Source: Bacillota bacterium | GTDB lineage: Bacteria; Bacillota; Limnochordia; Darwinibacteriales; Darwinibacteriaceae | Reading direction: 5' to 3' | DNA length: 64,000 bases | NCBI GenBank assembly: GCA_012837925.1 | Contig: DUQE01000049.1 | Span: 13,997 to 77,996, forward strand | The notes under the pieces: model-generated | Told to the model about the DNA's origin: nothing | The model's input: only the letters and a program-made list of their open reading frames with translations | Databases searched by the model: none | Program-made: the position numbers and the translations under genes | Shown: piece after piece, positions 1 through 64,000 of the stretch | How positions within the stretch are numbered: the first letter of the stretch is position 1 | How the letters are laid out: every line of letters begins with the position of its first letter

Positions 1-306
1 GCCTGATGCCCCATGGGTGAGGGCACCTAGAATGGACTCGTCATCATCAAATGTCGTAAGAATCAAAATCGCCGTCTCAGGAAAATCGCGTTTGATGAGG
101 CGTGTAGCCTCCACGCCCCCGATCTCTGGCATTCGTATGTCCATGAGAACAACCTGTGGACGATGTGTTTTCACTTGTTCATAGGCATCTGCACCGTTAC
201 CCGCTTCTGCAACTACGAGAATGTCGGGATAGGTCTCCAGAATTGCGCGTAGTCCATCGCGGATAATGGTCTGATCGTCCGCCAAAAGAACAGTTATCGG
301 ATTCAT
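1..306 (-). CDS. Response regulator, N-terminal receiver domain only (partial; C-terminus beyond window). NarL/LuxR family assumed from partner kinase
   Basis: Reverse translation from ATG at 304-306 gives MNPITVLLADDQTIIRDGLRAILETYPDILVVAEAGNGADAYEQVKTHRPQVVLMDIRMPEIGG..., a typical receiver domain with the conserved Asp. The start overlaps the upstream kinase stop as ATGA. Confidence 0.7.
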   Translation of the reverse strand, partial: MNPITVLLADDQTIIRDGLRAILETYPDILVVAEAGNGADAYEQVKTHRPQVVLMDIRMPEIGGVEATRLIKRDFPETAILILTTFDDDESILGALTHGASG

Positions 307-1715
307 CACATGCCCTCCTCGTGCGCAACGGGGATTGTCAGGCTGACGGTAAATCCTTCTCCAGGTTCACTGTGTACCTCCGTCGTGCCACCTACTCCCT
401 GTATACGCTCCTGCATAATGGATAATCCGGAACCAGGCCGCACTTCCGACGATCCTTGGCCGTTATCGGTAAAGGTTAGTCGTAGTCGACCATGATGTTC
501 CATCATGAGAATATCTGCCTGTGATGCGTACCCGTGCCTAATGGCATTGGTGGCACACTCCTTGATCGCTGAGAGCAAAATGCCCGCCTGAAGTGGTGGA
601 AGGGTAACCTCTGATTCCATAATGACATGGATCTCAAGTCCGGTGTCAAGACGGATCTCGCCTAAGAGCCGGTCAAGGGATGTGGCAAAATCGGTTTCGC
701 TTCCCGCCCTGATTGCTCTGACAGAAGCACGAAGCTCAGAAAGGCCCCGCCTAACCTGTTCCTTCCCCTGGTGCAGTTTCTGTGCCGCCTGCGAATCGGG
801 GAGAAGCGTCTCGGCAGCTTCGAGTGCCATGACAGCCGCAGTTAAAGTATGGCCCACCGTATCATGCATCTCGGCAGCCATGCGGTTACGTTCCTCAATG
901 ACGGCCAACGCCTTGAGCTGTTCCGATTGCTCGTTCACTGTACCTAGTAAAGACTCCAATTTAACGCTAGTAATCATCTGCTTCTTTAGGGTATAAAAGG
1001 CCAGAAGGGCAAGGAGTACAACCAGTGTATTTACGAAGAAATAGCGAACTAGATTGCTCATGTCAACACTGGACGCCGAGGCAATGGTCCTTGCAATGCT
1101 TCCTAGAAGATACGCTCCCAGCGCACCTATTCCGTACGCATTTGCACGAGGCAATGAAGCCCGGTTGATTGCGCTGAACCCCGCGATAATGGAAAGAAAG
1201 AGGTTGTCCCCTGAAGCGTCAAGGTATTGAATGGGAATGCACAGAATCAGTTGCAGCATCGGTAAGATTGGTTCGGGTATGAATCGCTTGTCTTCGGGGA
1301 GTAGGTTGTGTAGCAGCATGATCAAAAAGGAAGTTGTTAGTAAGACAAGCAAAGGGGCAAAGCTCCTAGTTCCAGAGTTCTCTGCCAGCATGTGCAGGCC
1401 CATAACCTGATACGCGATCAACAACAGGAAGAAAATGCCCTTGCTCGTTAGGTGCGTGGCTCTTTCCACTTCAGCGAAGGAGGTATCGCTTGGCGGAGTC
1501 TTTTCTGCGCGAAAGAGGTGAAAAGCAATAGCCGCCAGACCAAAGATAGCAATAGATGCTATATAAAGGCGTTTGCGTAAGGGCTTTTGGTTTTTCTCTC
1601 TGATGCTCTCTGCAATGCAAAGACTCTGCATCCAGAGCTGGGTCAGTACCGCAGGTAGCAAGAATGGCCAAATCTCCATAATTTTCACGGTGCTCTTCAC
1701 CTTCCCTGCACGCAA
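306..1715 (-). CDS. Sensor histidine kinase, HisKA_3 (NarL-type) with a polytopic N-terminal membrane domain
   Basis: The N-terminal ~250 aa are hydrophobic (about 6-7 TM segments). Then comes a coiled-coil plus H-box (AAEMHDTVGHTLTA) and a HATPase_c region (ATNAIRHG ... DNGQG ... GSGL). The true start may be internal (GTG/ATG near MEIWPF). It is 4-nt overlap-coupled to the downstream regulator. Confidence 0.8.
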   Translation of the reverse strand: MRAGKVKSTVKIMEIWPFLLPAVLTQLWMQSLCIAESIREKNQKPLRKRLYIASIAIFGLAAIAFHLFRAEKTPPSDTSFAEVERATHLTSKGIFFLLLIAYQVMGLHMLAENSGTRSFAPLLVLLTTSFLIMLLHNLLPEDKRFIPEPILPMLQLILCIPIQYLDASGDNLFLSIIAGFSAINRASLPRANAYGIGALGAYLLGSIARTIASASSVDMSNLVRYFFVNTLVVLLALLAFYTLKKQMITSVKLESLLGTVNEQSEQLKALAVIEERNRMAAEMHDTVGHTLTAAVMALEAAETLLPDSQAAQKLHQGKEQVRRGLSELRASVRAIRAGSETDFATSLDRLLGEIRLDTGLEIHVIMESEVTLPPLQAGILLSAIKECATNAIRHGYASQADILMMEHHGRLRLTFTDNGQGSSEVRPGSGLSIMQERIQGVGGTTEVHSEPGEGFTVSLTIPVAHEEGM

Positions 1716-1743
1716 TGATGTCGGGTAAACCTGAGATATGGAG

Positions 1744-1775
1744 AAGAAAAATCCCCTGTCGTACCTAGACAGAGG
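1744..1775 (-). terminator. Rho-independent terminator downstream of secG
   Basis: On the minus strand, stem CCUCUGUC / GACAGGGG (one G-U pair) with a 7-nt loop, followed by AUUUUUCUUCUCC. Confidence 0.5.
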
Positions 1776-1793
1776 ATGAAGTATACTATGTGG

Positions 1794-2015
1794 TTAGAAC
1801 CAGACAGATAACACGACAGAAAGGACCATGAAACCAACAGCGAGATACGTTGTTGCCGTCGAGAGGATCTCTTCGCTTCCTTTACGCTGGTTAAAGAACA
1901 TCCGGCCGCCTCCACCAATAGAGCCTAGTCCTTCACCCTTGCTCTCCTGGAGTACCACCGCGACGATCAAAGCAATACAGACAATAAACTGGATAATCAT
2001 CAAAAAGGTTCCCAT
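1794..2015 (-). CDS. secG: Preprotein translocase subunit SecG
   Basis: 73 aa: MGTFLMIIQFIVCIALIVAVVLQESKGEGLGSIGGGG... with two TM helices and a Gly-rich loop typical of SecG. GGGAGGTG RBS upstream. Confidence 0.85.
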   Translation of the reverse strand: MGTFLMIIQFIVCIALIVAVVLQESKGEGLGSIGGGGRMFFNQRKGSEEILSTATTYLAVGFMVLSVVLSVWF

Positions 2016-2058
2016 AGTCTTATGACACCTCCCTGCCCATTCATGACACTACTAGGTT

Positions 2059-2086
2059 ATTGTATCACAGTGTACTCCCGCAAGCA
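2059..2086 (-). promoter_or_regulatory. Sigma-A-like promoter for secG
   Basis: Minus strand: TTGCTT, 16-17 nt spacer, TACAAT, about 40 nt upstream of the secG ATG. Confidence 0.45.
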
Positions 2087-2125
2087 AGAAAAAACGGCTA
2101 GCCATTCCTCTGCACCATGGGGGCC

Positions 2126-3418
2126 TCACTTTCTCAGAAACGACTGGTACCACAGCGCGCTATCCTTCAATATGCGTTCTTGAGTCTCAAAGTCCACATA
2201 GACGATGCCAAAACGACGATCATAACCAAAGGCCCACTCAAAGTTGTCCAACAGAGACCAAACATAGTATCCCTTCAGTGGTACACCTGCTTGAATCGCC
2301 CTTTCCGCCTGCTCAAAATGCTGCTCCAGATATTCTTGGCGCTGCCTATCGTGAACCCTTCCCGCTTCAACGACATCGTGATAAGCGGCTCCATTCTCCG
2401 TAATGTAGATCGGAATGGGACCATAGTCTTCGTGCACGCGAACCAGCAAGTCGTATAGCCCTTCGGGGTATACCTCCCACCCCATGGCTGTAACTGGTCC
2501 TTGGGGGTTCGAAACTCTACCTGCAGCTGAGACTAAGCCCCGGCTGTAGAAGTTGATCCCTAGAAAATCATTGGAGCCTGCGATTAACTCAAGATCCCCC
2601 TCGTGAACTGCGGGGACGACGTAAGCAAGCAACTCCCCCATGTCCTTGGGATAGGCACCCTTGAACAAGGGATCCAGATACCATCGGTTTTGGAATCCAT
2701 CAGCTTTTCTTGTAGCTTCCAGGTCCTCGGGCTTAGAAGAGACGGAGTACTGCGGTGCCAAGTTGAGCGTAATGCCTATTTCAGCGGGCAGGCGCAGTTG
2801 ACGATAGCCCTGCAAGGCCAAACCATGCCCTAAGAGGAGATGGTGCGCAGCCACAATGTGCGATGGAAAATCGGCCTTACCAGGAGCATGTTCTCCATTG
2901 CCATAACCCAAGAACGCAGAGCACCAGGGCTCATTGAGGGTGATCCAAGAGGTGACTACGTCACCTAGTTCTTCAAAGGCGACCATGGCATAGTCTCGGA
3001 AGTACATTGCAGTATCCCGATTGAGCCAACCGCCCTTGTCTTCCAAGACTTGAGGGAGGTCCCAATGATAGAGGGTGACAGCCGGAGCGATTCCCTGCTC
3101 AAGTAATTCCGCGATAAGACGCTTATAAAAGTCGAGTCCCTTCTGGTTCGCCTTCCCCTTACCTTCCGGCAAGATACGCGGCCAGGCTAGAGAGAAACGA
3201 TAACTATCTACCCCGAGCTGCTTTATTAAAGCGACATCTTCCTTGTAGCGATGATAATGATCGCAAGCGACATCACCTGTGTCCCCATTTAAGACTTTGC
3301 CCGGTGTTCTTGAGAAGCGATCCCAGATCGACTCACTTCGTCCGTCTTCATAAACAGCGCCTTCAATTTGATACGATGCTGTAGCTACACCCCACACAAA
3401 CTCCTTCGGAAACTTCAT
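2126..3418 (-). CDS. GH1 family beta-glucosidase / 6-phospho-beta-glucosidase-like
   Basis: 430 aa. N-terminal FPKEFVWGVATASYQIEGA, acid/base TLNEP, nucleophile motif YITENGAAY. GGGAGG RBS. Confidence 0.9.
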   Translation of the reverse strand: MKFPKEFVWGVATASYQIEGAVYEDGRSESIWDRFSRTPGKVLNGDTGDVACDHYHRYKEDVALIKQLGVDSYRFSLAWPRILPEGKGKANQKGLDFYKRLIAELLEQGIAPAVTLYHWDLPQVLEDKGGWLNRDTAMYFRDYAMVAFEELGDVVTSWITLNEPWCSAFLGYGNGEHAPGKADFPSHIVAAHHLLLGHGLALQGYRQLRLPAEIGITLNLAPQYSVSSKPEDLEATRKADGFQNRWYLDPLFKGAYPKDMGELLAYVVPAVHEGDLELIAGSNDFLGINFYSRGLVSAAGRVSNPQGPVTAMGWEVYPEGLYDLLVRVHEDYGPIPIYITENGAAYHDVVEAGRVHDRQRQEYLEQHFEQAERAIQAGVPLKGYYVWSLLDNFEWAFGYDRRFGIVYVDFETQERILKDSALWYQSFLRK

Positions 3419-3504
3419 TCGCCAGTCCTCCCAAATTGCACCATACTACGTTGTTGCCTACTTCGCCGTCTCCACGAGGGATTCCTTTATCATGATCCCG
3501 CACA

Positions 3505-3528
3505 CAAAAAAACGGGCGTTCTGCCCGT
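3505..3528 (-). terminator. Weak intrinsic terminator / attenuator between the MBL-fold gene and the beta-glucosidase gene
   Basis: Minus strand ACGGGC-agaac-GCCCGU followed by UUUUUUU. Confidence 0.4.
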
Positions 3529-3541
3529 CTTTCCGATTAAC

Positions 3542-4489
3542 TTAGTCGAGAATACTATTGATGCGGTCAAACTGTGAGATCACAGTGTACTCACCATCAC
3601 CGGTTGTAGATACCGCTACCGCACCGTCGATACTGGTAATATAAGTATCGGTACCGGCTTTGGAGTAATTGCGGTAAATCCGCAACTCTTCAATGGCGTC
3701 ACTCATCATCACAGCAACCTGGGCACCAATTGCTTCACGGAACGGTTTGCTCGAAGAAGTACCTGCACCGTGATGGGGTACTTTGAGCACTCCACTGCGG
3801 AGCTTATCACCATAGCGTGCCGCGATCTCCCGCTCAGCCGCCGTATACAAATCGCCTGAAAACAGGAACGACGAGTCGCCATAGGTCAGTTTCATCAGCA
3901 AAGACAAGTTGTTGATGAACTGGGTGCTTCCGTCTGGATACCCTTCATAATACTCAATGCCCGGTGCGGGATGAAACACCTCAACCAGGACGTGCTCACC
4001 AAACATGAAGGTGTCACCCTCGGAGAGGATGATGTGAGGCGTCTCAGTGGCTGCCAAAGCTTCCATGTAGCTACGGTAATGCGAGGTGTTGTACTCCACC
4101 TCTGTCGTGTAAACGGCCCCGATGTCGTACGCATAGATCAACTGAGCCATGCTTCCAACGTGATCAACATGGGGATGTGATGCTATCAGATAGTCAATTC
4201 TAGTTACTCCCATCGCCTCTAAGGCGTTTTGTATGTCGATAAAGGTGCTGGGATTACCAGTATCAACGATCATGACTTTTCCATCAGGTGATGTCAGAAT
4301 CGTACTGTCCCCACTCTTGTCGTCACTGCGGGTGATCAACTGTAGGAAGCGGGCCGTGAGTCGACCTGCGTCCTGCGTGGAATCAAAGACTTGATCATAG
4401 CGGTCCACTCGTTCTTCTGCAAGAACTGTGACGCTCAAGACGACGATCAGAGCCAAGACCAGAACTGAAACTCTTCTCATGTTTCTCAT
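3542..4489 (-). CDS. Secreted MBL-fold metallo-hydrolase
   Basis: Signal peptide (MRRVSVLVLALIVVLSVTVLA), HxHxDH motif (ASHPHVDHVG) and downstream His/Asp ligands (VPHHG). Confidence 0.7.
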   Translation of the reverse strand: MRNMRRVSVLVLALIVVLSVTVLAEERVDRYDQVFDSTQDAGRLTARFLQLITRSDDKSGDSTILTSPDGKVMIVDTGNPSTFIDIQNALEAMGVTRIDYLIASHPHVDHVGSMAQLIYAYDIGAVYTTEVEYNTSHYRSYMEALAATETPHIILSEGDTFMFGEHVLVEVFHPAPGIEYYEGYPDGSTQFINNLSLLMKLTYGDSSFLFSGDLYTAAEREIAARYGDKLRSGVLKVPHHGAGTSSSKPFREAIGAQVAVMMSDAIEELRIYRNYSKAGTDTYITSIDGAVAVSTTGDGEYTVISQFDRINSILD

Positions 4490-4518
4490 GTTCTAACAAA
4501 CCTCCTCGGCGTGCAACA

Positions 4519-5667
4519 CTATTTCATTGCAGCCTTGCTCATTCCGGTCATGATGTACTTCTGCAAGACGAGGAAGAGTAGAATAATCGGGATGATGGCC
4601 ATAACTGCACCGGCCATGATCTCGTTGTAGTTTGCAACTTCCATGCCTGCAAAGGTCTGGCGCAGACGAGTTACACCAACCGCGATTGTGCGGTACTCAT
4701 CGCGCGTTGCCACCATTTTCGGCCAAAAGTAGTTGTTCCATCCATTAATAAAGGTAATGATGGAAATCGTGATCAAGGTTGGCTTCGTCATAGGAATCAA
4801 GACATTCCAAATCAAGCCAATGCGGCCTAACCCATCCACTCTTCCAGCATCTAGATAGCTCTCGTCCACGGCCTTGAAGGCTTGGCGTAGCATGAAGATG
4901 AAGTACGCACTCACCAAGTTCGGAACGATGAGACCAGGGAAACTATTAATCCATCCCAGGCGAGAAATCATGACATAGATGGGTACAAAGGTAACTTGGA
5001 TGGGAACCATTAACGCTCCCAAAACCAGGAGAAACAGTACATTCTGTCCCTTGAATTTCCCTTTGGCAAACCCATAAGCTGCCAAGATACCAAAGACCAA
5101 CTCACCAAGCATTACAAAGAACGTGCTCACCAAGGTGTTAAACAGGTAACGGACAAAAGGTGCGCGGTTGAGTACGTTCGGGAAATTTTGCCACTGGAAG
5201 TCTCGTGGCCAGAGCGTGGGCACGGGAAGAAGCAGCTCCGTACTTGTCTTGAGCGATGAGATGACCATCCAGTAAATCGGAAACAGCATAATCGCGGTGA
5301 TACCAATGGCCGCTAGGTATTGCAGTACCACTCGCAGCTTTCCTAGATTTTTCTTGGTCTGGAAAGACACCTTGTCTCGATAGTACGAAGCTACGGCAAG
5401 GAAAAATACACCAAGGGCGGTAGCGGCCAAGGTAATGAGGCCAATGCTTAGGAAGCTACTGCGCCTTGTGGCTAGCATTCCAAGGTTTTGCCGAATCTCA
5501 AAATCCGTGAGTCCTTCAGCCATATTGCTCATTTGTACGGAGTATTGAATCATACCCGCAACGCTTAAACCAACCAACACAATGCCTACTGCTAAGAAAA
5601 AGACGAGAACGTCAAACCAGCCGGATTGACGCATCCTGAGTAACAGAGTATCACGCATTTCTGGCAT
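4519..5667 (-). CDS. Carbohydrate ABC transporter permease (CUT1, MalG-like) with N-terminal extension
   Basis: Multiple TM segments and a conserved permease core (NSFPGLIVP...). ATG at 5667 is preceded by GGAGGG with a 7-nt spacer. Confidence 0.85.
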   Translation of the reverse strand: MPEMRDTLLLRMRQSGWFDVLVFFLAVGIVLVGLSVAGMIQYSVQMSNMAEGLTDFEIRQNLGMLATRRSSFLSIGLITLAATALGVFFLAVASYYRDKVSFQTKKNLGKLRVVLQYLAAIGITAIMLFPIYWMVISSLKTSTELLLPVPTLWPRDFQWQNFPNVLNRAPFVRYLFNTLVSTFFVMLGELVFGILAAYGFAKGKFKGQNVLFLLVLGALMVPIQVTFVPIYVMISRLGWINSFPGLIVPNLVSAYFIFMLRQAFKAVDESYLDAGRVDGLGRIGLIWNVLIPMTKPTLITISIITFINGWNNYFWPKMVATRDEYRTIAVGVTRLRQTFAGMEVANYNEIMAGAVMAIIPIILLFLVLQKYIMTGMSKAAMK

Positions 5668-5683
5668 ATGGTGTCCCTCCTTC

Positions 5684-6874
5684 CTAAGAGTCGTAACTGA
5701 CGGATCTGTTCGACCACGCCATGGTTAATGCTGTGGACACAAGCAGAATCACAAAGAAGATGACCGATACAGCTGCGGAACGCGCCGCACGGAAATCACG
5801 GAACGACAAGTTGTAAATCCACTGGACCATTACGTTTGTCGCTGTTCCTGGTCCACCGCCCGTCATAACGTCCACCGATTGGAACACCTTCATACTGGCG
5901 ATAAACGTGGTTACAAACAGGAACAAGCTGGTAGGTGCCAACATCGGTAGCGTGATAAAGCGTAAGCGCTGGACACCGTCTGCTCCATCAATTTCAGCTG
6001 CTTCATAATAGTCTTTCGGGATTCCCTGCATAGCAGAGAGATAGATCATCATGGCATAGCCTACAACGCGCCAGGCGGTGAGAATAAGCACACCGTACAA
6101 CGCCGTGTCAGCCTGTACCAACCAATTCGGACCCTTGAGGCCAATCAGCGATAGAGCATAGTTTAAAATACCATAGTTGCCGTGGAGAATCCAAATAAAC
6201 ACGACTGCACTTGTGGCGACAGCAATGTACTTTGGCATGAATACCACAGCACGCAGAGCATTGAATGTCTTGTTCATGCGGTTAAAGAGTAGTGCCAGTA
6301 AAAGTCCGCCGACCAGGGTGATAAACAATTCCCAAAACGTATAGCGAGCTGTAATCAGGAGTGACTCGCTAAACCGCGTCCACCCCGACTGAAGGAACAG
6401 CCAGCGATAGTTACGCAGACCGATAAAAGGCTGAGGATCGGCCACCAGCATGCGCATGTCGGTGAGACTGATGCGTACCAGATCAACGATGGGGAAGTAG
6501 ACAAAAAGCATAAAGAAGAACAGCGCAGGTTGAACACAGAAGAGATCCTTCATGGCCTCCCAGGACTGCACACGTAGCATAATACCATTAAATATGAAAG
6601 CTATTCCCACAATCATGATAATGATCGCATTGTTCATCACTGTGCTTAAAAACGCAATAGGAACAGTACCGCGACCTTCACCAAACAGGTCTACTGTCCC
6701 GGTGATGGGAATCTCAAAGGATCTGGATTCCGTGCGGGCTTCATATACTATGCTGGAAATGTGTCGTAAGGACTCAAGATTAAGATCACCCATGAGCCAA
6801 CCATAAATGCCTACTCCCAGAACCACTACACCCAAAACCAGCAAGAAAACCGATATGGTTTTTTGAGTCTTCAC
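5684..6874 (-). CDS. Carbohydrate ABC transporter permease (CUT1, MalF-like)
   Basis: EAA loop EAAEIDGADGVQRLRFITLP, 6+ TM segments, N-terminal extra TM region. Confidence 0.85.
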   Translation of the reverse strand: MKTQKTISVFLLVLGVVVLGVGIYGWLMGDLNLESLRHISSIVYEARTESRSFEIPITGTVDLFGEGRGTVPIAFLSTVMNNAIIIMIVGIAFIFNGIMLRVQSWEAMKDLFCVQPALFFFMLFVYFPIVDLVRISLTDMRMLVADPQPFIGLRNYRWLFLQSGWTRFSESLLITARYTFWELFITLVGGLLLALLFNRMNKTFNALRAVVFMPKYIAVATSAVVFIWILHGNYGILNYALSLIGLKGPNWLVQADTALYGVLILTAWRVVGYAMMIYLSAMQGIPKDYYEAAEIDGADGVQRLRFITLPMLAPTSLFLFVTTFIASMKVFQSVDVMTGGGPGTATNVMVQWIYNLSFRDFRAARSAAVSVIFFVILLVSTALTMAWSNRSVSYDS

Positions 6875-6937
6875 ATTACCACCTCAAACATGATGGAGGG
6901 GGGAGATCCCCCCTCGGAGTTAGCAAAACAGTCTATT

Positions 6938-8227
6938 CTAGTAGTCTTCGAGAATCTCTTCAACAGTCTGTGCCAGGTTATCCAATGTTGCCTGGATTGG
7001 AGCACCTTCGTTGAAGATGAGAGCGAGCGCATGACGCCACTCGTTAGCGATGGAGTCATAAGCTGGATGCTGGTTACGAGGGTTAATCCAACCGGCCATG
7101 GAAACGATGTTGGCCATTGCAGGCTTGCGCTCAAGGTACTCAGCGTACTCAGGAGTAGCCATGACGGACTGACGTGTTGGGAAGTAACCAGTTTGGTCTG
7201 CCCAGTACAGGTTGATCTCTGGGCTGGCCATGAACATCATGAACTGCCAAGCAGCGTTCTTTTGCTTTTGCGATGCTACCTTTGGAATCAAGATGGTTGC
7301 TCCGCCAACTTCGCTCTTGAAGCTTACGCCGTCTTCGCCACCTGGCAACCAGGCCATGCCAACTTCAAAATCGCTGTTTTGTACATAGGTGTCAAACAGA
7401 GAACTGGTATGGAATACGCTGAATGCTCCGCCATCCCAGAAAAGTTGACGCATGTTGCCGGATGCTCCTGTGCCATAGGCATAGTAAGCATAACCCTTGT
7501 CAATCCATTCTTTCATCTTGGTTGTGACATAAACGGATGCTTCACCGTTGAGGTCTGTGCTGAAGCCATCTTCGAGAATTACGTCAACGCCGTTGTTCAT
7601 GAACAGAGTCTCATAGTACCAGTAGTCCCAGCCACCAAAGACTGTACCGTAACGAGCGGTGGTTCCGTCTTCGTTAAATACGGTTGCTTTCTCGAGGAAA
7701 GCTTCAAACTCGTCAAATGTCTTTGGCATTTCGATGCCTTCTGCATCGGCCATGGTCTTGTTGTAGTACATAACTTGGGTGGAAATCAGATATGGCAATA
7801 CAATCTGTTTACCATCATAGGAGGTGGAGGCGATGAGACCTTCACCGAAGTCTGCAATGTCAAAGTTGTAGGCTTCAATGTATGGATCGAGGATTTCGAC
7901 GATCCCATTTGCGCCGTAGCTTGCTGGATACGAGGTGTTAGCGGTTGCGAGAGCGGGTACATCACCAGCTGCAATAGCTGCGATGAGCTGGCTGTTAATC
8001 TCTGCGTAGCTACCGATATAGACAGGTTCTACTGTGATCAGAGGATTTTGCTCTTGGAAACGCTCAACCATATAGTTCAAATACTCATGCCATTGGTCTT
8101 CATGGGCATGCCACCAGGTAATGGTGATGGGTTCAGTTACGTCGTAACGAGAAGTGTCGGCCGCGGCCACACCAACTACAGACAACATCATAAGCAAAGC
8201 AACGATCAGACTTATGCGTTTTTTCAT
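6938..8227 (-). CDS. Extracellular sugar-binding protein (ABC SBP family 1)
   Basis: Signal peptide MKKRISLIVALLMMLSVVGVAAA, then a typical SBP_bac_1 region (ITWWHAHEDQW...). The ORF-track call (..8353) is N-terminally over-extended. ATG at 8227 has AGGAGGG upstream. Confidence 0.85.
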   Translation of the reverse strand: MKKRISLIVALLMMLSVVGVAAADTSRYDVTEPITITWWHAHEDQWHEYLNYMVERFQEQNPLITVEPVYIGSYAEINSQLIAAIAAGDVPALATANTSYPASYGANGIVEILDPYIEAYNFDIADFGEGLIASTSYDGKQIVLPYLISTQVMYYNKTMADAEGIEMPKTFDEFEAFLEKATVFNEDGTTARYGTVFGGWDYWYYETLFMNNGVDVILEDGFSTDLNGEASVYVTTKMKEWIDKGYAYYAYGTGASGNMRQLFWDGGAFSVFHTSSLFDTYVQNSDFEVGMAWLPGGEDGVSFKSEVGGATILIPKVASQKQKNAAWQFMMFMASPEINLYWADQTGYFPTRQSVMATPEYAEYLERKPAMANIVSMAGWINPRNQHPAYDSIANEWRHALALIFNEGAPIQATLDNLAQTVEEILEDY

Positions 8228-8318
8228 TTTGTAATGTTCCCTCCTGCTATTGACCTGTATTGAAGTTTCTAACCTAGACATATCTTCCTTGCTCACACCG
8301 ATAGTTATGTCTGAGCCA

Positions 8319-9488
8319 TTAACCACCTCCCTTAATGGCAAAGGCACGTTCAAATACTACTGGGGGCGCACAAGACTCCCTCAACACCAGCTCCATAGGC
8401 AGGGTCTGTCCCACCGGAGATTCGATGCTGCCATCCATTGCACCCAACAAGATCATCGCTGCTGCTTTACCAATTTCATATGTTGGGCAGTTTACGGTAG
8501 TAATGGCCGGTTCTAAATTGGCCGAGATCCCTATGTTATCAAAACCCATGATGGAAAGATCTCGTCCCACTGTGCGGCCCGCTACCCTAGCTGCTCGTAA
8601 AAGGTCGGCTGCTGCCAGATCATTTAGACATATGACTGCGGTCATCTTGGGAGACTTCTTCAAAAACTCAACCAGCTCGGCAATGACTTTTCGCTCGTGT
8701 TCCTTGGAACGATCCTCAAGGTATACATAGCGGTGGTCTTCTAAGTCTGTTAACATCATCGCCCGGTCGATGGCCAAGCCGTTGTCACTCATGGCATCTC
8801 TGTATCCTTGAATACGTTCTTGCAGTGAAACCAAGAATCCCGGGTGTTTGGTAACTAGTCCGATATTACGATGGCCAAGTCCGATAAGGTACGATGCTGC
8901 ATCATATCCACCTTGATAGTTGTTGGCCTCTACATAATTTGATTCCATGTATGCATAGTGTCGAGTCATCACCGTGGGGATACCCTGTTTTTGTAGCTCG
9001 AAGATCCAGGGATTGTAGTAATCAGAGGCTGTAGCATGGATGATCACCCCTGGACAGCCTTGATCAATGATCTTCTTTATGTACTCGCCCTCTGTCTGCT
9101 GGCTGTTATTAGTAGAAAGCACGGATACGCTGTGCCCATGGTTAAACAATACTTCCTGGGCTCCCGTCACAATTCTTCCGGTAAAGCTTGTGGTTAGGTA
9201 AGGAACGATAATCTGAACATTACCTCCGCCGTTGACCATGCGAGCTTGCCTGTCAGCGACAAATGTCCCCCGACCATGGAGTCGATCAATCAGACCTGCA
9301 TTCTCCAAGGAAATGAGGGCATGACGAATTGTTGCACGACTCACTCCATAGTGTGCTGCCAATTCCAACTCCGTGGCCAGTTTTTCCCCGGATTTGAGAT
9401 TCGAACGGACAATGTCTGCCTGGATCCTTTGCGCTACTTCTTCGTACAGACACGTTCCAGCCTTTGCTTGTGGATTGCGCTCGTTCAT
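8319..9488 (-). CDS. AraR-like transcriptional regulator (GntR-type winged HTH fused to a LacI/PBP-type sugar-binding domain)
   Basis: N-terminal LYEEVAQRIQADI...LATELELAAHYGVSRATIRHALISLENAGLI (GntR HTH). The C-terminal ~330 aa form a periplasmic-binding-protein-like fold, as in B. subtilis AraR. ATG at 9488 is chosen because the predicted promoter lies upstream of it but downstream of the ORF-track TTG at 9539. Confidence 0.75.
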   Translation of the reverse strand: MNERNPQAKAGTCLYEEVAQRIQADIVRSNLKSGEKLATELELAAHYGVSRATIRHALISLENAGLIDRLHGRGTFVADRQARMVNGGGNVQIIVPYLTTSFTGRIVTGAQEVLFNHGHSVSVLSTNNSQQTEGEYIKKIIDQGCPGVIIHATASDYYNPWIFELQKQGIPTVMTRHYAYMESNYVEANNYQGGYDAASYLIGLGHRNIGLVTKHPGFLVSLQERIQGYRDAMSDNGLAIDRAMMLTDLEDHRYVYLEDRSKEHERKVIAELVEFLKKSPKMTAVICLNDLAAADLLRAARVAGRTVGRDLSIMGFDNIGISANLEPAITTVNCPTYEIGKAAAMILLGAMDGSIESPVGQTLPMELVLRESCAPPVVFERAFAIKGGG

Positions 9489-9526
9489 TGTATCAACACT
9501 ACTCCCATAAGCTTCTCTTGAAATTA

Positions 9527-9554
9527 ACAATATCACCAAGTCAAAGGTCTGTCA
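9527..9554 (-). promoter_or_regulatory. Candidate sigma-A promoter of the regulator/sugar-uptake operon
   Basis: Minus strand TTGACA, 16 nt, TATTGT. Confidence 0.35.
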
Positions 9555-9661
9555 ATCTTAAAAGGACTGACCTTTACATCCTGCGAAGTCCACAATGCGA
9601 ACCTTAAGTGCGCAAGCCACGTCAGGAAGCCCAGCTTGACCTCATTGATTATCAAGTTTTG

Positions 9662-9705
9662 GCAAAATAAAAAGCGGCAGAGTCTCACAAATGAGACTTT
9701 GCCGC
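9662..9705 (-). terminator. Rho-independent terminator downstream of eno
   Basis: Minus strand GCGGCAAAGUCUCA-uuug-UGAGACUCUGCCGC followed by UUUUUAUUUUG. Confidence 0.6.
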
Positions 9706-9722
9706 CTAAGGTTAGACTTCAA

Positions 9723-12541
<2,819 letters not shown>

Positions 12542-12565
12542 CGTCTCACTCACCTCTTCGGTTTC

Positions 12566-13309
12566 TTAGTACTTGACAATGCCAACAAAATCCTTAACGT
12601 TTAGACTCGCTCCGCCTACTAACGCTCCATCGATTTCGGGTTGTTCCATGAACTCGGCAATATTGCCAGGTTTCACACTGCCACCGTACTGAATTCTGAC
12701 CTTTTGAGCCTGTTCGTCGCCAAAGAGCTTGGCGAGGGTCTGGCGAATGGATGCGATCACTTCGTTAGCATCCTTGCCGTTGGATGTTTCACCAGTGCCA
12801 ATAGCCCAAATGGGTTCGTAAGCTATGACCACTTGTTCAATGAGCTCCGGACTTACACCAGCGAGGCCTTTGGTCGTCTGCGATACTACAACATTCTCCG
12901 TTTCGCCCGCTTTACGCTGGGCTAAGGTCTCGCCAACACATAGGATCGGTTTTAACCCAACCTCTAACGCCTTGAGAACCTTCTTGTTGATCAGTTCATC
13001 GTCTTCTTTGAATATCTCGCGACGTTCAGAGTGTCCCAAGATAACGTACTCGCATCCCACGTCTTCTAACATGGTTGCGGAGATCTCTCCTGTAAACGCT
13101 CCTGCTTCGGCAAAATACATGTTCTGAGCACCGATTTTAACCTTGTTCACCCCAAGGGCACTCAGTGATGAAAGGCTGGTGAAAGGAGCGCAAATCACAA
13201 CTTCAACAGCGCTATCTGCAACCATCTCATCAAGCTGACGGGCAAGCTCTACAGCTTCACCCACGTTCTTGTGCATCTTCCAGTTTCCCGCAATAATCGG
13301 GGTACGCAT
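12566..13309 (-). CDS. tpiA: Triosephosphate isomerase
   Basis: MRTPIIAGNWKMH... and active-site motifs (GHSERR; AYEPIWAIGTG). ATG 13309 with GAGGTG RBS. Confidence 0.9.
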   Translation of the reverse strand: MRTPIIAGNWKMHKNVGEAVELARQLDEMVADSAVEVVICAPFTSLSSLSALGVNKVKIGAQNMYFAEAGAFTGEISATMLEDVGCEYVILGHSERREIFKEDDELINKKVLKALEVGLKPILCVGETLAQRKAGETENVVVSQTTKGLAGVSPELIEQVVIAYEPIWAIGTGETSNGKDANEVIASIRQTLAKLFGDEQAQKVRIQYGGSVKPGNIAEFMEQPEIDGALVGGASLNVKDFVGIVKY

Positions 13310-13319
13310 TGTATCACCT

Positions 13320-14501
13320 CTATTTATCATTTAAAGCGGCCACACCTGGCAAAGTCTTGCCCTCTAAGAACTCAAGTGATGCACCGCCACCAGTGGAAAC
13401 GTGAGTCATCTTGCCTGCAAGACCCATCTGTTCCACAGCTGCTGCTGAGTCGCCACCGCCAATAATGGAAATGGCTGAAGAGTTGGCCAAAGCTTCAGCC
13501 AAACCTCTGGTTCCCGCAGCGAACGCTTCCATTTCAAATACTCCCATGGGACCGTTCCATACAACGGTTCCAGCCGTCTTGACTACTTCACTGAACAGCT
13601 CTGTTGTCTTTGGACCTGAATCCAAGCCTTCCCAGTCTGCAGGCATCTTATCGAAATCGACTACTTTGTACTCCGTGTCTTCACTGCGTTCTTTTCCGAC
13701 CACAATATCCACGGGGAACAGCAGCTTTACTCCCTTTTGTTCGGCCTTCACCATAACGTCGCGGGCGAAATCCAAGCGTTCTTCATCAAGAAGGGAGTTT
13801 CCGATTTCATATCCCTGGGCCTTGAAGAAGGTGTAAGCCATGCCCCCTCCAATGATTAGGGTATCTGCTTTATCCAAAAGGGATTCAATGACACCAATCT
13901 TATCTTTTACCTTGGCGCCTCCCAATATAGCTACGAAGGGACGCTTCGGTTCATCAAGTGCTCCACCTAGAAACTCCAGCTCTTTTTCCATAAGAAAACC
14001 CGAGACAGCTGGCAAATAGTCAGCGACTCCGGTGGTAGAAGCATGGGCCCTGTGGGCTGTACCGAATGCATCGTTTACAAAAACATCTCCAAGGGATGCC
14101 AATTTTTTGGCGAACTCTGGATCATTCTTTTCTTCTTCAGCATAAAAACGCACGTTTTCAAGCACCAGAACTTCACCTGGTTTCAGAGCATCAACGGCTT
14201 TGGCTACTTCAGGTCCGATACAATCGTCAACTTTTTGGACCGGCTGACCAAGAAGCTCACCAAGTCGCTTGGCTATTGGATCAAGACGCATGGACTCGTT
14301 AACGGCACCCTTTGGACGGCCAAAGTGTGACATGAGGATAACCTTCCCACCTTGTTTCACCAGGTGCTGAATACTGGGCAATGCGGCACGAATTCTCTTG
14401 TCATCGGTGATAACACCATCTTGCATAGGCACGTTGAAGTCAACGCGCATCAGCACTCGTTGACCTTGAACATTAATATCTGCAATCGTTTTTTTCGCCA
14501 T
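13320..14501 (-). CDS. pgk: Phosphoglycerate kinase
   Basis: [25 protein letters not shown]... ATG 14501 with GGAGGA RBS. Confidence 0.9.
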
Positions 14502-14562
14502 AAAAATCCTCCTCACAGCGGATGATCAACTAATTGTGAAGGGTTACGAGCTAGTGTCAGAT

Positions 14563-14587
14563 GATCCCCCCGCAAAGCGGGGGGATC
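14563..14587 (-). other. Perfect 11-bp GC-rich hairpin (GAUCCCCCCGC-aaa-GCGGGGGGAUC) in the gap-pgk intercistronic region
   Basis: A palindrome seen directly in the sequence with no adjacent U-tract, so not a classical terminator. It is a candidate mRNA stability/processing element. Confidence 0.4.
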
Positions 14588-14599
14588 TTGAGCCAAAGC

Positions 14600-16647
<2,048 letters not shown>

Positions 16648-16667
16648 AATAGACCACCTTCTTTCCC

Positions 16668-16706
16668 GGGACATTTGGCGACCCGCTGGGGTAAATTGCG
16701 TCCCAC
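16668..16706 (-). promoter_or_regulatory. CggR operator-like direct repeats
   Basis: Minus strand GGGAC-N6-TACC ... CGGGTC-N6-TGTC, resembling the B. subtilis CggR operator consensus CGGGAC-N6-TGTC direct repeats. Located between the candidate promoter and the cggR start. Confidence 0.35.
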
Positions 16707-16753
16707 CTCATCGCTAAATATTCTTCTTTTCCACATGGTTCCCTTCCGTGTCT

Positions 16754-16782
16754 TTGTTAATACTTGGTATTCAATTTGTCAA
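16754..16782 (-). promoter_or_regulatory. Candidate promoter of the cggR-gap operon (overlaps whiA 3' end)
   Basis: Minus strand TTGACA, 17 nt, TAACAA. Confidence 0.3.
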
Positions 16783-17683
16783 CTTGTTGCGCTTTTTCCC
16801 GAATCTGCCGAAAACGGTAGTTGACGCCTGATTTACTCATTTTTGGCACCATTAAATCCCCGATTTCCTGCAGCGATGCATAGGGATTCTCCATGCGAAC
16901 CCGGGCAATTTCTAGAAGTTTTGGAGGCAACTCCTCAAGGCCAATCGTCTCTTCGATGCGTTGAATATCTTCGAGCTGATCCATAGCGGCTTTCACTGTT
17001 TTATCCACATTGGCGGTTTCACAGTTAACGAGGCGATTGACTTGGTTGCGCATGTCTTTCATCACTCGCACATTTTCAAAGCGCAAAAGCGCATTGTGCG
17101 CACCCATTAAATTAAGCATGGTGACGATCTGGCCACCATCTTTCATGTAAACAACCAATGTTCCCTGCCTCTGGGTTACCCCCGCATCTAGACCCAGGGA
17201 GTTTATTATCTCTATTATACGCTCGGCCAGACGGCTCTGTTCTGCGGAGATTTCAAGGTGGTAAGCCCTTTCAGGATTCGTAATGGAACCGCTGCTCAGG
17301 AAGGCCCCCCGTAGGTACGCCCTGCGACAGCACTTCTTGCGCGGAATCTCCAAATCCCCCAGAACGCTTTGATCCCTAAAGTCCTGATAAACCTGTCCGG
17401 CATGTGCGCGACCCAAGACCCTCACGGTGCATATTTGGGCCCTCCTGGAGCGAGATTTCACTACCAGGACCTGCGTGGGCAAGTCCGGATAGAGACCCTT
17501 CAGGAGTAGCAGAATCTTGCGGGCCACCAAGGGCGATGAGTTGTTAAAGTCCATGACCTGATTGTTGGCCCCCAAAAGAAAGCCCCCGAGATCATAAAAA
17601 GCACTGAGCTCAGCAGTTCTACAACACCTGGCACTGGGAATCACGCGGGTTAACTCCTGCCTGACATCGTCCGAAAAGCTCAT
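16757..17683 (-). CDS. whiA: DNA-binding protein WhiA
   Basis: MSFSDDVRQELTRV..., LAGLIDGDGS-like homing-endonuclease-derived repeats, C-terminal HTH. ATG 17683 with AAAGGAGG RBS. The ORF-track start is over-extended. Confidence 0.85.
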   Translation of the reverse strand: MSFSDDVRQELTRVIPSARCCRTAELSAFYDLGGFLLGANNQVMDFNNSSPLVARKILLLLKGLYPDLPTQVLVVKSRSRRAQICTVRVLGRAHAGQVYQDFRDQSVLGDLEIPRKKCCRRAYLRGAFLSSGSITNPERAYHLEISAEQSRLAERIIEIINSLGLDAGVTQRQGTLVVYMKDGGQIVTMLNLMGAHNALLRFENVRVMKDMRNQVNRLVNCETANVDKTVKAAMDQLEDIQRIEETIGLEELPPKLLEIARVRMENPYASLQEIGDLMVPKMSKSGVNYRFRQIREKAQQVDKLNTKY

Positions 17684-18567
17684 TCGAACTCGCCTCCTTT
17701 CTTTCCCAATATCCAAACCCGGACACGCCATCCTTGAATTTCGCCTTTCACAATCACGGGAGTGTCCGAATCGTTCATGAACTTGAAATCCGTATAAGGC
17801 CAAGCCACTGTGGCGTCGAGGCCATGTTTGATATAGCTTGGTGCGACGGAATGGATACGGCGTTCTACAATCTGCAGTTCTGCTTCACGCACCGCATTGT
17901 ATAGTGTCGTGGACGACTGGCAGATGCCTCCGCCTACGCCTGGTACTACAGCTTCACCTAGAATAATGGGGGCGTTCCGATAGCCTCTTTCTATCGTCCG
18001 CTCCCCCACGATTTCATTGAACGAAAACACTTCCCCGGGTAAGACAATGGTATTATTGATGGCAGCCAGCGAAAGACGAATGTTCTCAACGCGACCTGGA
18101 CTGCCCAAGAGCGGAGTGGAAAAATCGCCTAACAAATCCGTGAGCTCCGCCAAATGTTCTGTACGAAAAAGGGGTACAACTTCAATCCCCTCCAAGCGAA
18201 TGAGACTCTTGGATGGAGCGGTTACCACGCTGTGCACAATAGCATCAACATCGAAATAGAGACCGTTTTTGTGCGGTATGATCTCTCCCGTCGTTTTCTC
18301 CAGGCTGGCATTTACCGGAGGACGTGTCCTATGACGGGCCATTTGCTCCACGATAACCCGCACTTCATCCTCATAATAGTATTCCATTCTTTGATCTTCT
18401 AAAACGACTCCAGCCCGCACTCCGAAAAATCTCCTGTGGATGGTCCGGTAGACCATAGGAAGACCCACACCCAGTGTTGATAACAGGAGTCCCATCGCAA
18501 TGATTCTTCGCATGCCACCCATCCCCCCTCCACAGTTTATGCAGAGGGAAGATCCAATAAGACCCAC
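17680..18567 (-). CDS. VanW-family protein, membrane-anchored
   Basis: N-terminal TM, then VanW domain hallmarks (GEVFSFNEIVGERT..., GGGICQSSTTLYNAV, DATVAW). 4-nt overlap with the whiA start. Confidence 0.75.
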   Translation of the reverse strand: MGLIGSSLCINCGGGMGGMRRIIAMGLLLSTLGVGLPMVYRTIHRRFFGVRAGVVLEDQRMEYYYEDEVRVIVEQMARHRTRPPVNASLEKTTGEIIPHKNGLYFDVDAIVHSVVTAPSKSLIRLEGIEVVPLFRTEHLAELTDLLGDFSTPLLGSPGRVENIRLSLAAINNTIVLPGEVFSFNEIVGERTIERGYRNAPIILGEAVVPGVGGGICQSSTTLYNAVREAELQIVERRIHSVAPSYIKHGLDATVAWPYTDFKFMNDSDTPVIVKGEIQGWRVRVWILGKKGGEFE

Positions 18568-18572
18568 AAGAC

Positions 18573-19901
18573 CTAGACTGCTCGTTCGCCATTCTTATGT
18601 TTCCCATGCGCGCTCGCAAGAAGCATAATCTCTGCAGCAAGCTTTTCGCTGTCATGACGAACCAGAGCCAAATGATCGAGAAGGTCCCCTTGATGCACCT
18701 GAACTCCTAGTTGTTGCAACTTATCGCTATCAACCAGTACCGGATGAGCTCCTTCCAGAGCATACTTCTTGGCCTGCGCATCGGAGATCAGCGCCTGGTT
18801 CACAATCACATAATCAAGAACATCCCGCCTGTTCACATGCCCCAACAAGGCGCGAACATGGTCACTGGCAGTATACCCATCTGTCTCACCGGGTTGCGTC
18901 ATCACATTACAGACATAGATGCGCAGAGCCGAGGTCTCGGCCAAAGCTTCAGCGAACCCAGGAATGAGTAGATTTGGGATGATACTAGTGTAGAGGCTTC
19001 CCGGTCCAACAACGACTACATCGGCTTGGAGAATGGCCTGTATGGCCTCGGGCAACGCCTTCGTATCCTTTGGTTCCAAAAACACCTGCTTGATCTTTCG
19101 GTTCTTCTGGGGTAGCAGGCTCTCGCCCATCATGGTGGAACCGTCTTCGTAGATAGCACCGATCCTCACGGAATCCAAGGTCGACGGCAACACCTTCCCC
19201 CGAACCGCCAGTACCTTACTAAAGGCACGGATAGACTCCTCAAAATCGCCGGTAATGTCCGTCATGGCTGCTATGAACAGGTTTCCGAAGCTGTGACCCT
19301 TGAGCCCTTCGCCCCACGCAAAGCGATACTGAAAGAGTTCCTCCATCAACGGCTCCGTGTCGGCCAGGGCCACAAGCGTGTTACGAATATCTCCGGGAGG
19401 CAAAATGCCCAAATCCTCACGGATCCTTCCCGAGCTTCCCCCATCATCCGCCACTGTCACAATGGCTGTCACATTAGAAGAATACTCCTTCAGACCCCGG
19501 AGCATGGTGGAAAGACCAGTTCCTCCGCCTATGGTCACTATGTGTAGTCCCTTTTGGAGGTTGCGCGACTTGTAGACATGTTCCACCAAGTTCGGCACAT
19601 CCGCGGGGTGAATCGCTTCGACCACTGAACGAATTCCATTACGGATCCCAAAGGATATAGCCACTGCGCCAATCATCATAAGCAGGATGCCCAAGATTAT
19701 GGGGTTCGGTTTCCAGGTCTCGACTAAGAAAAGAATCTTCTCTTCGTAGAGCGAAAGTAGAGGCGTGTTCCACAGCACAACAAGTCCCGTAGCGACAAGA
19801 AAGACGCCCAAGACCAATAAAGCCAACCACCTTTTCACACGCATACCAGGGTAAAGCCACTTCATCTTGTGCACACTGCCCACCCCCCTGTCACCCGCCA
19901 T
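18573..19901 (-). CDS. YvcK/CofD-family gluconeogenesis factor with N-terminal 2-TM extension and extended C-terminus
   Basis: Core motif LHIVTIGGGTGLSTMLRGLK...TVADDGGSSGRIREDLG. N-terminal ~100 aa are hydrophobic. The start may be ATG 19865 (MKWLY...). Confidence 0.8.
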   Translation of the reverse strand: MAGDRGVGSVHKMKWLYPGMRVKRWLALLVLGVFLVATGLVVLWNTPLLSLYEEKILFLVETWKPNPIILGILLMMIGAVAISFGIRNGIRSVVEAIHPADVPNLVEHVYKSRNLQKGLHIVTIGGGTGLSTMLRGLKEYSSNVTAIVTVADDGGSSGRIREDLGILPPGDIRNTLVALADTEPLMEELFQYRFAWGEGLKGHSFGNLFIAAMTDITGDFEESIRAFSKVLAVRGKVLPSTLDSVRIGAIYEDGSTMMGESLLPQKNRKIKQVFLEPKDTKALPEAIQAILQADVVVVGPGSLYTSIIPNLLIPGFAEALAETSALRIYVCNVMTQPGETDGYTASDHVRALLGHVNRRDVLDYVIVNQALISDAQAKKYALEGAHPVLVDSDKLQQLGVQVHQGDLLDHLALVRHDSEKLAAEIMLLASAHGKHKNGERAV

Positions 19902-19907
19902 ACATGA

Positions 19908-20630
19908 CTACAACTTACTGGCAGCCGCCTGATCCACCACAATAGTGACCGACGGATGCAATTGCAGAACGGACGCCGGCACTTCAGGCGTTACCGGTCC
20001 GTGCACAGCAGCGTAGATCGCCTCAGCCTTGCTGCCGCCGTTGGCCATAAGGACTATGTTCTTAGCATGCATAATACTCTTGATTCCCATGGAAATAGCC
20101 TGCGTCGGCACTTCATCTGGCGATGCAAAAAAGCGTGCATTGTCCCTAATCGTGCTTTCTGCCAGACTCACCACTTGCGTTGTAGAGCCAAAGGGTGTCC
20201 CAGGCTCATTAAACCCAATGTGCGCGTTCGTCCCAATCCCAAGCAACTGTAAGTCAATACCGCCCGCGTGTCGAATCAGTTCGTCATAGCGGCGACACTC
20301 TTCGTGAACATCTTTGGCCGTTCCGTTTGGAATGTGCGAGTTTTCGCGTTTAACATTGACTTTCGAAAAAAGATTTTCTTCCATGTAGTACCGATAACTT
20401 TGGGGGTGATCCGCTGCCAAGCCCACGTACTCATCGAGGTTAAACGTGACAACCTGACTGAAATCTACTCCGCTGCGATGGTACTCTTCCAACAGTCTAT
20501 ACACACCAAGAGGAGAGCTCCCGGTAGCTAAACCCAAGACACTGTTTGGCTTACACTTGATTTGTGCGCTGACCATCTTGGCTACTTCTTCACTCATACT
20601 GTCATAATTATTCACCACAACAATATTCAT
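19908..20630 (-). CDS. nagB: Glucosamine-6-phosphate deaminase
   Basis: MNIVVVNNYDSMSEEVAKMV... NagB family. ATG 20630 with GAGGTG RBS. Confidence 0.9.
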   Translation of the reverse strand: MNIVVVNNYDSMSEEVAKMVSAQIKCKPNSVLGLATGSSPLGVYRLLEEYHRSGVDFSQVVTFNLDEYVGLAADHPQSYRYYMEENLFSKVNVKRENSHIPNGTAKDVHEECRRYDELIRHAGGIDLQLLGIGTNAHIGFNEPGTPFGSTTQVVSLAESTIRDNARFFASPDEVPTQAISMGIKSIMHAKNIVLMANGGSKAEAIYAAVHGPVTPEVPASVLQLHPSVTIVVDQAAASKL

Positions 20631-20646
20631 CCCAGTCACCTCTCTC

Positions 20647-21828
20647 TTAGTCTGCACTGTACGCTACTTTACCTGCAATGATCGTCTTTTGCACTTCAAA
20701 ATCATCTGTCAAAAGGACAAAGTCGGCCCTATTTCCTTCTCGAATCCGACCTCTATCCTTTAGTCCAATCGATTGGGCCGGATTGGAGCTGGCCATGGTG
20801 AAGGCCTCTGGAATCGATACGCCGATCTCCTGAATCATGTTCTTTACAGCACGTAGCATCGTCAACGTGCTCCCGGCCAGGTTGCCTTCAGCGAGACGTG
20901 CGGCACCATCGCTCACAAAGATCTGCTGGTCTCCTAACATGTATTCACCATCAGGGAGCCCGGTCGCCTGTACGGCATCTGTAATCAAGACAATTCTCTC
21001 CGTACCGACACTGCTAAGCATTACCTTAATCGCCCCTGGATGAACGTGGACCAAGTCTGCAATCAGCTCAGCCCAAATTCCGGGATAGGACAAGATAGCG
21101 CCCAATACTCCCGGTTCGCGATGGTGAAGACCTCGCATGCCATTGTACGTATGTGTGGCATGCGTTATGCCAGCTTCAAACCCGGCAATAGCTTCCTCAT
21201 AGGTTGCGTCAGAGTGACCGATGGAGACCGTTACTCCTCTTCCTTTAAGCCACCTTATGGCCTCAAGGCATCCGGGAATCTCCGGAGCCAACGTAATCAA
21301 ACGCAACTTCTCTCCGAGAATCGCATACAGTTCCTCCAACTCACTTAAGTCAGCTGGTCTAATCGCAGGACCATATTGGGCTCCTTTATACTTCTCATTA
21401 ATGTACGGTCCTTCTAGATGAACACCAAGAACCTCCGCTTCATCGTCTGCACCAACGTAGTTGGCTACGAGTTCTGCGACGGCACGCGTCTTGTCTTTCA
21501 TGGCCGTTACCGTACTGGGTAAGAAACTAACGGTGCCAGACTTAGCCAAGTAGCGAGCCATCCTGCGCATCGCCTCTTCGGTTCCGTCCATGAGTTCGAG
21601 CCCCGCCGAACCGTGCATGTGAACGTCAATAAAGCCAGGAGCAATAAATCCTCCCTCAGCGTCGATGATCTCAAACACACCCGGGATCGCCGCTTTTTTG
21701 ATCTTCTCGCCTTCTTCTTCATTGCCAACATACATAATGCGGTCACCGATCGTGACAACTGTACCTCTTGTGATCAGTTCATTCGTAACAACGGTACCAT
21801 TTGTGATAATTAGGTGTTTCTTTGCCAT
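20647..21828 (-). CDS. nagA: N-acetylglucosamine-6-phosphate deacetylase
   Basis: MAKKHLIITNGTVVT..., GFIDVHMHG metal-binding motif. ATG 21828 with GAGGAGGTG RBS. Confidence 0.9.
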   Translation of the reverse strand: MAKKHLIITNGTVVTNELITRGTVVTIGDRIMYVGNEEEGEKIKKAAIPGVFEIIDAEGGFIAPGFIDVHMHGSAGLELMDGTEEAMRRMARYLAKSGTVSFLPSTVTAMKDKTRAVAELVANYVGADDEAEVLGVHLEGPYINEKYKGAQYGPAIRPADLSELEELYAILGEKLRLITLAPEIPGCLEAIRWLKGRGVTVSIGHSDATYEEAIAGFEAGITHATHTYNGMRGLHHREPGVLGAILSYPGIWAELIADLVHVHPGAIKVMLSSVGTERIVLITDAVQATGLPDGEYMLGDQQIFVSDGAARLAEGNLAGSTLTMLRAVKNMIQEIGVSIPEAFTMASSNPAQSIGLKDRGRIREGNRADFVLLTDDFEVQKTIIAGKVAYSAD

Positions 21829-21908
21829 CCTACTGCACCTCCTCGAGTGATTATGCGTTACCCAGACGAGTTCCGAACCAGTTAACACAGAGTAAATAGT
21901 AATCTTAC

Positions 21909-21938
21909 TTGCATATTGTTGCATTCGGGTTGTATAAT
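21909..21938 (+). promoter_or_regulatory. Sigma-A promoter with extended -10 for the amino-acid ABC genes
   Basis: TTGCAT, 18 nt, TGTATAAT. Confidence 0.45.
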
Positions 21939-21975
21939 AAGTCTAATACTTTTTGGGAAGGATGTACGTACTACT

Positions 21976-22728
21976 ATGAAAAAAATCCTTGTACTCACGC
22001 TTGTCGTCGTGTTGTTGTTGAGCCTCTCTAGTTTGGCCTTCGGTCAAGGCGTACTCAAAGTAGCGACCGAAGCTGGTTTCATGCCCTTCGAGTATGTTTC
22101 GGAAGAGGGGGGCCTTCTAGGCTTCGATATGGATCTCATTCGGGCCATCGGTGATATACTTGGTCTCGATGTTGTAATTGATAATATCAGTTGGGACGGG
22201 CTTATTCCAGCCCTTTTGAATTACAATTACGATGCTGTGATTGCCGGTGTCACGATTACCCCCGAGCGACAAGCCAACGTAAACTTCTCGAACCCCTATT
22301 TCGAGTCGGTCCTGACACTTGTAACGAAAGAGAATGTAACCAACGTTGCCAGCCTCGATGACTTAGCCGGCAAGACAGCTGCAGTGCAAATCAGTACGAC
22401 CGGTGACTTTACCGCCAGCGACCTTTATGATGCTGGCCAGCTCAAGAACCTGTCCCGTTTTGATACTGTAGCAGACGCCATGCAAGCCGTCATTATTGGA
22501 GTAGCAGACGTTGTCGTCGTAGACCTTCCCGTGGCAGAAGCCTATCTTAAAGCCAATCCCAATGCTCCACTAAAGGCCATGGGCGCCGTATCGGCCAATG
22601 AATATTACGGTATTGCCATTCACAAAAACAACACGCAACTACTTGAACAGATCAACGCCGCTTTGGACGAACTGAAGGCTAACGGAACCTACGCGGCCAT
22701 CTACGAAACCTGGTTTGGAGCAAAATAA
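21976..22728 (+). CDS. Polar amino-acid ABC transporter substrate-binding protein (family 3)
   Basis: Signal peptide MKKILVLTLVVVLLLSLSSLAFG, then an SBP_bac_3 domain (GFDMDLIRAIGDILGLDVV). Confidence 0.8.
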   Translation: MKKILVLTLVVVLLLSLSSLAFGQGVLKVATEAGFMPFEYVSEEGGLLGFDMDLIRAIGDILGLDVVIDNISWDGLIPALLNYNYDAVIAGVTITPERQANVNFSNPYFESVLTLVTKENVTNVASLDDLAGKTAAVQISTTGDFTASDLYDAGQLKNLSRFDTVADAMQAVIIGVADVVVVDLPVAEAYLKANPNAPLKAMGAVSANEYYGIAIHKNNTQLLEQINAALDELKANGTYAAIYETWFGAK

Positions 22729-22762
22729 GTAATCCAGGATATGCTGGAAAGGAGATTTTACC

Positions 22763-23419
22763 TTGGACTTTCGCTGGGATCTTGTTTGGAGCTCGCTGCC
22801 AACACTGTTGACAGGGGCCAAACTAACAGTACAACTGACCTCCATCTCGGTCTTTTTCGGCATTATCCTAGGCACACTAGCTGGTATAACCAGAATTACC
22901 AAGGGTCCTCTTAAGGCTGCATCAGCGACATACATTGACGTAATTCGTGGAACGCCCCTTCTGGTGCAAACCTTCCTGATCTTTTACGGTCTGCCAAGCA
23001 TCATTCAACGCCCGATTCCCGCCTACCTGGCCGCTGTCTTGGCTTTGAGCATTAACAGCGGTGCCTATGTTGGCGAGATCGTGCGATCTGGCATCCAATC
23101 CATTGATCGGGGACAATGGGAAGCAGCAGCGTCTCTGGGGCATTCCCGTATCCAAACGCTAGGCTACATCATCTTGCCCCAAGCCTTTCGAAGAATGCTG
23201 CCTCCCTTGGGCAATGAGTTTATCGCACTCTTGAAAGACTCTTCGCTAGTATCGGTGATTGCCCTCGAAGAATTAGTTCGCAAAGGACAGCTCATCATTG
23301 GGCGCACGTTCCGTCCCTTCGAAGTATGGTTCGCAGTGGCCGTAATCTACTTTGTGATGACCTTTACGGTATCCAGATTCGTCAATCTGCTGGAGCGACG
23401 GACAACACTGCAATCCTAG
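22763..23419 (+). CDS. Polar amino-acid ABC transporter permease (HisM/GlnP-like)
   Basis: TTG start with AAAGGAG RBS. EAA-type loop (EAAASLGHSRIQTLGYIILP). 5 TM segments. Confidence 0.8.
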   Translation: MDFRWDLVWSSLPTLLTGAKLTVQLTSISVFFGIILGTLAGITRITKGPLKAASATYIDVIRGTPLLVQTFLIFYGLPSIIQRPIPAYLAAVLALSINSGAYVGEIVRSGIQSIDRGQWEAAASLGHSRIQTLGYIILPQAFRRMLPPLGNEFIALLKDSSLVSVIALEELVRKGQLIIGRTFRPFEVWFAVAVIYFVMTFTVSRFVNLLERRTTLQS

Positions 23420-24165
23420 AACCGTTTGCTTTGGGGATTGTAGCGCCAATCGACTCCCTGAAAGAGAACATGGAAATTATTGTTTATAATCCGAGCGGCC
23501 GCACGCATACCCACCCTTTTATCCAAATCATCGACCTCATAGTTGGTGGTAAAAACGGTGGGTTTTTCGTTAATCAGTCGACCATCAACGAGAACAAACA
23601 AGCGCTCCATGGTCCAGGCACTCTCTCGCTCACTACCAATATCATCTAGAATCAGAAGATCTGCGGACAGGTACTCGTCAAGACTGACATTGCCTGTCCG
23701 CATTCTTTCCAGAAGAATGGGAAAGCACGCAAAGGACACTGTGTACTTGTCTTTGAGCCTGTTGGCTATGGCGCACGCTAAGTGAGTCTTACCTGTTCCT
23801 GACCGCCCGAACAGAAGCAGGCCGGAGCCGTTTTTTACCGAGGCAATATTGCGCGCAAAAGACTCGCACGCTTTGTAGGCTTCTTTGTTCAGTGGTGTCA
23901 CACGGAAGTTGTCGAATGTACGGTCTCTTAAGCCTGAGGGTAACGGATGCGGGCGGGCTACAGACAAGACCAAGCGTTGTTGCTCCTTGCGCCCCTCCAA
24001 TCGTTCCTTTCTCACACACGAGCAATCGGATACTAACCAATGTCCCTTAGGCAGCTCCTCAGGTAATGGGAAAGGATGACGATAGTATGTCTTCTTACGC
24101 CGCTCACCGCACACTGGACAGGTTTCGCTGCCAAAATATGAGCGGCCTAAGCCCTGCTCAATCAT
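23416..24165 (-). CDS. DnaI/DnaC-like AAA+ helicase-loader protein with N-terminal zinc-binding module
   Basis: CPVCGERRKKTYYRHPF...SDCSC zinc module, Walker A GRSGTGKTHLACAIANRL, Walker B LLILDDIG. ATG 24165 overlaps the dnaD-like stop by 8 nt. ORF-track start 24282 is also possible. Confidence 0.7.
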   Translation of the reverse strand: MIEQGLGRSYFGSETCPVCGERRKKTYYRHPFPLPEELPKGHWLVSDCSCVRKERLEGRKEQQRLVLSVARPHPLPSGLRDRTFDNFRVTPLNKEAYKACESFARNIASVKNGSGLLLFGRSGTGKTHLACAIANRLKDKYTVSFACFPILLERMRTGNVSLDEYLSADLLILDDIGSERESAWTMERLFVLVDGRLINEKPTVFTTNYEVDDLDKRVGMRAAARIINNNFHVLFQGVDWRYNPQSKRF

Positions 24166-24565
24166 CCAAGAACGGGAAGCGACTCCTGTCTTGTTGCGGT
24201 TTTTTATACGTGAAATCCTCGGTTCGGATTTTTTCCTTAGTTTGGCCACGTACTTCCCTCCCTGCACTTGTCTGGTCTTCATTCACAGCAGACCAGTATG
24301 CATAAAAGTGTTCATCGGTAGTAATACCATGATTCAGCCAGTCCTGAATAATCGTATGAATGTAATTAAATGAAATCCGTTTATTCTTGCCTTGCATACG
24401 GCTCCGGCGTTGTTCTTGCAGAGCCTTCAGTATAGCACAGCCTATGACAAAGGGAGTCATACCCTCGTCATGGGCCTCACAGAGTTTTTGCTTTTGGGCA
24501 CTCGTTAGAAGTGCGACTTTTTGCTGATAAAGAGTAAAGACATCATCCATCTTAGGATCGACCAA
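24158..24565 (-). CDS. DnaD-domain (DDBH2) replication-initiation/helicase-loading protein, short form
   Basis: ISFNYIHTIIQDWLNHGITTDE motif typical of DnaD/DnaB C-terminal domains. TTG start with GGAGGTG RBS. Confidence 0.65.
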   Translation of the reverse strand: MVDPKMDDVFTLYQQKVALLTSAQKQKLCEAHDEGMTPFVIGCAILKALQEQRRSRMQGKNKRISFNYIHTIIQDWLNHGITTDEHFYAYWSAVNEDQTSAGREVRGQTKEKIRTEDFTYKKPQQDRSRFPFLDD

Positions 24566-25391
24566 GACGCCACCTCCAAATAAACACGACCCCTAACACC
24601 AGGACCACTCCAAGAGCTGCAGAAAGCCAGATGACTGGGTTTGCCCCGCTCGCATAAACAGGATAGAGCACACCTTCACTAAGCTGGTTCTTCTGGCTAC
24701 GACGACCAAAGCGAGGAGACAAGAGGTCAAAAACGGGCAGACCTTCTCCCCCGACTTGCCAGGGACCATCTCCCAAGTCTCTCCAAGAGCCTTGTGCAAG
24801 TCCGTCAAAGGAACCAACAAGGACATAATAACCCCAGGCGGAGTCGGGCTGGGGTAATGCATCACTGTTCACTTGCACGCGAATTGTCTGGTTATCAGGC
24901 AGGATGCCGCTGATTACTTCTTCTGACAAGACCTGGACTTGACCATCTGCACCGACCACAATAAGCCTGCTCTCATCGAAAGGAGCTACACTCAGACGCA
25001 CGTTCCACCCCAGACCAAGCCCAGTTTGCAGCGTATGGGATCCGATGGGAATATCCGTCTTTTCAGGGGATTCCCCTGTTCTTATGAGGATTTCTATACG
25101 CTGATGAAAGTACCCTTCTGGTGCTTGAAAAGGATTCGTTAAAGCTGCAAACCGCAGGTCAAAATAAACAAAACTCGCATCCCTGGAAACCTCAAATCCC
25201 AAAAGATCGAACAAGCCAGGAACATACACCGCATGCTCAGGATAGAAAAGTTGCCCTGCACCCGCATCATCGCCTCGGACATCAGAAAACCGAGCGATGG
25301 TCTCCCCGGCGCTCTGCACCTTCAGAGACATTCCCAGCCCCGCGAAAAGTACCACCATTAAAATAACAGTACCAACGTTCCTTGCCAGCAT
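24552..25391 (-). CDS. Hypothetical exported protein with C-terminal membrane anchor
   Basis: N-terminal signal peptide (MLARNVGTVILMVVLFAGLGMSLKVQSAG) and C-terminal TM (WLSAALGVVLVLGVVFIW) followed by RWRLGRS. No recognisable catalytic motif. Confidence 0.5.
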   Translation of the reverse strand: MLARNVGTVILMVVLFAGLGMSLKVQSAGETIARFSDVRGDDAGAGQLFYPEHAVYVPGLFDLLGFEVSRDASFVYFDLRFAALTNPFQAPEGYFHQRIEILIRTGESPEKTDIPIGSHTLQTGLGLGWNVRLSVAPFDESRLIVVGADGQVQVLSEEVISGILPDNQTIRVQVNSDALPQPDSAWGYYVLVGSFDGLAQGSWRDLGDGPWQVGGEGLPVFDLLSPRFGRRSQKNQLSEGVLYPVYASGANPVIWLSAALGVVLVLGVVFIWRWRLGRS

Positions 25392-25433
25392 ATCACATCC
25401 CCCCTAGGGGATCCTATGCAAGTTCGCGCGTTT

Positions 25434-26546
25434 CTATCGGTAAACTCGCTCAATGCGACTGCTGAGCATACAAGTAATTTCGTAGTTGATGGTTCTTAAA
25501 AGATCAGCCCAATCATGGGCATGGATCGTGTGCTTTCCATCGGTTCCGAGCAAAGTGACTTCATCCCCGATTTTCGCGGGCAAATCGCCTATATCAATAA
25601 GGGTATGATCCATAGTCACTTTACCTACAATAGGACACGGAGTCCCCTTGATCAATACGTGTCCTTTGTTACTCAGTCCACGCGATAAACCGTCAGCATA
25701 TCCTATAGGTAAAACGGCGAGAGAGGTCTCCTTTTGCGTCACATAGGTACTGTCGTAACTCACTGCGCTACCAGCTGGAACCCGTTTTACAAAGGCTACC
25801 TTTGTTTTTAAGGTTAACGCGGGTTTGAGGTGCAGCGGTCTGCGTTTGTCCGGATACATTCCATAGATGCCAAGTCCCACGCGCACAAGATCTAAGTGGG
25901 ACTCAGGAAAAAACATAGTGGCTGCTGTATTCGCCGCGTGAACATAGGGAATCGTAATACCCCTCCTGCTCAAATCGTCCCTGACAGCAAGAAAGCGTTC
26001 CCACTGCCAACGGGTGTACACCAAGTCTTCTTGGTCAGCTTGGGCGAAGTGGGTAAAGACACCTTGGATCTCGAGTCCGGGAAGCTCGTTCACAAGCTCC
26101 ACGAGGTTACCAAAGTCCTTTGGTAAAAGACCTAGGCGTCCCATACCGGTATCCACCTTAATATGCACTTTGGCTTGTTTCTGTTGCTTTACCGCGGCTT
26201 TAGACAAGAGTCTGGCGATGTGGGGTTCGAAGACTGTGACGACGAGATCATAGGCTACACAGACGTCGAGTTCGTCGCCTCCCACAGCCCCCAAAACCAA
26301 AATAGGTGCTGTGATTCCGCCACGACGCAGTCGAACGGCTTCTTCGGGAAGGGCCACTGCCAACCAGTTTGTGCCATTGGCAATCATCGTGTACGCGGTT
26401 TCCAGAGCTCCATGACCATAGCCATTAGCCTTTACAACAGCCATGAGCTCACAATTAGGCCCAATGTACTCGCGGAACTGCCGGACATTATAGGCAATGT
26501 TATCTAATATGACGTCGGCCCAGACGGACCTATTGAGCTTACTCAC
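25434..26546 (-). CDS. alr: Alanine racemase
   Basis: PLP-lysine motif AVVKANGYGHG, 370 aa. Confidence 0.9.
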   Translation of the reverse strand: MSKLNRSVWADVILDNIAYNVRQFREYIGPNCELMAVVKANGYGHGALETAYTMIANGTNWLAVALPEEAVRLRRGGITAPILVLGAVGGDELDVCVAYDLVVTVFEPHIARLLSKAAVKQQKQAKVHIKVDTGMGRLGLLPKDFGNLVELVNELPGLEIQGVFTHFAQADQEDLVYTRWQWERFLAVRDDLSRRGITIPYVHAANTAATMFFPESHLDLVRVGLGIYGMYPDKRRPLHLKPALTLKTKVAFVKRVPAGSAVSYDSTYVTQKETSLAVLPIGYADGLSRGLSNKGHVLIKGTPCPIVGKVTMDHTLIDIGDLPAKIGDEVTLLGTDGKHTIHAHDWADLLRTINYEITCMLSSRIERVYR

Positions 26547-28057
26547 GATAGAATCTCCTGTACTGTTTCAAGACTGTCTCCGGCCTTCAGCCCGCGTTCG
26601 CCCCGTAGCGCGGCTCTGTCACCGGCTTTGCCATGTACATACACACCCAAAGCGGCAGCCCTTAGGGGATCTAGACCTTGACTGAGCATGGCTGCAATCA
26701 ATCCGGTCAATACATCACCACTACCAGCTGTGGCCATACCCGGATTTCCTGTGCTATTGACATACGTGCGTTCTCCACCGGCAATCACGGTTGGAGCACC
26801 CTTGAGTACGACAACTACACCCCACTCATGGGCAAAATCCTCCGCCACTTCGATGCGTTCTGCGTTCACCTTGGCAGTTTCGTTTCCTACCAGACGAGCC
26901 ATCTCGCCCGGATGCGGTGTGAGTATCCACTGACCACGCTTGTCTTCGGGAACGCTCTTTAAGAAGGCTGTATCAAGAGCCATCAGAGCATCAGCATCAA
27001 TGACGCAGGGAGCGTCCCACTTGCGCAAAAGCTCCTGCACAACTTGGATAACTTCTGGACGCCTCGTCAACCCCGGCCCTATGGCCAATACATCTTTACC
27101 CTCCATGAGCTCCAGCAGTTCTTGAAGACTAGGCACACCAATTGTACCTTCGTCTGTTTGCGAAACAGGAACCACGATGCGTTCATCGGGTTCAAAACGA
27201 TCATAGATACCACAAGGGACAGCCAGAGTCACCACTCCGCCACCTCCACGCAAGACGGCCTGGCCGCTGAGGGATGCTGCTCCCGCGTAGGCTTTGGATC
27301 CTGCGATCACAAGCGTGTGACCAAACGTCCCCTTGTGACTCCAGGGCTTGCGTTTAGGCAACCAGTCCAGACACTCTTCTGTAAGCAAGAAATGGCGCCC
27401 TTCATGAACGAGGGGGAAACCCAAGTCAACGACAACATTTCGCCCTGCATACGCTTTTCCAGGGTATAATACACAACCGAGTTTGAGAAACCCAAGGTTA
27501 ATCGTCAAATCAGCGCGCAAGGCTTGCCCACCCACTTGACCATTGGTGGCATTCACACCGGTGGGGCAATCGATGGCTACTAACGGACACTTGATGTCGT
27601 TCACCACGGTCACGAAGGACTCGAGCTCTTCATTCAGGGTACCTGCGAAGCCTGTACCAAAAATGGCGTCAATAATCAGATCAGCCAGCCCCAAGCTAAA
27701 TCGCAGTTTCCCCATCTGCCCAGCCTCAACTGTCTGCAGATCCACACCCAGCTTGCGCAAAATCTCCAGGTTTGTACTGTTCTCTTTGCTCAGTTTCTGC
27801 TGGTTTCCAACGAGGTAGACCTTAACACGGGCACCAAGGGCTAAGAGTTGTCTGGCCACAACCAGACCATCTCCCCCGTTATTGCCAGTGCCAGCCAGAA
27901 CATGGACCCGTTTGCCGCTCAGACATCCATACTCTCGTTTTAGCACTTCCACAATGCGGCTTCCCGCGTTTTCCATCACCAATAGGGGCGAAAGCCCTAG
28001 TCTCGCAAAGGCTTTCTTCTCAATGGACTGCATTTCAACACCTGTTACAACCTTCAT
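26543..28057 (-). CDS. nnr: Bifunctional NAD(P)H-hydrate epimerase/dehydratase (YjeF N+C)
   Basis: N-terminal YjeF_N (LVLAGTGNNGGDGLVVARQL) and C-terminal carbohydrate-kinase-like dehydratase (GPGLT..., GSGDVL). 4-nt overlap with alr. Confidence 0.9.
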   Translation of the reverse strand: MKVVTGVEMQSIEKKAFARLGLSPLLVMENAGSRIVEVLKREYGCLSGKRVHVLAGTGNNGGDGLVVARQLLALGARVKVYLVGNQQKLSKENSTNLEILRKLGVDLQTVEAGQMGKLRFSLGLADLIIDAIFGTGFAGTLNEELESFVTVVNDIKCPLVAIDCPTGVNATNGQVGGQALRADLTINLGFLKLGCVLYPGKAYAGRNVVVDLGFPLVHEGRHFLLTEECLDWLPKRKPWSHKGTFGHTLVIAGSKAYAGAASLSGQAVLRGGGGVVTLAVPCGIYDRFEPDERIVVPVSQTDEGTIGVPSLQELLELMEGKDVLAIGPGLTRRPEVIQVVQELLRKWDAPCVIDADALMALDTAFLKSVPEDKRGQWILTPHPGEMARLVGNETAKVNAERIEVAEDFAHEWGVVVVLKGAPTVIAGGERTYVNSTGNPGMATAGSGDVLTGLIAAMLSQGLDPLRAAALGVYVHGKAGDRAALRGERGLKAGDSLETVQEILS

Positions 28058-28060
28058 CGC

Positions 28061-28436
28061 CTATTCCTCCCCCAGGGCAATGACGTAAGCCACAGCCAGT
28101 TCATTGGTATGTGATAAGCTCAGAACAAAGTGCGTAATCCCAAGGTTCTCCGCCACCTCCGACGCTGGCTGTAAGAGTCGAACCTGGGGTTGTCCAAGCG
28201 AATTTTTGTAGATCTCAATCGAGTTGAAAGGCATGCCCTGTAGCCAACCTCGGCCAACGGCCTTCATCACAGCTTCTTTGGCAGCAAAACGAGCCGCCCA
28301 CGACTGGACGTTTCGATCCTGCAATTCTGTCTGTTCCTGCTGTGTGTAGACCTTGTCCCTAAACCTCTGGCGACGAAGCGCCTTATCGATTCGGGCAACG
28401 TCTACTAGGTCGACGCCGCAGCCCTTAACTGACACG
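28061..28436 (-). CDS. acpS: Holo-[acyl-carrier-protein] synthase
   Basis: GCGVDLVDVARIDKAL...RFAAKEAVMKA, 4'-phosphopantetheinyl transferase. GTG 28436 gives the typical ~125 aa. The ORF-track call (..28525) runs 100 nt into glmM. Confidence 0.75.
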
Positions 28437-29771
28437 ACTACCACCTTGCTCTTCTTTGATCGTCTGCACAACCCTCTGTATACAGGCGTGAAGTACGTTC
28501 GCATCTGGGTGTTCGCCCAAGACACGTATCATCGGTTCTGTACCCGAGGCCCGCACAAAGAGTCGTCCCATGGGGCCGAGTTCCTGCTCAGCCTGGCTAA
28601 TGACGCCTTGAATACGGCGGTTCTCCTGCCAACCTTCCTTCTTCTCTACTGGTATGTTCACAAGGCTTTGGGGGAACACCACCATGACTTCAGCTAGCTT
28701 CGCCAGACTCTGGTTCTGCGCTTGACGCATCTCAAGCAGCTTCAAGGCCGATAAAATGCCGTCACCCGTTGTGGAGTTCTCCAGAAAAATGATATGCCCT
28801 GACTGCTCGCCACCCAAGATGCACCCAGTATTCTGCATGCTTTCCAAGACAAAGCGGTCGCCAGGCTTGGCATAAATTACGTCGCCTCCCCGCTCTACGA
28901 AAGCTTGACGCAGTCCGCCGTTGGAGTAAGCGGTAGCAATAACTCTTTGACCAGGCAAGCGATTATGGCGCAACAAATGTAATCCTATGATAGCTAAAAT
29001 CTGATCGCCATTGAGCAGACCACCCTGTTCATCAACGGCCAAAATACGATCACCATCGCCGTCAAAGGCAAAGCCCAAGTCGGCACCGACCTGCTTGGTA
29101 AGAGCCTGGATCTTCTCGGGATACGTGGAACCACAGAGATGATTGATGTTTACACCATTGGGTTCATCGCAGAAGGAGGATACCTTGGCCCCCAAGTCTC
29201 TAAAGATCCTTGCAGCAACCGTCGAAGTAGCCCCGTTTGCGCAATCAATAGCTAGGTGCAGCCCCTCCAAATCCACCGACACTTGTTCTTTCAGGTTCTC
29301 TACATAGAGTTCTACAGCATTAACGTTGGAGATAACTTTCCCAACATCTCCCGCGATGGGTCGTACAACATCGTCTTCGTCTATGAGTTCCTCAATCTGT
29401 GCCTCTTGTTCTTCCGAAAGCTTGAAACCATCAGAACCAAACACCTTGATCCCGTTATCCTGCAGAGGGTTGTGGGAGGCAGAAATCATGATCCCGGCTG
29501 AACAGCGTAGCGTTCTTGCCAGGAAAGCCACAGCCGGCGTGGGGACGACACCGACCAAAACGGCATCGAGTCCGGCAGAAGTAACGCCTGCTACCAAAGC
29601 TCCTTCGAGCATCTGCCCTGAAAGGCGAGGGTCCCGTCCAATCAAAACAGGCTGTCGGGCCTCATTGCCCAGAACTAAAGCTGTTGCCCTACCCACACGC
29701 AAGGCCAGTTCTACGGTGAGCTCACGATTGGCTACACCTCTGATACCGTCGGTTCCAAAGTACTTTAACAC
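28425..29771 (-). CDS. glmM: Phosphoglucosamine mutase
   Basis: MLKYFGTDGIRGVANREL..., active-site GIMISASHNP. Confidence 0.95.
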   Translation of the reverse strand: MLKYFGTDGIRGVANRELTVELALRVGRATALVLGNEARQPVLIGRDPRLSGQMLEGALVAGVTSAGLDAVLVGVVPTPAVAFLARTLRCSAGIMISASHNPLQDNGIKVFGSDGFKLSEEQEAQIEELIDEDDVVRPIAGDVGKVISNVNAVELYVENLKEQVSVDLEGLHLAIDCANGATSTVAARIFRDLGAKVSSFCDEPNGVNINHLCGSTYPEKIQALTKQVGADLGFAFDGDGDRILAVDEQGGLLNGDQILAIIGLHLLRHNRLPGQRVIATAYSNGGLRQAFVERGGDVIYAKPGDRFVLESMQNTGCILGGEQSGHIIFLENSTTGDGILSALKLLEMRQAQNQSLAKLAEVMVVFPQSLVNIPVEKKEGWQENRRIQGVISQAEQELGPMGRLFVRASGTEPMIRVLGEHPDANVLHACIQRVVQTIKEEQGGSRVS

Positions 29772-29774
29772 ACG

Positions 29775-30446
29775 TTATTCCTCCCCATTCTCAACGACTT
29801 CCAAAATACGGATCGCAGGCGGATCCATTTCTAACCCGTTCAAACTGCGGCCCTGAGCGTCCAGCGCTTGCACGGGAAACGTGGTCTCCAAATTGATCCC
29901 CAGATCCATACCCAAGTAGGCGACCACATGATCCACTTGCTCTAGTATACTACGGGGGCCTCGAACGGTGATTACCGCAGGTGACGGCCTGATCCCCATC
30001 ATCGTCCGTGTCTTGTCAATTCCGAGCAGTGCCAGGGTGACGGGGAACACTGCTTCAGCAACATCTTCGGTATAAACGCTTACCCATTGGGGAGTTACAC
30101 TCACCACACGAATTCCTAACGGGCTCTCCACAGCAACACTATATGTCTCTGTACCTTCCACTGCTCCCGCGAGGTCTATGGAAGCGGTGATCGAACCTTC
30201 ACTCCGGTTGACTAAAGGTGCCAGCCCCCGAATGCCCACTCTTACGTCCTCAGGTGGATCGACCAAAAAGAGATCGGGCGGCAGATTCTGCACTTGAACT
30301 CCGAGTGTAATCGTTCGCTCCGTCTCGCCAAGAGTGCCATCGCCAGTAGCCAGAAGCCAAAAAATGATGGCAAGTAGCAAGGAAAAAAACCGCCAATACA
30401 CCTCTGGAGTTCGCAGGAAAGCCCAGAGCTTTTTGATCCGGCTCAT
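29775..30446 (-). CDS. cdaR: CdaR (YbbR-like) regulator of diadenylate cyclase
   Basis: N-terminal TM plus YbbR-like repeats. Conserved cdaA-cdaR-glmM synteny. Confidence 0.8.
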   Translation of the reverse strand: MSRIKKLWAFLRTPEVYWRFFSLLLAIIFWLLATGDGTLGETERTITLGVQVQNLPPDLFLVDPPEDVRVGIRGLAPLVNRSEGSITASIDLAGAVEGTETYSVAVESPLGIRVVSVTPQWVSVYTEDVAEAVFPVTLALLGIDKTRTMMGIRPSPAVITVRGPRSILEQVDHVVAYLGMDLGINLETTFPVQALDAQGRSLNGLEMDPPAIRILEVVENGEE

Positions 30447-31198
30447 GACGTCTCTCCTCCCCGCCAGTAGAAATTAAGTTGTTCCTTCAAACGAGCCTCC
30501 GTCAAGTATCTGCGAAGGTGACCTCCAACGGCGAGGGACATCGTACCCGTTTCTTCCGAAACCACTACAATCACTGCATCGGTCTGCTCCGACATGCCCA
30601 CTGCGGCTCGATGACGAGTACCCAAACCGCCACCCAACTGGCTATCTGTAAGGGGTAAGACACAGCCCGCACTGGTGATGCGGCCACCAGTGACAATCAC
30701 GGCGCCATCGTGTAAGGGACTGTTGGGTTCAAAAATGTTCATTAAAAGTTCGGTGCTGATCAGAGCATCGAGACGAACGCCTGTTTCCACAAACTCATGC
30801 AGACCCATTTGTCGCTGAAAGACTATGAGCGCTCCTGTTTTCTTAGCACTGAGGCGACTACAAGCCTCAATGACCGCTTCAAGATCAAACTCCTGCTGCC
30901 CAACGCCCCGGCCGGTCATCCAGCCAAAGAGCTGACCACGGCCCAGCTTTTCAAGGCCGCGCCGCAGTTCGGGATAAAAAACCACAGGAAGGGCGACCAA
31001 AAACAGGGTTGTGGCCTGATCCAGGAGCCAACTCACGGTGCGAAGGCTCAAAGCCCTGGCCACGACACTGCTAGCAAACACAATGGTGAGTCCTTTAACC
31101 AAGGTGGTGGCCCTGGTCCCCTGAATGGAGTATATAACCCGATAAACTACATAGGCCACAATAAGAATGTCAATGGCGTCTCGAATCGTGAACAGCAC
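30443..31198 (-). CDS. cdaA: Diadenylate cyclase CdaA (DacA)
   Basis: 3 N-terminal TM segments plus a DAC domain (GALIVF, LHDGAVIV, GTRHRAA). GTG start with AAGGGGGA RBS. Confidence 0.9.
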   Translation of the reverse strand: MLFTIRDAIDILIVAYVVYRVIYSIQGTRATTLVKGLTIVFASSVVARALSLRTVSWLLDQATTLFLVALPVVFYPELRRGLEKLGRGQLFGWMTGRGVGQQEFDLEAVIEACSRLSAKKTGALIVFQRQMGLHEFVETGVRLDALISTELLMNIFEPNSPLHDGAVIVTGGRITSAGCVLPLTDSQLGGGLGTRHRAAVGMSEQTDAVIVVVSEETGTMSLAVGGHLRRYLTEARLKEQLNFYWRGGETS

Positions 31199-31224
31199 CG
31201 AGAGTCCCCCTTAGATTCCCTTTC

Positions 31225-32343
31225 TTATGCTTCCATAACCTGTTCCGCAGCTTGTGTGGCCTGACCGTACTTCTTCATGTCCATTTCCAGGACAGCTAAA
31301 GCAGTTAACACATCGAGGGGCGTGGCATAACCCATATGACCCACCCTGAAGATGTTGTTGGCGTGGATGCCTTGCCCACCGGCAAATTCCACCCCATACT
31401 GCTTCTTAATGCGTGCTCTAAAACTGTCAGCATTGGGGAACCGAATTCCGGTCACTGTTGGAGATGCGTCTTCGTCTTTGACAAGGAGTTCTAGACCAAC
31501 AGCCCTGGCTCCCGCCCGCATCATGTCGCGCATTAAAATGTGGCGAGCGAAGACATTTTCTAAACCCTCGGCCTCTATCATAGATAATGCTTCCTCAAGA
31601 GCAAAGACATTATGAATGTTCGGAGTAAAGGGAGTTTCCGACTTCTCCATATACTGTTCATAGCGACGCAAATCCATATAATAGCGGCTCGCAGTACACC
31701 TGTCGGAGTACTCTCTGGCCCTGGGCGAAAAGACGACGAAAGCCGTTCCCGGAGGCGTCATCAAGCATTTTTGAGAAGCACTGACCACAACATCCAAACC
31801 CCAGGCATCCATTTGACAAGGTGTTCCTCCCAAGGCGCTGACCGCGTCGACAACCAAAAGAGCACTGTGGTTACCGCGAGCCTTGGCGACGGATTCCACA
31901 TCATTAAGGACGGCCGTGGAAGACTCGTTTTGTACCATAAACATAAGTTCGATTTCGGGATGCTGTTTTAGGTAGGTGGCAACCTGTTCAGGATCAACTC
32001 CCCCATCCCAGGGAAACTCCAGAATATGCATTTTCGCCCCATAGGCCTTACATAGATCTGCCCAACGATTGCCGAAAAAGCCCCCCACCAGACACAAGAC
32101 TGGCGTCCCAGGCGAAACCAAGTTACTGACCGCAACTTCCATCCCGGCTGTTCCAGATCCGGTAATCATATGTACTTGGTTCGTTGTGCCAAACAGAGGA
32201 GCGAGGCGTTTTAAGACTGCAGGATAATGCTCTTTAAAGTATGCCCCTCTGTGGTTGATCATGGGCTTGGCCATCTGTAAAGCGACTTCATTTGGTACTG
32301 GCACCGGTCCGGGGATGCGCAGCTCAGGTTTAAAACGGTACAT
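31225..32343 (-). CDS. Class V aminotransferase (alanine-glyoxylate/serine-pyruvate aminotransferase family)
   Basis: 372 aa. PLP-fold motifs (TGSGTAGMEVAVSNL, ASQKCLMTPPG). AAGGAGGA RBS. Confidence 0.8.
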   Translation of the reverse strand: MYRFKPELRIPGPVPVPNEVALQMAKPMINHRGAYFKEHYPAVLKRLAPLFGTTNQVHMITGSGTAGMEVAVSNLVSPGTPVLCLVGGFFGNRWADLCKAYGAKMHILEFPWDGGVDPEQVATYLKQHPEIELMFMVQNESSTAVLNDVESVAKARGNHSALLVVDAVSALGGTPCQMDAWGLDVVVSASQKCLMTPPGTAFVVFSPRAREYSDRCTASRYYMDLRRYEQYMEKSETPFTPNIHNVFALEEALSMIEAEGLENVFARHILMRDMMRAGARAVGLELLVKDEDASPTVTGIRFPNADSFRARIKKQYGVEFAGGQGIHANNIFRVGHMGYATPLDVLTALAVLEMDMKKYGQATQAAEQVMEA

Positions 32344-32435
32344 AGTGAATCCTCCTTGTTTGTAATAGAAAAAACCATTCCCCAGAGGACAGGCTCAGGG
32401 CCACCTCGTTAGGGAAGGTATCTTTCTAACGTACA

Positions 32436-32849
32436 CTATAGTAATCGTTGCAAACGTTTTGCTATGGAAGCCGCGTCTTGCTCACCACTAAGAGTGCCAA
32501 AATCCTCCACGATGACACCCTGACGCTCCATATGGCTCATTAGCACGCGTAGTGCTTTGCCAGATCCAAGCAGGCTCGGTCTGACAAACGCTCCTCCTTT
32601 CTTGCCTTCTAGGCGCATCGCCTTCTTGAGGAGATTGTCCATCTCCACGGGTAGCTGAGGCTTCCACCAACCCGAATAACCTGTAACAACACAGACCAAA
32701 CCATAGGGTGCCGCACTAACGGGCGAACTGCCAGCGGCCTGAGGTGAGAGGAGATCGACATTTACCCCACCTTTTTCCAATGCCCTTTGAAGTGCTACTA
32801 CAGACGATTTGATCTTTGGATCGTCTCCGTGCATAATCAAGACCCGCAC
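32436..32849 (-). CDS. Hypothetical protein, flavodoxin-like alpha/beta fold suspected
   Basis: 137 aa. GTG start. Beta-alpha alternation (MRVLIMHGDD...) but no FMN-binding T/SxTGxT loop. Confidence 0.4.
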   Translation of the reverse strand: MRVLIMHGDDPKIKSSVVALQRALEKGGVNVDLLSPQAAGSSPVSAAPYGLVCVVTGYSGWWKPQLPVEMDNLLKKAMRLEGKKGGAFVRPSLLGSGKALRVLMSHMERQGVIVEDFGTLSGEQDAASIAKRLQRLL

Positions 32850-32919
32850 ATTGATTGCCCCCTATCGTAATGTATCTAATCTTTCTCACTTATTTCTCTA
32901 ACCAAAGGATAAATCCTGT

Positions 32920-33633
32920 CTATTGACTGTAATAACGAAGTAGGCCGGCAAATATCGCAGCCGCCACTTGTTTTTGATAACTGGCTTGACTAAGCAACTC
33001 AGCCTCCCGCGGGTTCGACAAAAACCCAACTTCTACCATGGCAGCAGGCATCGTTGTATCCCGCAATACGCGAAAATCCCCCGGTCGAGCCAGGCGATTG
33101 TTTGGACCTAAATGCCGCACTAATTCTGTCTGCAACGTTCGTGCCAAGTGTTGACCAGAGACACTGCCTTCATAGTAAAAGGTCTGAGCGCCAGACCAGA
33201 TTGAAGAGGGAAAGTAATTGGCGTGGATAGAGATGTAAAGGTCTGCGTCGGCCTCTTCGGCAATAAGCACTCTGCGTTTGAGGTCCTGGCGCTTGCGGTT
33301 GAGAAGATGGGTTTCACTTGAGTCAGCTAAGTCGTAATCGCCGTGGCGAACCAAAATCGTATAAACAGCGGCTCGTTTCAATAGGTATTCGAGTTCCTTG
33401 GCGATTTGCAGAGTTACGTCTTTCTCCATCACACCCCCGGCACTCACCGCTCCGGGATCAATACCGCCGTGGCCGGGATCGATGACAATGGTCCTTCCCG
33501 ACAGCCCCCTCTGAATGGTGCCACCCGATACCGGGATAAAATCTGCCCCGTTGGTTCCCAAGAAGATACCCAAGGTTAGGCAAGCACAAATCCACCACAG
33601 TACCTGCCTTGCGCTGAAAAACCAGACCCGCAT
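32920..33633 (-). CDS. cwlD: N-acetylmuramoyl-L-alanine amidase (Amidase_3, CwlD-like)
   Basis: N-terminal TM, then VIDPGHGGIDPGA...ISIHANY...GFLSN motifs of Amidase_3. The compact size is like germination-specific CwlD. Confidence 0.75.
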   Translation of the reverse strand: MRVWFFSARQVLWWICACLTLGIFLGTNGADFIPVSGGTIQRGLSGRTIVIDPGHGGIDPGAVSAGGVMEKDVTLQIAKELEYLLKRAAVYTILVRHGDYDLADSSETHLLNRKRQDLKRRVLIAEEADADLYISIHANYFPSSIWSGAQTFYYEGSVSGQHLARTLQTELVRHLGPNNRLARPGDFRVLRDTTMPAAMVEVGFLSNPREAELLSQASYQKQVAAAIFAGLLRYYSQ

Positions 33634-33659
33634 AAAAACACCTCCACACCCAAAAGTAT

Positions 33660-34274
33660 TCAGGGTTGGAGGTGTTTACAACTCTTCAGGACACGAAATC
33701 CCGCTTTCTTTTCGATTGTCTCGCAATTCCCAGCCAACTCAGAGAGATAGGACTCGAGGCTCCTGGCACCCTGTTTGGTTCGGATGACCACGGCCAAACA
33801 TCCTCCTGGTCTGAGTTTAGAAAAGGCTCTGGTCAGGAGCTCATAATAGACAGCTTTGCCTGCCCTAATGGGCGGGTTGGAGAGTACCCAATCACAGGTA
33901 AAATCTTCTGGCAAGGCCAGCACACCATCGCCCACGAAGACCTGGGCATGCCTGATCCCGTTTCTCTCTACGTTCTTTCGAGCCAACTCGCAAGCTCGCT
34001 CATTCACATCTACCATGTAGACCTGACCCGTCTCCCCCACAAGTGTTGCGGCTACAATCCCAATCGGTCCATAACCACAACCAAGGTCCAACACAGTCTG
34101 GCCCGGCTGCAAAGATAAGGTCTCGATGAGAATCTTACTGCCCAGATCGACTTCGTCTTTAGAGAACACACCAGAGTCCGTCAAGAACGAGTACGTGCGT
34201 CCTCGCAACTCCTCTGTGAACTCCTTAAACCTGTGCTCTACACTGGGCTTATTAGTGAAATAATGCTCTGCCAT
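33660..34274 (-). CDS. Class I SAM-dependent methyltransferase (MTS/RsmC-like small domain)
   Basis: VLDLGCGYGPIG (motif I), VLSNPPIRAG (N6/N2-type NPP[FILV] motif). Confidence 0.75.
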   Translation of the reverse strand: MAEHYFTNKPSVEHRFKEFTEELRGRTYSFLTDSGVFSKDEVDLGSKILIETLSLQPGQTVLDLGCGYGPIGIVAATLVGETGQVYMVDVNERACELARKNVERNGIRHAQVFVGDGVLALPEDFTCDWVLSNPPIRAGKAVYYELLTRAFSKLRPGGCLAVVIRTKQGARSLESYLSELAGNCETIEKKAGFRVLKSCKHLQP

Positions 34275-35483
34275 CTACTTTTCTTCTCCTAGGGCTTGTC
34301 GTACGAGATTAAGATGTTCTGTGATTTCCTCAACAGCATCGTCTGGAGCTGTTTCTAGAGCTTCAAGCAGTAGCTCCTTAGCCTCTTCATAGCGTCCAAC
34401 CAGGTAGTATCCATAGCCTAGGGTATCAAGATAGATATCCTTGCGGTCAAGGCGCACCGCGCGTTCCGCCATTTCTAAGGCCTGGGGGATCTGCACTTCA
34501 CGCAGGAAGTAGTGGTAGGCAAGGTTGTTTAGGGCTAGGTGATTCTCGGGTTGACGCATCAGGACTTGTTGATAATTCTCAACCACGCCCAAGAAATTGT
34601 CCACGCCCTCGTAGGCAAAGGCTCGGTACAAATAAACCTGCCAAAACTGAGGAGCTAGAGCCAGCATTTCCTGTGTAATTCCCAAGGCGGCTTCATAATT
34701 CTTAGCCTCAAACTCCTCGAGAAAAGAATCGTTCAGTGCGCTTAAGGTAGCAAGTTTCGGTAAGGGATTGTCCTCCCACTCGTCTGGGAATGACCAGTCG
34801 GATAGCTCCATGCGAACAGGTCCTAGTGGGTCATACAGCTCTAGGAGGCTTGGTGCCCACCCTTCGGTACCATACTCCAACACAACATGCCCGCGTTCTT
34901 GGCCAAAGAGCAATTCTAACTCCACAGACGTAATCTGGCGATTTTCCAGAAGATACGATGATACAGTAACCATTGTTTTCTCGCCTTGGCGAATCAATAG
35001 GGGCAATCCTGTCTCCGCATCAAACCAGAACACAAACCCGGGATCATCGACTGCCAGGTACCGCTTTGCTTTACGGTCGGCTATGGTGTCCGTGCCTGAA
35101 TACTTCATGGGAACTCTGGAGAACTCGACCAAGGCAAACAGATAAGCCTGAACATCCTCAAACAGCCAAAACGAATCGTAGCCATATTGCATATCATTTC
35201 CGACTTGCACCTGCATAAAACCAGATTGGCTGGTGATGGTAACTGGTGCTGTCGCCGTAAAGTAGTGTACCTGAAATCCGTCGGGATAGGAAAACCGCAG
35301 TTGTCCATCCATGAGCAGAGTTGATTCTTCTCCCCTTGTCTGGTGGACGATGACATGACTACTGCCAAATGTGTGATCGAACCATTCTACTTGCGATTCC
35401 GTAGCGTGGCCAATACCAACGTATCCAAGCAAGAAAAGAATCAGTAAAGCCAAGGACACATGTGGAAATCTAGAGCGGCTCAA
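34275..35483 (-). CDS. Exported protein with C-terminal TPR repeats
   Basis: Signal peptide, N-terminal beta-rich domain, C-terminal TPR-like helices (AYEGVDNFLGVVENYQQVL...ALNNLAYHYF). Confidence 0.55.
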   Translation of the reverse strand: MSRSRFPHVSLALLILFLLGYVGIGHATESQVEWFDHTFGSSHVIVHQTRGEESTLLMDGQLRFSYPDGFQVHYFTATAPVTITSQSGFMQVQVGNDMQYGYDSFWLFEDVQAYLFALVEFSRVPMKYSGTDTIADRKAKRYLAVDDPGFVFWFDAETGLPLLIRQGEKTMVTVSSYLLENRQITSVELELLFGQERGHVVLEYGTEGWAPSLLELYDPLGPVRMELSDWSFPDEWEDNPLPKLATLSALNDSFLEEFEAKNYEAALGITQEMLALAPQFWQVYLYRAFAYEGVDNFLGVVENYQQVLMRQPENHLALNNLAYHYFLREVQIPQALEMAERAVRLDRKDIYLDTLGYGYYLVGRYEEAKELLLEALETAPDDAVEEITEHLNLVRQALGEEK

Positions 35484-36268
35484 TAGTCTGCCTCCCCCCT
35501 CAAGCCTTCAATAATGGCAACTCCAGAACTGGCCCCGAGCCGGTTCGCACCAGCTTTGATCATGGCTAGAGCACTGGCGACATCTCGAATACCTCCCGAC
35601 GCCTTGACACCGCAGTCTGGACCCACAACCTCACGCATGAGCGACACATCCTCCACCGTTGCACCGCCAGGTCCAAATCCTGTGGACGTCTTGACAAAGT
35701 CCGCTCCGGCCATTTTGGCCAATATGCAGCCTCGTACGATTTGCTCCTTGCTTAAATAGCCTGTCTCGAGAATAACTTTGAGCACCTGTCCGGATACTGC
35801 ATCACGCACAGCCTTAATATCCGAGTAAACCCTGGCATAATCTCTCTCTAGAAGGCTGCCTATGTTGAGCACCATGTCAATCTCTTCGGCCCCAGCAGCT
35901 ACAGCATCTCTGGCTTCGAGCACCTTCGTCAGTGTTGACGTTGCACCTAAGGGAAACCCAATCACAGTACAAACTCTAACATCACTGTCCCTTAGGATTC
36001 TTGCCGCGATGGGCACATGCACCGGATTGACGCAAACAGAGGCAAAGTGGTAGTCTAAAGCTTCCTGACAGATCTGCGTGATCTGAGCCTGTGAAGCAGT
36101 GGGCTTCAGTAAGGTGTGATCAATGAAAGAAGCAAGGGTGCTATCCTCAGCTGAAGCCGAGCTTCTTTTCCGCGATTGCTTTTCTACGGGAACAACCAGA
36201 CGGATCCCTTGTTTAGCTAAGGCTAAACCAATCTCTTCTTTTTGCTCTTCCAGCCACTTTTGATCCAT
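35480..36268 (-). CDS. deoC: Deoxyribose-phosphate aldolase with ~45-aa N-terminal extension
   Basis: IDHTLLKP..., Schiff-base lysine region FVKTSTGF, VKASGGIRD. Confidence 0.85.
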   Translation of the reverse strand: MDQKWLEEQKEEIGLALAKQGIRLVVPVEKQSRKRSSASAEDSTLASFIDHTLLKPTASQAQITQICQEALDYHFASVCVNPVHVPIAARILRDSDVRVCTVIGFPLGATSTLTKVLEARDAVAAGAEEIDMVLNIGSLLERDYARVYSDIKAVRDAVSGQVLKVILETGYLSKEQIVRGCILAKMAGADFVKTSTGFGPGGATVEDVSLMREVVGPDCGVKASGGIRDVASALAMIKAGANRLGASSGVAIIEGLRGEADY

Positions 36269-36271
36269 AGT

Positions 36272-36877
36272 CTACACCCTTTCGTAGTTCCATAGTTCCA
36301 CTCTACTTGTGGAAACCGCGAGCACCGGAGGCTTGATAATCTGCTCCAACTCACTTCTCGTCTCCACCAGACCGCCTGCAATCATTGGAGGAAACCGTTC
36401 GGGCAATCGTTCACGTACAGAGGGAAGCACAAGTGCCGGAAGAATCTCCACTGCATCGGGCTGGCTGGAGTGAATCATGCGCAATCCAGTTCGCAGCGCC
36501 TCCGAATCTAACATGAATAAACGTTGTATACCCAATAAACCAGCTTTTTGTGCCGCCGTAACTAAATATCCCTTGGTGGTCAAGACGCCATCGATACCAA
36601 TTTCTGAAGCCAAAACCTCCATGCCCGGCGCATCTTTAGCAATTCCTCCGATTAAGTCGACATGGGCAAACAACATCTGATCTTGCTCCTTACAGAGCGC
36701 GGCCAGTTCCCTCAACTCAAAAATATCACCCGTGAGGTAAAAACAGACCTTGATTCCCGCCTCCACTGTGTGGGGAGCATCGTTTTTTCCCTTCAGACCT
36801 GCTATGATTGGTTTTTCCGCCAAACCCGCCTTCAGGCGTGACAAGCGTTCTCGGCGCATCCGCTCCTGTCTAATCAT
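36272..36877 (-). CDS. glpP: Glycerol-3-phosphate-responsive antiterminator GlpP
   Basis: GlpP-family pattern (LFAHVDLIGGIA...IQRLFMLDSEAL...IAGGLVET...AVSTSRVELW). Confidence 0.75.
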   Translation of the reverse strand: MIRQERMRRERLSRLKAGLAEKPIIAGLKGKNDAPHTVEAGIKVCFYLTGDIFELRELAALCKEQDQMLFAHVDLIGGIAKDAPGMEVLASEIGIDGVLTTKGYLVTAAQKAGLLGIQRLFMLDSEALRTGLRMIHSSQPDAVEILPALVLPSVRERLPERFPPMIAGGLVETRSELEQIIKPPVLAVSTSRVELWNYERV

Positions 36878-38375
36878 GGGTCACCCAACTTTTCGCACTG
36901 TTCACCGCTTTCGCCCAGCCTTGAGCCAATCGTAACCGCTCGGCCTGCCGCATGATCGGGTCATATACTCCCTGCGCGTGCCAGTGCTTCTTGATGTCGT
37001 CCTGGCTATCCCAGAAGCCAACAGCCAACCCTGCCAAATAAGCGGCACCAAGAGCAGTGGTTTCAAAGACATAGGGTCTTTGCACCTCAATCGCTGTGAG
37101 ATCCGCTAAGAATTGGCAGATGAAATTGTTGACAGAAGCTCCTCCATCCACCTTCAACACCGTGAGGGGAATCTGGGAGTCCTTGGCCATTACATCTACT
37201 ACTTCCTTCGTCTGATACACTATGGCTTCAAGGGTAGCCCTAACCACATGGGCTCTCGTAACGCCACGAGTAATTCCCATCATCATGCCCCGCACATAAG
37301 GATCCCAGTGCGGTGCCCCTAAACCTACAAAGCTCGGCACAAAGTACACTCCATTGGTATCGGGGACCGACAGGGCTATGTCTTCAGTCTCAGACGCGGT
37401 CTTGATTAAGCCCATCTCGTCACGAAGCCATTGCACCGCTGCGCCAGCCACGAATACACTGCCTTCCAGTGCATACTGCACCTTTCCTCCGATGCCCCAA
37501 GCCACCGTTGTGACTAGGCCATTGGCTGAAGAAATGAGTTTGGCCCCCGTGTTCATCAAGATAAAGGCGCCCGTGCCGAATGTGGCTTTCACCGTTCCAG
37601 GTTCAAAACAAGCCTGGCCAAAGAGAGCAGCCTGTTGGTCACCAGCGGCCCCTGCAATAGGAATTCCAGCTGGAAGCGACCCAATCTGCACCGTGTGACC
37701 ATAAACTTCACTGGACGAAGCTACCTCAGGAAGGATTTCTTCGGGTACTTCGAGGGTGTCTAATAGATCACGATCCCATTTCAAGTCGGCAATATTGAAC
37801 AGCAGCGTTCTGGAGGCGTTGGTGTAGTCTGTAACGTGCCTTTGCCCCCCAGTAAGATTGTAAATGATCCACGAATCTATCGTTCCAAAGGCCAACTCAC
37901 CATTCTTCGCTCTTTCGCGGAGCTCAGGATGGTTGTCAAAGATCCATTTGAGTTTTGTTCCCGAAAAATAGGCATCCAAGACGAGACCTGTCTTCTCCCT
38001 AAAGAGCGGTTCGAGTCCCTGTCTACGCAAGTCATCACAAATCCCCGCAGTCCTGCGACATTGCCAGACGATAGCCCTGGTAACAGGCTGGCCCGTCTTG
38101 CGGTCCCAAAGAACGACCGTCTCCCGCTGGTTCGTCACACCTATCGCGACCACGTCAGAGGGGTTTACCGCGGTTTCTTGAAAAATTCGATCTAAGAGTT
38201 GGGTGGTTCCATTCCAAATCTCCTGTGCGTCATGCTCCACCCATCCCGGCTTAGGATAGTATTGCTTAAACTCCTGATATACTTTTCCTACGATTTTAGA
38301 CTGATGGTCAAAAAGGATTACAGTAGTGCCTGTAGTCCCTTGGTCAATGGCTAATACATATCTACCGAGCACCAT
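36870..38375 (-). CDS. glpK: Glycerol kinase
   Basis: YVLAIDQGTTGTTVILFD..., FGGY family. ATG 38375 with GAAGGAGG RBS. Confidence 0.95.
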   Translation of the reverse strand: MVLGRYVLAIDQGTTGTTVILFDHQSKIVGKVYQEFKQYYPKPGWVEHDAQEIWNGTTQLLDRIFQETAVNPSDVVAIGVTNQRETVVLWDRKTGQPVTRAIVWQCRRTAGICDDLRRQGLEPLFREKTGLVLDAYFSGTKLKWIFDNHPELRERAKNGELAFGTIDSWIIYNLTGGQRHVTDYTNASRTLLFNIADLKWDRDLLDTLEVPEEILPEVASSSEVYGHTVQIGSLPAGIPIAGAAGDQQAALFGQACFEPGTVKATFGTGAFILMNTGAKLISSANGLVTTVAWGIGGKVQYALEGSVFVAGAAVQWLRDEMGLIKTASETEDIALSVPDTNGVYFVPSFVGLGAPHWDPYVRGMMMGITRGVTRAHVVRATLEAIVYQTKEVVDVMAKDSQIPLTVLKVDGGASVNNFICQFLADLTAIEVQRPYVFETTALGAAYLAGLAVGFWDSQDDIKKHWHAQGVYDPIMRQAERLRLAQGWAKAVNSAKSWVTHD

Positions 38376-38417
38376 AAGCCGCCTCCTTCTGCTAACCAAG
38401 AATTCTGCAGAATGGAC

Positions 38418-38975
38418 TTATTTCCTTCCCAAGATACCCTCTTCTGTAACTAAGAAGTCCACCGCCCGATCCCAGGGGTCGGCAGCTAAATCTCTGACAA
38501 AGGAGCGGTACACCAAACCTGCTGCCATTGCATTCGTAGTGGTTAGAAAACGATCATAATAGCCTCCGCCGTAGCCAATGCGAAAGCCTCGTTCTGAAAA
38601 GGCTAGTCCCGGAACAATGACCAAATCTAACTCCTCGGGTGGCACGCTCGGCGCATCTGGTCCTGGTTCCAAAATTCCATAAACGGCTGGGGTCAAGTTC
38701 TCGCGAGAAGTGTAACGCCGCGCGACGAGTCCTTTCGGATCACTTTGCACAACTGGTACATAGACCTCTTTACCACGTTTTTGGAGATCGTCCACGATGG
38801 GCCAAGTATTGATCTCCCAACCAAAGGAGAGATACACCATTACTTTTTGCGCCTGGGCATACATGGAGGAATGGGCAAGGTGCTCAAAAATGCTTTGATC
38901 CCAGATTTCACGCTGGGCCTTTGGAACCTGTCCGCGTTCCCTTTTCAGAGACTTGCGTAACACCTCTTTAGTCAT
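38418..38975 (-). CDS. 5-formyltetrahydrofolate cyclo-ligase
   Basis: 185 aa, MTHFS family, GYGGGYYDRFL C-terminal motif. Confidence 0.8.
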   Translation of the reverse strand: MTKEVLRKSLKRERGQVPKAQREIWDQSIFEHLAHSSMYAQAQKVMVYLSFGWEINTWPIVDDLQKRGKEVYVPVVQSDPKGLVARRYTSRENLTPAVYGILEPGPDAPSVPPEELDLVIVPGLAFSERGFRIGYGGGYYDRFLTTTNAMAAGLVYRSFVRDLAADPWDRAVDFLVTEEGILGRK

Positions 38976-40263
38976 TGTTTATCACCGGCCTTATGATCGA
39001 TATCGTGGCGTGGTCCCAATCAAGCTGTCGGACGAGGGCCTCTTGCACTTCTTCCGTCGTGACACTTTGGAGCAAGTCTAAGTATTTGTGGAGGGGCATC
39101 TCCCTAAAGTAGTAGGAGATCAACCGATTTGCCGTATATTCAAAGGAATCATACGAGGCAAGATGGGCCCCATGAAGCTGCCGCTTAAGACGTTCCACGT
39201 CACTTGCAGAGACGCCGCCTGCCTTCAAACCATCAATGATGGTCCGTAACTGGGCATGAAGAGCATCAGGATCTCGAGTCTCTGATCCAATGACAGAGTA
39301 GGCGTACTGAGGGTCTCCGTTGAAGCTCGCTCCGAAGGAATCGTTGATCAAGTCGGCCTCATAGAGGTTGCCATAACTTATCGAACTCCGTCCCGCAATC
39401 AGACGCAGAGCAATGGACATGATAACTTGCTGCCTCAAGAGGTCTTCTCCCTGCCAAAGGGGCTCATGCTTGAATCCCAAGAGGTAGCGTGGCTGTGAGA
39501 TATGAAGCTGTTCTTCGACCCAGTCGCTTTTTACACCTCGGGGCTCTTCAGGATAGAGGCGCTCAATGGCTCCCTGCTCCTTCGTCCATGCTGGGTAGTT
39601 GGCCTCAATGATCTGCAGAGTCTCTTTTGGATCCACATCGCCGACCACAGCTAGGGCAAGGTTGTTGGGTTGATAGAATGTGTTGTAGCAGCGGAACAGA
39701 TCCTCGACAGTGATACTTTGCACCGATTCTACTGTGCCTCCAATGTCGAGCCGCACGGGATGCTCATGATACAGATTCTCCAGCAATAGAGTGTGAATGC
39801 GATGATCGGGGTGATCTGCGTACATCTGCAATTCCTGAACAATAATGCCCTTTTCTTTTTCCACATTCTCCTTCGTCAAAAAGGGACGATTCACGAACTC
39901 CATCAGAAGTGTAAGGCAGCCCTTCCAGTTTTCTGTGGTCGTAAAAAGATAGCTCGTTTGGTTATAGCTCGTAAAGGCGTTGACTGACGCCCCCCATTCT
40001 GCAAAGCGTCCAAAGACGTTGCCTTCCTCTTCTTCAAAGAGCTTGTGCTCAAGAAAATGGGCGATACCTGCCGGAACGCCTATGGGAGCATCGGCTTGGC
40101 CAGAGCCTTTGAGACGAAATCTAGAGTCCAAGGAGCCATAACGTGCAGACAAGACCCCATAGGTTCTCAAGAACTTCGGCTTGGGCAGGACGAAACAGGT
40201 TAAACCATTTGAAAGCGTCTTGCTGTAGATAGTGTCGCCCGTGGGAGTCTTAATGGTCTCCAT
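38968..40263 (-). CDS. M16 (pitrilysin) family zinc peptidase, catalytic subunit
   Basis: HxxEH inverted zincin motif (GIAHFLEHKLF). ATG 40263 with GGAAGGAG RBS. Confidence 0.8.
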   Translation of the reverse strand: METIKTPTGDTIYSKTLSNGLTCFVLPKPKFLRTYGVLSARYGSLDSRFRLKGSGQADAPIGVPAGIAHFLEHKLFEEEEGNVFGRFAEWGASVNAFTSYNQTSYLFTTTENWKGCLTLLMEFVNRPFLTKENVEKEKGIIVQELQMYADHPDHRIHTLLLENLYHEHPVRLDIGGTVESVQSITVEDLFRCYNTFYQPNNLALAVVGDVDPKETLQIIEANYPAWTKEQGAIERLYPEEPRGVKSDWVEEQLHISQPRYLLGFKHEPLWQGEDLLRQQVIMSIALRLIAGRSSISYGNLYEADLINDSFGASFNGDPQYAYSVIGSETRDPDALHAQLRTIIDGLKAGGVSASDVERLKRQLHGAHLASYDSFEYTANRLISYYFREMPLHKYLDLLQSVTTEEVQEALVRQLDWDHATISIIRPVINND

Positions 40264-41557
40264 GATATGCTCCTTCCTGCTCCTTTGGTTCTGTGCTTTG
40301 CGGACGAAGTATGTAGGTGGTATCAAGCTTGATATCTTGCATCACCCGTATGCACGCATCATATTCCACACGCCTGATGGATTCCACTACCTGATCGATG
40401 GTACGCAGTTCTCCCTCTACGATGCCAATAAGGTTGCGATCGATGATTCCCGCGGGATTGTCATTGATGCTGGTCATGGCGCCTATCAGCCCACGCTTCG
40501 TCTGCTCAAGTTCGTCTGGGGTGATTTCCCCCTGCTGCATGGCGGTGACCTGCTCCTTGATAATCTGCAAGGCTTCCTCTTGCTTGTCATCGCTGATACC
40601 AGCCGTTATGGTCATCAAGCCTTTGCTCCCTTCGATGTTGGAGCCGACGTAGTACGCCAGGCTGGCTTTTTCCCGTACGTTCATGAACAGTTTCGAGTGG
40701 GCAAAACCGCCGAGGATCCCGTTGGCGACAAGTAGAGCATAATAGTCATCATCCAGGTACGTACGATTTGTACGGTAACCCATGGCCAGGACCGCCTGGT
40801 TCAAGTCCATGGTTTCCTCGAAGAACCTTTCGTCATCGACCTGAATCTTCGTCGCGGTCTCCAGTTGCGTAGTACGGTCGCGGGAGGGAATCAGCGAAGC
40901 AAAGAGCTTCGCCACCCGGTCAAGGTTGCGTCCTACGCAGAAAATGTCGACTGGATACTTCCATAAAAGATTCTGGTAATGCTCGAACACATCGCCGTTT
41001 GTAAGCTGGGTCAAAGTGTCTAGATCACCATATTTGTAGATCCCAAAAGGCTCATCCGCACACATCAGTGCAACAAAACGAGCCAGGGCATAGGAACGCC
41101 TGTCATTGACAAGACCCTTTAGGTCCTGTTCCAGAGTCGAACGTTCCTGTTCAAAGTAGGAGTCGACGAAGCGATCACCTGGTCCTTGCGGCTGCGTAAA
41201 AATCTCCCAAAATGTTCGCAGGCCACGTTCGAGCAACGTATCACCCTCCGGCAAGAGGTTTGGATCTACCATTTGCAGATAGAACTCCAGGATCTGCCGT
41301 TCCCCGATCTTCAAGACATCGGATCCTAGTTCAGCAGCATACAAATCCTCTAACTCTCGGGCAATGTGCAACGTCGAAGGGAACTTCTGCGAACCCCTCC
41401 GCAAGAGCAAAGGCAACAGCGCTGTACTGGTAGCGTCTTTTCCTTTTAAGTCCTGCTGGATAAACACTTTACAGGTCAGGGACTTGAACTTATCCGTTTC
41501 GCACAGGTGTAAGCGTACACCCTGGCCTAGTTCACGCTCTATAAATTTCACAGCCAT
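40250..41557 (-). CDS. M16-family peptidase-like protein, non-catalytic partner (no HxxEH)
   Basis: M16 fold-like sequence lacking the zinc-binding HxxEH. Adjacent and translationally overlapped with the catalytic M16 gene. Start uncertain (ATG 41557 / GTG 41551 / ATG 41572). Confidence 0.65.
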   Translation of the reverse strand: MAVKFIERELGQGVRLHLCETDKFKSLTCKVFIQQDLKGKDATSTALLPLLLRRGSQKFPSTLHIARELEDLYAAELGSDVLKIGERQILEFYLQMVDPNLLPEGDTLLERGLRTFWEIFTQPQGPGDRFVDSYFEQERSTLEQDLKGLVNDRRSYALARFVALMCADEPFGIYKYGDLDTLTQLTNGDVFEHYQNLLWKYPVDIFCVGRNLDRVAKLFASLIPSRDRTTQLETATKIQVDDERFFEETMDLNQAVLAMGYRTNRTYLDDDYYALLVANGILGGFAHSKLFMNVREKASLAYYVGSNIEGSKGLMTITAGISDDKQEEALQIIKEQVTAMQQGEITPDELEQTKRGLIGAMTSINDNPAGIIDRNLIGIVEGELRTIDQVVESIRRVEYDACIRVMQDIKLDTTYILRPQSTEPKEQEGAYHGDH

Positions 41558-44500
41558 TCCTCCTCGGCCCATTCCATGTCAATACCTGTATTCTCCCCAA
41601 AGGATGCTGGATTACCATTCGATGTTTTGCAGTAGGATTGCTGCGTGCACAAAGAGCAATCAGCCATGATGGGAAAAGCCTCAACTCCTACCTCTGTTCC
41701 TTGGATGATGGTTGCACAAGTCTGCATCAACCACCGTTCGGTCGCATCGGCGTCAAGCAACGAGGTGTCCAGACCGTAAAGTCGATTGGGGATTAAGAAG
41801 TACGCTTGGGCACTTAGAACCGGAAGGCCAAACTCTCGTGCCATAGCCCACGCATAAAGACGCAGCTGCACATCATAGCTGGCTCCAACCTCGGCAAGTT
41901 GCTCTTTTCGAATCCAGTTCGACTTAAAGTCTACGATTTCAACGCCCTCTGCACGGACAAAGACCTGATCCACAAGTCCGTTCACGACAAAATCTCCAGC
42001 TGGTATAACGAAATCATGTTCCTGGTACACTCGGTCCTGCTTGGATTCCGCCTGCACGCGCCGGAAGAACGCACTTTCCAGGTAAGGAGTGATGATTTCC
42101 TCCAACTGCGCTTTTTGGCGGTGGTCAAGTTCGACCCCCTCCATGGTGGCTGCATAGTCGATCAGTTCAGAGAGATTAGCCGCATCACGAATTTGCTCAC
42201 ACACCCGGTGTACAATGTTTCCTCTTTGGGTGCCGCTCAAAGTGCTGCCTTCGTCCGCCCCTGTGCCATCGATTCTCTTGACTTTCTTGCGCTCAGGCAA
42301 GCCAAGAATATAGCGTAAATAGTAGTAGCGAGGACAACGCGCATAGTTCATCAGGGACGTCACGGAAAAGGACACTTGATTGTACTGCGGTTGCAGGGGA
42401 GCATAGGTAGGGAAGCTCGGCTGCAAAACGTCGGTCTGAGGTCGCTCCTCCTCGAGGGGAGACAGCGTTCCTGGCACTTCTTCATACAAATGGCCAGGAA
42501 TCTCTTGCAGAACGTCCTGGAGCCACGTCCACCAGCTTTCCCTGCTAAGCTTGCCATCACGGGCACAAAAGTAAAACTTCTCCTCGGCTCGGGTCATAGC
42601 CACATAAAGCAGACGTTTAGCTTCACTGAGCTCTTCCTGTTTCTCCCGTTCTTTCAAGACCTCGTGGTTTCTCATACCCTTATATGTCAAGCCAAAGTCG
42701 GGATGGTACAAGACCTTTCCGGTTTTTGCCCGAAATAAGCCCGCATTGGTGTCCGCTAAAAACACGACAGGAAACTCCAGGCCCTTCGACCCATGAATCG
42801 TACGTAAGACAACCACGTCGGCGTGCTCCGCGTCAAGGAGTGCCTCTCCTTCCTTTTGCCCGTCGTGCACCATGAGACGCAAAAACCTAGCCTGCTCAGG
42901 GAGGGTGTAGACATCCCTGGCAAAGAGATCCCAACTCTGCTCCAAGAGCTTTTCGATATTCGCTACCTTTTGAGGCCCAAAGGGTAAGCGCCAGGTCTTT
43001 ACTACATAGTCCGTCCTCTCCAGCAAGGCGGAGATCACCTCAGGAGCCGGTCTGTACTTCGCCTGCGCAACGAGGACAAGATAGTCTTCTTGCGACGTTT
43101 GATAAGCCTCTTGCTCTCTTTGGGTTAGCTGATCAAGGCGGTCTTGGCGAATCCAGTACAATCCTTCGTCTGAGATCAAGTAAAAGGGAGATCGCAAGAC
43201 AGCGAGCTTCGCCACCTCATCCTCAGGATCTTCAAGCCAACGGAAATAATGCAGTACATCTTGAATCTCCTGTTTGGTATAGAAACCCCGGCCTCCTAAG
43301 TTGACGTAAGGGACGCCCGCTTCTTTCAGTGCTCGTTCATAGATGTGAACATTGGTCATAGCCCGAAACAAAATGGAGATCTGCTCGTAGCGGTACCCTC
43401 CCTGATCGACCAAGTCTCGGATTTTCAGAGCAATCTGCTGGGCCTCGGCGGCCCTGGCCTCATTGGACAGTAGATCGTCTGCGGGCGTACGCAAGATGGT
43501 TACACAGGGCTGACCTGCATCTTCTCTCGCTGCCGCACTCTCTTCAAATCCAATGGACTCACCGGAGAGGAGTTTCCGGAAGAAGGCATTAACAAAGTCA
43601 ATCAACTCGGGGCGCGAACGGAAGTTCTCTTCGAGAAATACATTGGTGCCGACCTCTTCGATTTCATCCTTCGTCTGCACAAAGACCTCTACATCTGCCC
43701 CTCGAAAACGGTAGATAGACTGCTTGGGATCGCCCACCACAAAGAGCTTGGCCCCCTGGCTTACCAGCGCATCGACAATTTTCTTCTGCAAGGGGTTCGT
43801 ATCCTGAAACTCATCGACCATAAGGTGTCTAAAGGGATAATCGGCACGGACAGTATCATCCTGCAGAAGTGAATACGTCAACTGTTCTAAATCATTGTAG
43901 TCGAGGATGCCAAAGAGCCGTTTTTTCTGGTCATAACGCTCGTGGACCTGCTCTAAAACCTCACCCAGGTAAGCGACTACGACCTGCCCTTGTGCTTCTA
44001 AGATGTTCTGCCGAGCCTCTTCAATCAACGCTTTGAGGTGGCTGGTCTGCTCCGCCAACTTGCCGCGGATACCCTTCACTAACTTCAACAAGACATCAAG
44101 AGCCTCAAGGCGAAGCTCATCATCGGGAAAAGCGAGTAACTCGGCCAAACCCCGCCATTGATCCTGCAAGTCGCCAAGAACCTGTGCTTGCTTCTCCGTC
44201 GTAGGTTGCAGAGCAAGTACATTCCGAACAGCGTCATAGAGTTGCTCCAAGGGGAACTCTTCCTCTACTGGCTCCAATGGGCGACGAAAATCCAAGTCCC
44301 CCTTGCTTAACATGGTTTCATACAGTGCCAGGACGATCTCTGCTGTTTCCCCAGCAGTCTCCAGCGTATCAGGGGGATCGGATTCCTCGATAACCTCCGC
44401 GATAGTCTCGGTAAGCAGGACCTTCGTTTCCCACTCTTCGCCCACACGAAAGCGCGGATCAATCTTGGCCTGCAAAGGATGTTCCTGAATGATCCGCTGG

Positions 44501-44772
44501 CAGAGACTATGAATGGTGGAGATCTGTGCCTGTTCAAGGCTTTCGATCAAGTCTGGGCGCATATTGCGGAGGCGATCTTTCATCTCCTGTGCAGCCTTTT
44601 TGGTAAACGTAATGGCAGCAATCTCATCTACGGAGACGCCGATTTCCAGAAGATGGAGGTAACGTTCCACGAGCACCCTAGTCTTTCCCGAACCGGCCCC
44701 CGCCGTTACCGCAAGCGGCTGATCTGTTGTGGTGATAGCTTTCCATTGACTTGGTGTTGGGTCAAAGGACAT
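41548..44772 (-). CDS. addA: ATP-dependent helicase/nuclease AddA
   Basis: UvrD-like helicase motifs (GAGSGKTRVLVERY; DEFQDTN) and a C-terminal PD-(D/E)xK nuclease. ATG 44772 shares TAATG with the addB stop. Confidence 0.9.
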   Translation of the reverse strand: MSFDPTPSQWKAITTTDQPLAVTAGAGSGKTRVLVERYLHLLEIGVSVDEIAAITFTKKAAQEMKDRLRNMRPDLIESLEQAQISTIHSLCQRIIQEHPLQAKIDPRFRVGEEWETKVLLTETIAEVIEESDPPDTLETAGETAEIVLALYETMLSKGDLDFRRPLEPVEEEFPLEQLYDAVRNVLALQPTTEKQAQVLGDLQDQWRGLAELLAFPDDELRLEALDVLLKLVKGIRGKLAEQTSHLKALIEEARQNILEAQGQVVVAYLGEVLEQVHERYDQKKRLFGILDYNDLEQLTYSLLQDDTVRADYPFRHLMVDEFQDTNPLQKKIVDALVSQGAKLFVVGDPKQSIYRFRGADVEVFVQTKDEIEEVGTNVFLEENFRSRPELIDFVNAFFRKLLSGESIGFEESAAAREDAGQPCVTILRTPADDLLSNEARAAEAQQIALKIRDLVDQGGYRYEQISILFRAMTNVHIYERALKEAGVPYVNLGGRGFYTKQEIQDVLHYFRWLEDPEDEVAKLAVLRSPFYLISDEGLYWIRQDRLDQLTQREQEAYQTSQEDYLVLVAQAKYRPAPEVISALLERTDYVVKTWRLPFGPQKVANIEKLLEQSWDLFARDVYTLPEQARFLRLMVHDGQKEGEALLDAEHADVVVLRTIHGSKGLEFPVVFLADTNAGLFRAKTGKVLYHPDFGLTYKGMRNHEVLKEREKQEELSEAKRLLYVAMTRAEEKFYFCARDGKLSRESWWTWLQDVLQEIPGHLYEEVPGTLSPLEEERPQTDVLQPSFPTYAPLQPQYNQVSFSVTSLMNYARCPRYYYLRYILGLPERKKVKRIDGTGADEGSTLSGTQRGNIVHRVCEQIRDAANLSELIDYAATMEGVELDHRQKAQLEEIITPYLESAFFRRVQAESKQDRVYQEHDFVIPAGDFVVNGLVDQVFVRAEGVEIVDFKSNWIRKEQLAEVGASYDVQLRLYAWAMAREFGLPVLSAQAYFLIPNRLYGLDTSLLDADATERWLMQTCATIIQGTEVGVEAFPIMADCSLCTQQSYCKTSNGNPASFGENTGIDMEWAEEEWL

Positions 44773-47216
44773 TAGAATCCCGCCTCCTTCCGGCAGATGC
44801 CCTGAAAGGCGCAAAAGCTGCATATTCTTGGACTAGCTGGTTCGATGGGAAAACGACCTTCGAGGATGCTTCGAATGTAGCCCTGCAGAATCTCGGCAAA
44901 TTTGTGGTTCTGCGCAGCGAACTCCTGCTCATTGAGGACGTTTTTCCCTTTGGTGACACCGAGCGCTCTGTAGTAATTCTCGTGGAAAATGCCCTTCCTA
45001 CTTCGATCGCTGATGAGGTAATAGGCGGCCCCCACGTTTCTTCCTTGAGGCAGAATGTTCTGGGCAGCCAGGAGATAAGTGGCAATCTGCACGTCTTTCC
45101 CCTCTACCATGGCGTTGATCTGGGGCGCTGTTCCAGTCTTATAGTCATAAAGAATGTACGCGCCATCTGGGTTACGATCAATTCGGTCGATACGACCCCG
45201 AACAGACACCACCCCAGCAGGTGTGTCTATGACGAGACCTTGAAACCACTTTTCCAGGTACTTCGGTCGAAACCCGCCTTGGGCCCACTGGAGATCCGAC
45301 CGGATAAAGTCACGCATGCTGCGAACAAGGCGTGGCGAAGGATGTGCCCCCATGGCGGAGTATTCTCTGTGGAGTAAACCTTCAATCTGTGCCTGTCCAT
45401 CCTCAATGCTGGGCAGAGGTCCCTCTAAGTAGCCTTCCCAAAACGTTTGTAGCACTCCGTGCACGAGATTCCCGTGATCCCTGGCGTCAAGTTCCAACGA
45501 CACTTCTTCATCGGGCTGTAGCTGCAGGACATGTCCACAGAAGAATTGATAGGGACAGTTCGCATAGCGATTCAGCTGTGAGACAGACAGACCTTCCTCG
45601 AGAATGCGGCGCTGCAGCATCGTCAAGAGCTGGTCATCCCGCAAAAAGCCACGCCCAAAAAAGAGAGTGGGGTAATGGGTGAGCTCAGGCCGACTTGTTG
45701 TTTCCTCTTCCTCGACTTTGGGCAAAATGGTGGCCGGCAGATTCAATTTCCCTTCGCGGTCGACCTCGGGGTAATACAAGTACACCTTGCTGGCCCCATG
45801 CGAAAGGCGCTCGTACAATTCGTTACGACTCAAGAGAGACTTGGTCTTTGTCAACCAATGTACGCTGGTGCGAGGCGGAAACTGCCCTTCGACCAAACCT
45901 CCAACATGGAGTTCTTCATATGTGTATGCTCCAAGCTGTTCGGTACTGACAATCTGCACGCGCTCAGAGAAGACTCGCCGACCTCGAATCTGATAACTGT
46001 CCAAAAGGCTCTGTAAGAGTTGAACGAACTGTTCTGCCGTGATCAGCCAATCACATTTTTGGAGACTCGATGCGATGGCCTGCATGCCATCCCAAGCCTT
46101 AACCAACTCCGCCCAGTTGTCCAGATTCTCCTGGGGCCAGACCCAGTTCTCTGGTTGTAGTTGATTCAGGAGGTTTTCTAGCCACACACCATAATCCTGA
46201 AGGGGTTTTTCTACAAACCCCTTTACGAGATCGGTCAAGAGTTCTAAGACACTCTTCCAACCTGGCTCTTGACCAAGATAACTCTTCCACGCGGGAAGCC
46301 CCTTCAAAGGAGGGGCGAGACGCAAAAGACGGTGCTCGTCTGCGGTCAGGCCAAAGGGGAATCCCCATCCAGGGGCGGTTAGGAGCTCCAAATGATGCTT
46401 GTTCCATCCTTGCAGATCGGCCAAAAGGGTTGTGAGCACAGTCTTCCCCAAAGCGGTGTTGCGTAAACTCACCTCTGGAGCTCTCCAGGGGATTTTCAGC
46501 TTCTCAAAAACCGGGAGCAATATGGGCAAATACTGCGCCGGACTAGGAAAGGCCACCCCAAGAGTCTCCAGGGGCGTTCCCTCCTCAATTTGCTTACGCA
46601 GAGCCTGTCCAATCATCTCCACTTCTGCAACTGGATCGCTAGCTTTGCGCACTTCTATGACAGGCTCTTGCACTTTTGGCCAGACGATTTCGAGTCTGCG
46701 ACCCTCCGCCAAAACGTCTATGAGTTCTTGTTGCAGGGGGTTGGGTTCGATTCCTTGTAGTCGGATGACATCAACCTCAGCAAGTACCCTGCGCTGTTTG
46801 GCCAACTCCAGACTACGCTTCAGCTGTACGGGAGCAGTCATGATGCCATATTTAGACAGGATTTGCTGGTAGTGGTTGTGCAATAATCGCAGTTCTCCCT
46901 GTCCTTCGCCGGGCATGGAGGCAAAGATATCCTCGCCATAGTCTAGTTGCCGAAACAGCCACTTCAGCTCCTGGATAAAGCCTGGGTAGTGGGCAATGGG
47001 GCCAAAAAACTGTAGCACATCAGCATGATCGCGAACGGTCTGCCAAAGGGCTACCTCTTCGAGGATTTGATCTTCTTTATACGAAACAAGACCCTCTTTG
47101 AGGATCTGCGCGACGAGCCCCGGCAGAGTCATGACCAGGCAAGTACCACTTTCACCCGACAAAGTCCGCCTTAGATTCCGCACATACGCGTTGGGCACTA
47201 TGTATAAAACACGCAC
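44772..47216 (-). CDS. addB: AddB/RexB helicase-nuclease subunit B (no N-terminal Walker A)
   Basis: C-terminal RecB-type nuclease motif (GRIDRIDR...YILYDYKTG) and Fe-S cysteines (C...CPYQFFC...CSFCAFQGIC). The N-terminus lacks GxGKT. Confidence 0.85.
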   Translation of the reverse strand: MRVLYIVPNAYVRNLRRTLSGESGTCLVMTLPGLVAQILKEGLVSYKEDQILEEVALWQTVRDHADVLQFFGPIAHYPGFIQELKWLFRQLDYGEDIFASMPGEGQGELRLLHNHYQQILSKYGIMTAPVQLKRSLELAKQRRVLAEVDVIRLQGIEPNPLQQELIDVLAEGRRLEIVWPKVQEPVIEVRKASDPVAEVEMIGQALRKQIEEGTPLETLGVAFPSPAQYLPILLPVFEKLKIPWRAPEVSLRNTALGKTVLTTLLADLQGWNKHHLELLTAPGWGFPFGLTADEHRLLRLAPPLKGLPAWKSYLGQEPGWKSVLELLTDLVKGFVEKPLQDYGVWLENLLNQLQPENWVWPQENLDNWAELVKAWDGMQAIASSLQKCDWLITAEQFVQLLQSLLDSYQIRGRRVFSERVQIVSTEQLGAYTYEELHVGGLVEGQFPPRTSVHWLTKTKSLLSRNELYERLSHGASKVYLYYPEVDREGKLNLPATILPKVEEEETTSRPELTHYPTLFFGRGFLRDDQLLTMLQRRILEEGLSVSQLNRYANCPYQFFCGHVLQLQPDEEVSLELDARDHGNLVHGVLQTFWEGYLEGPLPSIEDGQAQIEGLLHREYSAMGAHPSPRLVRSMRDFIRSDLQWAQGGFRPKYLEKWFQGLVIDTPAGVVSVRGRIDRIDRNPDGAYILYDYKTGTAPQINAMVEGKDVQIATYLLAAQNILPQGRNVGAAYYLISDRSRKGIFHENYYRALGVTKGKNVLNEQEFAAQNHKFAEILQGYIRSILEGRFPIEPASPRICSFCAFQGICRKEAGF

Positions 47217-47228
47217 CGCTTAGCCCCC

Positions 47229-48059
47229 TTACAGTAAGAACTCCTCAATAACCTGTGCTACCCCGTCCTCGTCGTAACTTGGGGCGATTTTCTTGGCTTG
47301 TTCTTTAAGCAGCTGTGACCCATTGTCCATAGCAATGCCTAAACCAGCCCAAGCGATCATCTCAATATCATTAACATTATCACCAATGGCCACAACTTCT
47401 CCTTGTCCTACACCTAAACGTGCCGCCACTTCTGCAAGGCCTTGACCCTTGCTGCAGTTCGCAGGAATGATCTCAATCCCGCGCCAGACGTTGAGTTCCG
47501 TTTCAAACACCAGCGCGTTCATGGCTTCCGCATAATCGCGGGAGAGTAGCTCAAAGAGTGCTTCAATCTTGGGTACCCGATCAATCGTGGAAATGCGTAC
47601 GGGAGGAGCGACAAGGTCCACATGCTCCAGAAACTCCGCGCTTTCGATCAGGTACGAAGCTATGAGATCCTCTTCTTCGTCCCATGTACCGATGGGTGCA
47701 ACCACCCTCTCCCCTGCGCTTTCTCCGGTATAGACCACATAGTTGATGTCCAGAGAATCAAGCTTGTCCACAATATCCCGAGCAATCGCGAGCTCAATTC
47801 CCCGTTGGACTATCGTCTGTTGTGATGCGATATCGTAGATCACTGCACCATTGTGAATCACAACAGGCGCTGACAAACCGAGATCGTCGACAAAAGGCAG
47901 GGTCTTTGCTAATCTGCGACCCGTGGCCAACACTACGATGATTCCCCGTTCTTTGGCGCGCAAGATGGCCTCCTTCGTGCGGGGTGTCAGCTCGGATTTA
48001 CTATTTAAGAGCGTTCCATCTATATCTAAAGCTAAAAGTTTGTATCTCATACCATGCAC
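47229..48059 (-). CDS. Cof-type HAD-IIB phosphatase
   Basis: LLALDIDGTLL (motif I), VVLATGRR, cap domain, GDNVNDIEM (motif IV). Confidence 0.8.
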   Translation of the reverse strand: MHGMRYKLLALDIDGTLLNSKSELTPRTKEAILRAKERGIIVVLATGRRLAKTLPFVDDLGLSAPVVIHNGAVIYDIASQQTIVQRGIELAIARDIVDKLDSLDINYVVYTGESAGERVVAPIGTWDEEEDLIASYLIESAEFLEHVDLVAPPVRISTIDRVPKIEALFELLSRDYAEAMNALVFETELNVWRGIEIIPANCSKGQGLAEVAARLGVGQGEVVAIGDNVNDIEMIAWAGLGIAMDNGSQLLKEQAKKIAPSYDEDGVAQVIEEFLL

Positions 48060-48068
48060 CTCAAGTTC

Positions 48069-50312
48069 CTAGAGCCAAATCGAAACCTCATCCCGATCCA
48101 TGAGCTCAATGCATTCTCTCAACTTCGCATTTAAGTTAGGGTCTTCTGTTGTAGCATTCCGTACCTGCCTCAAGAGATCGATTCCCCTGCGGAAGGCAAA
48201 GACTAAGTCCCCTTCGTCAATCGTTGAAGCTTCCAAGAGTGTGGAAAAACTTTCGCCATTACTCCACCGATAGGCCAAGGCCGCCACATGATCGTTAAAC
48301 TGCACAGTGGAATACCCGAGCATGCCTTGTTCCAACTTGATTAGGGAGTGCCAGAGACGAAAGACAGGAGCAAGGTTCAATTTGTGCTTGATGCGGTACT
48401 CGTTCTTTCTCGGCTCATAACCCACAGCCACTAACGCCGCGTTCAGTTCTGCTGGAGAGTACGAATGGAACAAGCCTTCCATAAACATTTCGGTGATGAG
48501 CAGTTCATTGCCATGGATCTGGCTGGCCAAGATCCCCGCTGTGGTTAACTTCTCATCCTCTAAATAGCCTAGTGCCTCAAGAACGGCCTTTTTATCAGAA
48601 AACTCCTGGATGTACCTCTTGTGGGGATCGAGGGCCTCTTCGCGAACCATCAGCCTTTCATAGGCCGCAATCTTGCGCCGGAACTTCCTGTGTTCTCGCC
48701 TCACCGACGCCCGTTCGCGATCGGGATGCTCTCGATAAAAGGCACTATCCAGTCGTTGGACGATGGAACGAATGTCTCGTTTCAATGACTTCTTGGTCCG
48801 CTTGTTGTATGTAGTGGACAGCCGCCTCTCAAGATCATGCTTCTTGCGAATCTGTCTGGCCAGGCCACCTGGGCCCCGCAAATGCTGCTCATAGCGGGCT
48901 AGTTCATCACCGAGCATGTCAAGTTGCACCAGCACTCCCTGACGCTCCGCGGAAGCCTGGTAGGTGGCGAAATTCTGCCCCAAGATTCGATGAATGTCCG
49001 GCTCTTTATAGTTCTTCACCAAGTTCAAGATAGAGTTGTAGGTCAGGGCGAACTGGCTCTTCAGAGGCTCTACTTCGTCTTCCTTCATGCTGGGAAACTC
49101 ACTGCTGTCAAAGTAATTTAAATCGACAATAGTAAAGACAAAGCCCTCTTCGTCAATGCCCCGTCGCCCGGCTCGACCCGCCATCTGAAAATACTCTCGA
49201 TTGGAGATCGGTCGAAAGCTTACACCATCCCACTTTGTACTGGAGTCAAAGCACACCGTCTTGCAGGGGAAATTCAGCCCAACAGCAAACGTTTCCGTAC
49301 AATAGAGTACCGAGATCAAACGGTGTGTGAAGAGCTCTTCCACAATATCCTTGAGCACAGGCAGCATCCCCGCGTGGTGATAGGCAATACCCTTCAGGAG
49401 AAGTCTTCTCAAATGCGGCCAGCGCCCACTCTCGATGTTGGGATAACGTTCTAGGACTTCATCCATGATGGCTTGAACTTGAGCTTTTTGCGTTTTGTCA
49501 AGAAAGTCCTGTTCTTCCCCTAGTGCCAACGCGTTGGTTTCACACTTGCGCCGACTGAATGTGAAAAATAAGCAAGGTAGATAGTTCCCTTTAATGGCAT
49601 TCACTAGATCAAGATGCGTGGTAACGGCGACGTCAGGGCGTCCATCCATACTATCGCCAACCAGCTTACGATACTTCTTCTGCACGGCGTTCATCGTCGT
49701 AAAGCCCAGCGAACGCTCATAGAGGGAATGTCGAAGAGGGACTACACGTTCAAAGTGGGTCACCACTTCAACACTGGAGTTTTGCACCTCTTCAATCCAA
49801 CTGGCCAGTTCATCAACATTGGGGATGGTAGCGCTTAATCCGAGGAAACGCATCGAAGGAGGCATGAAAATAAGACTCTCTTCCCAAACGCTTCCCCGTT
49901 CAGGGTCATCAATATAGTGAATTTCATCGAAAATCACGTAGCGAACATCATGAACGCGCTCAGGATCTTCCTGCAACATGTTGCGGAAAATCTCGGTGGT
50001 CATGATCAAGATGGGGGCCTCGGGATTGACCACAACATCACCCGTCAGGATACCCATGGCTTCGGCACCTACGAGCGCCTTGAACTCACGGTACTTTTGA
50101 TTACTTAACGCCTTAATAGGAGCCGTATAGACCACACGTCCCCCTTCACGAAAGATCTTCTCAATAATATAGTCAGCGATCAGGGTTTTTCCCACACCGG
50201 TGGGGGCAGCCACTAAGACCGACTTATTCTGATCAATGAAATCCACCGCTTGTGCTTGAAATGGGTCTAAGGTAAAACCTCGATACATTCGAGTCGTTGC
50301 CTGCGTAGTCAA
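48069..50312 (-). CDS. Ski2/HelY-like DExH-box helicase with DSHCT-like C-terminal domain
   Basis: Walker A APTGVGKT, DEIH box, SAT, QMAGRAGRRG. TTG start with GGAGG RBS. Confidence 0.85.
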   Translation of the reverse strand: MTTQATTRMYRGFTLDPFQAQAVDFIDQNKSVLVAAPTGVGKTLIADYIIEKIFREGGRVVYTAPIKALSNQKYREFKALVGAEAMGILTGDVVVNPEAPILIMTTEIFRNMLQEDPERVHDVRYVIFDEIHYIDDPERGSVWEESLIFMPPSMRFLGLSATIPNVDELASWIEEVQNSSVEVVTHFERVVPLRHSLYERSLGFTTMNAVQKKYRKLVGDSMDGRPDVAVTTHLDLVNAIKGNYLPCLFFTFSRRKCETNALALGEEQDFLDKTQKAQVQAIMDEVLERYPNIESGRWPHLRRLLLKGIAYHHAGMLPVLKDIVEELFTHRLISVLYCTETFAVGLNFPCKTVCFDSSTKWDGVSFRPISNREYFQMAGRAGRRGIDEEGFVFTIVDLNYFDSSEFPSMKEDEVEPLKSQFALTYNSILNLVKNYKEPDIHRILGQNFATYQASAERQGVLVQLDMLGDELARYEQHLRGPGGLARQIRKKHDLERRLSTTYNKRTKKSLKRDIRSIVQRLDSAFYREHPDRERASVRREHRKFRRKIAAYERLMVREEALDPHKRYIQEFSDKKAVLEALGYLEDEKLTTAGILASQIHGNELLITEMFMEGLFHSYSPAELNAALVAVGYEPRKNEYRIKHKLNLAPVFRLWHSLIKLEQGMLGYSTVQFNDHVAALAYRWSNGESFSTLLEASTIDEGDLVFAFRRGIDLLRQVRNATTEDPNLNAKLRECIELMDRDEVSIWL

Positions 50313-50556
50313 GGGTAGCCTCCTTCTTGAAACACTTCGTGGAAGTAACGTTATAGGTTAAGTTCGCCTGCGGAGCAGTATCCCCTTTTCTTTAAGCTTT
50401 CCCCGCGGCAAGAGAAAAAGACGGGGTAAGCCTAGTTTTCTAGAACTCCACGAATCTTCCTGCACTGGGCGAGACATCTATGGTAGAATCAAGGTAAAAG
50501 CGCACCATCGCATGGATCTCACATCTGCACGGAATACTAACGTCGGGAGGTACGCC

Positions 50557-52017
50557 ATGCAAAACGATTTTGGCTTTCACTTTGACAACACCTACGCTAG
50601 GTTACCCGAGTCGTTTTTTTCCCTCCTCGATCCGACACCGGTTCCATCGCCTCGAGCAGTGCTCTTCAATGAGCCTTTGGCCAAGTTGCTTGGTTTGGAC
50701 AGTGAGGCTCTCCAGAGTGAACGAGGAATTGCGATCCTGGCTGGAAACGAGAACCCTCCGGGCGGCTTACCTCTGGCTCAGGCCTACGCGGGACACCAGT
50801 TTGGATATTTCACCATGCTAGGCGATGGCCGGGCGATCCTCATGGGAGAACAACTCACCCCGCAGGGTGAGCGTTATGACCTCCAATTGAAGGGTTGCGG
50901 ACGCACACCATACTCCCGTGGCGGTGACGGGAAGGCCACGTTGGGTCCCATGCTCAGAGAATACATTATCAGTGAGGCTATGGCCGCCCTTCGAATCCCA
51001 ACTACGCGAAGCCTCGCCGTGGTCACAACAGGAGAACGAGTGTATCGGGAGACATCGTTGCCTGGAGCTGTCCTAACCAGAGTTGCGCAAAGTCACTTGC
51101 GTGTTGGCACCTTCCAATACGTCGCGGGACGAAGGGTTGAAGGTGAACTCCGAATCCTGGCTGACTATGCCATACGGCGCCACTATCCAAGTGCAGAGCA
51201 AAAACCCAACAAGTATCTGGCTTTTTTCGGCGACGTTATCCGTGCCCAAGCCTCATTACTTGCCCAGTGGATGCTCGTGGGTTTCATTCACGGTGTGATG
51301 AACACGGACAATATGACCATTAGTGGTGAGACGATTGACTATGGACCTTGTGCCTTTATGGATGCTTTCGATCCTGCCACTGTGTTTAGTTCCATCGATC
51401 AACACGGCCGATATGCTTACAGTAACCAGCCCAAGATTGCTGCCTGGAATCTTGCTCGTTTCGCCGAGACCCTTCTTCCCCTGCTAGACGAGGATCAGGA
51501 AAAGGCGCGGGATATGGCCGAAGCAGAACTCAAGGACTTCTCCACGCAATACAACCAGCACTTTCTTGCCGGCATGCGCAATAAACTAGGTCTCTTGCAG
51601 GCCGACGATGACGATACGACACTCATTCGAGATCTCTTGCAGCTGATGCATGACCATCAGGCTGACTATGCGAATACCTTCCTCGATCTTACGTTCCAGA
51701 GGTTTGAGCAAAACGAGTTCTACCGCTCCGACGGCTTCAAGGCATGGAGATCACGGTGGGAGAAACGGCTGGAGCAAAATCCACAGAGCTGGGAGCAGAC
51801 ACAGGAGCACATGAAACAGCATAACCCTAGTGTGATTCCCCGCAACCACCGTGTTGAAGAGGCACTGCGCGCTGCTGTGCAAAAGGGCGATTATGAACCT
51901 TTACAGAAACTCTTGAGCGTTCTCGAAAAGCCATTTGCACACAGTCCTGAGCAAGAAGAGTTCGCAACGCCTCCCGAACCAACCGCCACTCCGTATCGAA
52001 CATTTTGCGGAACATAA
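50557..52017 (+). CDS. selO: Protein adenylyltransferase SelO (YdiU/UPF0061)
   Basis: SelO-family N-terminus and catalytic region ([23 protein letters not shown]). ATG 50557 with GGGAGG RBS. Confidence 0.9.
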
Positions 52018-52019
52018 CG

Positions 52020-52048
52020 TGGACATTGCTAAACATAAGGTGTATACT
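52020..52048 (+). promoter_or_regulatory. Candidate sigma-A promoter for the nfu-like gene
   Basis: TGGACA, 17 nt, TATACT. Confidence 0.4.
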
Positions 52049-52088
52049 AATGATTGTAAAGCAGAGAAAACGCCAAGGAGGTGTCGAA

Positions 52089-52313
52089 ATGAAAGACAAA
52101 GTTCAAGCGGTTTTAGATAGAATTCGTCCATCCCTTCAGGCCGACGGCGGAGATGTAGAACTTGTTGATGTCAGTGCAGACAATGTGGTTACCGTCAAAC
52201 TAACCGGTGCCTGTGTTGGATGTCCCATGTCTCAGTTGACATTAAAGGGTGGCATTGAGAGAATCCTCAAACACGAAATTCCAGAAGTTGTTTCTGTAGA
52301 AGCAGCCCAGTAA
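52089..52313 (+). CDS. NifU-like (Nfu-type) Fe-S cluster assembly domain protein
   Basis: 74 aa, VLDRIRPSLQADGGDVELVDV...GACVGCPMS CxxC motif. AAGGAGGTG RBS. Confidence 0.8.
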   Translation: MKDKVQAVLDRIRPSLQADGGDVELVDVSADNVVTVKLTGACVGCPMSQLTLKGGIERILKHEIPEVVSVEAAQ

Positions 52314-52349
52314 ACAAGCAAGAGGAGCCGAAGTGCTCCTCTTTTTCCT

Positions 52350-53399
52350 ATGTCCGTCGAAAGGAGCGTTCGCGTGAGTTCCCGAGAATTGCAGACCTTG
52401 ATTCACGACGCAGGGTTTGACGCCTTTGCCATCATGCCTGCCCAACCAACTGCGTCCATGCTTCCCATTCTCAGGGAAGCACAAGAAGAAGATCGCTACC
52501 CAGACTTTGTTGATACCGATATTGTCAAGCGGGTGGATCCGAGAAATCTGCAAGAAAGTGCCAAAAGCATACTTTCCTTAGCCATTTCGTATTATTCCGG
52601 AGATCCGAGCCCCACGCCCGTCCTCCACGGAACGATCTCGCGTTCTGCCTGGGGGCTTGATTATCACCGCGTTCTTGGCGAGCGTATGGACCAAGTCATC
52701 GACGGGTTGAAGCAATACCATGGTGCCAAAGAATGCACCAAAGCGGTTGATACAACCTTTCTCATCGATCGTGCTCTAGCGATAGAATCTGGTCTGGGCT
52801 ACCCGGGGAGCAATTGCTCGGTATACGTTCCGCCCTATGGGTCCTGGGTTTTCTTAGGCGAAATCCTGGTTGATGTGGATCTGCCCACGACGAACGCGAG
52901 GCCGTCGGAGAACTGGGCCTGCCCCATGGATTGTGATCGTTGCGTACAGGCTTGCCCTACAGGGGCACTTTTTGCACCAGGGAAAATTCGTCCGAAACGT
53001 TGCATTTCTTACCTCACACAAATGTCTGGACCCATTCCCTTAGATCTTCGGGAGAAAATCGGCAGCAAACTGTGGGGTTGTGACATCTGCCAGCAAGTGT
53101 GTCCCATCAATCGCCAGGCGAAGATCACATCCCACGAAGTGTTTCAGCCCACACGGGGTCCCCACATACCTCTGGTCCCACTCTTACGCTTGACAAAAAG
53201 AGAGTTCGTCGACATGTTTGGGCCCACCAGCATGGCCTGGCGTGGGAAAAACGTATTGCAGCGAAATGCCTGTGTTGTTCTAGGTAATCAAAGAAACCCA
53301 GAGGCTTTGCCTATCCTAGAAGAAACAGCCCGGGAACATCCAAGTACCGTCGTACAAGATGCTGCAACCTGGGCTGTAAAAAAGATCAAGTCATGTTAA
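52350..53399 (+). CDS. queG: Epoxyqueuosine reductase QueG
   Basis: Two 4Fe-4S ferredoxin motifs (CDRCVQACPTGAL; CDICQQVCPIN), HEAT-like C-terminus. A GTG about 8 codons in with GAAAGGAG RBS may be the true start. Confidence 0.85.
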   Translation: MSVERSVRVSSRELQTLIHDAGFDAFAIMPAQPTASMLPILREAQEEDRYPDFVDTDIVKRVDPRNLQESAKSILSLAISYYSGDPSPTPVLHGTISRSAWGLDYHRVLGERMDQVIDGLKQYHGAKECTKAVDTTFLIDRALAIESGLGYPGSNCSVYVPPYGSWVFLGEILVDVDLPTTNARPSENWACPMDCDRCVQACPTGALFAPGKIRPKRCISYLTQMSGPIPLDLREKIGSKLWGCDICQQVCPINRQAKITSHEVFQPTRGPHIPLVPLLRLTKREFVDMFGPTSMAWRGKNVLQRNACVVLGNQRNPEALPILEETAREHPSTVVQDAATWAVKKIKSC

Positions 53400-54732
53400 T
53401 CGTATTGTGCCTTGCGTTTTCTAGAGCTTTCTTGAGTCGTTCTCCATAAGGACCATTCACATGTGTTGTAGCCTCTAGTGCTTTTTCCAGGAACGTTACG
53501 GCCTCTTCCCCACCATAACGACTAATCGACACCGCCATCTGTGCCTTTTCCTCGTTTTCTTCAGGATAATGATCGAACATCTCCGTAAGCAAACTCCAGC
53601 GCCTCTTCGTGGGCGGCCCATGGGACAAGAAAAGAGCAAGATAGGGCAAGAGTGGCGAATCACGATTCGCTCGAACAAAACGGCGCATAGCTGGAAGGGC
53701 TTTCCCATCAAACGACTTGAGCAGACTCCAACACTCATAATACAAGGGATCGTCTGCATCAATACTCGCCAGAATCTCCAAAACAACGTCACTCACTTCA
53801 CTCAATCCCCACCGGTTGCAGTATACGAGCAATCGCATCAGAAACCCTTGGTTGAAGTCCTCGTTCACCAAACGTATCTCTAGGATCATGAGTATGAGAG
53901 CCATAGCCTGCTGATCGGGCTCTACATCAATATGCTCAAAACTGGAAAAGAAACTCTCAAAGAAGTAATCATACTCATCCTTCTCAAAGACCGTGTTGAG
54001 GTCCGTATATCCGGAGCCGCCCTGGCGAAAGTTGCGAAAAACACTAAGGTCTGATACGACATTCCCCTTAACCTTCTTGCGCTTTTGCCTCTCGGTGGCA
54101 ATGTCTTCAAGTGGGTAGTTGTAGTATGGAGTGACTCGGAAGTTGTTCACCAGGGTCTGCAGTCCCTGTAAGACCACTTGGATGCGGGGGGGACTGATCT
54201 TGAGCCACATGGGGCGCAGCCGTGCACCCCTAAGCATCCGAGCTCCTGCACGGCCCAAGATGAGGGTCAACTCTTCGTCCAGATTTGGACCTTCTGCCCG
54301 CAAGACTTGATGAGCCTGGCGTATGATGCTATCAAGATCTTCATTATCAGGAACATTGGAGCAATAATACTGCATCATCTGCTTGTAGACGGGCATGCGC
54401 AGGCGAATCTGCAAGCTGTTTTCGTGCATAAAGTGATCAACCACGTACTGAATGTCCAAGGGAAACTGGTACTTATTCAAATCCGCGATGAGCCCTTCTA
54501 CCAGTCGATCCAGTTCGGTATTGGTTCGTTGCAGTTCACGCTTACCCTTCAGCGCAGCACTCAGTAGCGCTACTACGGCTAGAAGTTCAAGTGAGGCGCT
54601 GTAAGCGGCCAGCATCAATTCTCTCTCGTAGAAAAACATACTCTCTTTGATTTCCAGGCAGGACGAAACAAACCCATCTACTGTGGTGATCTCCTGTATT
54701 TCTTCGACAAGCTCTTTATAGTCTCTCAACAA
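53386..54732 (-). CDS. Hypothetical alpha-helical protein (~448 aa), translationally coupled to rnhA
   Basis: No catalytic motifs recognised. Predicted mostly helical. TTG start immediately after the rnhA TAG, with GGAGAGGTAGGGGTG purine-rich RBS overlapping the rnhA stop. Confidence 0.5.
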   Translation of the reverse strand: MLRDYKELVEEIQEITTVDGFVSSCLEIKESMFFYERELMLAAYSASLELLAVVALLSAALKGKRELQRTNTELDRLVEGLIADLNKYQFPLDIQYVVDHFMHENSLQIRLRMPVYKQMMQYYCSNVPDNEDLDSIIRQAHQVLRAEGPNLDEELTLILGRAGARMLRGARLRPMWLKISPPRIQVVLQGLQTLVNNFRVTPYYNYPLEDIATERQKRKKVKGNVVSDLSVFRNFRQGGSGYTDLNTVFEKDEYDYFFESFFSSFEHIDVEPDQQAMALILMILEIRLVNEDFNQGFLMRLLVYCNRWGLSEVSDVVLEILASIDADDPLYYECWSLLKSFDGKALPAMRRFVRANRDSPLLPYLALFLSHGPPTKRRWSLLTEMFDHYPEENEEKAQMAVSISRYGGEEAVTFLEKALEATTHVNGPYGERLKKALENARHNTINMT

Positions 54733-54742
54733 TGCGGCACCC

Positions 54743-55192
54743 CTACCTCTCCGCTTCAATGGCGCCACGTGCTAACGCGTCGCAACGATTGTTAAAGGTA
54801 TTATCACTGTGACCCTTCACTTTAATCCACTCGATATCATGGTGATGGCTCAAAGTGATGAGCTGACGCCATAAATCTGCATTACTGACGGGCTGTTTCT
54901 TGGCGTTGAGCCAGCCGTTTTTTTGCCAATTCTCAATCCATCCTTGTGTAAAAGCATTAATCAAGTACGCACTATCAGAATATAGCTTCACCCTACATGG
55001 CTTTTTCAGACCCTCGAGTCCCTTGATCGCTGCCAGAAGCTCCATGCGTTGGTTGGTGGTTTCGGCCGCAAATCCCGATAGTTCCTTCTGATGAGGCCCG
55101 TGAATAAGTATGGTTCCCCAACCTCCCGGTCCTGGATTACCGCTACATGCCCCGTCTGTGTATATTTCTACTTGTGGTTTCAGGTCGGTCAT
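54743..55192 (-). CDS. rnhA: Ribonuclease HI
   Basis: IYTDGACSGNPGPGGWG...ELLAAIKGL...VKGHSD, RNase H catalytic DEDD residues. Confidence 0.9.
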   Translation of the reverse strand: MTDLKPQVEIYTDGACSGNPGPGGWGTILIHGPHQKELSGFAAETTNQRMELLAAIKGLEGLKKPCRVKLYSDSAYLINAFTQGWIENWQKNGWLNAKKQPVSNADLWRQLITLSHHHDIEWIKVKGHSDNTFNNRCDALARGAIEAER

Positions 55193-55232
55193 CCTCCTTC
55201 ACGCTCGAAACTCGCTTGACACCCGTCTCTAC

Positions 55233-55261
55233 TGGCAAACTCGGATCGAAAGTGTTACAAT
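55233..55261 (+). promoter_or_regulatory. Candidate promoter (extended -10) for the zinc-ribbon membrane protein gene
   Basis: TGGCAA, 17 nt, TGtTACAAT. Confidence 0.35.
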
Positions 55262-55308
55262 ATCAATAATACCATACTATACGTTTTTTTGTATTTGGAG
55301 AGAGAACA

Positions 55309-56067
55309 ATGACGGGAAATACCGAAAAAATCACAAAGGGCGAGGACTATCTCGGACGCAGCTGCGTTGTATGTAAAAGGGAGTTTCAAGCCGAAGACGA
55401 AGTGGTAGCTTGTCCTCGATGCCATAGCGTGCATCACGCCGAGTGCTGGAAAGAGAAAGGCGGATGCGGCAAGACAGGCTGTCCCCAAGTCGCACAAACG
55501 ATCAGAGGTGAACGGCCCCAAGGCGACGGCCCACCCCCGCCTGTATCGAAGAAGGTGATCGCTGGCGGCATCCTGGCCTCCGTGGTTGTGATCCTCTTGA
55601 TGGTCTTCTGGCCCAAACCACCCGATCCTGCCATGGGGCGCACTAAGATTGTCTTTCTGGGTCCAGCGTACCAGGAGCTTTCGGACGTTGTGACCGAACT
55701 CGTCGAAGGATATAATGCTACAAGCGAAGATGTCTACATTGACTTGCAGCTTCTTCCTCCCCAAGGAATGGACACAAAACTCGTTGTTCTTATTGCTGCC
55801 AATCAAGCGCCTGATGTTCTTGCTATCGATGATGATCGTTTCGCGCAGTTTTCTTCTGAGGGAGCCCTGTTGCCTGTGGGTGTGAACGATGAAGGTGAGC
55901 CCATTTACGGCATTCAACATCCAGCCCAGTTGACCCAGTTAGTCGTGTGGGGGGGCACAGAAAATCCCGCGGAGTCCTTAGAAGTATTGCACTTTCTTGC
56001 CAAGAACATTCCACCCGCTGATTTGGACCTGCTGAGGGAGTCGCAGACTAGCACATTTCCTTTCTAA
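55309..56067 (+). CDS. Zinc-ribbon / single-TM / solute-binding-protein-like ectodomain protein (hypothetical)
   Basis: N-terminal CxxC...CxxC-H-xx-H...C...C cluster (CVVCKREF...CPRCHSVHHAECW...CGKTGC), a Pro-rich linker, TM helix (VIAGGILASVVVILLMVFW), then ~150 aa resembling the N- and C-terminal segments of a family-1 SBP. Confidence 0.5.
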   Translation: MTGNTEKITKGEDYLGRSCVVCKREFQAEDEVVACPRCHSVHHAECWKEKGGCGKTGCPQVAQTIRGERPQGDGPPPPVSKKVIAGGILASVVVILLMVFWPKPPDPAMGRTKIVFLGPAYQELSDVVTELVEGYNATSEDVYIDLQLLPPQGMDTKLVVLIAANQAPDVLAIDDDRFAQFSSEGALLPVGVNDEGEPIYGIQHPAQLTQLVVWGGTENPAESLEVLHFLAKNIPPADLDLLRESQTSTFPF

Positions 56068-56070
56068 TTC

Positions 56071-56098
56071 AAAAAGGGCCCGAGGGCCCTTTTGTTTG
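56071..56098. terminator. Bidirectional rho-independent terminator
   Basis: AAAAAGGGCC-cgag-GGCCCTTTTTGTTTG, a palindromic GC stem flanked by A-run and T-run. Serves convergent genes on both strands. Confidence 0.6.
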
Positions 56099-56105
56099 TC
56101 TTGAC

Positions 56106-56678
56106 CTAAAATCCAACCTGTGGCACTTCTTGAGCACTCGAAGATGCTTCAAAGAAGGGTTTGGGCTGTCGGCCCATAATGCCTGCTAACAAGTTGGTGG
56201 GGAACTGACGAATCGTAGTATTCCAGGTTTGAACCGACTCGTTGAAGCGCATCCGTTCGGTAGCGATGCGATTCTCCGTACCGGCCAGTTCGTCTTGGAG
56301 CCGGATGAAACTCGTATCAGCCTTGAGTTGAGGATAGGCTTCACTGATAGCCAACAGGCGTCCAAGTGCTGAGTCTAAGCCCCTGTTTGCTTCCATCTGG
56401 GCCTCCGGAGTCGTGGCTCCCAGGAGACGAGATCGGGCATCTGCCACATCAGCAAAAACTTGCTCTTCGTGACTTGCATACCCTTTAACCGTATTCACCA
56501 AGTTAGGGATCAAGTCAGCTCTTCTCTGGAGCTGATTCTCCACCTGGGCCCAGCGACCGTCAACGGTCTCTTCAAGCGCAACGAGCTGATTGTAACGACC
56601 AACAACTCCTGATCCTAAAGCGATTACAACTACCAGAATAACAATGAGAACTATGGTACCTTTTTTCATCCACTTCAC
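56106..56678 (-). CDS. lemA: LemA family membrane protein
   Basis: N-terminal TM plus LemA helical domain. Partnered with the TPM gene. Confidence 0.85.
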   Translation of the reverse strand: MKWMKKGTIVLIVILVVVIALGSGVVGRYNQLVALEETVDGRWAQVENQLQRRADLIPNLVNTVKGYASHEEQVFADVADARSRLLGATTPEAQMEANRGLDSALGRLLAISEAYPQLKADTSFIRLQDELAGTENRIATERMRFNESVQTWNTTIRQFPTNLLAGIMGRQPKPFFEASSSAQEVPQVGF

Positions 56679-56701
56679 TCTCCCTCTTCATGATTTCTCG
56701 A

Positions 56702-57466
56702 TTAGAATCGTCTTCCTGCTCCGCCGCCTCCACTGCGTCCTCCACCAAAGCCGCCGGAAGGTCGTGAGCCACCACCAAAGCTTCCGCCTCCAAATCCACC
56801 GCCTCGAGGCATTCGTGGCACGATTACGGTTCTACCTGAACCTCCCCCACCGCCAAAGCCTCCGCTTCCGCCCGGTGGGTAACGTCTTCCACGGCGCATA
56901 AGCATGAGTATCAATACAAAAATGACAAACGAAACAAACCACCCAGAACTGCCCTCTCGTTCCTCAACAATCTCAAACTCTTCACCAGCCAGGATATTCG
57001 CATAGGCTAGAGCCATAGCCGAAAGCCCTGCGCCATAATCCTTTTTCTTAAAGTGGGGAATTCCTTCTTGATCAATGACGGCACCGACGAGTCCATCCGG
57101 CAATACACCTTCCAGACCGTATCCTGGTTCCACTTCGATGGCTCCTTCAGCCACCGCCAACAGCATCAAAAGACCGCTATCATCGGGCCCACCTACACCC
57201 CACTCGTTGAAGAGCGCTGTGGTGTACTCCTTAGGATCCATAGGCGCCGTTGTGGATATGGTGACGACCGCCAGACCAATACCCTGTTCACTCCATAACT
57301 TCTCTCCAAGGAGCTGCATTTCGGCCTTGCTTTTTTGGTCCAAAACATTGGCAAAGTCATTTACAAAACCCTGTTTATCGGGAAAAGCCGCCATGACAAC
57401 ATTACTCATAACAACAACTAAGACAAGAACAATACTAGTTCGAATAATCTTCTTATGCATTCGCAT
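56702..57466 (-). CDS. TPM-domain protein with C-terminal TM and Gly-rich tail
   Basis: Signal/TM, TPM (YgcG-like) domain, TM, then GGFGGG low-complexity tail. Confidence 0.8.
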   Translation of the reverse strand: MRMHKKIIRTSIVLVLVVVMSNVVMAAFPDKQGFVNDFANVLDQKSKAEMQLLGEKLWSEQGIGLAVVTISTTAPMDPKEYTTALFNEWGVGGPDDSGLLMLLAVAEGAIEVEPGYGLEGVLPDGLVGAVIDQEGIPHFKKKDYGAGLSAMALAYANILAGEEFEIVEEREGSSGWFVSFVIFVLILMLMRRGRRYPPGGSGGFGGGGGSGRTVIVPRMPRGGGFGGGSFGGGSRPSGGFGGGRSGGGGAGRRF

Positions 57467-57481
57467 CGCACTTCACCTCTC

Positions 57482-58030
57482 TCAACGCAACGTTTCACCA
57501 TGGCGCCCAATGAGTTCTCCAAGGCCATAGTAGTTGCCAAAACCATAGACCATAGGATCGGCTGACATCAGGTCAAAACGACCGTTTACGGTAAACTCTT
57601 CACTATAATGGACCCAGACCACTTCTCCCAAGAACAAATCATGACTTCCCAGAGGAATCACCTTAATTACACGACACTCAACGTTTACTGGACACTCAGC
57701 GATTAAGGGGGCTCGCATTAGGGTAGCTGGTAGTGCCGTAAACCCACATTCCGCGAACTTATCATAGTCACGACCACTGATTGTTCCACACCGATCGACC
57801 AGTTCAATCTGACTAGACATGGGCATGTTTACGACGAAACCACCCGATTCTTTGATTATACCATAGGAGTGACGTTCCGGACGAATTCCCAAACTGATTA
57901 CTGCTGGATCGGAGCATGCAACTCCGGCCCATGCTAGGGTAATGATGTTAGCGGGGCCTGTACTTTGGCAACTCACTAAGACAGGTGGTACAGGATACAA
58001 CCATGTTCCAGGCTGGCGCGTAATCTTCAT
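57482..58030 (-). CDS. Flavin reductase-like (FMN-binding split barrel) protein
   Basis: Flavin_Reduct family pattern (NIITLAWAGVACSDPAVISLGIRPERHSYGIIKESGGFVVNMP). Confidence 0.8.
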   Translation of the reverse strand: MKITRQPGTWLYPVPPVLVSCQSTGPANIITLAWAGVACSDPAVISLGIRPERHSYGIIKESGGFVVNMPMSSQIELVDRCGTISGRDYDKFAECGFTALPATLMRAPLIAECPVNVECRVIKVIPLGSHDLFLGEVVWVHYSEEFTVNGRFDLMSADPMVYGFGNYYGLGELIGRHGETLR

Positions 58031-58033
58031 GGA

Positions 58034-58678
58034 CTATTCACTCCCCTCAATTGGTATCGCCCTATAGACTTCTTCTCCTGCATTCCAGGTAAAGTCATTG
58101 GCAGTTAACTCCTGAACGGTCTGACGTAAAAGTTCCAGCTCATGAGGGAAACACAAAACATGAAAGGTAACGTGCTCTAAGTATTCTGTATCCTCAACAA
58201 AAACACCTTGCGTAAGCAACGTATTTTGAATCTTTCCTACATGAACATAATCCACCGTGAAAGCAACCTTCTGCGATGGCACCATGCGCACGATCCCCGC
58301 CGCCTGCAATGCTTCGCGCACCGCTCCACCGTAGGCGCGAATTAAGCCGCCGCGTCCCAAAAGAGTACCTCCAAAGTACCTCGTGACTACTACGACACAG
58401 TTTACGACCTCGTGGTTCTTGAGAACCTCCAGCATAGGAAGGCCCGCAGTACCACTCGGCTCGTTATCATCACTATATTTCTGCACCTCTTGATTCATAC
58501 CTAGGATGTAGGCAGGGACGTTATGGGTGGCGTTCCAGTGTTCCTTGCGCACCCCTTCGATAAAGGCTTCGGCTTCGTCCTGGGTGTGCACAGGTTTGAT
58601 GCGAGCTATGAACTTGGACTTTTTCTCAACCAGCGTTATCTCCGCTTCTTTGGCGACTGTCCGATACTCAACAAGCAT
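58034..58678 (-). CDS. yigZ: YigZ/IMPACT family protein
   Basis: UPF0029 N-domain motifs (KKSKFIARI...DDNEPSGTAG...VVVTRYFGGTLLGRGGL). Confidence 0.85.
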   Translation of the reverse strand: MLVEYRTVAKEAEITLVEKKSKFIARIKPVHTQDEAEAFIEGVRKEHWNATHNVPAYILGMNQEVQKYSDDNEPSGTAGLPMLEVLKNHEVVNCVVVVTRYFGGTLLGRGGLIRAYGGAVREALQAAGIVRMVPSQKVAFTVDYVHVGKIQNTLLTQGVFVEDTEYLEHVTFHVLCFPHELELLRQTVQELTANDFTWNAGEEVYRAIPIEGSE

Positions 58679-58710
58679 TCTACCACCTCGAGATAGTGTT
58701 CAACATCATT

Positions 58711-58739
58711 TTGCATCTTCCTTCCCTTTCTGCTATTCT
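58711..58739 (+). promoter_or_regulatory. Candidate sigma-A promoter for tex
   Basis: TTGCAT, 17 nt, TATTCT. Confidence 0.4.
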
Positions 58740-58760
58740 AATCTAGTGAGGAGGATGTGC

Positions 58761-60917
58761 ATGGATATCATTAAACAACTGGCCACAGAACTAGGAATCA
58801 GACCGCATCAGGTTGAGCAAACCGCCGCGCTCCTAGATGATGGAAACACGATTCCCTTTATCGCCCGCTATCGCAAAGAGGCCACGGGAGAACTTGACGA
58901 GACTGTCATTCGGGATTTGTCAGAACGCCTTACATACCTGCGAAACCTCGAAGATCGAAAGGCTGAGATCACACGACTGATTGACGCTCAGGAAAAACTC
59001 ACGCCCGAACTCTCAGACTCCATTGTGAAGGCAACTACACTACAAGAACTGGAAGATCTATATCGTCCTTTCCGGCCAAAACGTAGAACCAGGGCATCCA
59101 TCGCCAAAGAAAAGGGTCTCGAACCCTTGGCACTTATGCTCTTAGAACAGGGTCCAGAGCAACCTGAGGAACTGGCTCAAGCCTTTTTGACCGACGAGGT
59201 GGCAACAGTAGAAGAGGCCCTTCAAGGAGCGCAGGATATACTTGCTGAGCAAATTACCGACGATCCGGCCAACCGTGCACTGATCCGCAAGTTCACCTTT
59301 GACACAGGCCTCTTGATGAGCGAAAAAGCAAACAGTGAAGACGAAGCGCAAAGCGCTGAGTTTCAAATGTATTTCGATTACTTTGAGGATGTGGCAAAAA
59401 TACCCCCACATCGCATACTCGCCCTAAACCGTGGTGAACGCTTGAACGCGCTGAAAGTAAGAGTTCAAGTGGATATCGACAAAGTCTATGCTCTGTTGAG
59501 CAAAGAGATAATTACCAACCCAGCGTCCCCCGCGACCCCTTACCTAGTGGCAGCCATTGAAGATGGCTACGCACGCCTCTTAGCCCCAAGCCTCGAGCGG
59601 GACATTCGAGGAGCTCTGACAGAAAAGGCCGAAGAACACGCGATTCAGATCTTTGCTAAGAACTTAGGCGATCTGTTGATGCAAAGTCCGGTAAGGGGCA
59701 AGAGGGTCTTAGGGATTGATCCTGCCTTTCGGACTGGGTGCAAAGTAGTGGCGCTGAGTGAGTTTGGCGATCTCCTGGAGTACACGACGATCTATCCCCA
59801 TGAGCCTCAACGCAGATGGGATCAGGCTCTAGAGATTTTGAGCGCTCTTGTCTCCAAGCATGACCTTGCCCTCGTAACCATTGGGAATGGGACGGCGAGT
59901 CGAGAAACCGAACAACTTGTAGCCGAACTGATCAAAAAGTACAATCCCAAACTTCAGTACCTGGTAGTCAACGAGGCTGGAGCCTCTGTTTACTCCGCAT
60001 CAAAGCTTGCGAAAGAAGAATTTCCTGACTTAGACGTGTCGATAAGGGGAGCGGTCTCCATTGCGCGTCGGGTACAAGATCCCCTGGCGGAGCTGGTAAA
60101 AATTGATCCTAAATCCATTGGAGTGGGGCAGTACCAGCATGACGTGAACCAAAAGGCACTGGCCACTACATTGGAGCATGTAGTAGAGAGCTGCGTGAAC
60201 CATGTTGGCGTCGAGCTCAATACAGCTTCGAGTGCTCTTCTAAGACATGTCTCAGGCCTTTCGGCGAAGGTGGCCGATAACGTTGTGGATTATCGGGCGA
60301 CAAACGGGATCTTTAAGAGGCGCTCTGAGTTAAAGAAGGTCAAGGGTCTTGGTCCCAAGGCCTTTGAGCAGGCCGCGGGCTTTCTGCGTATTGCAGACGG
60401 GTCGCAGCCCCTGGATAACACAGCTGTTCATCCAGAATCCTATCCCTTGGCCGTCCAAATCCTCGAGCAAATCGGTTACAAAGAGAAGGATCTGCAAAAC
60501 CGCGAGACACTAGCCATCATTCGCGAAAGACTAAAAACTCTCGATGCCAAAGAAGTGGCAGAAAGTCTCGAGGCAGGTGAACCTACCGTTCGTGATATCA
60601 TTGGAGCGCTCAGCCAACCAGGGCGAGATCCACGAGATGAGCTGCCCCCACCGCTCTTCAGAGCCGACGTGCTAAGCATGGAGGACCTGCGACCTGGAAT
60701 GGTCTTGCAGGGGACAGTGCAGAATGTCGTAGATTTTGGAGCCTTCGTTGATATAGGAGTCAAGAAGGCTGGTTTGGTCCACATTTCAGAGCTCAGTGAC
60801 AGCTACGTCAGGCATCCCACTGATTGTGTACAAGTCGGTGATATCGTCTCCGTACGTATTCTCGGCGTAGAACCACAACTAGGAAGAATTAGTCTGTCCA
60901 TGAAAAGCGAGCGTTAA
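58761..60917 (+). CDS. tex: Transcription accessory protein Tex (S1 RNA-binding)
   Basis: Tex N-terminal HTH, YqgF-like and HhH domains, C-terminal S1 domain (GMVLQGTVQNVVDFGAFVDIG). ATG 58761 with GAGGAGGA RBS. The ORF-track start is over-extended. Confidence 0.9.
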   Translation: MDIIKQLATELGIRPHQVEQTAALLDDGNTIPFIARYRKEATGELDETVIRDLSERLTYLRNLEDRKAEITRLIDAQEKLTPELSDSIVKATTLQELEDLYRPFRPKRRTRASIAKEKGLEPLALMLLEQGPEQPEELAQAFLTDEVATVEEALQGAQDILAEQITDDPANRALIRKFTFDTGLLMSEKANSEDEAQSAEFQMYFDYFEDVAKIPPHRILALNRGERLNALKVRVQVDIDKVYALLSKEIITNPASPATPYLVAAIEDGYARLLAPSLERDIRGALTEKAEEHAIQIFAKNLGDLLMQSPVRGKRVLGIDPAFRTGCKVVALSEFGDLLEYTTIYPHEPQRRWDQALEILSALVSKHDLALVTIGNGTASRETEQLVAELIKKYNPKLQYLVVNEAGASVYSASKLAKEEFPDLDVSIRGAVSIARRVQDPLAELVKIDPKSIGVGQYQHDVNQKALATTLEHVVESCVNHVGVELNTASSALLRHVSGLSAKVADNVVDYRATNGIFKRRSELKKVKGLGPKAFEQAAGFLRIADGSQPLDNTAVHPESYPLAVQILEQIGYKEKDLQNRETLAIIRERLKTLDAKEVAESLEAGEPTVRDIIGALSQPGRDPRDELPPPLFRADVLSMEDLRPGMVLQGTVQNVVDFGAFVDIGVKKAGLVHISELSDSYVRHPTDCVQVGDIVSVRILGVEPQLGRISLSMKSER

Positions 60918-60920
60918 AAC

Positions 60921-60967
60921 AAAGAGGCTGCTCCAGAACACCATCGTTCTGAAGCAGCCTTTTTTTG
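60921..60967. terminator. Bidirectional rho-independent terminator between tex and nfnB
   Basis: AGGCTGCTcCAGAA...TTCTGaAGCAGCCT followed by TTTTTTT; an A-run on the other side. Confidence 0.6.
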
Positions 60968-60977
60968 ATCAGTCTTC

Positions 60978-62402
60978 TTAGGCGTTGTCTCTCTTGGCAG
61001 TCAACCATTCGTGGATAGCCAGGGCGGCACGTTTGCCTGCACCCATGGCACTGATTACGGTCGAGGCACCTGTGGCGATGTCACCACCGGCCCAAACACC
61101 GGGAATGCTCGTAGCGCCTGCTTCGTCAAAGGTGGCAATATTGCCCCACTTGTTGAGCTCCAAGCCGTCCACTCGTGTGGTCAATAATGGGTTTGCACCC
61201 TGTCCTACTGCGACAACTACGGTATCAACCTCCAGCGTGAACAGAGAACCTGGAATCTCAACCGGTCTTCTGCGACCACTACTGTCGGGTTCGCCCAGTT
61301 CCATCCTCACGCACTCCATGGCCCGAACTCGGAACTTCTCGTCACCAACAATACGGGCTGGGTTCGTAAGCAACTGGAACTTGATTCCTTCCTCTTCGGC
61401 GTTTTCAATCTCCTCGAGGCGGGCAGGCATTTCCTCGCGGCTTCTGCGATACACGATATATACTTCCTCGGCCCCCAGACGCCTTGATACACGGGCTGCG
61501 TCCATGGCCACATTACCGGCTCCAACGACCGCAACACGTTTGCCTACCTTAATGGGCGTATCGTACTCAGGGAAGAGATACGCTTTCATCAAGTTCGCTC
61601 TGGTGAGAAATTCGTTGGCACTGTATACTCCATTGAGGTTCTCTCCAGGGATGTTGAGAAAGTATGGCAAACCCGCACCGGTTCCGATGAAGGCTGCGGC
61701 GTACTTTCCAGAACGCAGCATTTCGTTAAAGTCCATGGTAAGTCCCACAGCGACATTGGTGAACACATTGACGCCCAACGATTTCACATACTCGACTTCT
61801 TCATCGACAATTGATTTTGGCAGACGGAACTCAGGGATTCCGTAACGCAGTACTCCTCCCGTATCGTGAAGGGCTTCGAAGATATCAACCTCATAGCCAT
61901 AACCGGCTAGATCGGCACCGCAGGTTAAGCCGGCGGGTCCCGAACCAATAACGGCAATCCGTTCTGGATATTTCTTCTCAGGCTTGGTCGCTTGAGCCCC
62001 TTCATCCCGGGATTTCTTGGCTGCACTGGCCTGGTCTGCTACAAATCGTTCTAACATGCCAATGGCAATCGGCTGTCCCCGTTTGGCCAAGACACAGACT
62101 GCTTCACATTGTGATTCTTGGGGACAAACTCTTCCGCAAACAGCAGGCAGACTGTTCTTTTCTTTAATCTTGGCATCGGCAGCTTCAAACTCCCCTTGCA
62201 CAACAAGCTGAATAAACTCAGGTATGGGAACCTGGACAGGACATCCACTGACACAAGGCTTGTGTTTACAGTTCAAACAACGCTCAGCCTCAGAGATGGC
62301 CATTTCTGGATCGAGCCCCAAAGCTACCTCTATAAAATCAGAACTGCGTTCCTTAGGATCGCGCCTGGGCATCTCAACTCTGTTTCGTTTTGCTGGTATC
62401 AT
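60978..62402 (-). CDS. nfnB: NADH-dependent reduced ferredoxin:NADP+ oxidoreductase subunit B / glutamate synthase small-subunit-like (GltD family)
   Basis: Two N-terminal [4Fe-4S] Cys clusters, then FAD and NAD(P) Rossmann motifs (VAVIGSGPAGL; VAVVGAGNVAMD). Confidence 0.85.
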   Translation of the reverse strand: MIPAKRNRVEMPRRDPKERSSDFIEVALGLDPEMAISEAERCLNCKHKPCVSGCPVQVPIPEFIQLVVQGEFEAADAKIKEKNSLPAVCGRVCPQESQCEAVCVLAKRGQPIAIGMLERFVADQASAAKKSRDEGAQATKPEKKYPERIAVIGSGPAGLTCGADLAGYGYEVDIFEALHDTGGVLRYGIPEFRLPKSIVDEEVEYVKSLGVNVFTNVAVGLTMDFNEMLRSGKYAAAFIGTGAGLPYFLNIPGENLNGVYSANEFLTRANLMKAYLFPEYDTPIKVGKRVAVVGAGNVAMDAARVSRRLGAEEVYIVYRRSREEMPARLEEIENAEEEGIKFQLLTNPARIVGDEKFRVRAMECVRMELGEPDSSGRRRPVEIPGSLFTLEVDTVVVAVGQGANPLLTTRVDGLELNKWGNIATFDEAGATSIPGVWAGGDIATGASTVISAMGAGKRAALAIHEWLTAKRDNA

Positions 62403-63233
62403 TTATACTCGTTCCTCCCCTAAGGTCCGGCATACGTGATCTTCCTCATCCCTATAGTATCCTTGCCGAACCACCAGTTCGTCAAAGTTCACAGCATGTC
62501 CATCAAAGTCAGGACCATCGACACAGGCAAACTTGGTTTCTCCATTGATGGAAACCCGGCAACCTCCACACATGCCAGTTCCGTCGATCATGATCGAGTT
62601 GAGGCTTACAAGGGTGGGCAGATTAAATTCTTTTGTGACCTTGCTGGCTGCTTGCATCATTCGTGCAGGCCCAATGGCAATGGCCATATCGAAGTGTTCG
62701 CCACTCTCCAAACGTTGGCGAAGCGGATCGGTTACCAGACCCTTCATTCCTTCGCTCCCATCGTCTGTCACCAAAATGACCTCGTCACTCAAGCTCCTCA
62801 CTTCATCTTGCAGAATCAACAGATCCTTAGTGCGAGCCCCTAGAATCGATATAATCTCGGCTCCCTTTTTGCGATAGGCGCGAAGTAGTGGCAGCATCGG
62901 TGCAACACCAATTCCACCCATAACAGCAATGATACGGCCCATATCTTTGATTTCAGTGGCCGTGCCCAGGGGACCAAGAACGTCTTTGACATAATCACCA
63001 ACGGGGATGTTGACAAGATCCCGGGTGCTTTTTCCCACCGCTTGAATAATCAGCGTAAGCGTGCCCCGTTCAGGATCATTATCGCAAATGGTCAGAGGTA
63101 TCCTCTCGCCAACATCTGAGACCCGAACAATAACAAAGTTACCGGCTTTCGCCTTTTCCGCCACGAGGGGTGCTTCGACAACCATTCTATAGATATTTTC
63201 TGCCAATAGGTCTTTTTCAAGTACCTTAAACAA
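62403..63233 (-). CDS. nfnA: NfnA / PyrK-like ferredoxin-NADP+ reductase subunit with [2Fe-2S] cluster
   Basis: FAD-binding barrel, NAD-binding domain (VMGGIGVAPM), C-terminal CGGC...C cluster. TTG 63233 with AGGAGG RBS gives MFKVLEKDLL. Confidence 0.8.
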   Translation of the reverse strand: MFKVLEKDLLAENIYRMVVEAPLVAEKAKAGNFVIVRVSDVGERIPLTICDNDPERGTLTLIIQAVGKSTRDLVNIPVGDYVKDVLGPLGTATEIKDMGRIIAVMGGIGVAPMLPLLRAYRKKGAEIISILGARTKDLLILQDEVRSLSDEVILVTDDGSEGMKGLVTDPLRQRLESGEHFDMAIAIGPARMMQAASKVTKEFNLPTLVSLNSIMIDGTGMCGGCRVSINGETKFACVDGPDFDGHAVNFDELVVRQGYYRDEEDHVCRTLGEERV

Positions 63234-63256
63234 TCCCTCCACCTCCTACTGCTATC

Positions 63257-63286
63257 ATTATATTGTATTTCGATCAGGTACTGCAA
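63257..63286 (-). promoter_or_regulatory. Near-consensus sigma-A promoter for nfnAB
   Basis: Minus strand TTGCAG, 18 nt, TATAAT. Confidence 0.45.
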
Positions 63287-63328
63287 CCCCCATAGGCTTT
63301 TCACCACGACTTGTGGATCTTTGCTCGG

Positions 63329-63361
63329 AAATAAAAGAAATGAGACGGGGTATCCCGCCTC
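63329..63361 (-). terminator. Intrinsic terminator after the rSAM/SPASM gene
   Basis: Minus strand GAGGCGGG-aua-CCCCGUCUC (one mismatch) followed by AUUUCUUUUAUUU. Confidence 0.45.
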
Positions 63362-63392
63362 AAATCACCGAGAAACTCTTATATCTGGCCAG

Positions 63393-64000
63393 TTAAATAC
63401 AACTACAGAGTGGGCTCGTACCCAGATAACTGGTGGAATAGCCCATTTGGGGAAAATGTCTGCGTTCTTTACATTCGCGGCTACAGACATATCTGTGGTT
63501 ACAGAACTTGCACCCCAGGACGCAACGGAAAGTCGTGGCACAAAATCTTCGAGTCCTTTCTGACCTTAGGATGCTCTCGAGGGGCTCGTCCAATAGATTC
63601 CCCAAGCAAAATTCATCGTCGTGCAACATGCGACAAGGAAAAACGCTCCCGGTCGCATCAATACTTACGACCATAGTGCCCGCATCACAGAGCGATCCGT
63701 GGATGGTTCCATGGTTGAGACATGCCAAAGCTTGAAGGTCCTCATCCGTTAAGACGTACTCATCAAGCGGAGGTATGTTGGGATTACCTGTTAGAATGTT
63801 AAACACTACGGGAACACCTAGTTCCTCGGCAAACGCTCTGTAAGCATCAATATGACTCGTGTTCTTGCGATGCAAGGTTGGCACCATGGCCACAGGTATC
63901 CCTACACTTTGAATCTGAAGTATCGCCTTAACTGCGTAACGAGTGGAACCTTTGTCTCGTAAGAAATGTGGACCTCGCGTCTCATAGCCATCGATCCCCA
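63393..64000 (-). CDS. Radical SAM / SPASM-domain protein, C-terminal ~200 aa (partial; N-terminus beyond window)
   Basis: The frame is open to the window edge. SPASM hallmarks: C-x12-G-x4-C (CDAGTMVVSIDATGSVFPC), C-L-G-N-L...L-E-S-I, then CATTFRCVLGCKFC and further Cys (CSREC, CSC). Confidence 0.65.
   Translation of the reverse strand, partial: GIDGYETRGPHFLRDKGSTRYAVKAILQIQSVGIPVAMVPTLHRKNTSHIDAYRAFAEELGVPVVFNILTGNPNIPPLDEYVLTDEDLQALACLNHGTIHGSLCDAGTMVVSIDATGSVFPCRMLHDDEFCLGNLLDEPLESILRSERTRRFCATTFRCVLGCKFCNHRYVCSRECKERRHFPQMGYSTSYLGTSPLCSCI

Follow-up and report, generated by a model that had tools for sequence, protein, structure and literature searches.

We identified a protein of 252 residues that joins a bacterial RING finger, a single predicted transmembrane (TM) helix and what appears to be half of a family-1 solute-binding protein (SBP), encoded in a 64-kb window (the whole stretch of DNA that was analyzed). 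It belongs to a conserved family known to date solely from uncultured bacteria of the Limnochordia type, and in most other branches of that family its gene is the first of a putative two-gene operon with a GT4 glycosyltransferase. We tentatively propose that the protein spans the membrane to assist or regulate the synthesis of envelope glycolipids or glycans. To our knowledge, hardly any bacterial RING finger has a known function, and a conserved, constrained RING family with an operon partner offers a concrete, testable hypothesis for these domains. A sequence-only reading had singled the gene out as an orphan with anti-sigma-like topology; the observation itself is confirmed by our analysis, and the interpretation is partly supported.

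The gene and its expression signals

The open reading frame list confirms the coding region and its ATG start; the features that we assigned are given in Table 1. The promoter-like site, which is a pattern match only, agrees with the extended -10 promoter proposed earlier and lies in the 116-nt divergent region separating rnhA from the RING/half-SBP gene. On the other side, the gene converges with a LemA gene, and between the two is the bidirectional terminator that had been predicted: a hairpin (AAAAGGGCCC-GAGG-GGCCCTTTT, positions 56072-56093) with a fold of -15.2 kcal/mol, preceded by an A-tract and followed by a T-tract. Hairpins with differing stem sequences occur at the equivalent position in about 20 related loci, so the terminator in the window is more than a chance match. 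In the window genome, the gene appears to stand alone between the promoter-like site and the terminator.

Table 1. Positions of the RING/half-SBP gene, its signals and the segments of its product in the window.
Feature	Position	Strand	Basis or detail
Promoter-like site: CTGGCA (-35), 18-nt spacer, TG-n-TACAAT (extended -10)	55232..55261	+	Consensus scan and sequence
Shine-Dalgarno GGAGAG, 6 nt upstream of ATG	55297..55302	+	Direct sequence reading
CDS, 252 aa: RING finger, one TM helix, single-lobe SBP domain	55309..56067	+	ORF list; full-length homologues in 57 clusters
Prok-RING_1 finger, residues 13-60, cytoplasmic	55345..55488	+	Ligands C19, C22, C35, C38, H43, C46, C53, C58; invariant W47
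Cytoplasmic linker, residues 61-80, clade-invariant GDGPPPP motif	55489..55548	+	Alignment; low pLDDT
Single predicted TM helix, residues 81-100	55549..55608	+	AF2 helix, pLDDT 93-95
Periplasmic juxtamembrane stalk WPKPPDPAMGR, residues 101-111	55609..55641	+	Alignment
Periplasmic single-lobe domain from family-1 (CUT1-type) SBP, residues 112-235	55642..56013	+	
C-terminal helix and flexible tail, residues 236-252	56014..56064	+	Alignments; pLDDT 49-74
Bidirectional intrinsic-terminator-like hairpin, 9-bp stem, GAGG loop, between the RING/half-SBP gene and LemA	56072..56103	.	Scan and fold

The cytoplasmic RING finger

The Cys/His cluster noticed at the N-terminus is real, and it is a Prok-RING_1 RING finger rather than the zinc ribbon or zf-HC2-type anti-sigma zinc domain that had been suggested. 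Residues 13-55 match the Pfam model Prok-RING_1 (PF14446) at 46.6 bits (E = 3.3e-12; cutoff 29.1), and 56 of the 57 homologue clusters carry a precomputed match to the same model. The ligands follow a C4HC3 cross-brace pattern, C19-x2-C22-x12-C35-x2-C38-x4-H43-x2-C46-x6-C53-x4-C58, and would be expected to bind two zinc ions. All eight are invariant in an alignment of 40 close relatives; in 33 sequences that include distant relatives, they and W47 are invariant or at least 90% conserved. When the domain is modeled alone, it shows the binuclear treble-clef RING fold and matches the eukaryotic RING-H2 domains of RNF165, ZNRF1, RNF38, and RNF13.

The helix at residues 81-100 comes after the finger, in keeping with the TM domain by which Prok-RING family 1 is characterized in PMC4029887, which cites Burroughs 2011. 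The same paper states that not all prokaryotic RINGs are ubiquitin-related, and a review describes a longer spacing of the last ligand pair, here C-x4-C, as characteristic of RINGs from prokaryotes (PMC11354881). As a module, Prok-RING_1 is promiscuous and occurs in fusions with ankyrin, TPR, WD40, SH3, trypsin-like, and other domains. Its combination with an SBP-derived domain was absent from the ten other Prok-RING_1 proteins that we looked at, and no relevant account of a RING joined to a solute-binding protein came up in a literature search whose coverage stopped short of the original 2011 family description, which may include it.

A half solute-binding protein held at the membrane

The Pro-rich linker and single TM helix of the sequence-only reading are both found in the alignment and the AlphaFold2 model. 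The helix separates the zinc domain, predicted to be in the cytoplasm, from the C-terminal domain on the far side of the membrane, as had been proposed, with the orientation taken from the nature of the two domains; like all structural statements here, this topology is a prediction from AlphaFold models. Cultured Limnochordia have an outer membrane visible by electron microscopy (PMC11456536), so the ectodomain side would be the periplasm. The linker has a mean pairwise identity of 68%, and sequence conservation is poor in the hydrophobic TM helix (35% identity). The stalk behind it is the most conserved segment in the clade, with a mean pairwise identity of 85% and with P102, P104, D106, P107, A108, and R111 invariant in the alignment. 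These 11 residues are predicted to form a rigid, Pro-rich stalk holding the periplasmic domain near the membrane. At the other end of the chain, the tail finishes in an aromatic motif, FPF in the window protein and FGF in most relatives.

The ectodomain scores 28.4 bits against SBP_bac_1 (PF01547; cutoff 26), with only positions 9-82 of the 307 in the profile covered. A profile of the family aligns with SBP residues from about 10 to 125 (E = 7.5e-16) and weakly with residues from about 285 to 325. The full-protein model has a pLDDT of 87.6, mostly 94-98 in the ectodomain, and its top fold matches are family-1 SBPs only, with 125-135 of their approximately 390 residues aligned, which bears out the SBP-like fold anticipated for this region. 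It forms a single beta-alpha-beta lobe, compact and confidently modeled, rather than the hinged two-lobe Venus flytrap. On this modeling, only the first lobe of a sugar-type SBP of family 1 is left in the ectodomain, which lacks the hinge, the second lobe, and the C-terminus of such proteins. The earlier description of an SBP with its middle missing was therefore right about the resemblance and the lost middle, but the last 80 or so SBP residues are gone as well. Without its second lobe, hinge, and C-terminus, the protein would have no means of clamping a solute in Venus-flytrap fashion or of delivering it to an ABC transporter.

Neither a signal peptide nor a lipobox was found at the N-terminus; the RING occupies the first 60 residues, and the sole hydrophobic segment is at 81-100. 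The ectodomain residues conserved across the whole family (P150, K157, L158, A164, P168, and D169) fall within the segment that aligns to SBPs generally. They look like fold determinants rather than ligand contacts, and they point to no particular ligand. An apparently self-folding single SBP lobe bears on the evolution of the two-lobe periplasmic binding protein (PBP) fold and on the design of minimal binding domains.

A conserved and constrained family

Homologues fall into 57 clusters of close proteins and, at 50% identity, about 25 more distant ones, with the same layout and nearly all 240-296 aa long. All organism-labeled members come from Limnochordia/Bacillota metagenome-assembled genomes. 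The dN/dS ratio is about 0.1 per domain (0.09-0.19), with about 0.12 for the ectodomain and 0.35 for the tail, estimates made at a dS of 0.9-1.3, near saturation. Full-length SBPs, which would have marked the gene as a pseudogene, were found neither among the close homologues nor in the best 150 profile matches.

Linkage to a GT4 glycosyltransferase

Related loci were found with a profile built from an alignment of closer relatives. A GT4 gene lies on the same strand, 3' of the RING/half-SBP gene, in L001/L023, L020, L026, L029, L030, L031, L032, L036, L050, L051, and L052. In most of these loci, the two genes are separated by 10-22 nt or overlap by 4-11 nt, and the spacers inspected hold little besides a Shine-Dalgarno sequence. 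The exceptions are L036, with a gap of 267 nt, and L032, where the GT4 call overlaps the RING gene by 200 nt because the ORF caller uses the first in-frame start. Identity to the window protein is 35-57% among the GT4-linked relatives, whose glycosyltransferases are orthologous, with 48-83% identity. The linked loci are spread over several deep branches of a neighbor-joining, midpoint-rooted tree, including the sister of the window's subclade, and a two-gene operon is the likely ancestral state on these sequence comparisons.

The GT4 is predicted to be soluble and resembles alpha-monoglucosyl-diacylglycerol synthase. Its best NCBIfam match is NF049988 (MGlcDAG synthase), at about 200 bits over positions 1-389 of 398, well below the equivalog cutoff of 400 bits, and the MshA and BshA models also match. 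In other Firmicutes, genes for unrelated membrane proteins share transcripts with those for glycolipid glycosyltransferases, as in ypfP-ltaA and lafA-lafB-lafC (PMC3089915).

The subclade of the window appears to have lost this linkage and to carry a structurally conserved terminator instead. A GT4 gene is absent from the corresponding position in the subclade and from the entire 64-kb window, and no second copy of a GT4, RING, or half-SBP gene was found in the window. An adjacent GT4 is also missing in the most remote relatives, L045, L048, L049, and L047. Since the window's subclade has no adjacent GT4, the protein must have a function that survives without that neighboring gene. The description of the gene as a monocistronic orphan accordingly fits the window's subclade but fails for most other branches, where it has a putative co-transcribed partner.

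The GT4 is the sole recurrent, tightly coupled neighbor. Much of the flanking synteny is made up of the housekeeping genes rnhA, LemA, TPM, and Tex, and may be inherited gene order. LemA/TPM and RNase H were considered as partners and rejected: they are syntenic throughout the close clade but missing beside the remote relatives, and being of housekeeping type, they are treated as inherited gene order. A conserved divergent partner was rejected as well; the 460-aa neighbor in the window and the 426-aa HEAT-repeat protein in the same position in the remote relatives have no homology (BLAST; hhalign probability 0.4%). The earlier statement that no ECF sigma factor or ABC partner adjoins the gene extends beyond the window, with neither a sigma factor gene nor an ABC transporter gene (BPD_transp_1, ABC_tran) adjacent in it or in any examined related locus. 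As a separate observation, one of three copies of the secreted neighbor of about 200 aa in the remote group has a LolA_like match, which at 22.8 bits falls below the cutoff of 30.

Proposed function and alternatives

As an accessory of glycolipid or glycan synthesis, the protein would work from both sides of the membrane. The RING finger is proposed to be a cytoplasmic docking or control module for the GT4 or another cytoplasmic partner, and the membrane-proximal half-SBP may bind, at the surface of the membrane, to a periplasmic partner or to a carbohydrate, either a glycan or a sugar head group. Binding outside and docking inside could then couple the two membrane faces. In the window lineage, the GT4 gene would have left its position, and the RING/half-SBP gene would now be transcribed alone. 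A lineage-specific envelope factor of this kind could bear on how the envelope is built in Limnochordia, which are deep-branching diderm Firmicutes. A more specific version, which is speculative and rather unlikely as it stands, is a new coupling device in diderm Firmicutes, in which the stalk-held half-SBP reads outer-leaflet glycolipid heads or periplasmic glycan and the RING docks and tunes the GT4 that makes them. If this is true, bacterial RING fingers would gain a defined role apart from ubiquitin, and there would be a natural case of a PBP half-domain working alone.

Another possibility, somewhat on the unlikely side, is a generic transmembrane sensor or adaptor with no tie to the GT4, where the half-SBP binds a periplasmic ligand or protein and the RING recruits or releases a cytoplasmic partner. 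The topology suits such a role and both domains are under constraint, while the promiscuous fusions of Prok-RING_1 are as expected of a protein-interaction unit. Retention of the protein without an adjacent GT4 in the window's subclade and the remote relatives also favors it, and the earlier suggestion of a sensor using a degenerate SBP fold is compatible with the evidence. However, no conserved cytoplasmic partner gene was found, the GT4 being the only neighbor that recurs in tight coupling, and a single SBP lobe is without the closing mechanism of two-lobe SBP sensor domains.

The ancestry of the ectodomain might instead suggest a regulator or helper of sugar ABC (CUT1) transporters, carrying no solute itself, in which the tethered first lobe docks on the permease or pairs with a free SBP. 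Many sugar ABC importers are encoded in Limnochordia genomes (PMC11456536), and CUT1 sugar SBPs are the nearest relatives of the ectodomain in both sequence and fold. We nonetheless consider this role improbable, with no permease or ATPase gene adjacent in the examined loci, no lipobox or signal peptide, and family-wide conserved residues that resemble fold determinants, with no evident docking or ligand residues among them. Public annotations call family members either "RING finger protein" or "extracellular solute-binding protein", and the latter name, given by NCBI to several members, might be counted for this role, but it is misleading because the protein is unable to act as a transport SBP.

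It is very improbable that the protein is an E3-like ligase, a membrane RING serving a cryptic prokaryotic system of ubiquitin-like conjugation and analogous to the eukaryotic PA-TM-RING ligases. Active RING E3s carry a basic "linchpin" residue past the last Cys, a eukaryotic criterion that may not transfer to bacteria; in its place, the window protein has P59-Q60 directly after C58, with Q60 at least 90% conserved. Some prokaryotic RINGs do occur with E1, E2, Ubl, and JAB genes, according to PMC7159879, which cites Burroughs 2011, but none of these genes was found within 7-10 kb in the window or any examined related locus. Members of family 1 are, moreover, not all ubiquitin-related (PMC4029887).

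Still less probable is a single-pass anti-sigma factor, the first interpretation placed on the gene, which would use its zinc domain to sequester an ECF sigma factor and its ectodomain as a sugar sensor. Sugar-sensing anti-sigma factors of the RsgI type exist, and the window protein resembles anti-sigma factors in its topology (N-in, C-out, a single TM helix) and in having a zinc-binding domain in the cytoplasm. Yet the domain is a RING: neither zf-HC2 (PF13490) nor RsgI_N gives a match even at E <= 1, nor does the sequence contain the H-x3-C-x2-C motif, H42-x3-C46 being followed by E49 instead of Cys. No sigma gene is adjacent in the examined loci, and a scan of 10 of the other window ORFs of 154-254 aa found no sigma factor. 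Finally, the truncated SBP homology alone might point to the remains of a full-length SBP, decaying as a fusion or a pseudogene, but this is ruled out for practical purposes by the short architecture kept in the 57 close and roughly 25 distant clusters, the low dN/dS (about 0.1 per domain, and similar in the ectodomain), the compact and confident model, and the lack of any full-length SBP in the best 150 profile matches.

Comparison with known systems

Parts of this architecture can be recognized in several known systems. Anti-sigma factors, both the RsrA/RslA-like zf-HC2 proteins and RsgI, have the same N-in/C-out bitopic layout, and the window protein differs from them in having a RING rather than zf-HC2, no partner sigma gene, and no anti-sigma HMM match. 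The eukaryotic PA-TM-RING E3 ligases RNF13 and GRAIL/RNF128 follow the same logic, linking a binding domain outside the cytoplasm to a RING inside it through one TM helix. Here, by comparison, the chain order is reversed, with the RING N-terminal, the outside domain is a different one, there is no evident E2/Ubl system, and no basic residue follows the last Cys.

A membrane protein is likewise paired with a glycolipid-synthase-like glycosyltransferase in LtaA/YpfP of S. aureus and in LafC with LafA/LafB of L. monocytogenes (PMC3089915). The window protein is unrelated in sequence and fold both to LafC and to LtaA, which is an MFS transporter; one TM helix would be insufficient for a flippase, and the linkage to the glycosyltransferase is missing in the window genome.

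The closest likenesses are domain by domain. With the CUT1 (SBP_bac_1) proteins 4ovj, AbnE (6rjy), and Lmo0181 (5f7v), the ectodomain has in common the motifs QKL..AA..aPD and YGxP and a helix ..HP..A.E.L. Unlike them, it has neither hinge nor lobe 2 (about 160 residues), it is missing the last 80 or so residues, and it has no signal peptide or lipobox and no adjoining transporter genes, being anchored by an N-terminal TM helix behind the RING. With other Prok-RING_1 proteins, such as the 61-aa RBAM_017410 of Bacillus amyloliquefaciens FZB42, it shares a C4HC3 finger beside a TM helix, a last ligand pair spaced C-x4-C, and a neighborhood free of ubiquitin-system genes; what sets it apart from them is the additional periplasmic domain of about 150 aa derived from an SBP.

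Domain architecture

The zinc domain of the RING-halfSBP protein is a RING finger. Residues 13-55 match the Pfam model Prok-RING_1 (PF14446) at 46.6 bits, above its cutoff of 29.1, with PHD and RING as weaker matches. A sequence-only reading had proposed a zinc ribbon here in a protein of anti-sigma-like topology; no zf-HC2 match was found in the 252-aa protein at E <= 1. The zinc ligands follow a C4HC3 pattern (C19-x2-C22-x12-C35-x2-C38-x4-H43-x2-C46-x6-C53-x4-C58); a review gives this order, with a longer last spacing, as usual for prokaryotic RINGs (PMC11354881). In an alignment of 40 close relatives the eight ligands and W47 never vary, and adding relatives down to 22% identity leaves them invariant or almost so. 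Residues 1-72 modelled alone gave the expected hairpin-plus-helix core (pLDDT 77.8), and every testable feature of Prok-RING_1 members was found. According to a passage in PMC4029887 that cites Burroughs et al. 2011, a transmembrane domain is characteristic of this family and a link to ubiquitin is not obligatory.

The ectodomain is lobe 1 of a two-lobe solute-binding protein (SBP), joined at the normal crossing point into lobe 2. SBP_bac_1 scores just over its cutoff, and its match is confined to profile positions 9-82 of 307. Against family-1 sugar SBPs in the PDB, the family profile reaches E-values down to 7.5e-16, the alignment spanning SBP residues ~10-125 and, with weak scores, ~285-325. 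The SBP likeness noticed earlier thus holds, but the protein was taken to lack only the SBP middle, and ~80 C-terminal residues have no counterpart either, besides the ~160 middle ones. In the full AlphaFold model (mean pLDDT 87.6, ectodomain mostly 94-98), this region forms one beta-alpha-beta-alpha-beta-alpha unit with two short strands and a helix, and the top 50 Foldseek matches are all family-1 SBPs. Transport SBPs need the second lobe and hinge to close on their ligand. Both are absent here, from which we infer that the protein cannot close on a ligand in that manner; three of four features of transport SBPs are lacking. Public names for the family vary among "extracellular solute-binding protein", "RING finger protein" and "hypothetical protein" (homologs P0005, P0012, P0067, P0079 and others), and the first claims more than one lobe can do.

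Two Pro-rich segments, GDGPPPP and WPKPPDPAxGR, flank the single transmembrane helix. They are the best-conserved stretches in the close clade (the nearer relatives with conserved gene order), exceeding the domains with up to 85% pairwise identity, and were not found in the alignment of distant relatives. Our guesses at their role are a rigid spacer, a partner-binding site or a translation-pausing PPP run. The protein ends in a disordered tail with an aromatic terminus, FPF here, P-x-P-x-F-G-F in most relatives (C-termini in related loci L001-L036) and, among distant ones, PGxF or PxxW; the tail is missing from one subclade. It may act as a tag for recognition, perhaps by a PDZ-type domain, or cap the exposed face of the lobe.

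Coordinates of features in the window and in related loci (L handles)
Feature	Position	Strand or placement	Basis
CDS, 252 aa, ATG start	55309-56067	+	ORF list
Shine-Dalgarno GGAGAG	6 nt 5' of CDS ATG	+	read from sequence
Promoter-like site, CTGGCA, 18-nt spacer, TG-n-TACAAT	55232-55261	+	pattern match
GDGPPPP	55522-55542 (residues 72-78)	+	alignment
WPKPPDPAxGR	55609-55641 (residues 101-111)	+	alignment
Disordered C-terminal tail	56014-56064 (residues 236-252)		
Hairpin, 9-bp GC-rich stem flanked by A-tract and T-tract	56072-56093	between gene and convergent LemA	scan and fold
460-aa protein	53386-54768	-	
LemA and TPM-domain genes	56106-57466	-	
221-aa antisense ORF	55255-55920	-	
~200-aa divergent protein, remote group	L045:7192-7803, L048:5211-5819, L049:6188-6778	-	remote group
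Example of intergenic region with hairpin	L007:10767-10830	between gene and LemA	

Family and conservation

A word-indexed search recovered 57 clusters, almost all of 252-257 aa, with identities of 47-69%. An exhaustive profile search gave 3,383 matches, the majority through the RING part alone, and ~25 more 50%-identity clusters (240-314 aa) covering RING, helix and ectodomain. Members with a source name come from Limnochordia, Firmicutes or Bacillota MAGs, many members having no organism label, and the 32 loci that match fully or almost fully all lie in uncultured Bacillota/Limnochordia-type MAGs, to which the family is so far confined. Pairwise dN/dS, a rough estimate with dS close to saturation, is 0.09-0.19 in every segment from the RING through linker, helix and stalk to the ectodomain; the tail reaches 0.35. 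With these clusters all keeping the short architecture under such constraint, and no full-length SBP in the top 150 profile matches, we rejected the fusion relic or pseudogene suggested earlier, whose probability is negligible.

Gene and neighborhood

The ORF and promoter-like site described from sequence are present, the latter within a 116-nt divergent region common to rnhA and the RING-halfSBP gene. A hairpin starts 5 nt past the stop codon; taken alone, its gain over shuffled sequence is modest (z = -1.9). About 20 orthologous loci have a hairpin at the equivalent position with different stem sequences, and this preservation of the fold but not of its sequence favors a genuine bidirectional terminator, as had been predicted. 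Strong stems (-15 to -40 kcal/mol), varying in sequence by locus, lie between the gene and LemA in L004-L024. The antisense ORF inside the gene was listed mechanically and has no sign of being real.

Gene order in the close clade is near-invariant: DEAD helicase, SelO, NifU, QueG, a 460-aa protein (-), RNase H (-), the RING-halfSBP gene (+), LemA (-), TPM (-), flavin reductase, YigZ and Tex. Because these flanking genes are mostly housekeeping and are not found beside the gene in remote relatives, we read the synteny as inherited gene order. It has been rearranged at least once, since rnhA lies downstream in one deep subclade (L033, L035, L037), where the 460-aa protein is missing. That protein, which keeps its place upstream of rnhA in most loci of the close clade, has no Pfam match even at E <= 1 and evolves fast (35-81% identity). 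At its 3' end its gene shares 14 nt with the QueG 3' end, and at its 5' end 26 nt with the end of rnhA; the latter overlap, on the same strand, suggests that it is probably co-transcribed with rnhA. LemA and TPM form a tight pair (23-nt gap) downstream of the RING-halfSBP gene and convergent with it, and the C-terminal tail of the TPM protein is long and Gly-rich (GGFGGGGG... repeats). A ~200-aa protein whose N-terminus resembles a signal peptide is divergent from the RING-halfSBP gene in the remote group, where it lies beside a 426-aa protein with HEAT repeats; in one copy of the three, a LolA_like match stays under the threshold (22.8 bits, cutoff 30). The HEAT-repeat protein has no homology to the 460-aa protein at the same position (hhalign probability 0.4%). 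The ten ORFs of 154-254 aa scanned elsewhere in the window are all unrelated enzymes.

A recurrent glycosyltransferase neighbor

The gene stands alone in the window, as the sequence-only reading held, but in many relatives it has a companion. Downstream of it, on its own strand, lies the gene of a ~390-aa glycosyltransferase (GT4) in L001/L023, L020, L026, L029, L030, L031, L032, L036, L050, L051 and L052. Spacing is mostly a 10-22 nt gap or 4-11 nt overlap, with spacers, where read, scarcely more than a Shine-Dalgarno; the gap widens to 267 nt in L036, and the 200-nt overlap in L032 is an artefact of ORF start choice. The linked RING proteins share 35-57% identity with the window protein, and the GT4s are mutually orthologous over their full length (48-83% identity). 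In a neighbour-joining tree these loci fall on several deep branches, L020 being sister to the window's subclade. No GT4 lies within the 64-kb window, and this clue is absent from its own genome stretch. These data are most simply read as an ancestral operon of two genes; the window's lineage would then have lost or relocated the GT4, leaving the terminator hairpin 3' of the RING-halfSBP gene. The best NCBIfam match of GT4, alpha-monoglucosyl-diacylglycerol synthase (~200 bits, positions 1-389 of 398), is below the 400-bit cutoff and is followed by MshA, BshA and lipoteichoic-acid glycolipid-anchor enzymes, so the profiles point to a glycolipid-synthase-like enzyme of unproven substrate.

Possible functions

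The combination of RING, helix and single SBP lobe is unusual and well supported. It is absent among ten other Prok-RING_1 architectures compared, and we found no description of it in the literature searched; the 2011 survey by Burroughs et al., outside that search, may list such proteins. We infer a cytoplasmic RING and a periplasmic half-SBP, given the many cysteines of the zinc domain, the descent of the ectodomain from SBPs and the diderm envelope that Limnochordia have (PMC11456536). We tentatively propose, as a testable partner hypothesis that is possible rather than probable, that the RING would dock or control GT4 or some other partner in the cytoplasm, while the ectodomain, 11 rigid residues from the bilayer, would bind a sugar head group, glycan or partner at the membrane surface.

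A sensor or adaptor with no particular partner is somewhat less likely. A role with CUT1 transporters is unlikely, with no ABC transporter component adjacent in the window or any related locus examined. The same loci have no adjacent E1, E2, Ubl or JAB gene, which makes an E3-like ligase quite improbable, and no adjacent sigma factor; the missing sigma and ABC neighbors had been noted from the window. The anti-sigma factor suggested by the topology is still harder to credit, with a RING in place of zf-HC2 and two of three anti-sigma features lacking.

Pairing of the RING-halfSBP protein with GT4 would have parallels in other Firmicutes, where unrelated membrane proteins, with roles that are only partly understood, share transcripts with glycolipid synthases, as in ypfP-ltaA and lafA-lafB-lafC (PMC3089915).

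Follow-up and report, generated by a model that had tools for sequence, protein, structure and literature searches.

Radical SAM enzymes with a SPASM domain often mature peptides, yet the gene that runs off the end of the DNA analysed here (a 64-kb stretch, hereafter the window) raises the question of what such an enzyme acts on, and which genes belong to it. By itself, this gene would be just one more uncharacterised rSAM/SPASM maturase. Its setting beyond the window edge is a small three-gene system, made up of a predicted RNPP receptor, a putative Sec-type pro-peptide and a maturase devoid of an RRE.

The window gene and its continuation

The minus-strand frame at the right end of the window comprises 201 stop-free codons (Table 1) and contains all peptide strings quoted in the preliminary description. 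Its product matched the SPASM models PF13186 (E 3.9e-8, 33.9 bits, cut-off 21.5) and TIGR04085 (E 5.4e-10, 39.6 bits, cut-off 27). The sole close relative in the databases, P0001, is 99% identical and stems from a 3.2-kb Logan contig; it reveals a full-length protein of 328 aa, of which the window holds residues 128-328 (the C-terminal ∼60%), the first 127 codons lying past the edge. The CxxxCxxC motif that had been expected to the right of the window is found in this copy as CNLNCIGC at residues 33-40, and SGGEP follows at residues 76-80. With these two motifs, both outside the window, the protein qualifies as a member of the Radical SAM superfamily (PF04055); the domain records of P0001 list Pfam Radical_SAM and Fer4_12. 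The initial view that the fragment is the C-terminal part of a peptide-maturase-type radical SAM/SPASM enzyme was therefore borne out.

Two alignments, A1 and A2, of 20 and 92 sequences (that is, 19 and 91 relatives beside this protein), defined the invariant cysteines, namely C33, C37 and C40 of the rSAM cluster as well as C231, C249, C290, C293, C299, C303 and C325. The last seven follow the canonical SPASM pattern, Cx12Gx4C...Cx2Cx5Cx3C...C, and as judged from this pattern, the domain is a full SPASM domain and not the shorter twitch form. What had been taken for an unusual additional Cys-rich C-terminal tail is not additional, because CSRECKERR...PLCSCI holds C299, C303 and C325 of the SPASM motif. 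The protein is rather short at its C-terminus, with three residues past the last motif cysteine versus ∼20-25 more in relatives. Similarly, the string CATTFRCVLGCKFC, previously read as a motif, blends the non-conserved C280 and C286 with C290 and C293 of the motif; C217, C259 and C327 are likewise not conserved.

Exact look-ups of neighbouring window proteins retrieved 16 further contigs from digester and fermentation metagenomes, all colinear with the window and 99.3-99.96% identical to it. In the case of L007, positions 11525-6197 correspond to window positions 58672-64000 at 99.85% identity, the last base of the window being L007 6197. Given this near-identity and colinearity, L007 and a second contig, L013, serve as continuation of the window. 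The names that NCBI gives to identical proteins assign the organism, as an uncultured bacterium, to the Limnochordia (Bacillota). The terminator-like hairpin behind the maturase gene (63362-63341 on the minus strand) has a 9-bp stem with six G-C pairs and a T tract, and recurs at the same site in L007. A perfect TATAAT (63262-63257) precedes the nfnA-like gene, in agreement with the earlier proposal that the maturase gene is the 3'-terminal gene of its own unit and is followed by nfnAB-like genes.

Table 1. Features of the maturase locus. Positions refer to the window unless contig L007 is named.
Feature	Position	Strand	Basis or remark
Radical SAM/SPASM gene, 3' part	63393..64000	(-)	Translation; 99%-identical 328-aa P0001; L007 colinearity
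Codons 128-328	63396-63998	(-)	
TAA stop	63393-63395	(-)	
Last two bases of codon 127	63999-64000	(-)	
Seven-Cys SPASM motif	63405..63689	(-)	Pfam/TIGRFAM matches; invariant alignment columns
C231 codon	63687-63689	(-)	
C249 codon	63633-63635	(-)	
C290 codon	63510-63512	(-)	
C293 codon	63501-63503	(-)	
C299 codon	63483-63485	(-)	
C303 codon	63471-63473	(-)	
C325 codon	63405-63407	(-)	
Strain-polymorphic segment, codons 204-324	63408..63770	(-)	Comparison of near-identical contigs
Terminator-like hairpin, TGAGGCGGGATACCCCGTCTCA then TTTCTTTTAT	63331..63362	(-)	Begins 31 nt past the stop; consensus match only
potA, potB, potC, potD	L007 593-4399	+	
315-aa XRE-HTH regulator	L007 4455-5402	-	
54-aa pro-peptide ORF	L007 5488-5652	+	RBS AAGGGGGTG
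rSAM gene	L007 5818-6804	Same as 54-aa ORF	RBS GAAGGAG; 165-nt spacer before
Terminator, nfnA-like gene, nfnB-like gene, then tex	L007, past the rSAM gene		tex on opposite strand

Partner genes had been predicted to lie upstream, outside the window. This applies to a 54-aa ORF with a putative signal peptide and a divergent RNPP-type regulator gene, but not to a RiPP cluster with precursor, transporter and peptidase: between the regulator gene and nfnA in L007 there is no transporter, peptidase or second small precursor, and searches of the 64-kb window and of ∼6 kb of contig beyond its right edge turned up no further candidate substrate. Past the regulator gene follow the potABCD genes, which are housekeeping genes. 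The gene arrangement was preserved in 12 of 12 contigs that span the locus. Base composition provided no sign of horizontal transfer, the GC content of the module (46-49%) being similar to that of its flanks (45-53%). Between the pro-peptide and maturase genes of L007, the sense strand has no terminator. The spacer harbours a 17-bp perfect palindrome, ATTGGCATAATGCCAAT (L007 5675-5691), overlapping an extended -10-like element (TGnCATAAT), and is thus a possible site of an operator or of a second promoter.

Placement of the enzyme within a CteB-like clade

While an initial word-index search returned no protein but the same one (P0001), an exhaustive HMMER search yielded 129 cluster representatives at E<=1e-30, the best of which, P0002 (E 7e-74), is merely 45% identical. 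By sequence, the nearest relatives (36-45% identity) form an unnamed CteB-like clade (P0002-P0257), and the present protein resembles this clade in both the catalytic core and the SPASM domain. The clade profile matches CteB (5wgg) at E 1e-35, the match being full-length and taking in the N-terminal domain of CteB. An AF2 model of the enzyme (pLDDT 85.8) matched anSME (TMq 0.73-0.76), CteB, SuiB and SkfB. Scanning genome contigs for close relatives gave a single hit, 26% identical and from Bacteroidales, and scanning metagenome contigs gave none; the enzyme seems not to occur outside a single species-level population.

The absence of an RRE and anSME as the best structural match might point to a housekeeping rSAM/SPASM enzyme (anSME, MftC, PqqE, NirJ/AhbD, MoaA or HemW-like), which the preliminary description had named as the finding that would speak against its proposal. 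This reading has next to no likelihood. Neither the enzyme nor seven of its relatives reached any NCBIfam equivalog cut-off, and the scores were far below them for anSME (TIGR03942, 55.5 bits vs 349), MftC (TIGR03962, 97 vs 265, with no mft genes present), NirJ (89 vs 515), AhbD (82 vs 500) and MoaA (61 vs 284), whereas PqqE was absent from the top 25 families. Besides, the nearest sequence relatives reside in bacteriocin-like clusters. Since no equivalog cut-off was reached, we consider a housekeeping role effectively refuted. The rSAM-with-lipoprotein system (TIGR04133) was likewise rejected as a candidate, at 53 bits vs 425.

At the three relatives' loci that we looked at (L004, L006, L024), clade members are found near short Lys-rich peptides with two cysteines, C[IV]x[IVA]Gx3-5Cxx[VI]G, often in tandem copies, and a CPBP protease is encoded at each. 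ABC transporter genes are present in L004 and L006, with none on the short contig L024, and L004 and L006 additionally carry agr-type or two-component regulators. The two-Cys precursor family of this maturase clade, defined here, is unnamed in curated libraries. Regex and HMM searches detected no such precursor in the window or L007, and the clade partners (two-Cys peptides, ABC transporter, CPBP protease) are all absent from the window and from L007/L013.

The clade members are 400-425 aa long and start with an RRE-like domain of ∼85 residues (consensus GNxxNGxxIGLxxxG). In alignment A1, their residue ∼85 corresponds to residue 24 of the present enzyme across a gap of ∼64 columns and, on this alignment, the enzyme has lost ∼64 residues of a presumed peptide-recognition domain. 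No relic of the domain, frameshifted or stand-alone, was detected in any frame of L007 or the 64-kb window, in searches whose controls gave E 1e-20. Residues 1-24 match the first ∼27 residues of the relatives with 8.6 bits, compared to 6.8 bits for the best of 1000 shuffles. That the start of the protein is still relative-like suggests, as modest evidence, that residues were deleted in frame from inside the gene and that translation did not shift to a new start codon. Two apparent natural RRE-less analogues were dismissed: P0091 is a start-codon artefact whose real ORF encodes 407 aa including the domain, and P0090 is split by a frameshift. Furthermore, ∼8 of 29 nearly invariant non-Cys positions of the clade are changed (e.g. 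H250R, GGG300-302 to S(R/L)E), departures that could reflect a changed or weakened function.

An RNPP-type cassette upstream of the maturase gene

The divergent regulator has an N-terminal HTH (HTH_31 and HTH_3 matches). The top PDB fold match of its AF2 model (pLDDT 88) was PlcR:PapR7:DNA (3u3w, E 1.9e-7), followed by ComR, Rgg2, Rgg144 and PrgX, and each of the top 44 matches was a peptide-pheromone receptor of the RNPP family. TM-scores were moderate (0.45-0.56), as expected for two-domain proteins. According to the model, the regulator thus has an RNPP (PlcR/Rgg) fold, with an HTH and a helical-repeat domain.

The 54-aa ORF, MKKKSFALTMVLVILMFALPIGCSA and then GPDDIPLPPCTGMSVPAPGDVVPFPYVTM, has a good RBS and a putative Sec-type signal sequence with a KKK n-region, a hydrophobic stretch of 15 residues and a CSA/G site, past which the pro-peptide continues with AGPDDIPLPP and a Pro-rich tail of 20 residues containing Cys35. 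A lipoprotein reading of this ORF was discarded: its LPIGC has Pro at -3, which makes for a non-canonical lipobox, and TIGR04133 did not apply. Gathering regulator homologues (30-60% identity; Bacillota metagenome bins and Alkaliphilus) led to 15 distinct cassettes in which the regulator gene is divergently paired with a small putative signal-peptide ORF. These ORFs share a common plan, with a Lys-rich start, a hydrophobic stretch, an AxA-like site and then [DE]D[IV]Px[ILMV][LFY]; the motif occurs in tandem in some of them, as five HEPDIPNIL-type units in L030/L031 and ∼17 copies in L032. An HMM built from ten other pro-peptides scored the present ORF at 21.9 bits, versus 7.4 for the best of 500 shuffles, and on this sequence evidence we assign it to the [DE]D[IV]P pro-peptide family. 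Ahead of the pro-peptide genes, a conserved box, AAAAtaCGACtTTtaTTCgGGGTG, precedes a TGnTAnnnT-type -10 element by ∼20 nt, a placement as would be expected for an activator site; in L007, the box lies at 5418-5439. No further copies of the box were found within the window. Together, these features define an RNPP subfamily whose pro-peptides carry [DE]D[IV]P, in some members as tandem copies, along with its promoter box; neither has a name in curated libraries.

Strain variation and selection

Comparing 13-17 near-identical contigs, we observed 19 variable sites in codons 204-324 of the maturase gene versus none in codons 1-203. Eleven of these are synonymous and eight, falling into seven codons, are non-synonymous, giving rise to eight protein alleles. 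Over codons 204-328, the Nei-Gojobori pN/pS was 0.15-0.21, with pS up to 0.136. The ORF was intact in 13 strain contigs, with no frameshift or stop, and all 10 cluster cysteines and the GGE motif were kept. The low pN/pS, the retained cluster cysteines and the lack of any disrupted allele argue for purifying selection, and against a pseudogene. As a separate observation, the 54-aa ORF has no informative variation of its own, as the strains are all nearly identical. Five independent contigs stop inside the polymorphic segment or just past it, probably because strain micro-diversity breaks assemblies there; the end of the window itself might or might not have the same cause.

These data bear on whether the gene is a decaying, functionless relic of a lost RiPP cluster, with the RRE deleted, the C-terminal helix lost and conserved SPASM glycines replaced. 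The loss of ∼64 residues and of all clade partners, the altered nearly invariant positions and the fact that codons 204-324 are the most polymorphic segment of the neighbourhood would all fit decay, as would a degenerate-looking parallel case in L032, whose TIGR04115 enzyme has GRE in place of GGE and lacks one motif cysteine. Yet the selection signature and the 13 undisrupted strain copies point the other way, as do the good RBS (GAAGGAG) and the confidently predicted fold, and we deem a relic quite improbable.

A possible link between cassette and maturase

In two other lineages (L029-L031 and L032), homologous pro-peptide genes are followed, in the same slot, by the gene of a TIGR04115 rSAM maturase. 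This enzyme (474 bits, cut-off 350) also has no RRE and is 21% identical to ours. Behind the rSAM gene of L029, the next gene is asnS, and there is no CXXX-repeat or other precursor ORF. Since the two rSAM families are unrelated, genes for peptide maturases have been recruited to this slot at least twice.

We tentatively favour the view that the enzyme is a stripped-down but working maturase, controlled by quorum sensing and modifying the adjacent pro-peptide. We infer its regulation, substrate and chemistry as follows. A CteB-like RiPP maturase would have lost ∼64 RRE-like residues along with all its usual cluster partners and would now be the only cargo carried by a PlcR/PapR-like (RNPP) cassette beyond the window edge. 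The receptor, once loaded with re-imported peptide, may bind the conserved box and activate the pro-peptide gene behind it, the maturase being transcribed by read-through. The RRE-less enzyme would then modify the adjoining pro-peptide directly, while the latter is still in the cytoplasm and not yet exported by Sec, which would render a dedicated exporter unneeded. The likeliest chemistry for a member of the CteB-like clade would be a thioether or another radical cross-link in the C-terminal tail, the two grounds for this being the CteB-like ancestry and the presence of Cys35 in the tail. Modification of the adjacent pro-peptide would explain the missing RRE, precursor and exporter as well as the parallel TIGR04115 case. 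It is in line with the same-strand arrangement, the 165-nt spacer free of a sense-strand terminator and the lack of another precursor-like ORF or transporter nearby.

On the other hand, several observations speak against this view. About 12 of the 15 cassettes have no rSAM gene, which implies that the pro-peptide works without modification. Its cysteine does not track the rSAM gene either, with none in L029-L032 and one in each of L033 and L034, which lack an rSAM gene. Scored against the two-Cys precursors of the clade, the 54-aa ORF shows no resemblance (-3.8 bits, rank 414 of 501). The nearly invariant clade positions at which the enzyme is changed, described above, and TGnCATAAT as a possible independent promoter count against this view as well. 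Besides, in those rSAM loci linked to quorum sensing that are known to us (streptococcal Rgg/SHP RaS-RiPP), the precursor is separate from the pheromone. It is conceivable, although we consider it doubtful, that the quorum-sensing signal is itself rSAM-modified, a RiPP and a pheromone in one, and that two unrelated rSAM families (P0001-type and TIGR04115-type) have arrived at this solution separately. In that event, the signal sequence would take the place of a leader and Sec that of an exporter, and an RRE would be unneeded.

The main rival, which we hold to be rather unlikely, sees the pro-peptide only as a signal and the maturase as quorum-sensing-regulated cargo that modifies a peptide or protein encoded elsewhere, comparable to streptococci, where SHP is a signal only. 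Cassettes differ in their downstream genes (MerR-like, MCP-like, TIM-barrel), as would be the case for interchangeable cargo; the scarcity of rSAM genes among the cassettes and a cysteine content independent of them fit as well, and the pro-peptide belongs to a signalling family, outside the precursor family of the clade. RRNPP systems beside RiPP clusters are, moreover, common (196 clusters; PMC10075063). However, a distant substrate is at odds with the lack of any other candidate in the window and the ∼6 kb beyond its right edge, with the loss of the RRE for classical leader recognition, and with a second, unrelated maturase family in the same precursor-less layout. Less likely still are, next to the relic and housekeeping readings discussed above, a merely coincidental neighbourhood, in which the maturase gene has its own promoter (the TGnCATAAT within palindrome ATTGGCATAATGCCAAT) and no tie to the cassette. 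The -10-like element and the perfect palindrome between both genes would suit this option, but the layout is kept in every spanning contig and two independent maturase recruitments to one slot are improbable by chance, leaving coincidence with little credit.

Comparison with known systems

CteB is among the closest known counterparts of the enzyme. Both our enzyme and its clade relatives at 36-45% identity have only seven invariant SPASM cysteines and no conserved eighth ligand; in CteB, auxiliary cluster I likewise has an open coordination site. CteB (PDB 5WGG), which forms the thioether of thermocellin, shares the rSAM core and the full seven-Cys SPASM domain and is among the top fold matches. 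In contrast to CteB and the clade, the window enzyme is devoid of ∼64 RRE-like residues and of the C-terminal helix, several nearly invariant residues are changed, and its locus lacks two-Cys precursors, an ABC transporter and a CPBP protease. anSME (PDB 4K37) is the best structural match (TMq 0.73-0.76), with a similar length and an RRE-less layout, yet the two are only 15-16% identical, TIGR03942 stays below its cut-off and there is no sulfatase gene near the window enzyme. The TIGR04115 maturases of CXXX-repeat targets (L029-L032) agree in slot, strand, the missing RRE and the lack of another precursor (as checked for L029), but represent another rSAM subfamily (21% identity), and their adjoining peptides are Cys-free.

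With respect to the cassette, PlcR matches the fold of the regulator best, and the PlcR/PapR system of the Bacillus cereus group also involves a pro-peptide with a signal sequence. The conserved core, D-[IV]-P-x-[IL]-[LFY], resembles D-L-P-F-E-F of PapR. Unlike in PapR, the motif directly follows the signal peptide instead of being C-terminal, and some homologues carry 5 or ∼17 tandem copies; besides, the genes are divergent, not tandem, and are followed by an rSAM gene.

In streptococci, the pheromone has no leader and leaves the cell through PptAB, and the respective operons hold a separate precursor and an exporter. These Rgg/SHP RaS-RiPP operons (streptide, tryglysin; PMC9389541, PMC8092268) are the closest functional analogue of our locus, as they, too, combine an RNPP-type receptor gene divergent to a pheromone gene with a subsequent rSAM/SPASM maturase gene. 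Here, by contrast, we find a putative Sec-type signal sequence and an RRE-less enzyme, and between the regulator gene and nfnA the rSAM gene has neither the second, dedicated precursor nor the exporter that characterise RaS-RiPP loci. The RRNPP_detector study reported its 196 RRNPP-adjacent RiPP clusters with none in Limnochordia (PMC10075063). Taken together, the locus differs from documented RNPP-RiPP systems by its putative Sec-type, PapR-like pro-peptide, the lack of a separate precursor and of an exporter, and its RRE-less enzyme. Should the pro-peptide be modified, it would, to our knowledge, constitute the first rSAM-modified RNPP pheromone, and would show a RiPP-type enzyme recognising its substrate independently of a leader.

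Boundaries and intergenic elements of the three-gene module

On the regulator side, the module formed by the RNPP-type regulator, the pro-peptide and the rSAM gene is bounded by potABCD-like genes, whose PotA and PotD products scored 396 and 205 bits, respectively, each under the equivalog cut-off. Downstream of the rSAM gene, the nfnAB-like pair encodes a protein of 279 aa with NAD_binding/DHODB_Fe-S domains and a GltD-like protein of 474 aa (named 'NADPH-dependent glutamate synthase' in GenBank), for which gene callers differ in the start, giving 464 or 474 aa.

Ahead of the pro-peptide gene, a conserved box lies ∼20 nt 5' of a -10-like element (TGnTAnnnT), and aligned boxes are present in eight contigs with homologous cassettes (L028, L029, L032, L033, L034, L044, L045 and L049), and no copy was found within the 64-kb window. 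We regard this box as a candidate binding site of the receptor. The palindrome ahead of the rSAM gene occurs once per locus and, in L007, overlaps an extended -10-like element (TGGCATAAT); at the equivalent place, L029 carries another palindrome, ATACCA-N6-TGGTAT, which overlaps TGGTATAAT.

Coordinates of features in and around the module and in related loci (L007, near-identical contig continuing the window)
Feature	Location	Strand	Remarks
potABCD-like polyamine ABC importer	L007 593-4399		past the window's right edge, adjoins regulator gene
Conserved box AAAAtaCGACtTTtaTTCgGGGTG	L007 5418-5439		between regulator and pro-peptide genes
Perfect 17-bp palindrome ATTGGCATAATGCCAAT	L007 5675-5691		pro-peptide gene/rSAM gene spacer
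nfnAB-like pair	window 60978-63242	-	downstream of rSAM gene
Pro-peptide homologue, tandem pheromone-like units	L030 and L031 4668-4880	-	five HEPDIPNIL-type units
Pro-peptide homologue, tandem pheromone-like units	L032 4394-4903	-	169 aa, ∼17 units
CteB-like clade precursor genes	L004 12991-13388		three in tandem, identical
CteB-like clade precursor	L006 6192-6338		C[IV]x[IVA]Gx3-5Cxx[VI]G peptide
CteB-like clade precursor genes	L024 316-863		three paralogues

Strain variation in the rSAM gene

Across the ∼20-kb neighbourhood, polymorphism peaks in the 3' third of the rSAM gene (window 63408-63770, minus strand; 4911-5271 in L013, a second near-identical contig), where 363 nt hold 19 variable sites, pS reaches 0.136 and eight mosaic protein alleles occur. 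No variation was observed in the pot genes or in the first two-thirds of the rSAM gene, and five independent contigs end at L013 4990-5289.

Related systems

In all three loci with repeat-bearing pro-peptides, the next gene encodes a TIGR04115-type rSAM enzyme; that of L032 looks degenerate, as it carries GRE in place of GGE and lacks one of the motif cysteines. Two apparent RRE-less relatives proved to be artefacts, of a wrong start codon (P0091, L023 5821-7044) and of a frameshift separating the N-terminal domain from the core (P0090, L024 916-2216). Precursors of the CteB-like maturase clade returned no match against NCBIfam, and the family has been without a name until now; its members are Lys-rich peptides of 33-42 aa sharing the motif C[IV]x[IVA]Gx3-5Cxx[VI]G.
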